Of a stretch of DNA of 64,000 nt, positions 1 to 64,000 are shown one piece after another (position 1 is the stretch's first letter; each line of letters starts with the position of its first letter). The notes beneath the pieces were generated by a model, which was given only the letters and a program-made list of their open reading frames with translations, searched no databases and was not told where the DNA came from. The translations under genes were made by a program, and so were the position numbers. Source of the stretch: Saccostrea echinata (taxonomy: Eukaryota); contig NW_026889795.1 in NCBI RefSeq assembly GCF_033153115.1, forward strand, positions 12,338,001 through 12,402,000. Direction: 5' to 3'.

Positions 1-226
1 AACCATGTATTCATACCTATACCAGACAGCTCTGAAATGTTACTTTACAAACTATAATCTGTTATGCTTGAAGGAAATGCACTGACTTGCAATTTCCAGA
101 TTTTAAAATGAAATAATTTTTTTTCTAGATTGCATAAAATTGGGTAAGTTGAGTAACCATAAACAATTTTTTTTACTAGGCCTTAGTGTCCTATTCTGAT
201 TAATTGTATAAATTACCTATTTTTAG

Positions 227-292
227 GATGATCAGTCCTCTGGACAAATAGAGGTCATTGGAGGAGATAATCTGAAAAACCTTAAGGGCAAG
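227..292 (+). CDS. HPRT1: Hypoxanthine-guanine phosphoribosyltransferase, internal exon (DDQSSGQIEVIGGDNLKNLKGK); upstream exons lie outside the window
   Basis: ttttag acceptor, gtgagt donor, 66 nt; peptide and length match vertebrate HPRT exon 4 ([22 protein letters not shown]). Confidence 0.93.
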
Positions 293-431
293 GTGAGTTG
301 TCTTACAACAAACATTTAATTTATTACTTGATTAGGCATAATTGATCCAGAAGTCATAAATCTGAAAAACCTTAAGGGAAAGGTAACTAAAGTCATCTGA
401 CATGCAAACATTTAATTTATGACTGGATTAG

Positions 432-678
432 TTTGTTTCTTTTGTTTAATGTCCCTTGTAGAATTTTTCAATTATATTGATATGCCACCACTTGTACTTA
501 AGGCTTTTAGCAGTGAGAGATATATTTGATGTCAGTACCTGCTGCAACATAGGACCTCGGTTTAGATGGTATCATACGAAGGACCAGTCTCCACGTTCCG
601 CAGTGGATTTGAACCTGTGATTTAAGGATCAACTCCTTACTCTGCAACACTAGAGCAAATGCTCTGACTACTGTGGCT
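432..678 (-). mobile_element. Degenerate tRNA-derived SINE, same family as 62829-63100
   Basis: Collinear with the 62829-63100 copy (cataggacctc..gaaggacc..aaggatcaactccttac..ctagagcaaa). Confidence 0.75.
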
Positions 679-683
679 TGCAG

Positions 684-910
684 AGGCTACTGAATTAGTG
701 TTATTGTTAAAATCAGGGGCTACTGAATTAGTGTAATTGTTAAAATCAGGGCTACTGAATTGGTGTTATTGTAAAAATCAGGGGCTACTGAATTGGTGTT
801 ATTGTTAAAATCAGGGACTACTGAATTAGTCTTATTGTTAAAATCAGGGACTACTGAATTTGTCTTATTGTTAAAATCAGGGGCAACTGAACTAGTGTTA
901 TTGTTAAAAT
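684..910. repeat. Minisatellite, ~7 copies of a ~33-bp unit (ggctactgaattagtgttattgttaaaatcagg)
   Basis: Tandem units read directly. Confidence 0.95.
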
Positions 911-1012
911 GAAAAAAAAAAAATTACTTTTGAGTTAAAAATTATTTCAATTTATGAAATCCAAAGTGTGTCTCCTGTCCAGTAAACATTTAATTTAAAG
1001 CTTGGATTATTA

Positions 1013-1170
1013 CAGTAAAACATGGTTATGTTGAACATGCTTGTAATGAATTTATACTTAAAGTCAAGTATTATGTGAACTTATTATGGACTTATTGGAT
1101 ACAAAAAATTACATTTGTTAAGAACCAAAATGATGTGTCCATTGCCCTACAATATAAATTTTTTTGACTG
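1013..1170. mobile_element. Degenerate TA-flanked MITE
   Basis: ta|cagtaaaa ... tttgactg|ta; imperfect short TIR. Confidence 0.5.
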
Positions 1171-1916
1171 TAGAACTAATTTTGACTGACTGGAGTCATA
1201 AATTTGTAAGAATTGTTAAAAAGAAAAATCTTGGAAAGATTATTTCACTTCTAGAAATGACTAAATTAAAATTTAATGACAATTCATTGATTCAGGTTGA
1301 AGACTAACTGTTGATTAGATTAGCTATCCTTTAATTAAGGACTCATGCAATTATGGACTCTCTAGATGGTTAATTGGGTTTGATATTTACCAGAAAAATA
1401 TCAATATTGACTGATGCTAAGCTGAGGTCAATTTTGTTGTTTTTTTTTTGAACATCAAACCATGGTAACCACCAAAACAGTCCGTACCTGTGTTATTTTG
1501 TAGTCCATTATGAAATAAATAAGACAACTGAAGCATGCATGATGACTCCATTTTTTTATTAATGAACTGTTTCTCTATAAATTAAGATAAAGAAAATGTC
1601 CAGATTACTAGTTATAACCTCTACGTTCTCCTCTTGTAATGTGTAAGATATTATTTCATGTCTAAATAATGAGACAGCAATCCTGCTCAGATGCACAACT
1701 GGCTTCAAATGTTGCAACTATTGTTTACAAGTAATTTAAAGTATCATTTGTAACATGATCATTGCCGTTGCACTTGCACTGACCCTATAAGAGAATACAT
1801 CTTTAAACATGGTTGATAAGTAGTTTTATGAACATTTGCGTTTGTATAGAATATAAAGCTTTTATAGATAGACTATTTGATAGATAAAGTTCTAGAAATT
1901 TTGCCATTGTTTTCAG

Positions 1917-2017
1917 AATGTTTTGGTTGTGGAGGATATTATAGACACGGGGAAAACCATGCAGAAGTTACTGGCTCTGTTACAGAATGTCAAACCCAAG
2001 TGTATCAAAGTAGCCAG
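1917..2017 (+). CDS. HPRT1: HPRT exon with PRPP-binding motif ([34 protein letters not shown])
   Basis: tttcag acceptor, gtatgt donor, 101 nt; type I PRTase motif [11 protein letters not shown]; equals vertebrate exons 5+6 without the intervening intron. Confidence 0.96.
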
Positions 2018-2738
2018 GTATGTAATGTAACAGAATATAAAACCCAAGTGTATAAAAGTAGCCAGGTATGTAATGTAACAGAATATAAAACCCAAGTGTA
2101 TAAAAGTAGCCAGGTATATAATGTAACAGAATATAAAACCAAAGTATATCAAGGTAGTCAGGTAGGAAATGTAACAGAATATAAAACCAAAGTATATCAA
2201 GGTAGCCAGGTACATGTATGTAATGTAACAGAACGTCAAACCCAAGTGTATAAAAGTAGCCAGGTATGTAATGTAACAGAATATAAAACCCAAGTGTATA
2301 AAAGTAGCCAGGTATGTATTGTTACAAAATGTAAAAATAAATGTATGATATAAAAGTAGCTAGATATGTAATGTAAAAAACCTAAGTGTATAAAAGTAGC
2401 CAGGTAAGAAATGTAAAACCCAAGTGTATAAAAGTAGCCAGGTAAGAAATGTAAAACCCAAGTGTATAAAAGTAGCCAGGTATGTTATGTAAAACCCAAG
2501 TGAATAAAAGAAGCCATGTGTGAAATGTAAAACCCAAGTGTATCAAAGAAGCCATGTACATGTAAAAATTATGAAACCCAAGTGTATAAAAGAAGCCATG
2601 TAAGAAATATGAAACTCAAGTGTTTAAAAGAAGCCAGGTAAGAAATATGAAACCCAAGAGTATAGAAGTAGCCATGTAAGAAATATGAAACCAGAGTGTA
2701 TAAAAGTAGCCAGGTATGAAATGTTACAAAATGTAAAA
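1979..2738 (+). repeat. Minisatellite derived from the HPRT exon 3' end plus splice donor (48-bp units, then ~38-bp units)
   Basis: Unit aaacccaagtgtataaaagtagccag|gta.. is a copy of the exon end aaacccaagtgtatcaaagtagccag|gtatgt. Confidence 0.95.
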
Positions 2739-3055
2739 CAGGGTTGACTTGAAAATAACATTTTAAACCTTATTTTAAATTATATTTTTCTATCGTAAAA
2801 TTACAGAAAGTGTACTTTACCAACGTTGAAAGTTCATATCGTGAAATATTTTAACCCAAAGTAGCAGAAAAAAATCAGAAACTGTCTTCTATATTCTCAT
2901 TTCAGGAGGAAAGTTATTGAATATTTAGCTGCTTATTGTGTATAATACATAGTGTATCAGTAGGATTTAATAAGATATGGACGAAAACCTGCTACTCTCG
3001 ATACATAAAAGGAAAATGTAATTATAGATGTTGAAGGAATTTTCATACTTTTAAG

Positions 3056-3182
3056 GAATATGAAGATAACGAACAGTATTCAATCTTGAAAGTCCAATAA
3101 AACGATACAAATTTGGAGCAGAATAAACACAGACCTCAAAATTTAGAGGTGGGATCAGGTGCCCTGGAGGAGCGTATCATCC
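3056..3182 (-). mobile_element. 3' terminal fragment of a Penelope-like retroelement
   Basis: Reverse complement contains ggcacctgatcccacctct and ctgttcgttatcttca, shared with the element ends near 15100-15480 and 27218-27425. Confidence 0.65.
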
Positions 3183-3598
3183 ACATGGTTCTGGGTCTTC
3201 AAAATGTTTTGTAGGAAGAAAGCAGTGAAATGAGAGTGTATTTAATAGTAGAACCAAATCAAGATCTGGTTCTGGAAAAGGTCCGATAAAATGCTTACTC
3301 ACCATATGGGCAATAACATCCTCAATAATCAGTTGCTCACAGGCTTACTCTGTTATGGAACATGAAACTAACATGATAGGTTATTATATAAAAAAAGACA
3401 ACACATACATGTAACATCCTTCATCAGGTATTTATTGTCATGTGCTGAAGCTCTGAAGTTCCTTTAATGATATAAACGTCTTGTTTATTTGATTGTAATG
3501 ATTAAATTTAATATTTTCAATATCAGTATGAAGCTCCAAAGTTTTTAGATGATGATGATTGTTTATGAGAATGTAATTTTTGAATGTTTTATTTTCAG

Positions 3599-3645
3599 TA
3601 TGCTTGTGAAGAGAACAACAAGGAGTTCTGGATATAAACCTGATT
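3599..3645 (+). CDS. HPRT1: HPRT exon (MLVKRTTRSSGYKPD)
   Basis: ttttcag/gtaagt, 47 nt, phase-compatible; matches HPRT LLVKRTPRSVGYKPD. Confidence 0.95.
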
Positions 3646-3652
3646 GTAAGTA

Positions 3653-4588
3653 CAGGTAACTCTTGATGGCTCGAACTTCGAAGTTCTGGATCGCTTGAAG
3701 TGAATCTTCGGTCCCTGGGCAAATTTTCCCTTATATAACTAAGCAAATTTACTCTTCATTTCTCGAACTCTTGATCTCTCGAAACCCTTGATCCCCCAAA
3801 TCAAAATGCAGTCCTGCTATGCATATTCTATTATAATTTACCCTCGATACCTCGAAGTGGCTTTGTGTATACAAGGTTATATAATTAGCACCTTTACCTG
3901 GACATTTAAAATGGCCCCAGGCAGAAGACGCGGGTCCCGAGGAACGGGAGGTTTATTCAGGTGAGACTATGCTGCAAGGTGATAATTGATTTATAATTAA
4001 TTTTTTTTTTGCCTATATGCTATTAAAAAAAATTATCATCGACTGTCTTACGATAATTTAGAGACCCAGTGTCAGTGAAAAGTAGTAATTGATTAAAAGA
4101 CGAAACACTAATTTAAGTTTTATTTCGAGTCAGTACGTGTCAAAGTTAAACGAAATATGAAAAAGCAGAAACAGCCTTAATGTCAATATGGCGACTATTA
4201 TTGGACATACACTTACAGAACTGCGTTCAATGATCATGTTTGGAATAGTCAGTGCTATGTACAATGCTGTAAAAAGTCGTTTTCGTGTAACAAATGCGTA
4301 GTATGATGTCCGTATTACAAAACTAAATAATTATACATGAAATGATGATATACATTTTTTGCTTTACTCAGTTTAATGAAATATTCATCTAAATTACGAA
4401 AAAATATCATTGGTTTATAAAACCATGTGTAAAAGGTTATCACTGCATGAAAATCATTATATACGGTAAGACTAATTTTAAAAACTGTCAACAAACCTGG
4501 AAAATTCCGGACTCTTGAAAACTCGAACTCTTGATCTTTTGAAGTTTTTCCTTGGTCCCGCGGACTTCGAGGTATCGAGAGTTACCTG
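3653..4588. mobile_element. Non-autonomous Tc1/mariner/pogo-type element (936 bp)
   Basis: TA duplication (3651-52, 4589-90); TIR caggtaactcttgatggctcgaa vs caggtaactctcgatacctcgaa; subterminal ctcgaa motifs. Confidence 0.85.
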
Positions 4589-5275
4589 TACATGTCATGT
4601 GACTGGTTACCTGATGTCATGTGATCTGGTCATGTGCTTAATGTGGTTATAAACTTTTAATTATCAAACATCTTATCACTGTATCATTTTTGTTCAGATT
4701 AGTTACAATTTATTATAAGTCCACATAGTAACATATATAATATCATGTCTTTATATACATGTCTAAGCATATTTTTATATTTCCATAATGCTATTAAATA
4801 TTGTTGCTTTGAAAAGTGCAGTCTAAATTTTAACATTTAAAGAATGCATTTAATAGCTACCAAAATGGGTTGGGACAGTTTACAGTTCATGAACTGTGAA
4901 GTGGTTTATAAAAAAGCATAAAATGCTCCAACCCAGTTTATACCATATAAATTGGGTACATATTAAATTCATTCCTAATTATGATCTAATTTTCTTTCGT
5001 TCATTGTAAGAAAAGACAACTAATGTCCCTAAAAAATGACTTCAAATTCTGCAAAATTTAAGTGTGACATCAGGGGGATCAATGTGTTTATGACGCATGT
5101 TGTGACTTTGGCAACACAGTTTATAAAATATATATAGGATCTCCTATGGTTTGTGGCTGGTTATGATTTTTTATCCAACAAATTGTGTGTTTTTATCCCG
5201 GAGCTTTGGCAAATGAAATCTTACATGAAATCCCTGATACATGTAGTTTCATTGTGGGGTATGTTTAAATTTCAG

Positions 5276-5352
5276 ACACTGGGTTTGAAATCCCTGATAT
5301 TTTCATCGTGGGGTATGCCTTAGACTACAACGAATACTTCAGAGATCTTAAT
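5276..5352 (+). CDS. HPRT1: HPRT exon ([26 protein letters not shown])
   Basis: tttcag/gtaagt, 77 nt; conserved [20 protein letters not shown] motif. Confidence 0.97.
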
Positions 5353-5414
5353 GTAAGTAATGATATCCAGCTAACACAGTGATTCATTTAATGAAAGTAT
5401 TATAGTTAATATTA

Positions 5415-5592
5415 CAGTGAAATATGTCTACTCTGACATACACTGGGAGACATTTTGTGTTGGAATAGACAGGGTGTCAGATTGCACAGTGTAGCGAACA
5501 TGGAAAATAGTAAAATAGGAATGAAAATAAAGGCTGGAATTGATTTACAATAAAAAAGATTACACAGGTGTCTGATTAGACAGTTTTCACTG
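5415..5592. mobile_element. TA-flanked MITE (second copy at 55552-55728)
   Basis: ta|cagtgaaa ... tttcactg|ta; internal cactgggagaca shared with the second copy. Confidence 0.85.
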
Positions 5593-5812
5593 TATAAAAT
5601 CAACAGAATTATTATGACATGTATGTTTTAAGACAATTGAAATTGGAAGTATGCAACTGTTGCAGTCTCTTTCTTTGAATTTCAATAATTATCATTTTAA
5701 AGTACATGTTTAGGAACCTGACCTTAAACAGATGGATTTAATTTAAATTTACATGAATTAGTATTTTATGTTTTATTTCTTTAGAATTGATATGCATTTC
5801 TCTTTTTTATAG

Positions 5813-5863
5813 CATGTTTGTGAAATTAATGAGGCAGGCAAGAAGAAATATGCATCAAAATAA
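5813..5863 (+). CDS. HPRT1: HPRT last coding exon (HVCEINEAGKKKYASK*)
   Basis: ttttatag acceptor, TAA at 5861-5863; matches HPRT C-terminus HVCVISETGKAKYKA; AATAAA candidates downstream (first at 6256). Confidence 0.94.
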   Translation, partial: HVCEINEAGKKKYASK

Positions 5864-8800
5864 CGACAACCTTATTGTGTTAATGATGATATTAGAGCCT
5901 GGGACCATAACCCACCTTAGAAGATATCAGCTCAAATAACAATGATTATATAGAGATTACATGCTGGATAAACAGTAATTTTCCGAGATTACAAAATGTT
6001 ATAAGGTGAGAAAATCAGAATGAATTAGATTCTTTGCGATCAAACTGTTTACCGCTCTTGTTTTTCAGAAATTAGTTTTTTTTTTTGATATCTCACTATG
6101 TGAATTCAAATATTTATTCCCTCTTTAGTCAAAGAATACTTCTGTGTTTGTATGATTTGATATCTGTAATATCTATTTTTATAATAGGTATATTATATTT
6201 TTTTTTTCTGATTTTAAAAACGGAAGTTGGTTAAAAATATAAAAAAAATATTTTTAATAAAGTTCTCAAGCTTCCTTTTAAGATTTTTTTTCTTGTGGTA
6301 TGTGTTTGACTAAACGTTGTTTCCGTTGGAAGAAAATGAGTCATGTATATGTTTAATAAAAATGAGAGAAATATTTGTTATGAAAGCAATTTTGTCTGAT
6401 TTTGCAGCATAAGGTAGAATTGAGACCACTATGAAATCGTTTTTACTGACAAAATACAAACAGTGTCATTTGTTTTTATTTCAAATGTTTATGGTAATTT
6501 CAAAACAGAACAAAGAAAATCTTAATTGTACATTTTTACATCAAAATTTATGTAAGTTGACAAAGAAATTCTTGAAAGTACTAATAAATGCTGAAATATA
6601 TGAATGATTACAAAACTGGAATTTTTTAAAGCAGAACTTTGAAGAAGTTGGAACATTTCTTGCAGATTATTATATTGACGGGGAAAAATTATAGTACAAT
6701 AAAAGCAGAGGATATGTTAATAGTGGGAATTTAGAGGCGAAGAAATTAAGCTTAAATAAATCTCATTGCAGGTAGTTCATGTTCTGTATTATTTAAATTT
6801 AGACACATTCTGTTCTGTTTCCATTTGACTGTGTTGTACATGTTGTGACCAAAAATTTCCAGAACTGGTCTGTACATTGATTTTTACACAATATGAAAAA
6901 AAAATGTTCAGGAAAATCGGAAGTAATGTATTTCTAATAAATTGTTTAAGATTTACCAGATTGTATTGGCTTGTTTTCTATGAAAATAAATATTTTTTCT
7001 TTACACATTGTTGGGATTCAGAACTTCTTTAAAACAGAGAAATGTTCGGTTCATTATAAGTGATATTATCATCTGTATCAGTTTTAATGTGTGTGTATCA
7101 TTCAATAACTGTAAAAAGAGATTTAAAAAAGAAAGGACAAGATAGGCTAAGACCCCTTTTTGGCCCCTGAATTGTGGTGTACGATTGTGGTGTACAATAC
7201 AATAGGTCATCATCATAAGCCTGTTGTCATCCCTCTTACAAAATGAGTGTTGATTTTAAGTTATGGGGTACACGAAGGTCACAAAATATGTCAATTTCCG
7301 AATTTTCTCATTTTTATGCACATTTTTATCAATATTATAGCACATTTTGTTTCAGAAAACACAGAGCACAAGCTTGCCTATCTACCAAATTTATATATTT
7401 CACGCAGTAGTATTAGATGCTTCTTGTGTGTAAAAATCCCAGATAGGAAAGCTTGTGCTCTATGTTTCCCAAAGTGAAAAGTATCTCAATTTTAACAAAA
7501 TTCCATCAGAATTGAGGAGTTCGGGAAAATGTCCAACTTTAGCACCCTCTTGTGGTCTCCCTGTACTCTTTGAATTATGATTATTGCTTGTTTTGAAACA
7601 AGCAACAATTCAAGTTCTTAAATGCGAACTATCACCATTTTAACTGTTTCTTGATTTTTTTTAAATAATTTTTTTACATAAAGTAAGGGGCCAACTTCAG
7701 CTGTTACCATACCTTGTCCTTTAACAGTTATATAGGATTGAATTCAGGAAGGATAAAATTGTATCTTCCAAATTATACTAAAGTGGGTCACATTGACCTA
7801 CTTTTTGAATTTTAAATGTATTCATTTTCAGTTTGTTTAATACTTTGTCATTTAATGCAATTAACTTTACTTCGTACATCATAGTAAAATCAGGCGTATT
7901 TAGTTATAAAGCAACTATTTTCACATAATTTATCAAGTTAAACAAAAGAAAGGAATCCACAGGCTTCAAAGTCTATGAACTATTTTAAGGACCTATTTTT
8001 TTTTTTTTTATGATTTTTTAACTGATAGGTTGATTGACGTTGTCATAGTGTGTTTATGATGTTAAACTAAATTTCTCCAAGAGGGGTGCATAAAAATGTT
8101 ATAAATAAAATAGTATATTTATTAAGATGTTGAAATTTTAAAGAAAGGAATTTGAAAATCTTACATTTAGTTTCTGATAATTTTTTTTTTCATAAATTTT
8201 CGTATATGTCGTATTTTGTAGTCCTTAAAAACAGGAAAATTTCGTTTTTTTGTTTTTTTTTTACATTTTGAGATGCCCCCTTTGGAAACCAGACAATGGA
8301 ATTTTGTTTACTTACATATATTGTACAATACAGTAATACTCATCATAAATTTTATTTTGAGAAAAATGTCTATAATTGTAGTGTTTGTAAAATTTTCTTG
8401 ATGGTCCCTAAAATACTCAGACGATAGATGTTCTTGAAACTTGGCATGTACACTGAAGTCAATGTAAGTTTCCTATGATATAAAATTTGAGATTTTTTTG
8501 TTGTAGTTTTCACACATACACACACAAAAAACCCAAATCGGATTCTTAAGACTTCAGGGTTTGGCATAAAATAGATCATAGTGACCTTCTTACTGAAGTT
8601 TATGGCTGTTCATGTTCAAAACATTTTAGCTAAATGTTTTTGATACCAAGATGTTTGGGGTCAACTAAATTTATCAGATTAGGCATTTCTTTCTGAATTT
8701 TACTGTTTATTATTTTTACATTTTAAAGTATTGTAACCTCTTTTATTTCAACTATGTGATCTGCTGGGTCAACCAAGCCTATTTAATTGATGCATCATGG

Positions 8801-9621
8801 AGTTTGGGATGTATCAATGCAAAAGAAGTCCACTATAGTATATGATACTTATGATAATAAAGATAAAATTTGATAAATATGTCACATTGATGCTGCGGAT
8901 GTTAAAATTATTCAAGCAAGTCGATAGATGCGTGTTGTGGCCTTGGGGAAATAGTACCTGAAAGTAGGTCACAGTGACCAACTTTTAAATTTTTTGCAGC
9001 GTTTCTTTTTCACATTGTATAAAATGTTTCAACTAAACTTGCTACAGAAACATTCTATATATTAATTTTTATTGAAAAACTTTAAATGAAAAATGAAACA
9101 TATTCATTTTACTTATTTTAAGGTCTCTTAGGTGCCTTTTTCATGATTTTTAAAAAAAATATATATATGTCAATGAATTCATCCATGACGTGAGAAAAAA
9201 TATAAAATAAAAGAAATTCTTCCAATAATAAGCTTTTTAAAGGTACATGTAGCAGGCCACCATATAATTATTATAATAACAGGTAAAGATTCTTAAAATA
9301 CTTGCCTTGTTTTGTCATCTGTGTCATTCATGACAATAGGGCTGTGTAACTGTTTTTGAAATCCGAGCATCGTGCGCAAATCTACGGAATGTCTTAGCTG
9401 CTGACTTCATATTATGTGCAGTGATGGAAAAGTTGGTAAGGGAAAGACGCACTTGCTTACTCGACCGTCAATATCAAAAGTAAAGATAGGTTTGATAATA
9501 ACACACACATATACATCAACTAGTCTTCAATAATTATAATTTTATAGATGTTATATTTATTGCATGGACGGAAAATAGAATTATCCATCCATGCAATAAA
9601 TATGAAGTCCATTATTTTTGC

Positions 9622-9624
<3 letters not shown>

Positions 9625-9667
<43 letters not shown>
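9625..9667. repeat. (AG)n microsatellite
   Basis: Read directly; others lie at 22522-22548 (CT), 34707-34741 (CA) and 43819-43857 (AG). Confidence 0.95.
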
Positions 9668-9669
<2 letters not shown>

Positions 9670-10004
9670 GTAAATGCTGCTAAAGTGCATCACTCGTTTG
9701 AAAGTTATTTTTAAAGAGACTCGGACATTTCTTTAGCTACAGACTTCCTGTTGAATACTTAAGAAATAAAATATGGGGTTTCATGAATGTTGCAAGATCT
9801 ACATGTATAACCTCTGAGAAAAAGAAGTATAGCTCTGAGGATTTTATTTTTTTTTTCAAGATTTCAAGACCCATGATATTTCCTTGCATCAACTGAGGCA
9901 ATAAATACTTAACTTCTGTTAAGACTATAGTTCTCCTGCCTCGTTATACCAGTACATGTAGATGTTTGTGTTTTACTATGATTTTGACTTTGAGTACATA
10001 CGCT

Positions 10005-10037
<33 letters not shown>

Positions 10038-10598
10038 GATTAAAGTTTTGAGATTGGTTTCCAAAAAATTCTCAATAATATTTTGACCCCTTATTTTGTA
10101 CTATCGTTACCGCTATGACCCTGATTTTAACAATTTTAAAGAGTACGATCCTTTGTTTTTGAAAAAAAAGGTCTTGTCACACTAGCTAAAACGGTTGAAA
10201 AGTCTTGGTGCTCTTAATCCAATGTTAAGACCGAAATCATTGCCACATAACCATTGCCTAGCAAAATGTCCAATTTTGAAGAATAATGAATCCAGGCTTT
10301 TTGACATTATTGACAGCTGCGTTTTCAATAAAAATGAAACTCGTCAGTTTACTATCTTGCCATTGGTCATTTGCAAAATTGTTTTGTTAAAACATTCTGA
10401 TTTTAAGCACAAATACTCCGAAATTGGTATAAAAAAGATGCTTGAATTTATTACTAACAATATCTGTAGTTATTGGAGATCAAGTCTGTCTGAATGTCTG
10501 TAAGAACCACATACGCCCTGTTATTGGCAGACTTTTTTTTGTATTCAAATAAAGCAAAATTCATTCAAAAGCTTCTACATTAAAAGAAGAGTCTCTTG

Positions 10599-13500
10599 TA
10601 TGGCACGCCGATTGCATCAAAATTATTTTCTGCACGAGCTTAAACAAAAATTACACGAGTAAGTAAAAACTTACACAAAGTGAGGAAAATACACACGAAA
10701 TTATTGAAATTTACACACACACTATAGAAAAACTGCACAATTACCAAAATATTTACACAATATAGTGACAAAATTACACAAACGTAAAAACGAAAACTGC
10801 ACGAGTGAGAATACAACATCAACATAATATGCAGCGCATGCTCATTGCACACATTTCATTAATATTCATTAGAGAACAACTCAATGTGGCTTGGATGCTT
10901 GAAACATATTATGAATACAAAAGGATGAGTAACTTTTAAAAAAAGATTCAGTCTTTTAAAATTTCGCTAGACTCTAAAGAATATGTACAATGTATATTAT
11001 ACATGTAGATAAATTGACAGGGCCACACAATCTTAGTAGTATTTGAACACCTATGATTAAAAATCACTGGTATAGATAACGTAAAAAGGGGGATGCATAT
11101 TACCAAATGTGTGTTTAATTGTTAGATTTTTTAAGTATGTCATTCCTTTATACAGCAATTTCTTTTGAAAGTTTAAAACAAATACATAAAACAGGCCTTA
11201 ATAAAAATAAATAAAAACAACATGTGATATGATACAGGAGTTAACATCAAACTCTTCTCCTCCATCACCCACTGTGTATACTTTTGATAATAATCAAGGA
11301 TGTGCATTCGTGACCTTTTCATACAGAGATCCCTCCCAGCTGGTTCTTGAACGAAAGACACCTGTACGCTAATCGATTTATAGCTATTGGACACACCAAT
11401 AATACCTTTTGATTCAAGATTACTAGCAATTCATACAAAGAATTTGAAGCAATGTTGCGATCATCTGGGTTGTGGAATTTGACCGAAAATATTTTGGAAG
11501 TGAACAGAAAAGAAAATCGACCATACAATTGTGCAATTTTAATTTTAATATTGTTAAACATAACTCACTTTTGATATTTGTACATGTATGTAACAAAGTA
11601 GTACACGTAGTCTTAACTTTTAAGCAAGTGTGGTGATTTCATAAAGCTCCATGAAAATGTACAAAAATTTTACAGTCGTTTTACCTATGTGATTTAAAGC
11701 TTAATTTATGTTGTTTTTTAAAATGTAGTCTATTTTGAATAGGTAAAATGCATATAAAGGAATTAAGAAAATTTAAAATTATAAAATGCAGGCACTAGTA
11801 TCGCATTTGAAAGTAGGGGGGGGGGGCAGAATTTTTTTCTTTTTGACAACTTACCTGAAAAAAAAAACTTGCCAAGGAAAAAAAAGTAAAAGTGTCCAAA
11901 CTTGAAAATCCTATTTTGTGTGGGGAGGTGTGTGTGTGTTTTGGGGGGAGGGGGGTGGCACCTTCCACCTTCTTTTTGAAACACATTACCAAATTAATTA
12001 CTTTGATTTAAATACTACAACAAAAAGGGGGGAGGGCAACCAGCTTTTCAGTGGACATTTACAATAGAAGTAGGTTATGTTTGGAAAAAGAAACGGAGGA
12101 GGGAGGGGGGGAAGGTCCCTCCTGATGCCAAGTGCCTGAAATATTTTCTAAGAATTTAAGGGTACATGAGATTGTCTATCGAAATCAGCATTGTAATTCA
12201 ACTGAACTGTAACGATATTGTAAGACCAAATTCAAGAAGACATACAACATGAATTTGATAATCTGTGACTTGGCTACACATATATATTTATTTTCAACGC
12301 AGATTCTGACAATAAATTTGCACACGGTAATACATGTAAGACAAAGATTTCTTGAGGTTTATATTCAGCATATGTTTTCTTATATTTATTCGTAGTCATG
12401 CTCGAAGTAAAACAAGACCTGGTTGATGCCATTGCTATACACATGTACAATATTGCTATAAAACAAACCTTTTAATTACTTGTACATGTATACGTACAAA
12501 ATACAAATTGCAAAAATTATGCTTTTTTCCTCATAATCTGAATTATCAAAAGTGTTGGATATGCACATGAATATTCTTTTTAAAGTGGATCTTGTATCAA
12601 ATATGTTCCTTGAATGTTATTGAAGATTATTTTCATTTAATTATAATTATACAGTCATGTTCTTTTTACGATTGCCATAGATTTGGGTAAAAATATGTTT
12701 TTACAAGAAACTTAGTGTCTGGAAAATAATTAAAATTTTATAAACACTAATTCGAAATGTAAAGAGAATCTGTTATCTTGGAAAAAAATTTACCAAACAG
12801 CGAGCTCCATAAAGTAATGATTTATTTGCACTTTTCAGGAGTGATGAAACACGTTCTATGTTCTTTTTATTTATATCATATCCATTCCTATTTTCTTATT
12901 TGAACCATTGTGCGTAGATGTATTTAGTAATTCACTTTGTTTTATTTCTTATTTGTCATTATGATCCAACGATTTGAAACTTTAATAAATACATACTGTA
13001 GATTCAGATGTTGCGACTCCAATCGATCCACGAACCAGATCCGCCACTAATCATATGTTTTCCCGGTGCCAGAATCATTTTAGTAAAGTTTTGTTATTTC
13101 ATTTGGACAAATCTTAATTAAGTAAAAAAAAAACCCACAAAACCGAATGTGTTTAAAGCACATAAAGTATAGATATTCTCCCTTTATCTGCTCCTTTTTA
13201 TTAAATGTGAAAACATTTATCGAGGAATCGCCATTACGAATGAGGATAACGCTTATACCCTTTAGGAATGTCTTGATTTTTATTGAGTACAACTGAAAAT
13301 ATGCGATATCATGGAAGGAATTCATAACAGTGTGGGCTAAAGATATCCAACCAAAATTGATATCCTCATATTTTATAAGTAAAGATACATGTGTAATTAG
13401 AAATAAAATAGTTTTTATGTTTGACTTTAAATACATACTGTGTACATGTATATCTAAGGTCAGGTAATCCCCACTTTTTAAGATTTTTGAAAAAAAAAAT

Positions 13501-26571: not shown

Positions 26572-27217
26572 TATCATAGATTGAGAATTTTTTTTTTTTT
26601 GGAAAATATTGTATAAATATATCGCAATTTCTGAAAAAAAATATTTCAAGAAATAATATCAGTTTTAGAGATTCACTGGGATATGAAATAAAGCAGATCA
26701 CATGATAAAATCCTATAACGCCCTTCTGATCCCGTACCAACATCATACAATATACAATTGAAACTCTAAAACAAAGTATGTTTTTTTTCTTATTTTTAAT
26801 TTTTATTTGTCTTATAATGAAAAATTGGCATCTTATATCTTAATGAATATTTTCAAGGGATAACCAACCAATCACAACAGTGAACACACTCTTTTCACAC
26901 ACATACTTTACTCAGACACATCAACAAAACAACCAATACTTTCTCTAATCACAGAAGAGTTCTACACTCAGAGTTATCTCTCTTGATGTATGTTCTAGAA
27001 CATATTAACATTTACTATAAATTCCTTTTTCGAGGATATTTGATGGAGTTGTTAATAAAGAGATTTAACATATCAACATGGTCAATGAAAATCATTATAC
27101 TTAATATTTACATGTATTTATATTGACAATAATGATTCTCATTGGGTTAGACTATGCTCTGTTCACCAGGGAATTATTCTGCCCCTCTAGCATAGAGATG
27201 TATTTGAGAATTGTTAG

Positions 27218-27425
27218 ACCATTATTTACACACTGAATTGTCGACGGATTTTTTCGTTATTTCCCGATCATGACAAGGAGCACACGGCGGGTGTGACCGG
27301 TCGGCAGGGGATGCTCACTCCCCCATGGCACCTGATCCCACCTCTGGTGTTTGCTCTGCTCCTATTTTGTATTGTTTGGTGGACTTTTGAGCCTGAATAC
27401 TGTTCGTTATCTTCATATATTTCAT
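27218..27425 (+). mobile_element. 3' terminal fragment of a Penelope-like element
   Basis: Collinear with the 15050-15480 region once the Harbinger MITE is removed. Confidence 0.7.
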
Positions 27426-27444
27426 GCAATGTCTATCAAAAAAG

Positions 27445-27785
27445 TTCACACAAATTCTTCTGGCATCTTCCCTGTCTGGAGAATTTTAAGCTCCATACCA
27501 TTTGCTCCACGCTTGGTCATACAATTGGCTAGCTGCACTTTTCCTGGACACCATTTCACCTGTACATTATTGTTATTCTTAATTCACTTATTACATCTAT
27601 GTCAATTCTAAGGTGTTTGTCATCCACCATTTTTGTAGAAAGTGATGCCTCACAAACACTCTTGTTGTCAATAAATGCAGTGATTGGTATTATATCTACT
27701 TCCAATTTATACATATCCTCTTAGACTAGTAGTTTCCTGTAGTACAATGCATACTCTAGGCCCTCCTGCGAACTTTAGGCTTCTG
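27445..27785 (-). mobile_element. Ty1/Copia pol relic (RNase H C-terminus)
   Basis: Minus-strand peptides AFIDNKSVCEASLSTKMVDDKHLRIDID and VKWCPGKVQLANCMTKRGA (Copia DNxS, KHIDI and QLADxxTK motifs); frameshifted. Confidence 0.8.
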
Positions 27786-28115
27786 AAACAAACTAAACAT
27801 AGATTGAGAGAAAATAAGAAAAAACAAATTATTTTCACCTAATCAATAACAAATTTAAATATTATATACACATTCATTAAGATTTGAAACAAAAGAAGAT
27901 ATATATCAGACAAGATACAAAGTAATGCAATTTCTCATTAACGTGTAGGTTTATTTGCTTAAATTATTTCTTCTATAAAGAGAATAGTTAAAGACATATT
28001 TTCCTAGCGTATTACATTGTTTACAACTATAGTATGAAAAGAGGAATGTCATGCATGAAAGTAATAACATTTTCAAAATATCTTTTGATTATACTTTTTT
28101 TTTCAATATTTGTAG

Positions 28116-31100
28116 GTACAACCCTAATTGAAGATATCTTGAAAAGTTGGCGAGAAGATAACTCACAGTTTGTCCCAACAACCGCATGTAATTTTGTAGA
28201 AGAAAAAATTAAAAGTCAAAACCTGGTAACGGTTGTCGGAAATTCTGGATGCGGAAAAACTGCAACTATTCAACACATCGCACTGAAGTTTGAAGAAAAT
28301 GGATGGAATATCAAACCTGTCGATGAGGTAAAAGAAATAAAAGAAATATGTTCTCTTGAAATATCGCAAAATAATCGAATATTGTTTGTTCTAAATGATC
28401 CTATTGGTAAGGAGTCATTAGATGACGTTTCATATAATTCATGGAAAACGTATGAGAACACGCTAGCGACTTGCTTAAAGAAGGTAAAATTATTAGTGTC
28501 ATGTAGGAGATGTGTCATTTATGACAAAAGATTAGAAGGAATTCTCAAAAAGGACTCAAACATAGTAGAAATTGACAGCGAGAAATGGAAACTGTCAGCG
28601 GAAGAGAAAAGAAAGATCCTAAATAAATACTGTCAACATATGCATTTGTCTGAGGAAAATATCAAAGAAATTATTAGATCAGAAGCTTATTTTCCCTTGC
28701 TTTGTAAATTGTTTTCAAATGAATCAACTTACAAAAAGAAAGGAATATGTTTATTTAAACACCCCTTTGAAATCATGAAAAAGGACATCGTACGTTTGAA
28801 AGAATTAGATAAAAAGAAATATTGCGGCTTAATTTTGATTGTGGTTTTTAACAATAACTTGAATGTTGAAACCATCAGAGGCAAGGACAATTCTTTCCAG
28901 AAATACAGAGACATTTTAAGAATATGTGAACTATCAGAAAATACAAATATAGCAGTCATTCGCAGTACCCTCCATCAACTTAAAGGGTCACTGGTCAAAT
29001 GTGTCGGACATACTTTCCAATTCCTTCACGATTTCATCATGGAAATATCGACATTGGTACTTGGTGTCGATTGCCCAAAAGAGACAATACAGTACGCAGA
29101 CAGTAGTTTTCTGCGACGTCGGATGAGAATAGACGACGATACAGAAGAGAAAGATCGAGATCCCTTCACTGTTTACCTGCCTGAAGAATACATTGGAGAT
29201 CTTGTGGACAGGTTTATTATTGACATGCAAACACAACACCTTGTAGATGTTCTGCTCAATCCATGTTTAAGGAAAAAGAATGTGATCAAATCTTTTAAGG
29301 AAAAAGTTGATTCACCCGGAAAGCTTCTTGTCAGAATTAAATGTGAAATAGACAGATCGGAATTTTCAAAATCATTTGAAGGCACTGGATTGTCAAGGCT
29401 TGGTTTCCTTGATTTGTACTGTGAAATATGTCCTTTGGTCGGACTTATCGTATTTTGTCATAATGATATTTCTTCTTTTTTCTTAAACACAATCCCTGAA
29501 ACTAAGTTGAAAGAATATCCAATATTCTCTGCTATATGTGCGAATGGCGATTTAAACCTATTAAATTTTCTCAGTGAGGAATATAAAAAATCAGCAATGA
29601 TCGAAACATGGAATTCATTTTTACCAATTCACATTGCTTCTGTATTTTATAATTTTTCAATAATTGGGGAATTGGTAAGATTCGGTGCTGACGTAAACAA
29701 GCTAACAACTGATGACAGGTGGTCTCCATTATCATTAACTGCTGCAAATGACGACGAACATATGAAAGAAGCCGGAATAGATACAGATAAGGGAGAAAGA
29801 CGTAATGCAACCATTATTTGCTTATTAAACAATGGCTCTGACATCAATTTATGTACCAACGATAGCGTCAGTCCTCTTAATATGGCTTGTCAAAATGGAC
29901 ATGATATTACGGTACAACTGTTACTAAACAACGGTGCTGACATTAACTTATGTAACAAGAATGGAGTCAGTCCTCTTTATTTAGCTTGTGAAAATGGACA
30001 TGATAGCACGGTACAACTGTTACTGAACAACGGTGCTGATATCAATTTATGTGAAAATGATGGAGTCAGTCCTCTTTATATAGCTTGTTATAATGGACAT
30101 GATAGCTCGGTACAACTGTTACTGAACAACGGTGCCGACATCAATTTATGTGAAAATGATGGAGTCAGTCCTCTTTATATAGCTTGTCAAAATGGACATG
30201 ATAAAACTGTTCAACTGTTACTGACCAACGGTGCCGACATCAATTTATGTGAAACTGATGGAGTCAATCCTCTTCATATAGCTTGTCAAAATGGACATGA
30301 TAAAACTGTACAACTGTTACTGAACAACGGTGCCGACATCAATTTATGTGAAAATGATGGAGTCAGTCGTCTTTATATAGCCTGTGAAAATGGACATGAT
30401 AGCACGGTGCAACTGTTACTGAACAACGGTGCCGATATCAATTTATGTAGTAATAATGGAGTCAGTCCTCTTTATATAGCTTGTCAAAATGGACATAATA
30501 GTACGGTACAACTATTACTGAACAACGGTGCCGACATCAATTCGTGTGATAATGATGGAGACAGTTCTCTTTATATAGCTTGTGAAAATGGATATGATAG
30601 CACGATACAATTGTTACTGAACAACGGTGCTGACATTAATTTACGTAACAAGAATGGAGTCAGTCCTCTTCATATAGCTTGTCAAAATGGACATGATAAA
30701 ACTGTACAACTGTTACTGAACAACGGTGCCGACATCAATTTATGTGAAAATGATGGAGTCAGTCCTCTTTATATAGCCTGTAAAAATGGACATGATAGCA
30801 CGGTACAACTGTTACTGAACAACGGTGCCGATATCAATTTATGTGAAAATGATGGAGTCAGTCCTCTTTATATAGCTTGTTATAATGGACATGATAGCAC
30901 GGTACAACTGTTACTGAACAACGGTGCCGATATCAATTTATGTGAAAATGATAGATTTAGTCCTCTTTATATAGCCTGTGAAAATGGACATGATAGCACG
31001 GTACAACTGTTACTGAACAACGGTGCCAACATCAATTTATGTAGTAATGATGGAGTCAGTCCTCTTTGTATAGCTTGTCAAAATGGAAATGACAGAACCG

Positions 31101-34100
31101 TACAACTGTTACTGAACAACGGTGCCGACATCAATTTATGTAATAATGATGGATTCAGTCCTCTAAGTATAGCCTGCCAAGTTGGACACGATAGCAATGT
31201 TCAGCTATTACTGAACAACGGTGCCGACATTAATTTATATAGTAATGATGGAGTCAGTCCTCTTAATATAGCTTGTCAAAATGGACATGATCAAACGGTA
31301 CAACTGTTACTGAACAACGGTGCCGACATCAATTTATGTGAAAATGATGGAGTCAGTCCTCTTTATATAGCCTGTGAAAATGGACATGATAGCACGGTAC
31401 AACTGTTACTGAACAACGGTGCCGATATCAATTTACGTGAAAATGATGGAGTCAGTCCTCTTTATATAGCTTGTTATAATGGACATGATAGCACGGCACA
31501 ACTGTTACTGAACAACGGTGCCGATATCAATTTATGTGAAAATGATAGATTCAGTCCTCTTTATATAGCCTGTGAAAATGGACATGATAGCACGGTACAA
31601 CTGTTACTGAACAACGGTGCCAACATCAATTTATGTAGTAATGATGGAGTCAGTCCTCTTTGTATAGCTTGTCAAAATGGAAATGACAGAACCGTACAAC
31701 TGTTACTGAACAACGGTGTCGACATCAATTTATGTAATAATGATGGATTCAGCCCTCTAAGTATAGCCTGCCAAGTCGGACACGATAGCAATGTTCAGCT
31801 ATTACTGAACAACGGTGCCGACATTAATTTATATAGTAATGATGGAGTCAGTCCTTTTAATATAGCCTGCCAATTTGGACATGATCAAACGGTACAACTG
31901 TTACTGAACAACGGTGCCGACATCAATTCATGTGATAATGATGGAGACAGTCCTCTTTATATAGCTTGTCAAAATGGACATGATAGCTCGGTACAACTGT
32001 TACTGAACAACGGTGCCGACATCAATTTATGTGAAAATGATGGAGTCAGTCCTCTTTATATAGCTTGTCAAGTTGGACATGATAAAACTGTTCAACTGTT
32101 ACTGACCAACGGTGCCGACATCAATTTATGTGAAACTGATGGAGTCAATCCTCTTCATATAGCTTGTCAAAATGGACATGATAAAACTGTACAACTGTTA
32201 CTGAACAACGGTGCCGACATCAATTTATGTGAAAATGATGGAGTCAGTCGTCTTTATATAGCCTGTGAAAATGGACATGATAGCACGGTGCAACTGTTAC
32301 TGAACAACGGTGCCGATATCAATTTATGTAGTAATAATGGAGTCAGTCCTCTTTATATAGCTTGTCAAAATGGACATAATAGTACGGTACAACTATTACT
32401 GAACAACGGTGCCGACATCAATTCGTGTGATAATGATGGAGACAGTTCTCTTTATATAGCTTGTGAAAATGGATATGATAGCACGATACAATTGTTACTG
32501 AACAACGGTGCTGACATTAATTTACGTAACAAGAATGGAGTCAGTCCTCTTCATATAGCTTGTCAAAATGGACATGATAAAACTGTACAACTGTTACTGA
32601 ACAACGGTGCCGACATCAATTTATGTGAAAATGATGGAGTCAGTCCTCTTTATATAGCCTGTGAAAATGGACATGATAGCACGGTACAACTGTTACTGAA
32701 CAACGGTGCCGATATCAATTTATGTGAAAATGATGGAGTCAGTCCTCTTTATATAGCTTGTTATAATGGACATGATAGCACGGTACAACTGTTACTGAAC
32801 AACGGTGCCGATATCAATTTATGTGAAAATGATAGATTCAGTCCTCTTTTTATAGCCTGTGAAAATGGACATGATAGCACGGTGCAACTGTTACTGAACA
32901 ACGGTGCCGATATCAATTTATGTAGTAATAATGGAGTCAGTCCTCTTTATATAGCTTGTCAAAATGGACATAATAGTACGGTACAACTATTACTGAACAA
33001 CGGTGCCGACATCAATTCGTGTGATAATGATGGAGACAGTTCTCTTTATATAGCTTGTGAAAATGGATATGATAGCACGATACAATTGTTACTGAACAAC
33101 GGTGCTGACATTAATTTACGTAACAAGAATGGAGTCAGTCCTCTTCATATAGCTTGTCAAAATGGACATGATAAAACTGTACAACTGTTACTGAACAACG
33201 GTGCCGACATCAATTTATGTGAAAATGATGGAGTCAGTCCTCTTTATATAGCCTGTGAAAATGGACATGATAGCACGGTACAACTGTTACTGAACAACGG
33301 TGCCGATATCAATTTATGTGAAAATGATGGAGTCAGTCCTCTTTATATAGCTTGTTATAATGGACATGATAGCACGGTACAACTGTTACTGAACAACGGT
33401 GCCGATATCAATTTATGTGAAAATGATAGATTCAGTCCTCTTTTTATAGCCTGTGAAAATGGACATGATAGCACGGTACAACTGTTACTGAACAACGGTG
33501 CCAACATCAATTTATGTAGTAATGATGGAGTCAGTCCTCTTTGTATAGCTTGTCAAAATGGAAATGACAGAACCGTACAACTGTTACTGAACAACGGTGC
33601 CGACATCAATTTATGTAATAATGATGGATTCAGTCCTCTAAGTATAGCCTGCCAAGTTGGACACGATAGCAATGTTCAGCTATTACTGAACAACGGTGCC
33701 GACATTAATTTATATAGTAATGATGGAGTCAGTCCTCTTAATATAGCTTGTCAAAATGGACATGATCAAACGGTACAACTGTTACTGAACAACGGTGCCG
33801 ACATCAATTTATGTGAAAATGATGGAGTCAGTCCTCTTTATATAGCCTGTGAAAATGGACATGATAGCACGGTACAACTGTTACTGAACAACGGTGCCGA
33901 TATCAATTTACGTGAAAATGATGGAGTCAGTCCTCTTTATATAGCTTGTTATAATGGACATGATAGCACGGCACAACTGTTACTGAACAACGGTGCCGAT
34001 ATCAATTTATGTGAAAATGATAGATTCAGTCCTCTTTATATAGCCTGTGAAAATGGACATGATAGCACGGTACAATTGTTACTGAACAACGGTGCCAACA

Positions 34101-34606
34101 TCAATTTATGTAGTAATGATGGAGTCAGTCCTCTTTGTATAGCTTGTCAAAATGGAAATGACAGAACCGTACAACTGTTACTGAACAACGGTGCCGACAT
34201 CAATTTATGTAATAATGATGGATTCAGTCCTCTAAGTATAGCCTGCCAAGTTGGACACGATAGCAATGTTCAGCTATTACTGAACAACGGTGCCGACATT
34301 AATTTATATAGTAATGATGGAGTCAGTCCTCTTAATATAGCCTGCCAATTTGGACATGATCAAACGGTACAACTGTTACTGAACAACGGTGCCGACATCA
34401 ATTCATGTGATAATGATGGAGACAGTCCTCTTTATATAGCTTGTCAAAATGGACATGATAGCTCGGTACAACTGTTACTGAACAACGGTGCCGACATCAA
34501 TTTATGTAACAAGGATGATGTAAGTCCCCTGTCGATAGCTAAAAAAAATGGACATGACAGTACAGTCAAACTATTAGTTAACAATGTCGCCTTATCAATC
34601 TCATGA
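28116..34606 (+). CDS. Receptor last exon: STAND-type (nSTAND3-like) P-loop NTPase, helical region and ~50 ankyrin repeats
   Basis: 6.5-kb open frame; T-rich tract plus tgtag acceptor at 28111-28115 in phase 1; Walker A GNSGCGKT (28238-28261); Walker B-like ILFVLND; KLLVSCR sensor-like strand; FPLLC (GxP-like position); FQFLHDFI (MHD-like); ankyrin consensus SPLxIACxxGH..VQLLLNNGADIN. Confidence 0.93.
29861..34603 (+). repeat. Coding tandem array: 47 full 99-bp ankyrin units plus a divergent terminal capping unit
   Basis: Exact 33-aa period with no indels; units counted from the translation. Confidence 0.96.
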
Positions 34607-35629
34607 AATTCTTATCCCAAAATTCCTCAAAAACTAAAGGATTTTTCTGATACAAATATTTTGCGCTTAATATTGTATCAGATTTTTTTGCTGGTGAATA
34701 GTAGAACACACACACACCCTCACACACACACACACACACACCCTTGTTTGTAAATCCAGCCAACTGACTACATTTGAAATTTTACCTTCATCTCGCTTTA
34801 CCGATTTAGAGGCTTGAAAAAGAGAAAGTAAGACCAGAATATACCGAGGTTAACCTTAGGATTTCTCTGTATCCATAGGAATTTTTGATATCTTTTACTT
34901 TAAGTATATTGAAATTCGACATGAATCTCACTACATTTTTACACTTATTGAACACACACGTGCAAATCAGTACAGCTAATTCAACCGTCAATTCACTACA
35001 AGGTTATAAACACACAGGAAAATCGCTACAGCTAGTGATCATGTTTAATTTTTTAATTGCACCGTTTATTTTATTTTAATTACTGATATAAATGGTGTAT
35101 GTATGTACAAGACAGTACACAAGATCAAAGGAAAAGATTGGATATACGGCAAAAATGTATGTTATCAGAGCTGTTCCCATGTTGACATATACATGTATAC
35201 AGCATGTACAGCGCCGGTCTAACATAAACTCTAATTAACATTAATCTCAGAGTCGATAATTGAAGATATCTTTTAATAATCAAGGACATCATCAATTCAT
35301 TTTTTATTATTAATAATGGAATGAACGATACTTTCTTTTAATGAAAGAACGGAAAAAATCTTTTTTAAGACAATCTCTAAATTGATTCTTTGCGAGTAAA
35401 TTTTCCGCCACTGTATTGATAGGCCTATCTTCGATTCAATTGATAAGCGCATCAAATCAATTATTGCTCTCCTTTATTGAATAGTTGCGCGTATAAATCC
35501 AGCTGATGAGAGGAATAACTGATCTGATGCTCTCACTCATTCAGAAAATGTATTTCAAGCAGTATCCTAAGCATGTCTTGTATCTTTTCTTTCCATGTAA
35601 CATCTGTGCAAGATTCGTTAAGCTAAAAA

Positions 35630-35910
35630 CTAGTCCCCTACTGGTAAAAACGGTTCTTTCCTCAACTGTCTGCCTGTCTGTCCCTCTGTAAGTCCTTCCC
35701 ATGGCACTTGAATTTTCCGCCCTTTTTCTACAGCTTGCAAATATTGAAGTGATGTTTGGTATGTGAGTCTACCTTTACTAAGTTACAGATCAAGTTTCCG
35801 CTTTCAAGAGTTTTGACGGAATTACGGGCATTTCAATTTTTTAGGAGAACCAGATAACATTTGCCGGTAGGGTGCTAGCATTGCATATGCAATACTCTCA
35901 AAATGCTTGT
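35630..35910. mobile_element. Degenerate Helitron-type non-autonomous element
   Basis: gtct-type microsatellite near one end; small hairpin gcattgc..gcaat and cttgtt terminus at the other. Confidence 0.4.
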
Positions 35911-37819
35911 TAAAGTTACGAAAAAAGCTACTCCCTAAGCACCTAAATGGTCACTTTTGCTGATAATGAAGGAAAAAGCAGCATCCGAAGCAATACTGCT
36001 ATTATCAGCAGTCAATATTAGCTGCTCGGCATTAAGCTAGATAACTTGCGATTTATAAGTTCTTTCAAAATTTAGAGTAGTGGCATGTTTGAAATATATA
36101 TTCTTTCAGCATCGAATTTTCTTTAAATTTTTCCCAAAAAATCCCTGTGTGAAGAATCGTGTGGTCAGTTAGTAAAAAAACAAAGTCGAACGTCAATTCA
36201 TCATAGTTTCAAAACAGTAAATATTCCGTGATCTGGGTAACCAAAAAGTTAGTGGAATTAATTGTATTAATGATAATTCATTCTCATTAATACCCAATGA
36301 TAATCGCCCAAGTTCAAGTGCAAGTTCAGTTTATTCACCCAACCCAAAATAATAGNNNNNNNNNNNNNNNNNNNNNNNNNNNNNNNNNNNNNNNNNNNNN
36401 NNNNNNNNNNNNNNNNNNNNNNNNNNNNNNNNNNNNNNNNNNNNNNNNNNNNNNNNNNNNNNNNNNNNNNNNNNNNNNNNNNNNNNNNNNACAATATCTA
36501 TATATACAATGCAAAAACATGATAAAAAATGAATAATGATAATGATAAAAATACTTCGCCGTTCCATTTTTAACCATTTTCAAGAGAAAATTCTTAAAGA
36601 TTACATATAGTCATATACCCTAATGTATAGTTAAGAAGATGCGAAGACTCCCTGACCGCTTGGGAAAGTGTGTTTTAACACCCTACTGCTCAGATTGACC
36701 GGTGGGGAGACTTTCAATGATTTGAAAATACGCTATCTAACAAAAAACATGTGGTTTAGCTAGAAAATGCTAAAATGCATTCTCTAAACGGACAGGGTGT
36801 CTCAAGTCGCCTCAATACCCTTGATAGATTCAGGGCAAAGCCCAGATGATGGCGCAGAGGACTAAAGTCCCTGAAAGCTCCGGAATTTTGACGATGCAAA
36901 GCCATTTTATTCACAGAAGAAGTTGGAGAATAGATATATTTTTGTTCTTATTCTAGTATAGGCATAGTAGGCATACTGTAGTACAATAGTAGGCAGGTAG
37001 TATTCTAGTAGGCATACTGGGCGACTGAAATTTCTCGGTACTACATTAATAGAGTATTTGAAAAATTTTTAAAGAAGATAAATCAATCATAAGTTAATGA
37101 AATACATTATAACGTGTACATAAACAGAAAATTTAAAAGGGTGTTTTAGTGATAACATTTTTGTATCGTGTTCCTACAATGAATTTCAGTATAAATATGA
37201 AAGTAAAAATTAAGAGAAAATTCATATACGAAGATGGCTTTCTATGCAAACTTCGTGATAATTATGGTTTTGTCAATGATAAAATATGTACAACCTTTGA
37301 TTTTGAGTATCCTATGCCCTGAAGGAGTATTAATTTTTTTTAATCAATTTACTTTGGGGGAGACTAAACGATGTGCATGCTTGAGCATATAAGGAAATAT
37401 GGAAGCTCTGCCATACCAGCCAAATTAACATACTTTTTATGTTACTTGTGTTAAAGATATATTCAAATAAAGCATGTAAATTGAAATGATATAAAAAAAA
37501 CATGTGATAATTGGTTAGAAATTTTAAATATTTCAGCAATATTAATAATGCCATCACATTGTTGGAGCTCGAGTTAAATTCCACTGATGAGAAGAATGAC
37601 TGAATTTAATTGCTGCTAGCATCAAATCAATTACTGATCTCATCAATTCAAATGATGCGCGCCTTAATTTTTCTAATGTTTGCCAGCATCAATAATTCGC
37701 ATTAATTCAATTGATGAGAGCAATAATTGATTGGCACTTCAGTTCTTTTGAGAGCAATGATTGATTTAATGATATATTTCAAGTAATTTAAGATGACTTC
37801 ACTATTTCGTGTTTAAGAA

Positions 37820-39410
37820 ATACAAGAATACATGAAAACAATGGATAAATGTATTAAAGAATATTCTTTATCTATAACGTCAAAATTAGAAAATTTACAG
37901 AAAAGTGATATTAAGGAATATTGGAGAATTTTAAATAGTTCGAAGGCTAGATGTAAAACTGAAGTTGATATCAAAGCAATGTACGATTTTTTGAAGAAAA
38001 AAAAATAATGAATCTAAAGATGATGAAGGTGATGTAGATGATAATGATGTCAATTTCGATAATAACTCCCCTTTAAATTGTCAAATCTCTGCAGAAGAAA
38101 TCTTGCAAGCAGTTAACAAACTGAAAAATAATAAAGCTCCAGGGTATGATCAATTCTGTAACGAATATATTAGTACAACAATATCATGTTTTTTGCCACT
38201 ATATATTGACCTTTTCAATTTGATTTTTGATACTGGTTTTGTACCTGAGGAATGGCTTATTGGTATCGTTAAGCCAATTTATAAAAACAAGGAAGACCCA
38301 CCTCTTCCTGAAAACTATAGACCAATAACACTATTAAGCTGTTTAGGAAAAGTATTTACCAGTATTTTATGTGAGCGTTTGGATACTTTTTCTGATGAAT
38401 TATAATTGATTACTGAAGCCCAAGCTGGCTTTAGAAAAGGATATGGTACAAAAGATAACATATTGATATTAGATTTTTTGTGTAAATTTGTTTCTTTTAG
38501 TAAGAAAAAAACTTTATTGTGCATTTATTGACTTTAAACAAGCCTTTGATGCTGCTTGGCGATCGATCTGGTTTGTGGTCCAAAGTGTTTAAAAGTGGTA
38601 TAGATGGTAAATGTCTAAGATTTATCAAATATATGTACAGTGGTATTAAATCGAAGATATATATTGATCAAAATATCTCTGAATTTTTCATGTGTAACCT
38701 TGGGGTAAGACAAGGGGAAAATTTATCCCAATTTCTTTTTACTTTATATATTAACAATTTAGAAAACTATTTATTGCAGAATAATATTGAAGGGGTTACG
38801 AGATTTGATGAAAAATTAGAAATTGAAATGCAGATAATATTTAACTTTTTTAGACTTTTTTATGCTGATGACACAGTTTTATTATCTGATAATCCAGAGG
38901 ATTTACAAAGATCTTTGAATATTTTCTCTGATTATTGTGACCATTGTAAGCTTCAAGTAAATACAGACAAGAATAAAATAGTAATTTTTTCTAGAGGAAG
39001 AATACCAAAGAAAATATTTTTGTATAGAGGTGCACCAATTGAAATTGTGAACGAATTTAAATATTTACAATGTAGGTGTTATCATGTCTCGTAGTGGTTT
39101 CTTCAGAAGTGCCAAAACACATTTAACTAAACAAGCATCAAAAGCCATGTATGGAGTACTTAGAAAAATAAGGTATTTTAATTTACGGTATACACTTAAA
39201 ATTTCTGAAATTTGTTTTACATGTTGAATCCAGCACTCCAAATTGTATGGTATATATATGGGGAAACTGGGCGATACCCTTTAATAATACGTATAAAGGC
39301 ACGAATGATTACTTATTGGGTTAAACTTTTGATGTCACATGAACGTAAGTTTACATATATAATGTATTGCTTTCTCCATAAATGCTTTTCTGAAGGTTTA
39401 TTTATGCATC
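37820..39410 (+). mobile_element. Degenerate non-LTR retrotransposon (LINE) reverse transcriptase; clade not assigned
   Basis: KAPGYD, NYRPITLLSCLGK, QAGFRKG, FIDFKQAFD, GVRQGENLS and FYADD motifs; interrupted by stops and frameshifts. Confidence 0.9.
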
Positions 39411-39411
39411 A

Positions 39412-39938
39412 CACATATTAATAAGGTACACTACTAACACAAATGTCGAGTCACTATACTACTAACACACATGTCGAGTCACTATACTACTAACACACAT
39501 GTCGAGTCACTACACTACTTACACACATGTCGAGTCACTACACGACTGAAATATACATTAAAAATAACAATATTAAATCACACGATGAGCTATACCAGAA
39601 ACACATATAAAATTATACATTCCCAACACATGAGTCACCATACTACATGTACAACTCACATAACAAACAACAAAATTACCACACATAATAAGCTACACTA
39701 CTAACACACATGTGGAGTCACTACAGAACTAACACACATGTCAAGTAACTACAGAACTAACACACATGTCGAGTCACTACACTACTAGCACACATGTCGA
39801 GTCACTACACTTCTTATATATATTAATTACAACTAACAATATTAAATCACACACAATGAGTTATACCAGTTACACATATAAAATTATACGTTACCAACAC
39901 ATGAGTCAACATACAACATGTACAACTCACATAACAAA
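39412..39938. repeat. Composite CA-rich satellite, short block
   Basis: 28-bp subunit acacacatgtcgagtcactacactacta within longer units; same family as 47740-51590. Confidence 0.9.
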
Positions 39939-42900
39939 CTAGAGGTACTGTGAGCACTGAACTCACTGAAGGATCCCCCCGCCTCCGATATGATTATAAA
40001 GGCAAAGTCCATGTTTTGCTCTGAGAGACCCGAAATAAGTGACAGATCAAAAAGTAATATACGAGTTGCACAATGGCACTATGTAATAAAAGATCGGGGG
40101 GGGGGGGGGGGGGGCTAGGGATAAAGTCTACTACATGTATATAACATAAATAATTGTTTAGAGTGGTGAACGAGGTATAAATGTTTTATAAAATACAAAA
40201 TATTATATATATATTATCGAAAATTTTTAGTCATATCTAGCTGCAGATATATACATGTAGCTCTCCACTGGTCTGAAAAAAATTGAATGGTTGTCATATT
40301 GACAAGATGAGAAAATCTGGGAATAAAAGGGGAAAATTAGCATTCCCTGGAGGTTAAAAAAGGTTTGAGTACAGCCATTTTGAAGCAGTCGGTCGGGAGA
40401 GGACAAACAATTTTTTAAAGATGACCTCATCATATTCTGTATGGCCTTGCCATACAGGTTTACGTATGAATTGATATTATTTAAATATCAGAAATGAGCG
40501 ATATTCATAAATCATAGCATGTATATTAATTAAGTTTCTGACTGAAGCATACCTGGGAATACAGAGGGGATACCTTTTATATCAAATTGAATTTTTAAGT
40601 TCGCCCTGGGGCTTACTCTAGGTTGCACACCAGTATCAAATTTCAATAATTATATATTGATTATTACCAAAATTACGAAAATTATAGAAGACATACATGT
40701 AACTCGTCGAAAACAAACTCCTCGAGAATTTTTTTTCAGACTTTATAAGCCAATGCTTTCTAAGCATACAAAAACTTCCAGACAGGCAAGCGAGTTTATC
40801 GAAGTCGAACAGGTGCTTGAAAGTGACGCACAGGACTTAACCAGCCTTCCTTAAATACGGTATACAAAAAAAAAAAAAACAAACAAACAAACAAACAAAC
40901 AAACAAAAAACAAAAAACTACAGGACTGCTTTGTTCTCACATCTGGTAAAATTTTCGAGGGAAGTATTGAAAAATAAATGTGCGTTGGCCACGTTTTGAC
41001 GTAAACCTTTAGTTTTTACGCTATCCAATAAACCCTGTCCATAATTTTCACTTTTTAACAGAAAGATACACTGTATCTGAAATACAGAGGGTCGACCTTT
41101 TACATCGTGTATATTCCAACATACGGGGTGTATGCTACGTTGTGCACAGGGTATATGCTTTCGGGGCGATAAAAAGGGGGTCAATGTATCCTTTTTGTAC
41201 ATTATCAATATTTCAATTTACATGTATGGATATATTTCGCCGGAAAGCATATGCATATGGAAGAAAGCATTATCTAAGAAGTATATGGATACCTATGAAT
41301 CCACTGTACACTTTCTAGTTTTATCAAACACCTCAACACAATTCCGAGGATCAGAGCAAGATTGACGCTACATTGTGTTTATAATCAATTGTACCATTAG
41401 TCAGCTGGTTTTTTTTTTTCTTTTATTAAAACAGCCCCGTAGTAAGCAAATTCAGTTTGGGGGGCATAGCCATACATTTTCAGTTGACAGTTGAGAGGAC
41501 ACAAGAAATCCTGACAAGCAAAAAATAAAAAAATAAAAAAGGGCATCAGACGTTTTTATGGAGGGACACAAGCAAATAGTATCTATGTTTCCTATAATAA
41601 TCTATATATCGGCAAAATTATTGGGGGGGGGGGCACGCCCCCACCCCCGTGCCCCCCGGTTCCTACGGCCATATAAAAGTGTAGGTTATCTGTACATAAC
41701 AAACAATATTATATGGGGTAACTACTACATATCAGAACAAAGCTTCGCTTTATCACCACTTTCATATTACTGTTAAGTACACGTTATCTGTATAAATGTA
41801 TGCATAAATTGTCTGTTTATAAAACAGTTCGTATTTAAAGATATTGACGAAAATTCAATGTTGTGCCCGGGGTGTATGCAGCATGCTGCACCCGGTTAAT
41901 CCAGATACCCAAATCGTACTCTGCTGATGTCTGAATCTCAATGATAATGTTCAGAAACCCTACAGGTACAGATACAGGCTTACACATTGAACTAATTTTC
42001 AGTTAAAAGGGGGGGGGGGGGGGTTGCACATATTAGAAAGTCCTTGGTACGCAAAAAAAAGGATCAACTGATGTTATTTTCGATGGGCCCAACTGTAAAT
42101 ATGCTTTATTTTCTATTCTTGAGTAAATATTTGCAAACTAATAGCCCCTTCCCTCCTCCCCCATGCTTCAAAGAATTAAATCTATTCAACCATACTTTCA
42201 TTCTGATGTATGTTTTCAACATTGAGTTACCTGTTTAAAGCTTAAGCATTAAATGTATTTATTTCAGTAGTAGATATACATAGAATACATCATTAGGTAA
42301 ATGCATATTTTACCCTATCCAAAAGTAAATAATTAAAATGCAATTATAAACTGAAAACAAATGGCGATTGTTAAAACAAAATTGAAGAATAGTCATTCGT
42401 ATATTTTTTAAATCGATTTTCGTATTGAAATCTACACTTGGGATAAGAAATATCTTAAAATATTCTACTAAAAATAGACTATAATAATATAAATTACAAT
42501 TTTAAAGTATGAATATCATAATAGTACTATAATTTGTTCCTTGGCATAAATTATTGAAATAAAGAATTCAGAGCAATTGATATAAGGCAAATACATGGCC
42601 ATTACATTGCCATTGCTACCTACCTGCAGGTAGAGGTATGATTACTTCACCCCCCCCCCTTGTTTTATTACCTGAACACACAGGCAGATTTAACACCTTT
42701 AATCGAAGCAAACGCTGGTAAAAAAAAAACAAACAAACAAACAATAGCACCATAAATGTGACACTTTTTACATTTATTTTTTGGGGCATAAGCAGCACAA
42801 CTCAAAGCAGCTGAACAGGGAATAGCAAGTCTTGCCTTAGAGATCATATTGAACGACAAGGGTAAACAATTCTTTTTTCAAATGATATAAACCCATTCTC

Positions 42901-43073
42901 TGAAAATTTATGTGATTGTCAAGGTTTATGCAAGTAGCATTTTGCACTACCTGGACCTTTAAATGTAAGCAGACCTTTTCTTATACGCGCTGGACCTTTT
43001 CTTTAAAAAGTTATCGTATTAGCCCCCCCCCCCCCCCCGATCTTTAAACGAGGCGGAACAAATAATATGCAAC

Positions 43074-43192
43074 ACCGGTCAATCGGTAGGGGTTGCTTAC
43101 TCCTCCATGGCACCTGATCTGTTTTCAGGGGTCTATTTTTGCTCTGCCCATGATCTGTTTTGATTAAATGAATTTTTCAGCATGATTACGGT
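43074..43192 (+). mobile_element. Penelope-like 3' terminal fragment
   Basis: gcttactcctccatggcacctgatc motif shared with the other copies. Confidence 0.55.
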
Positions 43193-43196
43193 TCAG

Positions 43197-43815
43197 AGGG
43201 TCGTGACATAAATGTACTTAAGTCCAAGACCATGCTAAAGTAGGACTTAAGTACAGTCTTAAAACTTAAGACCATAACTAGAAGCGTGCTAAGATTTGAC
43301 AATCTTAGCAAAACTTAGGCAGTCGGTAGAGGTGACTTAAGCATGTTTTAACTTCTTTAAACACATATTTAGAACTATTCACAGGTTGACTTTCGACGTC
43401 AAAACATTCATCTAATCATAGTATACATTAAAGAAAATAATTTTCTCTATTTAATATTGGTATATATAAGAATTTTATTTTTTCGTCGGGGGAAGGGGGA
43501 GGGGGGTGATATTGATCACTGATTCCAATTTTACTCTCTAAATGACATTCATGTAAAGGCAAAATTTTATTTTTGGGATACGATTGAATGTTAGTGGGAC
43601 CTAGGTTATAAACACTAAGCATTATAAGTTAATTGTACACAGTAATCATGGATTTTTATATTCAAAAATGAGATGATATAGATTTATATAAAAAAAACAC
43701 AGAAAAATTGTCGTTGAATTAAAGGGTGCTTACTAGAAAACTAATAAAGAGTGTCTGCTTAAATAAGATTAAACGTAGAATGCAACAAGCGTGGATTCAG
43801 ACAGAGTTCACTAAT

Positions 43816-43859
<44 letters not shown>

Positions 43860-44497
43860 TAGGAGGTATACGAAAAATTATCTTCTTTTCCATCCTTGAT
43901 TAGAATTGTAAATAAGTATATCATAAAACGTCTGCAGTCTTTGCCTGCTGATATGGGCTGATTCATCGGAGTAAAAAGAATTTAATATGTCCCTATTGTT
44001 TTATTAAGAGTTTCAATTTCAAGTACATAGACGTTCGGTTATCGTGCAATCTCTGCGAAAGTGACAATTTGAAAGCAAGTGAACCTTTGTCAAAACAAAA
44101 GAATAACGACAAACATTGCAGTCTCTAGTGATAAACAATATTCATGCATTTACAGTGAACCACTATTTTGTGTCCGTGCAATATTTATTTTCAAATATTC
44201 AGACTAATTTTAAACAGAAAATTTTTAATACGAAATCTAATCTAACCTAGCTAAAACCGATAGGTAAGGACGTCAACTTTAATCTATGTGTAATTAAAAA
44301 CGCAACTAAATCATTTTTTAAAAATACATGTATATATATAAATAAATATGAAAATTATGATGATTCATAAAATATTTTGAACGTAAGTTTGACTTAGCTA
44401 AGACCTAGCTAAGTTCATTTTATGTTACGGTTTAAGACAAATTTAAGTAGTACCTAGGCAGGTCTTAAGATTGCGCCTAAAACATACTTATGACCCT
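43197..44497. mobile_element. Degenerate TIR element with cttaag-rich ends
   Basis: agggtc..ataa termini and ~60-bp degenerate inverted similarity; TSD not resolved. Confidence 0.45.
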
Positions 44498-46051
44498 ACT
44501 TAATAGTAAAAAAAAATCCGGAACCTTTCGGAGAGCCGTGGACAAATTTAATTGTAATCTCTTGTTTTATTCTTTACACTTTAATGCTCGTTTTATAAAT
44601 AGCTTTTTATTTTCTCAATATCGAAACTTGCAGGACGGTCAGGGGTCTTTGAAGCCTTCCATCTTATTCAGAGTTAATAAAGAAACAAAATTATGAATTT
44701 CGATACACACCCCATTTCAGGAAACACGACCCCTTATAAGTAAGGACGTTATATACATATATGCATGTGAAGGAAAACTGCTTGTTGGTAAAAGTGTTTA
44801 ATCTCACCCTTACTCCACCTTTAAGTCCCCCACGAAATATATTTATAATTACATGTACATTTAAATGAAAGTCCAACAAAGTGAAGAGAATTGACCCACT
44901 TTATTTTTACATGGTTCTATACGTAGTAGTATAGTCGGTGTTAGAAACATGCATTGCAATTGAATTAAGAAAATTGTAACAATTTTTCATTTAGTCTCAA
45001 ACTGAACATAATCTGGTATGACTTATTAAGTTATTTAAAGTTATTTAAAAAGTCATACAAGAATTATACATGTGCTACATGTAGTTAAGGCATCGATCGG
45101 TGTGTATTATTTCAGAAGCCCTCCGTAAACTTATTTCCGTGATTTTTTTTTTAAATCCAGTTCGACCAATTGGTAGAAAACTCGACTCAGCTCAGAGAGA
45201 CAAGAAGGGCGTTCTAATGAAATTTAAGAAAAAAACAACTACATGCATGGGAGCAATCTATTCAGCTACTCCTGTTTGTATCTTAATCTGTTGTGTAATT
45301 TTTATTTTATCTATGTACCAGTGATCCAGATAACATATTTGCGGAATCGTAATACATTTTCCCCCTTTTTTATGCGGAATCGTAATTAAAAAAAATATTC
45401 GAGAAATTGTGACTCATTTTTTGCGGAAAGATATTATCAATATGCGAAAACGTGGAACACCGCTTCAAAGTGAAGGATTGGTGATATCCAAAAAGAAGAC
45501 CAAGGACAAAAAGAAAAAAAATATATATATAATCTCGTTTTCCTACCCATGTTCAAATGGTTGGGGTTTCTCTCTCTTTTTTGTGGCCCGAATGTAGAAA
45601 AGATTTTCGAGTTTAGACAATAGGTTTAGGTTTTTTTCCTGCTTGTCAAACTGTTTTGGAGTCCCCCCCCCCCCTCCCGCGTTAAAAATCGATTTTTAAG
45701 CAGCAAAAAGGAAGAAAAAATGACAACACGCCTTATATTAAAATTTCCTATGTACATTAACAACAGTTATTTTCTCGGGAGAATAAAAAAACACTAGGGG
45801 GCATCCCTGTACCCCTTCGATACTGCATGCTTCAGATCGTAGTATTTCCCGGTTTAATATCAAGGCTAGACCGTGACTGTGACTTCCTGTTCTATTCCTT
45901 ATTTGGGGGGAGAGGGTAATCTATGTTCAATTTGGAAGACCAATTATAGAATCTGTGCTGTGTGAGTCAATAACCTCTAAAGCATAATCCCCTTTCAATT
46001 ATTAAATGGATACATTATAAATGATATGTTTTAAAACCTATACTCGCTGTA

Positions 46052-46667
46052 AAGGTCCCTGGTACAGAGCGAGGACAATCTCCCAGCCTGAAAAAACACG
46101 ATTCTCAATTTTGAAAGTTCTTGAAAATTTACATTTTTCAAAAAAAAAATGTATTGTCAATATCATCTTTTACACATTAGCTTCCTTCATTTTACTGAAT
46201 AATTTATTGATAAATAATTTATTTTTCGCCACGAAGTCTTCTTGTCATTGATGTGTTTCAGTGTGATTAAAATAAAAGAGGTTGTTGAAGCGTATTTTTT
46301 TCTATAATGTTCGATTTTCAAATGGAATGGGCTCAGACTCCATTTTTTAAAACTTTAAGTTAATTTTACATTTACTTTTCGGTCATTTAAAGGTTAATGT
46401 AGAAAGGGAACTTGTCCCATTCATTTTCAAAAATAATTTTGTGTGGCTCCAAAAAACCAGTTTTCCACCAAAATATGCTTTACTTACAACTTTAAAACAA
46501 ATCATCAACCAATGCCATTTAATAAAATAAATGAATCAAATATGTTGAAAATGCCATTCCTGAAAACTTTATTTTAGAAAAATATAACTTTTCCATGAAC
46601 TTTAAAGATTGAGAAATTTATTATCTCAGAGCGGGTGATTGTCCCCGCCTTATACGCCCCGTTTCTT
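46052..46667. mobile_element. Degenerate TIR element, possibly Kolobok-type
   Basis: ~100-bp degenerate inverted arms (ggacaatc..ttctcaat..aaagttc); ttaa on the right flank only. Confidence 0.45.
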
Positions 46668-47277
46668 TTAAGATGTCTTTTAGGTTTCACAATAATGTGC
46701 ATTATAAAACCACTATCGTTATTTTGATCTAACTTTACCATGATATTTTAGTAGGGATATTTCCTACAGCTGATTGATTGATTGTGTGTATTTTTGTCCC
46801 ATTCGAGAATTTCCTACAGTTGAAGTCAAGCTTTTATCATTTAAAATTTACAGCATACCACCGACAAACATTTATATGCTTTTATATACATTGTACATCA
46901 GTTTGCATTGGTCTAGAATTCTTACCCAATTTGATCTTCCCCTTAACTCGTTCTCCCAAGCAGAATAACATGTTATATAGTTTTATCATATCTCTACTGA
47001 TTTTTCCCTATAGAACATTAGATCGTTAGATGTGACTAATTCCCTAGAAATCGTAATGAATGGATTAGTCCCCGTGCGTTAGTCAAGTGAGCTAATCCCT
47101 GCTTCGAAAGCTAATTCCCGGTTATCCGTAATCCTCTAGATTTTACTTTTACATTGGTATGATATGTGAATGGACTAATCCCCGTGTGTTAGTTAGTTAG
47201 TGAGCTAATCCCTGCTATGAAATCATGCTATCTGAATCCTCTAACTCTAAATTTTAAGTTTTTATCAGTATAATAAA

Positions 47278-47423
47278 ACAGTTAAAAGTATATCATTGCG
47301 GGAGTTAGCAAGATTTCAGTTCCTCTCGACCAGGACTATTTCCCTCGGCTTCGCCTCGGGAAATAGTCTTGGCCTTGGGGAACTGGAATCTTGCTAACTC
47401 CCTCAGTGGTATATTTTAACTGT
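47278..47423. mobile_element. Palindromic hairpin element with central ggcttcgcc stem-loop
   Basis: Arms gggagttagcaagatt.cagttcc..gactatttccc are reverse complements; a degenerate relative may lie near 1365-1472. Confidence 0.7.
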
Positions 47424-47739
47424 ATAAGTATCCACCATTCTGGTCATGAAAAGCATTTCTAGATATTTAATACTGCAAAAGTTATGTAGTTTTATTCTGC
47501 AATCTAACGAAAAAATAAACATATACAAAGAAAATTAAATTTCTGTTTATTTCAAAAATAAAAATCATCACAAATTGTGCTCATTCAAAATTCAGTCAAA
47601 ATATGATCTATTCATGTAGCTTACATTACATTAGAAATTCAAACACATGCAAGTTTATCAATAGAGGTTGATATAATATTATATTTAGCAATGTTTTAAT
47701 AATTATATACTCATCATAAAAAAGTGTCTTTTTATATTA

Positions 47740-50700
47740 TGCTCACACATAGCAAGAGGCTACTCTAACTTACACAGTAAGTCAACACTCTTCTAAACTA
47801 ACTCAACATGAAAACACATAATGAGCTACACTACTTACACACATATTGAGTCACTACATGACTATTACACATAAAAATAACAATATTAGCACACAAAATG
47901 AGCTACATGTACACTACCGCAGGTAAAATTCTACATTCCCAACACAAAATGAATCCCATGCTACATGTACAACAAACAAATCAAAATAACAATACAAAAT
48001 ATGTATTACAAATACATGTAACAATATTAAAACTTACAATGAGCCATACCAGTAACACACATAAAATTATACATTCCCAACAAATGAGTCACCATACTAC
48101 ATGTACAACTCACATAACAAATAACAAAAGTACCACACATAATAAGCTACACTACTTACACACATGTCGAGTCACTACAGAACTAACACACATGTCAAGT
48201 AACTACACTACTTACACACATGTCAAGACACTACACTACTTACACACATGTTGAGTCACTACACTACTGATATATACCTTACAAATAACAATTTTAAATC
48301 ACACGATGAGCAATACAAGTAACACACATAAAATTATACATTCCCAACACACGAGTCACCATACTACATGTACGACTCACATAACAAATAACAAAATTAC
48401 CACACATAATAAGCTACACTACTTACACACATGTCGAGTCACTACAGAACTAACACACATGTCAAGTAACTACACTACTTACACACATGTCAAGACACTA
48501 CACTACTTACACACATGTTGAGTCACTACACTACTGATATATACCTTACAAATAACAATTTTAAATCACACGATGAGCAATACAAGTAACACACATAAAA
48601 TTATACATTCCCAACACACGAGTCACCATACTACATGTACGACTCACATAACAAATAACAAAATTACCACACATAATAAGCTACACTACTAACACACATG
48701 TTGATTCACTACACTACTAACACACATGTCGAGTCACTACACTACTTACACACATGTCCAGTCACTACACTTCTAATATATAACTTACAAATAACAGTTT
48801 TAAATCGCACGATGAGTTATACAAGTAACACATTTAAAATTATACAATCCCGACACACCAGTCACCATACTACATGTACAACTCACATAACAAATAACAA
48901 AATTACCACACATCATAAGCTACACTCATAAAACACATGCCGAGTCACTACACTACTTACACACATGTTGAGTCACTACACTACTTACACACATATCGAG
49001 TCACTACACTTCTAATATATACCTTACAAATAATAGTTTTAAATCGCGCAATGAGTTATACAAGTAACACATTTAATATTATACAATCCCGACACACCAG
49101 TCACCATACTACATGTACAACTCACATAACAAATAACAAAATTACCACACATCATAAGCTACACTCATAACACACATGTCGAGTCACTACACTACTTACA
49201 CACATGTCGAGTCACTACACTACTTACACACATGTCGAGAAATTCGCTGGATTAAACGACATTCCGGATTAGACAACATTTAAAACAATTGAGTCTACTG
49301 CAGGTGACTTAAAGTTAACATTGTATAAGTCAAGTTTTTGGAGTACACAACATCCGAATAAGACAAGTTTCACTGTATATTACAAATAACAATATAAGAA
49401 CACATGAGGAGCTTTACCAATAACACACATAAAATCACATATTCCCCACACGTAATGAGTCAACATACTACATGTACAACACACATAACAAATAACAAAA
49501 TTACCACACATAAAAAGCTACACTACAAACACACATGTCGAGTCACTACACTATTAACACACATGTCGAGTCACTACACTTCTAATATATACATTACAAA
49601 TAACAACATTAAATCACATGATGAGCTATACCAGTAACACACATAAAACAAGAAGTCTGTGAGCCAATGCTCACTGGTAATACCTCCGCTGTGATTTGAA
49701 TATACACTATCATGTGTATATTCACAAGTTCAACTATGGACAGATGCATGAATAAACAGGAAGTTGATATCAGATTCATACAAAAATGAATCCCACCATA
49801 TGACAATTATGCGTCAACAAAGAGTGTGCTAAAATTTCAAGCATCTGCAATGAGTTGTTGCTGAGAAAACTTTGACAAAAATTTGTTCCATATTATACAG
49901 ACAGACGCACAGTTAAACAGGAAGTTGACATCAAATTCAGAAATGAATCCCATCATATGGCATGCCTAAACAAAGAGTGTGTAAACTTTCATGCATCTGC
50001 AATAAGTAGTTGATGAGAAACTGCAACAAATATTTGTTATATATGGTATAGACAGACACACAGATAAACAGGAAGTCGACATCAGACTTGTACAAAAATA
50101 AATCCCACGATATGGCATGCCAAAATAAAGAATGTGCTAAAATTTCAAGCATCTGCTCTGAGTAATTGCTGAAAAAACTGCGAAAAAAAATTCGTTATGT
50201 ATGGTACGGACAGACGCACAGATAAAAAGGAAGTTGGCATCAAATTCATACAAAAATGAATCCCACCATATGACATGCCTCAGCAATGAGTGTGCTAAAA
50301 TTTCAAGCAATAAGTAGTGCTTAGAAAACTGCGACGAAAATGTGTTATGTGTGGTATGGACAGACACATGGATAAACAGGAAGTTGACATCAGATTTGTA
50401 TGAAAATGATTCCCACCAAGCCTAAACAAAGAGTATGCTAAAATTTCAAGCATCTGCAATGAGTAGTTGCTGAGAAAACTGTGACCAAAAATTTGTTATG
50501 GACAGTCAGACAGACACACACACAGCTAGACAGACAAGGGTAAAACAGTATCTTTTGGAGCAAGAATATAATAATACATTCCCAACACATGAGTCACCAT
50601 ACTACATGTACAACACACATAACAAATAACAAAATTACCACACATAATAAGCTACACTACTAACACACATGTCGAGTCACTACACTACTAACACACATGT

Positions 50701-51590
50701 CGAGTCACTACACTACTAACACACATGTCGAGTCACTACACTAATGAAATATACATTACAAAAAAAATTATTAAAACACACAATGAGCTATACCAGTAAC
50801 ACACATCAAATTAAAATATACTTTCCCAACACATGAGTTGCCATACTACATATACAACAACCATAACAAATAACAAAAATACCACATATAATAAGCTACA
50901 CTTCAAACACACATGTCGAGTCACTACACTACTAACACACATGTCATGTCACTACACACTAACATACTTGTGGAGTCACTACAATACTAATATATACACT
51001 ACATATAACTATATTAAAACACACACAATGAGTTATACAAGTAACACACATAAAATTATACATTCCCAACACATGAGTCACCATACTACATGTACAACTC
51101 ACATAACAAATAACAAAATTACCACACATAATAAGCTACACTACTAACACACATGTCGAGTCACTACACTACTAACACACATGTCGAGTCACTTTACTAC
51201 TAATATATACATTACAAATAACCATTTTAAATCACACGATGAGGCATATCAGTAACATACATAAAATTATACATTCCTAACACACGAGTCACCATACTAC
51301 ATACGTACACAAAATAACCACACATCATAAGCTACACTCATAACACACATGTCGAGTCACTACACTACTTACACACATGTCGAGTCACTACACTACTAAT
51401 ATATATTACAAAAAACAATATTTACACACATTATGAGTTATACCAGTAACACACATAAAATTATACATTAATTCCCAACACATGAGTCACCATACTATAT
51501 GTACTATCATACATGTAAAACTAATAACAAAATTACCACACATAACGAGCTATACTACTAACACACATTTCAAGTCACTACACTACCATT
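47740..51590. repeat. Composite satellite: higher-order unit of 239-267 bp with variable numbers of a 28-bp subunit
   Basis: Periods of 267 bp (48306 to 48573) and 239 bp (48698 to 48937) differ by exactly one 28-bp subunit. Confidence 0.92.
49648..50570. mobile_element. Helitron/Helentron-type non-autonomous element with ~5 internal ~152-bp tandem repeats, inserted in the satellite
   Basis: acaagaag..gtgagc..gctcac terminus, gaca microsatellite at the other end, no TSD; satellite resumes across it. Confidence 0.7.
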
Positions 51591-53213
51591 CATATAATCT
51601 TATATATAAATGAGGTCATATAAGGAGTCAATACATTTACAATAGAGTCAACATGCTCCTAAAACACACTTATATTAGGTCGTTATAGCACTTGTCACAT
51701 GTACTAGCACATGAATCACTATTATGACAAAAGAATTCTTTAGATGTACATGTAGTTGTTATTTAATCTTTGTCTAGCTGTTATGATATTTTAACAGCAA
51801 ATTTTATACTCTTTCCTGCAAATTCAAAGATTGTTCTGCTTTCTGGAGGGGCATTCAAACACTTCAATTGACCATGTTTAAGTCATACTGACTTATTCCA
51901 CTCCACATTGGCACTCTATGGCTGTTTTTCTTTTGTCCACACATCTTACAAATGGAACTGAAATACATAATTATATAATAGAACCATTAAAGCTTTTACA
52001 TAAAAATGAAATAAAAATATATCAGTGATCAAGTTTCCAATCTTAATTAATACACAACAACACTTCTTTAAAAGCAAAAGGACAAGAATAAATTTTAAAA
52101 TTAAAATTCCTAAAACAGCTAGTTAACATTTTGTGTATTTGATTTGTATTAAATGATTATCCTTTAGAACTTGTTAGCCTTTTGAATTACTGTAAATGTA
52201 TAATATTTAGCGTGTACGATATTTGGCAGAAGTTGATTACTGAGCAAGTTAGCGGAGATTTGATTTAGAGCATTTGTTAATGTTCTTCTTTATGTGTATT
52301 TGTGCAAGACATTTAGCGTTGTACTTGAATTAGCGGACATTGCTTTCCAACAAAGGCACTAAAAAGAATACACAGCGAAAAGTATATTCACAACTTAACA
52401 AACACTTTCTGAAATTTTGGGTTATCCTTTTCTTTTGTCCTTGCCTTTGGTTTCCTATCAAGCTTTCCAGTTTAAAGTGCCAAACTTTAATCTCATCTTG
52501 TTCTATAATTTACATATCAAAAGGTTGGAATCTTTATAGTTAGGACTATATAAGTACTCACAACAGAATACATGCATCTAGACAAATAAGGATTTTTTCA
52601 AAATGAAAACATGTATCCAAGCAAGTCACTTAAAAGAATATTATAAATGAAAACATTCAACAAGCTACACAAATAAGATTCATTTAGCTTTTTCTGTATA
52701 TTTATCTGTCTCTCATTAGTAACATATATCAATAAATGGAGTAAAATGAAAGACCTAATTTTAATTACACTAAAAGTCTACCAAGTAACAGTAATATGTA
52801 ATAATTAGTTTTACATGTTTCATAATGTGCATAAGGAGATGGGTGAACAAGGCATGCAAAAAGCCTATAGCTTCAAATGTATAAAAGTCATATTCAAATA
52901 CTGAGTTTAGTATTTAGAGTAAAGTTCTTCTTATTGAAAGGTATAACATTATATTACAAACAAAACTTTTCTGTGGAAAATTCTTTAAGCAAAAATCATT
53001 CTATGATAAAAAAAAAAGTGGTATTCTAGGGGCTGAAACCCAAGCAATGAAATTAAATCCTGAATATCAGTTTTTTTTCTAAGAGACTAACATGCTAACC
53101 ACTAAACTACATACATGTAGCTCATGACAAAAATGGGCATTTACATATGTAAATCACGTTTAAAAATGTGGCTCTTGACTAAATGGATTTCAAATATATT
53201 TCTGAAAGATATG

Positions 53214-53871
53214 CAGGGTTTGACACTAAGGCACGTCCGACTGACCCAGTCTAGTAAATGCATGGTCCGTCATGTTAAATGTTCAATAACTTGCCCGACT
53301 GGTTGTGTGGATGAAATAAATGTTAACTCTCATTTCAGTCTTTCAAATAAATGCTCTGACTTAAAACTTTTTAAAGAAATTTTCTTAATTTTCAGATTGC
53401 AAACACAGCCATTGCTCTGAAAAAGAAAACTTTCCTGCATGACACAATTGCTATTTTTTTTTAGACCGGCTGTAATAGACAAGTCACAATCGAAACCTCA
53501 GCTTTGTTCAGTATCATTTGGTATAAATATTCATTGAATATTATAGTTTTTAATTTATTTACATGTATATTTACGGTAATAATTTTATTTAAGTTCCTTG
53601 AATTAATGTTCTTTAAAGCTTATAACATTCGCATGTTCACTCATTGGGCTGCTACCTATGGGCTCAACAGTCTGTCAAAATGTATACATGAACACATGCG
53701 AGAGATACACTGTAGTATGGTTTCAAAACTTTTTTCCCATTATAATAGGAGGTTATAAATAGAAAATTTTCAAATTTGGTCAGCGCTAGTGAATTTATGG
53801 TCAGAGCTAGTAAAAATTATGGGAAGTAGCACGACTGATCTAGTACTCATAAAAGTTAATGTCAAACCATG
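53214..53871. mobile_element. hAT-like non-autonomous element with 5-bp TSD
   Basis: TIR cagggtttgacactaa / catggtttgacattaa; atatg on both flanks. Confidence 0.75.
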
Positions 53872-53890
53872 ATATGAATGTTGTTGTGAC

Positions 53891-54408
53891 TAGTGGTGTT
53901 CCAATCATCGATTATAATCGAAAATCAGTCAATTGCTGGCATAATCCAAGCACTCGATTACAAATTTTTTATTCTGATTAATCGGGTTATTTATTTTATT
54001 TTAAAAGCGTAATAGTTTTTAAGCCAAATATTCCAGCCGCAACTTTTCTATTAACTTATATGCATATCGTAATGGCACAGACAAAGAGACATTGTATTCA
54101 TACCCAGGTAACAACGCTCATTCCTGGGTATGGACGTACTTTGGATTCTACAAAATGAGCGTAGAACCAGCTTGACTAGATAGAATATTCTGTCGTTAAA
54201 ATGATATTGTCCTAAGGACTAGGGGTTGTTCTGAGACACAGTTATTCCAACTACAGCTGGACCACCACAGAAAGTAGTTATTCAACCATTCTTACCATTT
54301 AATAAACTAAAATTGACAGACTTTGTAAATGTCCGATTATAATTGATAGTTAGTTAGTTACAGTAGCCTGATCATCGATTATGAAATTCTTACCAATTCC
54401 CATCACTA
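53891..54408. mobile_element. hAT non-autonomous element (518 bp)
   Basis: Perfect 8-bp TSD gttgtgac; tagtg(g/a)tg termini; atcgatt subterminal motifs. Confidence 0.85.
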
Positions 54409-55551
54409 GTTGTGACATAAAAGTCTATTTTTAGAAGAGTTGGTCATTTCACCATGTTTTTGTCAAACGAAATAAGAAAAGTTTTAAATATGCTTCGAGT
54501 ATAATCTTACCAAAATATGGAGTGAAGACCTACTCATATTTAAAAAGTATGATATAGGAGGAAAAAATGACCATTTTTGCCCTCTTTTGGTGTGTATCTG
54601 CTATTTCATAGATTAATAATATTAATCGTTATAAGATTGCAAAGATTTTACATAAGGTATACAATAATGTTACATGAAGTATCAAAGAAAATTTTGACAT
54701 GATTAAGATTTAACTTTTTACATCTTTTTTTGTCACACAATAGGCATTTACTTGCCTTGTTTGCCCATCATCTTTATCAGTAGATAAGGTTTATGATTCA
54801 GACGGCATCTGATAATGCAGCAATAAAATGTAAAATGATAGAAATAACTGCACTATGCTCACTTTTTTCCTCCCAGAGCTCTTCTTTTCATCTTCAATTT
54901 CTTCCTCTTCATTTCCTCAACTTTTTCTTCTATTGCAAGTTCTGTAAAAAAAAAAATCCAATTCGATAAACTACTAAACTGACAAAAACTCAATTTGTCA
55001 AGTTTCGGATTTTACCAGATTCATGAAAAATCTTGGCATACTGAACCTTTTTAGTGATTTATCTGAGAAAAGAGTGGTTAGTAACTTATTCGTTTTCTGT
55101 ACCTGCTTGACTTCGACAGAAACGTTTTGGTACTAGAATGTGAAATACATACTTTTGTTATTACCTAAAATATTTCCATGACCTCAAATTCACCTATATT
55201 TCTTGCTGCTATTAAAGCCTGGTCAAGAAATAACGTTTCCCCTATAACAGGCATCAATTAACAAGGTTATGATTCAAAGTTTCAAAGTGTGCAGCTTGAT
55301 TCACACAAAAGAAAAAAAAACATGACTGAACAGATTTACAAGTACTTGCAAAGACTAGAAATGTGTCTTGATCGACATTTTCAGCCTAAGGTAAAGTCAG
55401 GGCATAGTCATGTAACATGTAACATTTTTCATGATGAATTACCTATATACAGTCCAATCTCATTATCTTAAACTAGATGACACAAAGTAAAAAAAAAAAT
55501 AAAGATGTTCCTGGGTTCCAGTAAAGAGTACTCAAATACCACTTAATCATA

Positions 55552-55728
55552 CAGTGAAACCTGTGTAATCCGACATGCACTGGGAGACAAATTTTTTGTC
55601 GGAATAGATAGGGCGTCGTATTGATCAGTGTAAAAAAACATAGAAAAAAGTAAAATGGGAATGAAATTTAACCTTGGAATTTACAGTGTGACAGATTGCA
55701 CAGGCGTCAGATTAGACAGTTTTCACTG
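55552..55728. mobile_element. TA-flanked MITE (same family as 5415-5592)
   Basis: ta|cagtgaaa ... tttcactg|ta. Confidence 0.85.
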
Positions 55729-55744
55729 TACAATCATATAATTA

Positions 55745-56055
55745 TGGAGATAACAAAGCTCAAGAGTCCATAGAAAAAATACAAATCAGGAGCAAACACG
55801 GACCACTAAAAACATCAGAGGTGGGATCAGGTGCAATATAGGAGTAAACATCCTCTGCCAATCATTCACATTTGATGTGTGCTCCTTGTCATGATCGGGA
55901 AAACGGAAAAGTCTGTAGACAATTCAATGTGTAAACAGACAATTCAATGTGTAAATGATGGCCAAACAATTAGTATTAAAAACATCAGTCCGCATTCGAC
56001 TTACATGTAATGAAAGATTGTTTTTGCTGACAAGGTCATTGTATCGACCATAGCT
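55745..56055 (-). mobile_element. Penelope-like 3' fragment
   Basis: Reverse complement matches the 14950-15480 element end. Confidence 0.65.
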
Positions 56056-56817
56056 AATTACACACATGCAAGTCACTACATCCAGTCAAAGTTGATGTTT
56101 TGATATTTTTTCTCAAAATATTTATGAAAGAATAAGATAAGTACATGGTAATTTTGTTGACTTGAAGAAATACATTGATGGGGAAGGGGGGGGGGTACTG
56201 TGATAATAATTACCTAGTCCTTTTTCATTCTGCCTTTTTCTTTATTTCTTTCCCTTTCTCTTCCGTTCCACCCTCTGGCTCATTATCTTCCATCACTTCA
56301 TCCCTCTCAGAAATGGTTTCCAGTACAGATAAAGTGGTTGATGAATGACTTACTCAAAATTATGGACCCATGATATAGATGTTGTAATAATGTTACATGA
56401 CACACACTGCAAGTCACTGTGCCCTGTAAAAATTGTTAACTTCTTCATTTATATTTAAGGATCAAGAACTAAATAAGAATTCATTCTTAAGTTTTACAAA
56501 AAAACTATATAAATCAGGATTTGAGAGGGCTTTGTAAAAATACTGTGAGATACATAATGTAATAACCTTGTCCTTTCTTCACCTTGTCCTCCTTGTTCTT
56601 CAGCTTTTTCTCCACTTCCTCATCTTCCTTCATTAAATCTTCCCTAGTAGCTGCTTCTAGTAGAAATAAATACCAATAAAATAAATTAAAAAAATCTTGA
56701 CTCAAGAAACAGTAATGGTTACACATATTATAAAAAAAGAACATTCTTAGAATATTTGTGAAGAACTAAATAAGTATTTTAGCCAATTAAAGTAAAAGAC
56801 ATTCCTATCGAATAGAA

Positions 56818-57350
56818 AACAAGAAGTCTGTGATCGAGCCAATGCTCACTAGTAATTATAATTCCCGCACTGATTTGAATTTGGTACGGACAAGCACAGG
56901 GGTAAACAGGAAGTTGACGTCAAATTCATACAAAAATGAATCCCACCATATGGCATGCCTAAACAATTTAAAAGTGTGCTAAACTTTCAAGCATCATCCT
57001 TAACAGTTGTTGAGAAAACTGTGATGGAAATTTAGTACGGACAGATGGAGGGATAAACAGGAAGTTAACATGGGATTCCTACAAAAATACATCCTACCAT
57101 ATGGCATGCCTAAACAGAGAGCGTGCTAAAATATTAAGCACCTTCGATGAGTAGTTGCTGAGAAAAGTGCAACAGAAATTTGGTAAGGACATGGATATAA
57201 TAAATATGACTAATTTAAATCATGTTTCTGTCATTCCATGTAAACTTTGATCCTCTTCTGTGGCCCTACCCTACCCCTAGGGTCCATGAATTGAAGAAAC
57301 TTGAATCTACACTACTGGTATTTCAGGAAGCTTTCAAATACATGCAAGTT
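56818..57350. mobile_element. Helitron-type fragment (family of 49648-50570) followed by a satellite monomer related to 58780-59584
   Basis: Same acaagaagtctgtga..gagccaatgctcact start and two ~152-bp repeats. Confidence 0.65.
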
Positions 57351-58779
57351 TCTCAATTAATGCAAAATTGGTTATTTTCACTGGTTTAAATTTTCTTGAT
57401 TTGAGGGGATTTAATTTGTGGTTGAAAAAAAAAACATATGACACCATATCATAAAATTTCGATATTTGGTTTCACTACAATGTATACTAGTAGCTTAACA
57501 CTGGAGGTTTTTTTTATATTTTGCCTACCATGAAATGAGACCTTGATTTTTAAGGTTTCATTTAAAACACATGCATCTTTCACTTATAGAGTCACAGCTT
57601 AGTAACCGAACAATCTCATTACCTATTTCAAACATCTTGGATTGACAAGGTGCTAGAAACAAGAATTGAACAGGGACCTAATAATTATAATGCGAGTACC
57701 GACAACAACTACCGTCTAGGCTACTGTGATTTGTCAGTTTCAGGAATTAAGATAAGGGATATCAATAATGAACACTTAAGTAATTATTGCAAAATATAAA
57801 GTCTAAACATTTCGGAAAGACTATGAATTTTAAATTAATTCTACTGATTTAGTTAAAAGTTTTTGTTAGAGACTGATAAAGGAGACTTAAATTTTCAATT
57901 CAACTTTCCAGCATCATGTTTTATACAGTGTAAGCATGGCCTGACTAAATATATGCCTGAGATATTTTAATGTCAGGGTTCAACACTAATGTTAGTCCGT
58001 TAGTCTGATCAGACTAATACATTTTCATTTGGACTAATAAAATCTGTCGCTAGTAAGTCCCAACAGACCAATAAAAATTTCTGGAAAACAAAATGAATAA
58101 ATTACGATTTTCAACAACATTTACTAGAAAACCCTGCATGTATTTTTAGCTTTCTAGCATCTTAGCAGGTAGTAAGGTAATTCTGAGTCAAGTTGGCACT
58201 TAATTTTACGACTGACTGATGTGAAATTAAACATTTTAGTGATTATGATTTAGTCCTGTACAAACAATTAAGGTGGATTCCGCCCAGAATTTCGTTGGAC
58301 ACCAAGGGTATTCCACCGAATCCACAAATTCCAGGCTCTCAGAGATTCCGCCTAAATTTAACAGATTCCAGTCATCAAATTCTAGGCTGAATTTAGTTCA
58401 GTGGGAAAATAGCTGGAAATTACAAAAAGAAATATTTTGGACAGTTTAAATGGAATCTATATATGTTATTTCAATTCTAGGTGGAATTTCAATTTCCATG
58501 CAGGCAGAATGTCAATTTCCAGGCGGAACTAATTACATTTTCGCCTCAAGCTAGTCTCCGCTTGGTTAACGCTTGGTTTCTGCTTATATTGCTTTAACAT
58601 TTATCATGTTTATAGTAAGTTTTACGCCTGGAATTTTACTGAGAATTCTGTCTTGATTATGCCTTTTTCCAGGTGGAACATTTTGTACAGGGTATGATAC
58701 ATAAAGATGTCAAACGTTTTGAGTATAATGAACGAGATCAGGAATATGTTCATACTTCCTGCATGATCACGAGATTTTA

Positions 58780-59375
58780 AACAAGAGGCCCAGGGGCCAC
58801 ATCGCTCACCTGAGCACTATGGCTAGGAAAAAGCAGAATTCAGTTCAGTCTTGAAAGGTTGAAAAGTTTAAATAAAAAAGTGGTTGGGGGGGGGTGTCAT
58901 GAATTGAACAAATTTGAATCTAAATTATCTGAGGATGCTTCAATTTAAATATGACCAAACATGACTTTGCTGTTCTTGAGTAGAAGATTTTTAAAGATTT
59001 AACCTATGTATTCCTATGTAAAACTTTGATCGCCCATTGTGGCCCCACCCGACCCCCGGGGGTCATGATTTGAACAAACTTGAATCTACACTATCTGAGG
59101 AGGCTACCATATAAATATGACCAATCATGGCTTTGCTGTTCTTGAGAGAAAATTTTTAAAGATTATTCCTATATATTCCTATGTAAAACTTTGATCGCCC
59201 ATTGTGGCCCCACCCGACCCCCAGGGGTCATGATTTGAACAAACTTGAATCTACACTACCTGAGGATGCTTCCACATAAGTTTCATATTTTCAAGCACAG
59301 TGGTTCTTGAGAAGAAGATTTTTTAATGATGCCATTAATTTTTCACAAATTCTTAATTATCTCCCCTTGGAAGAA

Positions 59376-59410
<35 letters not shown>

Positions 59411-59413
59411 ATT

Positions 59414-59495
<82 letters not shown>

Positions 59496-59584
59496 ACAAC
59501 AACGACAATGACAACAACAACGACAGACAACGGACAAATTCTGATCAGAAAAGCTCACTTGAGCCTTTGGCTCAGGTGAGCTAA
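58780..59584 (-). mobile_element. Helentron-associated non-autonomous element (HINE-like) with internal satellite repeats
   Basis: Sub-terminal gctcacctgagc at both ends; hairpin gctcacttgagcc-ttt-ggctcaggtgagc; aac/gac microsatellite; internal ~132-bp repeats; A/T-rich target without TSD. Confidence 0.85.
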
Positions 59585-59644
59585 AAATCTTTGGAATGAA
59601 ACACTTCATGTACTTTCAAAAAACTATAAAAAGTACATTGTAAT

Positions 59645-60113
59645 CAGTCTTCGACAAATCCCGGGAGTCCGAAGCCCAGGACCTGGTAAAATTGTAAGGG
59701 GGCATGTGGAAATTGCATACTTACAAGCCCAAAGGGCATGTGAATTCTGAGTCCTAAGCCTCCGTATTATCAAATTAAGTAATACCAATAACATTAAATG
59801 TACTTAAAAGTCTGATTTTTCATCTGAAGTGGAGCACCAAATAAAATTTTAACGATAGTTTATTCTACCACGATTTCCAGGGAACTCTTTTGCAAAAGAA
59901 ACACAAAAAGTGTACAGGTTGAAAACAATATTAATGGCTAGACAATAGATCGATAGAAATGGATTTCGGATCATTTCCTTGCCATGAAAAGGCAAATAAG
60001 AATAAAATTACTTGATAAAATTCTGGGCATGTGAATACTTGCTCGGGCTAGCGTAATAAGTGGTTAAACCTGCCCGAAGGGCATGTACTGAAAAAAAGAT
60101 TTGGCAAAGACTG
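59645..60113. mobile_element. TIR element with 9-bp TSD (469 bp)
   Basis: TIR cagtcttcgacaaatc / cagtctttgccaaatc; cattgtaat on both flanks. Confidence 0.85.
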
Positions 60114-60773
60114 CATTGTAATGTTTATTTTTAGATAAATCATTACAAAACACTGATCTTTCCTTTTTTGACGGACTCATGTGAAGTAGTAAAAGAAGGA
60201 CATGTTTGTTGAAACACCCTGTATTAAAGGGATTTCAACGCTTATGTACATGATGTATTTGTTTAATCATTCATCCCACCCCAAAACAAAAAAAAGAAGC
60301 TTTTTAAAACAATTCTACTTACGCATTAGAAGTACTGCCAGATTCAAAATATAATTAAATGGGTTTGTGTTCACTGGCCAATAGTTTTAAACACCATCTG
60401 CAGGAACCTTGAAGTTTTCCTGTATCACCATGAACCTAAAAAAATCGATGTTATACTTCAGTATCACAAAACATCCATCCTAAAACATTCACAGACAGAC
60501 ATTACACACATACAAACGTTCCACGTTCCATTTATGTTCATTATTTGAAAATAATCATAAATTGTGAATTTGCTTCATCTTGCACTGATTTAAGTCCCAA
60601 CATTGTTTAGTTAAATAAATAATACAGTTAAAAAGCATGTTTTACTGACCATGCTGACAAATAATACATTAGACAAAATTAATACATGTATCGATCATGC
60701 TATCAATAAAATATGAAAAATGTTAGTGTGCATGTTTACACACACTTGAATAAGTTGACTGACTGCTTCCAAA

Positions 60774-61735
60774 TGTGACAGGATTTGGTTACACGGTACC
60801 TATGTAATTAGAAAATTACACGGCACCAATGTGACAGGATTTGGTTTTACCTTCAGTCTTAGGTACCACTCACGGCACCAATGTAACCGTATTTGATCGT
60901 ATTAAAGTACTTCTTTTATTTCTCAAATTAACTCGTCAAATAACACACATTTTCTTTATGAATAATGGTACTTCGCGTTTTATACCAACTTCTTATTAAC
61001 CAATTAATAAACCTTTTGTATCTCAAATAGTCACGAAAGTGACTTACTAACCCAAGAATTTTTATAACAAGAGTTTGCAAATTAACAAGTATTTATTATG
61101 GCAACAATTGTGTTTAATTAACAGCACAAAAATATTTACATTTATATATTTACAACGAAAACTGATGTACTAACGACCTTCCTATATACTTATGGGCCTC
61201 AATAAAAAATATTGCCTACCTAACAGATGTACGAAGTCCAGAGCCCGTTCTACCCAATGCTAAGTCCGAAGAAAAGTGACCCACCCCTGCACGAAAAATC
61301 TACTATGCCTAACTTAACAGGTTTACCAAAAATAGAAATAAGGAACTGGAAATTAACAATAAAATGGACGTATAAATAAGGAAAACAAAAAGGACAACTT
61401 AAACGAATGAACGAGACAATTCATTACCAAGAATTTTGAACGGGACAGGGACAGAGACCGGGATCCACCCCGATTATCAGAAAGTGAGCTGGCACGAACC
61501 TTTGAGAAGGTTCCAAACCAACTGAAGTATACATGAAATACTGGACTTTAAATACACCGCGATCTGAAGGTGTGTCTCTCTTATCCAATCAAAATCTACG
61601 TTCTATGTATAACCCAGACAAGGACGTTTCCCAAATCATTGTATAAAGCTAGAAAGTTTCCGAATGTATAATAAACGATCTAACCAATCCAAGTTATCGT
61701 TATTTACTAGCTCAGTAAAATCCAATCCTATCACA
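60774..61735 (-). mobile_element. Solo LTR (962 bp), probably Ty3/Gypsy
   Basis: TGT..ACA ends with imperfect terminal inverted repeat; 4-bp TSD caaa; minus-strand TATA-like (~61185) and AATAAA (~60915); embedded PBS-like motifs. Confidence 0.75.
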
Positions 61736-62828
61736 CAAAGAATGTACATGTCCTCATTCATGTAATCCTGTTCCATGATAATAGTTTTCATTTATACCCC
61801 TTCATAAAATGACACATGCATGTCACTTACATACTGCAAGACCCTGCCGGCCTGTACATTGAGTACACTACTTTCACTTTGAACTTGAACTTGACTGAAT
61901 ACCGATTCCGACCTCGTTTGTGAATTTTTGTGTACATATTGAATCCTTATGTAAAAATATATTCAACTTAGCTTTGAATTAATAAATAATATAAATTGAC
62001 ACATTGATTGAATTTATTCGCTACATACATGTAACTGTAAACAACAGGAGGTATGAGAATTAGCTGTATGTTCATAAGGGGGGGGGGGGGGTTACTCCCA
62101 TATGAAACTGTCTGGGTGGTTTAACCACAGGCACAAATTTAGCTTCCATAAACCTGTAACAGACTAGCATTTCTCCTCCTATATATGTAAAATATGTATA
62201 GAAAGCCATGCGAAAAAGTGGTCAAGGCAAGAACAGGCATGGGATAATGACTGAAATATAACATAACACAGTTTTACAAATAAACCCTTCACAGAAAGTT
62301 GTGCTAGGTTCCCTACATAAACTCATGGATTCTGAAAAACCTGTACCAGAAACCTGTGCCATTTTCCGTATCTGGAGACCCTGATTTGGGAATCCGACCA
62401 TGTCAAAAAATAACCAAATATGGAGTCATGAGATCTGCATGTGCCTTAATTAATTCATCTAGATCTGGGTTAGGATCTTGGAGAATCCCCTGATGTTGCT
62501 GTAGATGCCAAATAGAGACTGAATACAAACTTTACAATGCTTTACATTATTAATTTGATTAGTTTTAGAATTTTTAAAGTTTGAAATTAATACATGTATG
62601 AGAGTGCCACATTCATTTTTATAGAACTTATCTACACTATCATTTTAACAATTTATAGTAGTTTCTTATTAAGAATCAAATGATTCAATGCACAATTCTA
62701 TAGTAATTTAACTTAATTAGGCCAAATGAAAAAAATTATGTGTTTCTGGTGACATATGCTAAAAAAAATTAGGCTAGGTAAGTAGGGAATAACTTTTTTT
62801 TTACTTTACTGTTAATTTTGTTTACTTG

Positions 62829-63100
62829 ATTGTTTGTTGTTTAATTCCCTTTCGAGAAATTTTCACTCATATGGAGATGCCACTACTTGTCGGTGGAGGG
62901 CTGCAAATTAATAGACCTATACTCCGCTCTCAGTGAGGGATCTTTTTCATGCCAGCACCTACTGCGACATAGGACCTCTGTTTATATGGTCTCATCCGAA
63001 GGACCGGTCTTCACGTCCCACAGTGGGATTCGAACCTGCAATCTAAGGATCAACTCCTTACTTCGCGACTCTAGAGCAAACACTCTAACCACTGCGTCAC
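62829..63100 (-). mobile_element. tRNA-derived SINE
   Basis: Minus-strand A box TGACGCAGTGG (63089-63099), B box GGTTCGAATCC (63026-63036) and (caaa/caat)n tail. Confidence 0.85.
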
Positions 63101-64000
63101 ACAAGCAACACTTTTTATTTCGAAAGCATCAAATAATTATTCTGTACATTGTTTTTCTATCATATACATGTACATAAACATNNNNNNNNNNNNNNNNNNN
63201 NNNNNNNNNNNNNNNNNNNNNNNNNNNNNNNNNNNNNNNNNNNNNNNNNNNNNNNNNNNNNNNNNNNNNNNNNNNNNNNNNNNNNNNNNNNNNNNNNNNN
63301 NNNNNNNNNNNNNNNNNNNNNNNNNNNNNNNNNNNNNNNNNNNNNNNNNNNNNGACTCTTGGATAAACAGGTTTTTACAGTGTACGAGACATGCATTTTA
63401 TGGACTGCACTACGAGAAAACTTTACTATGAACAAAAGTACGATTCAAAATCTCGATTTGGAATAAAAAGTAGTAGAGTCGGTGGGTAAAATTAGGTCAG
63501 CTGGGTTATGGGAAATACATGTTGTTGTTTTTTTTTCAGCCTAAGTTTGTTCAATTTGAATTTAATAAAATCATGACTTTCTTTATCATGTGATGACACA
63601 AAATGAAATGAGATTGTTAACTTACGTTAAATCATCATTGATCAACAAAGACTATTTCAATGTCTGTCAGCTTGCATTGAAACATCCAAGGATAAAGATT
63701 TCAAATGGCTTCTATATTAGACTTACTTACTTAGACTTTTAGTTCAAAAGTGACAAAATCATTCAAGTTGACCTAAGTACAATTCCAAGTGATATACATA
63801 TATATTAGTTATGTATCTTTTATAAATTAAGAAAGACACAAGCTATATTAGCTCAGGATCATGAATCCTTCTAATCTGATTTGCACAAAGGAAGTTATGA
63901 TCATGCTATGTAAAAAGCCGTGAGATTAAAAATACATGTATATAGTTTGAACTAAATCTGCCTCATTCAAATTTTGTAAGTTAGAAACTGTCTTCTTGGG

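Follow-up and report, generated by a model that had tools for sequence, protein, structure and literature searches.

The window, a 64,000-nucleotide stretch of the Saccostrea echinata genome (NCBI RefSeq assembly GCF_033153115.1, contig NW_026889795.1, positions 12,338,001 to 12,402,000), contains on its forward strand a predicted seven-exon gene of approximately 2,400 aa, modelled from splice signals and homologs. The ankyrin array at its 3' end was the subject of the initial annotation; the remainder of the gene, an nSTAND3 NTPase gene starting about 11 kb upstream of the array that forms its C-terminal part, was absent from it. Predicted exon 1 (18751..18792) comprises an ATG with a hydrophobic, signal-peptide-like start, 14 codons in all, and a phase-0 GT donor. 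This exon and its donor are conserved in the tandem paralog L082, approximately 14 kb upstream of its exon 2, and the start resembles the N-terminus of homolog P0045. The first half of a Cys-rich ectodomain is predicted in exon 2 (20385..20583; a stop-free frame with AG/GT borders and phase 0 to 1), which has 70 matches in the genome and 72-80% identity to P0044-P0046. The ectodomain continues in predicted exon 3 (20884..20988; phase 1 to 1; 91-93% nucleotide identity in tandem paralogs) and ends in predicted exon 4 (25250..25322; phase 1 to 2; kept in paralogs). The visible part of predicted exon 5 (25565..25762) encodes a Ser/Thr stalk, a transmembrane helix (25654-25719), and a basic KRKR stop-transfer sequence; its acceptor is unreadable in the window, and its counterpart in L066 and L068 has a phase-2 acceptor just ahead of the equivalent codons. 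A stretch of intron 4/exon 5 is unreadable in the window. Predicted exon 6 (25967..26053; phase 1 to 1; kept in paralogs) supplies a 28-aa cytoplasmic linker, and exon 7 (28116..34606) is a single open frame of 2,163 codons that holds the NTPase, a helical middle region, the ankyrin array, and the stop.

All readable exon borders are AG/GT, the phases match, no internal stop is present, and two tandem paralogs hold exons 2-7 in the same order. The gene is thus predicted to encode a single-pass membrane NLR-like receptor composed of a Cys-rich ectodomain, a transmembrane helix, a STAND NTPase, and about 48 ankyrin repeats. Exon 7 was partly covered by contigs of three sequencing runs, RNA by our guess, with few differences (none across 154 nt and 6 across 368 nt, for example). 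Over positions 25570-29860 these contigs contained no joint spanning the predicted introns; exons 5-6 were little covered, and the result is not evidence against splicing.

The nSTAND3 domain (PF20720) begins exon 7, ahead of the array, at 28169..28639 (E=1.5e-21; 77 bits, where the cut-off is 27.2; entire model matched), and a motif match places its Walker A, GNSGCGKT, at 28238-28261. The P-loop and the C-terminal superstructure-forming repeats of a STAND-class NTPase are both present, the latter as 47 ankyrin units plus a cap. The canonical animal NLR layout of NACHT and LRRs is absent: the NACHT match was below cut-off (E=0.025) and the repeats are ankyrin. No match to HEPN or CARD was obtained within the window, nor any to SIR2, and the N-terminus consists of the predicted ectodomain and transmembrane helix. 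When PDB sequences were queried with the NTPase region, ABC transporters were matched at the P-loop and nothing else was retrieved.

Degenerate ankyrin-like repeats at 29537..29752 (matched weakly by Ank_2, with an E of 0.02 that misses the cut-off; one unit by profile scan) lie ahead of the array. Units 1-47 are full 99-bp units spanning 29861 to 34513 with zero indels, and are followed by a divergent C-terminal capping repeat (34514..34603; at least 34 nucleotide differences to each other unit) and, right after it, the stop codon (34604-34606). Unit comparison divides the array into units 1-3 (29861..30157); units 4-22 (30158..32038), the first 19-unit block with an older 6-unit duplication inside it (10-15 and 16-21); and units 23-47 (32039..34513), the block's second copy with a later 6-unit duplication. 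The block labels proposed in the initial annotation were refitted to each unit by unit-by-unit comparison and were correct throughout, as judged from nucleotide differences and a shuffle control. Units 4-11 differ from units 23-30 by 2, 0, 0, 0, 0, 0, 1, and 0 nucleotides, units 7-22 from units 32-47 by 0-3 per unit pair, and the older duplication, units 10-15 compared with 16-21, gave 2, 1, 1, 1, 2, 7, and 6 differences. At the best lag, 15 unit pairs were within 2 nt of each other, compared with a mean of 5.2 and a maximum of 10 in 2,000 unit-order shuffles. The longest exact repeats were 631 nt (lag of 25 units), 627 nt (lag of 6), and 589 nt (lag of 19). Mean pairwise amino acid identity of the units was 79%, 24 unit pairs were identical, and the 47 units fall into 29 distinct kinds at the DNA level and 26 at the peptide level.

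Unit 31 (32831..32929), previously read as an I/C recombinant, does carry I-type marks at its 5' end and C-type marks at its 3' end, and lies where the late 6-unit duplication crossed over. The array is therefore built of nested duplications of 6, 19, and 6 units and includes a hybrid unit, and these demonstrate the recombination-driven expansion that had been suggested for it. No exact copy of units 7-9 was found elsewhere in the assembly, where the best match was 89%, so that neither a second allele nor exact exchange of units between genes was seen. The suggestion of variation between cells was dropped, since nothing in the analysis points to it.

Variation had also been described as clustered on the binding face, and this held in part. 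The register of the units was matched to DARPin chain 6mol. The six positions randomised in DARPins account for 34% of the amino acid entropy (permutation p=0.025), and omega was 1.28 at these positions versus 0.60 at other sites (LRT p=0.008). However, this omega is not significantly above 1 (p=0.43), and none of the unit positions with the highest entropy (7, 32, and 16) is DARPin-randomised; positions 7 and 32 presumably border the groove, and position 16 is taken to lie past the GH turn. Pairwise omega at the DARPin positions of this array was 1.32 (interval 0.74-2.29), a ratio that neutral simulations also attained, in 16/200, 58/300, and 71/300 runs. A parsimony count gave an overall pN/pS of 0.53, with groove rates near the synonymous rate. 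The scaffold positions are under purifying selection; positive selection at the DARPin positions is not shown for the array under study. A nine-site ‘face’ set with an omega of 1.62 (p=0.053) was set aside, as it includes sites chosen post hoc.

Variable groove positions are known to be a feature of every ankyrin protein, and a concentration of variation in the groove is therefore expected without selection. Groove positions were more variable than other positions in 18/18 testable arrays. Omega exceeded 1 at DARPin-type positions (1.8-3.4) in five of the 18, all of them paralogs, and was not above 1 in the other 13. These five (L014, L017, L018, L032, and L036), out of 17 paralogous arrays, showed an excess at groove codons over neutrality that was reached by at most 1 of 200-300 simulations including recombination and rate variation; the excess was not significant in the gene under study. 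None of the five is known to be of the transmembrane type: L036 has HEPN upstream, and the other four had no N-terminal domain in the DNA examined. Two other transmembrane-type arrays tested, L001 and L020, gave omega values of 0.85 and 0.78.

The genome contains 119 nSTAND3 matches. Among 43 oyster homologs, the layout of ectodomain, transmembrane helix, nSTAND3, and ankyrin repeats was found in 15, HEPN as the N-terminal module in 15, and CARD in 2. Two homologs with the membrane layout, P0011 and P0021, are continuous frames on Logan contigs of 4.1 and 5.0 kb, which fits spliced transcripts. Seven other loci in the genome have an nSTAND3 match preceded, 3-30 kb upstream and in the same orientation, by an ectodomain exon, with a transmembrane-like exon between them in 7/7. 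In a quick NTPase tree, with N-terminal labels assigned from motif patterns and by hand, several clades with strong support pair transmembrane-type with HEPN-type genes as sisters, and HEPN exons occur in L004, L005, and L006, the nearest in-genome sisters; this suggests that the membrane module fills the effector slot. Repeat number varies widely among neighbouring paralogs (7, 20, 30, and 48). Such genes are currently annotated as ‘ankyrin-1-like’ or ‘uncharacterized’, and a literature search, with subscription journals mostly outside its reach, returned no paper that deals with nSTAND3-ankyrin genes of oysters or with receptors combining a transmembrane helix, nSTAND3, and ankyrin repeats.

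The ectodomain of a homolog was modelled confidently by AlphaFold (pLDDT 93, pTM 0.84) as a small Cys-rich alpha/beta domain. Foldseek gave no match to this model at E<=0.001, which does not show a new fold, and VIA-align retrieved one chain of 48,161, at Z 2.0; structure searches with the model bearing the transmembrane helix were filled by helix matches. No Pfam family fits the ectodomain in 94 ectodomain proteins, no Ig family is among their 25 top Pfam matches, and its Atlas neighbours are unnamed mollusc clusters.

On balance, the array is probably the cytoplasmic ligand sensor of a predicted membrane nSTAND3-ankyrin receptor, of which it forms the C-terminal repeat domain, with a surface diversified by unequal crossing-over. 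Its units, recently duplicated and reshuffled, are likely a variable intracellular sensor of intruder molecules. By analogy with STAND proteins such as NLRs and bacterial Avs5, the ankyrin solenoid would hold the NTPase off until a ligand in the groove triggered nucleotide exchange and oligomerisation, which in turn would cluster whatever module sits N-terminally. In sister genes that module is a HEPN nuclease or a CARD; here it would be the membrane anchor and ectodomain, and the cell surface would be the site of output (inside-out).

An unlikely alternative is signalling in the opposite direction: a ligand or cell outside would be bound by the Cys-rich ectodomain, the NTPase would be driven by the resulting clustering, and the ankyrin repeats would be a scaffold of drifting length for host signalling partners. 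The type I receptor layout of the exon model would fit, as would the lack of significant groove selection in transmembrane-type arrays and the reading of related TRADD-N receptors given by Kaur et al. 2021 (PMC8195603). Many proteins that lack a STAND domain also carry the ectodomain, which may thus bind ligands independently; its family is diverse, with 1,109 clusters at 50% identity. In 34 long proteins scanned, the same ectodomain and transmembrane helix are joined to varied cytoplasmic modules (11 nSTAND3, 8 ankyrin only, 5 Roc/COR, 1 ApoL, 1 scramblase, 1 Ig, 1 EGF-laminin, and 6 none). However, the ectodomain is conserved among tandem paralogs (omega 0.40-0.44), indicating purifying selection while the array changes, and on closely related NTPases the membrane module takes the place of HEPN or CARD.

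It is quite improbable that the 48 units arose by neutral turnover, with near-identical in-frame repeats expanding by unequal crossover and surface positions merely unconstrained, without adaptive diversity. An omega compatible with 1 at the DARPin positions of this gene agrees with such turnover, and the 29 distinct units among 47 indicate that the late duplications added length, not new surfaces. Neighbouring copies are decaying, in that three of four close tandem copies (L001, L002, and L006) look truncated or broken, so that much array turnover may be neutral. By contrast, the frame is open across 6.5 kb with a conserved scaffold, the four most divergent sites of the array exceed most neutral simulations (reached by 0/200, 6/300, and 26/300), and the excess in five paralogs is clear. 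The 19-unit duplication is still less likely to be an assembly artefact, that is, a false join of, for example, two alleles. Its block copies are more than 99% identical, and misassembly of short reads is a known problem with repeats of high internal conservation (HIC; PMC12222747); but the array has zero indels in 4.7 kb, sits on a 12.4 Mb contig, and shows nested differences (a Tyr-to-Phe change common to units 31 and 37 and not found in units 12, 18, and 43), as sequential duplications predict. Even if the join were false, 19-29 units and the older duplication would remain.

The favoured sensor would work like a fungal HIC NLR with a membrane-receptor front end, and the likeness to fungal NLRs is closer than first proposed, with a STAND NTPase directly before the array, an expanded family, and five selected paralogous arrays. 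HIC is defined as at least 85% repeat identity over at least 100 aa (PMC4986451), an identity that the oyster array shows as judged from its 631-nt exact repeat and 24 identical unit pairs. Fungal HIC NLRs (Podospora HET-D/HET-E; the NACHT-ANK Pa_3_8560; PMC4986451, PMC13449251, and PMC12222747) likewise combine a STAND NTPase followed by near-identical repeats with concerted evolution, variable ankyrin-groove positions, swappable N-terminal modules, and copy birth and death. The oyster gene differs in being animal, in having nSTAND3 instead of NACHT or NB-ARC, in an N-terminus of predicted ectodomain and transmembrane helix without a cytoplasmic cell-death effector domain, and in its 48 repeats with higher-order blocks, compared with 11 in functional fungal het alleles and 21 in the longest ANK example cited for fungi.

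The available passage of Kaur et al. 2021 (PMC8195603), which makes no mention of repeat shuffling or selection, describes a TRADD-N expansion in another oyster, Crassostrea virginica, likewise with a Cys-rich extracellular domain, a transmembrane helix, and cytoplasmic STAND and ankyrin modules. Those receptors carry DED and TRADD-N after the transmembrane helix, whereas the gene studied here has no room for them: its helix lies approximately 85 residues from Walker A in the exon model, compared with 37-153 in 24 homologs and 765 in the C. virginica protein P0042. P0042, in which ectodomain, transmembrane helix, a long unassigned stretch, HEPN, nSTAND3, and ankyrin repeats follow in this order, likely belongs to that expansion, and through it we infer that the ectodomain is the same Cys-rich domain. 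Sea cucumber AjNLRC4 and AjNLR-new (PMC13133943) also come from a marine invertebrate and have a STAND NTPase joined to both a transmembrane and an extracellular segment, but have an Ig domain and NACHT and no highly conserved ankyrin array. Bacterial Avs5 (10.1101/2025.07.08.663546) shares the nSTAND3 NTPase and C-terminal repeats implicated in recognition of intruder proteins; it differs in its SIR2 effector, its TPR, Sel1, or PPR repeats, and its prokaryotic origin. The oyster receptor would have arisen separately from the sea cucumber proteins.

A bolder extension, which we regard as unlikely, would be that about 100 oyster nSTAND3 sensors have shuffled ankyrin grooves and that in one inside-out branch a cytoplasmic ligand, sensed by the array, oligomerises the NTPase and clusters a mollusc-specific Cys-rich ectodomain on the cell surface to flag infected or non-self cells to haemocytes. 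Such a system would parallel, in an animal, the allorecognition NLRs of fungi, and its alleles would be highly polymorphic. The surprise of the oyster family is limited, because HIC repeats on STAND proteins, animals included, and a related oyster receptor layout have already been published. To our knowledge, few canonical NLRs are on record in bivalves. The large nSTAND3-ankyrin family, with interchangeable HEPN, CARD, or membrane-receptor front ends and some arrays under diversifying selection, may provide farmed oysters with a repertoire of intracellular sensors, and would extend repeat shuffling as known from fungi to an animal, with support at the codon level.

The 99-bp array at 29861..34603 was recovered by Tandem Repeats Finder as 47.7 copies with zero indels, and a register starting at 29861 gave 47 complete ankyrin units and one divergent cap. 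Mean unit-to-unit distance dipped at lags of 6, 19, 25, and 31 units, and the best lag held 15 near-identical pairs (maximum in 2,000 shuffles, 10), in agreement with the 6- and 19-unit higher-order duplications proposed in the initial annotation. A table of 56 variable columns matched the unit labelling of that annotation exactly and bore out unit 31 as an I/C hybrid (letters denote repeat types); a short K-type tract was also present in unit 23. The array feature is real. An old 6-unit duplication was followed by the 19-unit duplication and then by a late 6-unit duplication; a Tyr-to-Phe change common to units 31 and 37 only is consistent with that sequence. In-register unequal crossover and conversion alter repeat number and order, preserve the frame and scaffold, and generate hybrid units. 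The array was the most homogeneous of those compared, with 102 unit pairs within 4 nt, the next being the paralogous locus L017 with 18. Paralogous arrays had higher-order periods of their own (7 units in L017, 8/16 in L018, and 3 in L041).

The array sits inside a stop-to-stop frame of 2,204 codons with an nSTAND3 NTPase at its start; exon 7 (28116..34606, forward strand) lies within this frame. Six more exons were predicted upstream from GT donors and matching phases throughout: one signal-peptide-like, three encoding a Cys-rich domain, one stalk/TM, and one linker. One acceptor was unreadable within the window, and the required phase was present there in two paralogs. The predicted product is approximately 2,400 aa. 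Exons 2-7 recur in the same order in two tandem paralogs no more than 250 kb away, one of which has a more diverged TM exon (42% aa), and exon 1 with its donor is kept in one of the two. Contigs from sequencing runs X1, X2, and X3 matched parts of exon 7 closely, their RNA origin being a guess.

Other elements in the window included a 2-kb element in intron 3 (22196-24251) with 32-nt terminal inverted repeats (97%) and subterminal repeats, likely a non-autonomous DNA transposon; a high-copy interspersed repeat in intron 6 (27209-27426) with very high depth in all four sequencing runs; and a probable decayed LINE, recognised by its fragmented reverse transcriptase (RVT_1, E=8e-15) at 37995-39094. 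Tandem Repeats Finder also reported satellites of 38/48 bp (1978-2724), 158 bp (39410-39811), 28 bp within higher-order repeats of 239-267 bp (47860-51400), and 165 bp (58896-59323).

At least 119 nSTAND3 matches were found in the genome, split fragments counted, and 64 loci, chiefly with open frames of about 800 aa or more, were examined; 47 of these had at least 4 ankyrin units (range 4-44). Long open frames with only 0-1 units were seen at L042, L045, L046, L048-L050, L054, and L056-L064. Three pairs had frames of equal length, namely L052/L053 (contig C16, 2523 aa), L056/L057 (C23 and C154, 1601 aa), and L060/L061 (C3 and C52, 1644 aa), and are either recent duplicates or haplotype copies. 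The tandem neighbours carry 7 units with a premature end (L001), 30 units with stops and frameshifts (L002), and 20 units with a frameshift (L006); an extra array approximately 75% identical to the window units lies between tandem paralogs (L083:2300-4100; C46:12119300-12121100). Exon 7 of the window gene is 97% identical to that of L002/L067/L068, with dS of 0.05 against L002/L067, versus 0.24 in ectodomain exons 2-4, a mosaic relationship suggesting that tandem copies recently traded their cytoplasmic half. Against L001/L065 the values were 0.36 for exon 7 and 0.20 for the ectodomain, and these opposite contrasts therefore indicate that extracellular and cytoplasmic halves have been swapped among tandem copies.

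The nearest proteins came from Saccostrea oysters (62-67% identity), followed by Magallana and Crassostrea (33-43%), and two named as S. echinata were identical to paralogous loci of the present genome. Among 43 homologs, the N-terminus was an ectodomain plus TM in 15, HEPN_DZIP3 in 15, and CARD in 2; one combined ectodomain plus TM with HEPN_DZIP3, and the remainder had no recognisable N-terminus. Two homologs (P0011 and P0021) were uninterrupted frames on Logan contigs of 4-5 kb, as would fit spliced mRNA. In a quick tree, genes with the ectodomain and TM front end (TM-type) and HEPN-type genes were sisters in several clades (support 99-100). About 12 cysteines are conserved in the ectodomain, which matched no family in a Pfam search, had Atlas neighbours in molluscs only, and forms a family of 1,109 clusters at 50% identity. 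A domain scan of 34 ectodomain proteins longer than 400 aa, among 150 listed, found nSTAND3 in 11, ankyrins only in 8, Roc/COR in 5, other domains in 4, and none in 6. P0127, P0153, P0168, P0172, P0187, P0132, and P0107 carry the same ectodomain joined to a Roc/COR GTPase, an apolipoprotein L domain, or a scramblase domain, and these fusions appear to constitute a modular mollusc receptor system. Dense clusters of ectodomain exons occur on G000 contigs C44, C49, C38, and C40, with zero nSTAND3 matches there.

For analysis of selection, the positions randomised in DARPins (2, 3, 5, 13, 14, and 33) were taken to be unit positions 33, 1, 3, 11, 12, and 31, and the register behind this mapping was checked. 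Randomised paratope positions are described, without exact numbers, in the available text of PMC8683736. Under a codon model, omega in the window gene was 1.28 at these groove positions and 0.60 elsewhere (p=0.008), so the claimed concentration of variation on the binding face held in part, but omega was not significantly above 1 (p=0.43). Tree-free pairwise ratios were obtained for 18 of 48 arrays, entry requiring at least 5 distinct units and at least 10 pairs within 30 nt. The groove ratio exceeded the non-groove ratio in all 18, including the window gene, where its interval nevertheless included 1 (1.32, 0.74-2.29). Bootstrap intervals were clear of 1 in five: L017 (3.42), L036 (2.97), L014 (1.83), L018 (1.82), and L032 (1.81). 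The other TM-type arrays, L001 (0.85) and L020 (0.78), gave no sign of groove selection, and none of the five selected paralogs is known as TM-type. These five and the window array, chosen after the pairwise ratios were seen, were simulated with neutral surface sites, conversion, and unequal crossover, with among-site rate variation in two sets. Neutral runs reached the observed ratio in 0/200 and 0-1/300 cases for the paralogs and in 16/200, 58/300, and 71/300 for the window gene. For the top four sites of the latter (32, 16, 7, and 11), the corresponding counts were 0/200, 6/300, and 26/300. Among the 18 genes examined, groove selection is secure in L017 and L036 (codon-model p of 5e-7 and 2e-8), well supported in L014, L018, and L032, and only suggestive in the window gene; diversifying selection was stronger in the L017 (3040-7797), L036, and L018 arrays than in the window array. 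Neutral repeat turnover is an improbable account of the window gene.

An assembly artefact is very improbable, and an outside-in receptor is unlikely; ectodomain omega among three tandem copies was 0.40-0.44. The product is probably a membrane-tethered intracellular sensor with its output at the cell surface, a reading favoured because the ectodomain and TM occupy the HEPN/CARD slot of sister genes and because the array, not the ectodomain, is the changing part. In the portions of the literature available, fungal NLRs have highly conserved ankyrin repeats with a groove under positive selection (PMC4986451); high internal conservation (HIC) repeats are enriched on ATPase proteins across all domains of life, nSTAND3 being mentioned in a figure legend and no oyster named in the text (PMC13449251); Avs5 carries nSTAND3 (10.1101/2025.07.08.663546); about 50 C. 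virginica proteins join a Cys-rich ectodomain, TM, DED, and TRADD-N to variable STAND/HEPN/ankyrin tails (PMC8195603); sea cucumber membrane NLRs are Ig/TM/NACHT (PMC13133943); and expansions of oyster DZIP3-HEPN (PMC3710099) and coral HEPN-NACHT (PMC8260672) genes are noted. The literature search turned up no paper in which TM, nSTAND3, and ankyrins follow one another directly, nor one in which the STAND genes of oysters shuffle their repeats. The gene belongs to the broad NLR-like STAND class, does not qualify as a canonical NLR, and is not a TRADD-N receptor. The likeness to fungal NLRs drawn initially was upheld, the nSTAND3 NTPase heading the same frame, and the gene probably works like a fungal HIC NLR. 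In such a membrane-tethered sensor, the ankyrin repeats would sense ligand, as in NLRs and Avs5, freeing the NTPase to oligomerise and so gather the N-terminal module into clusters.
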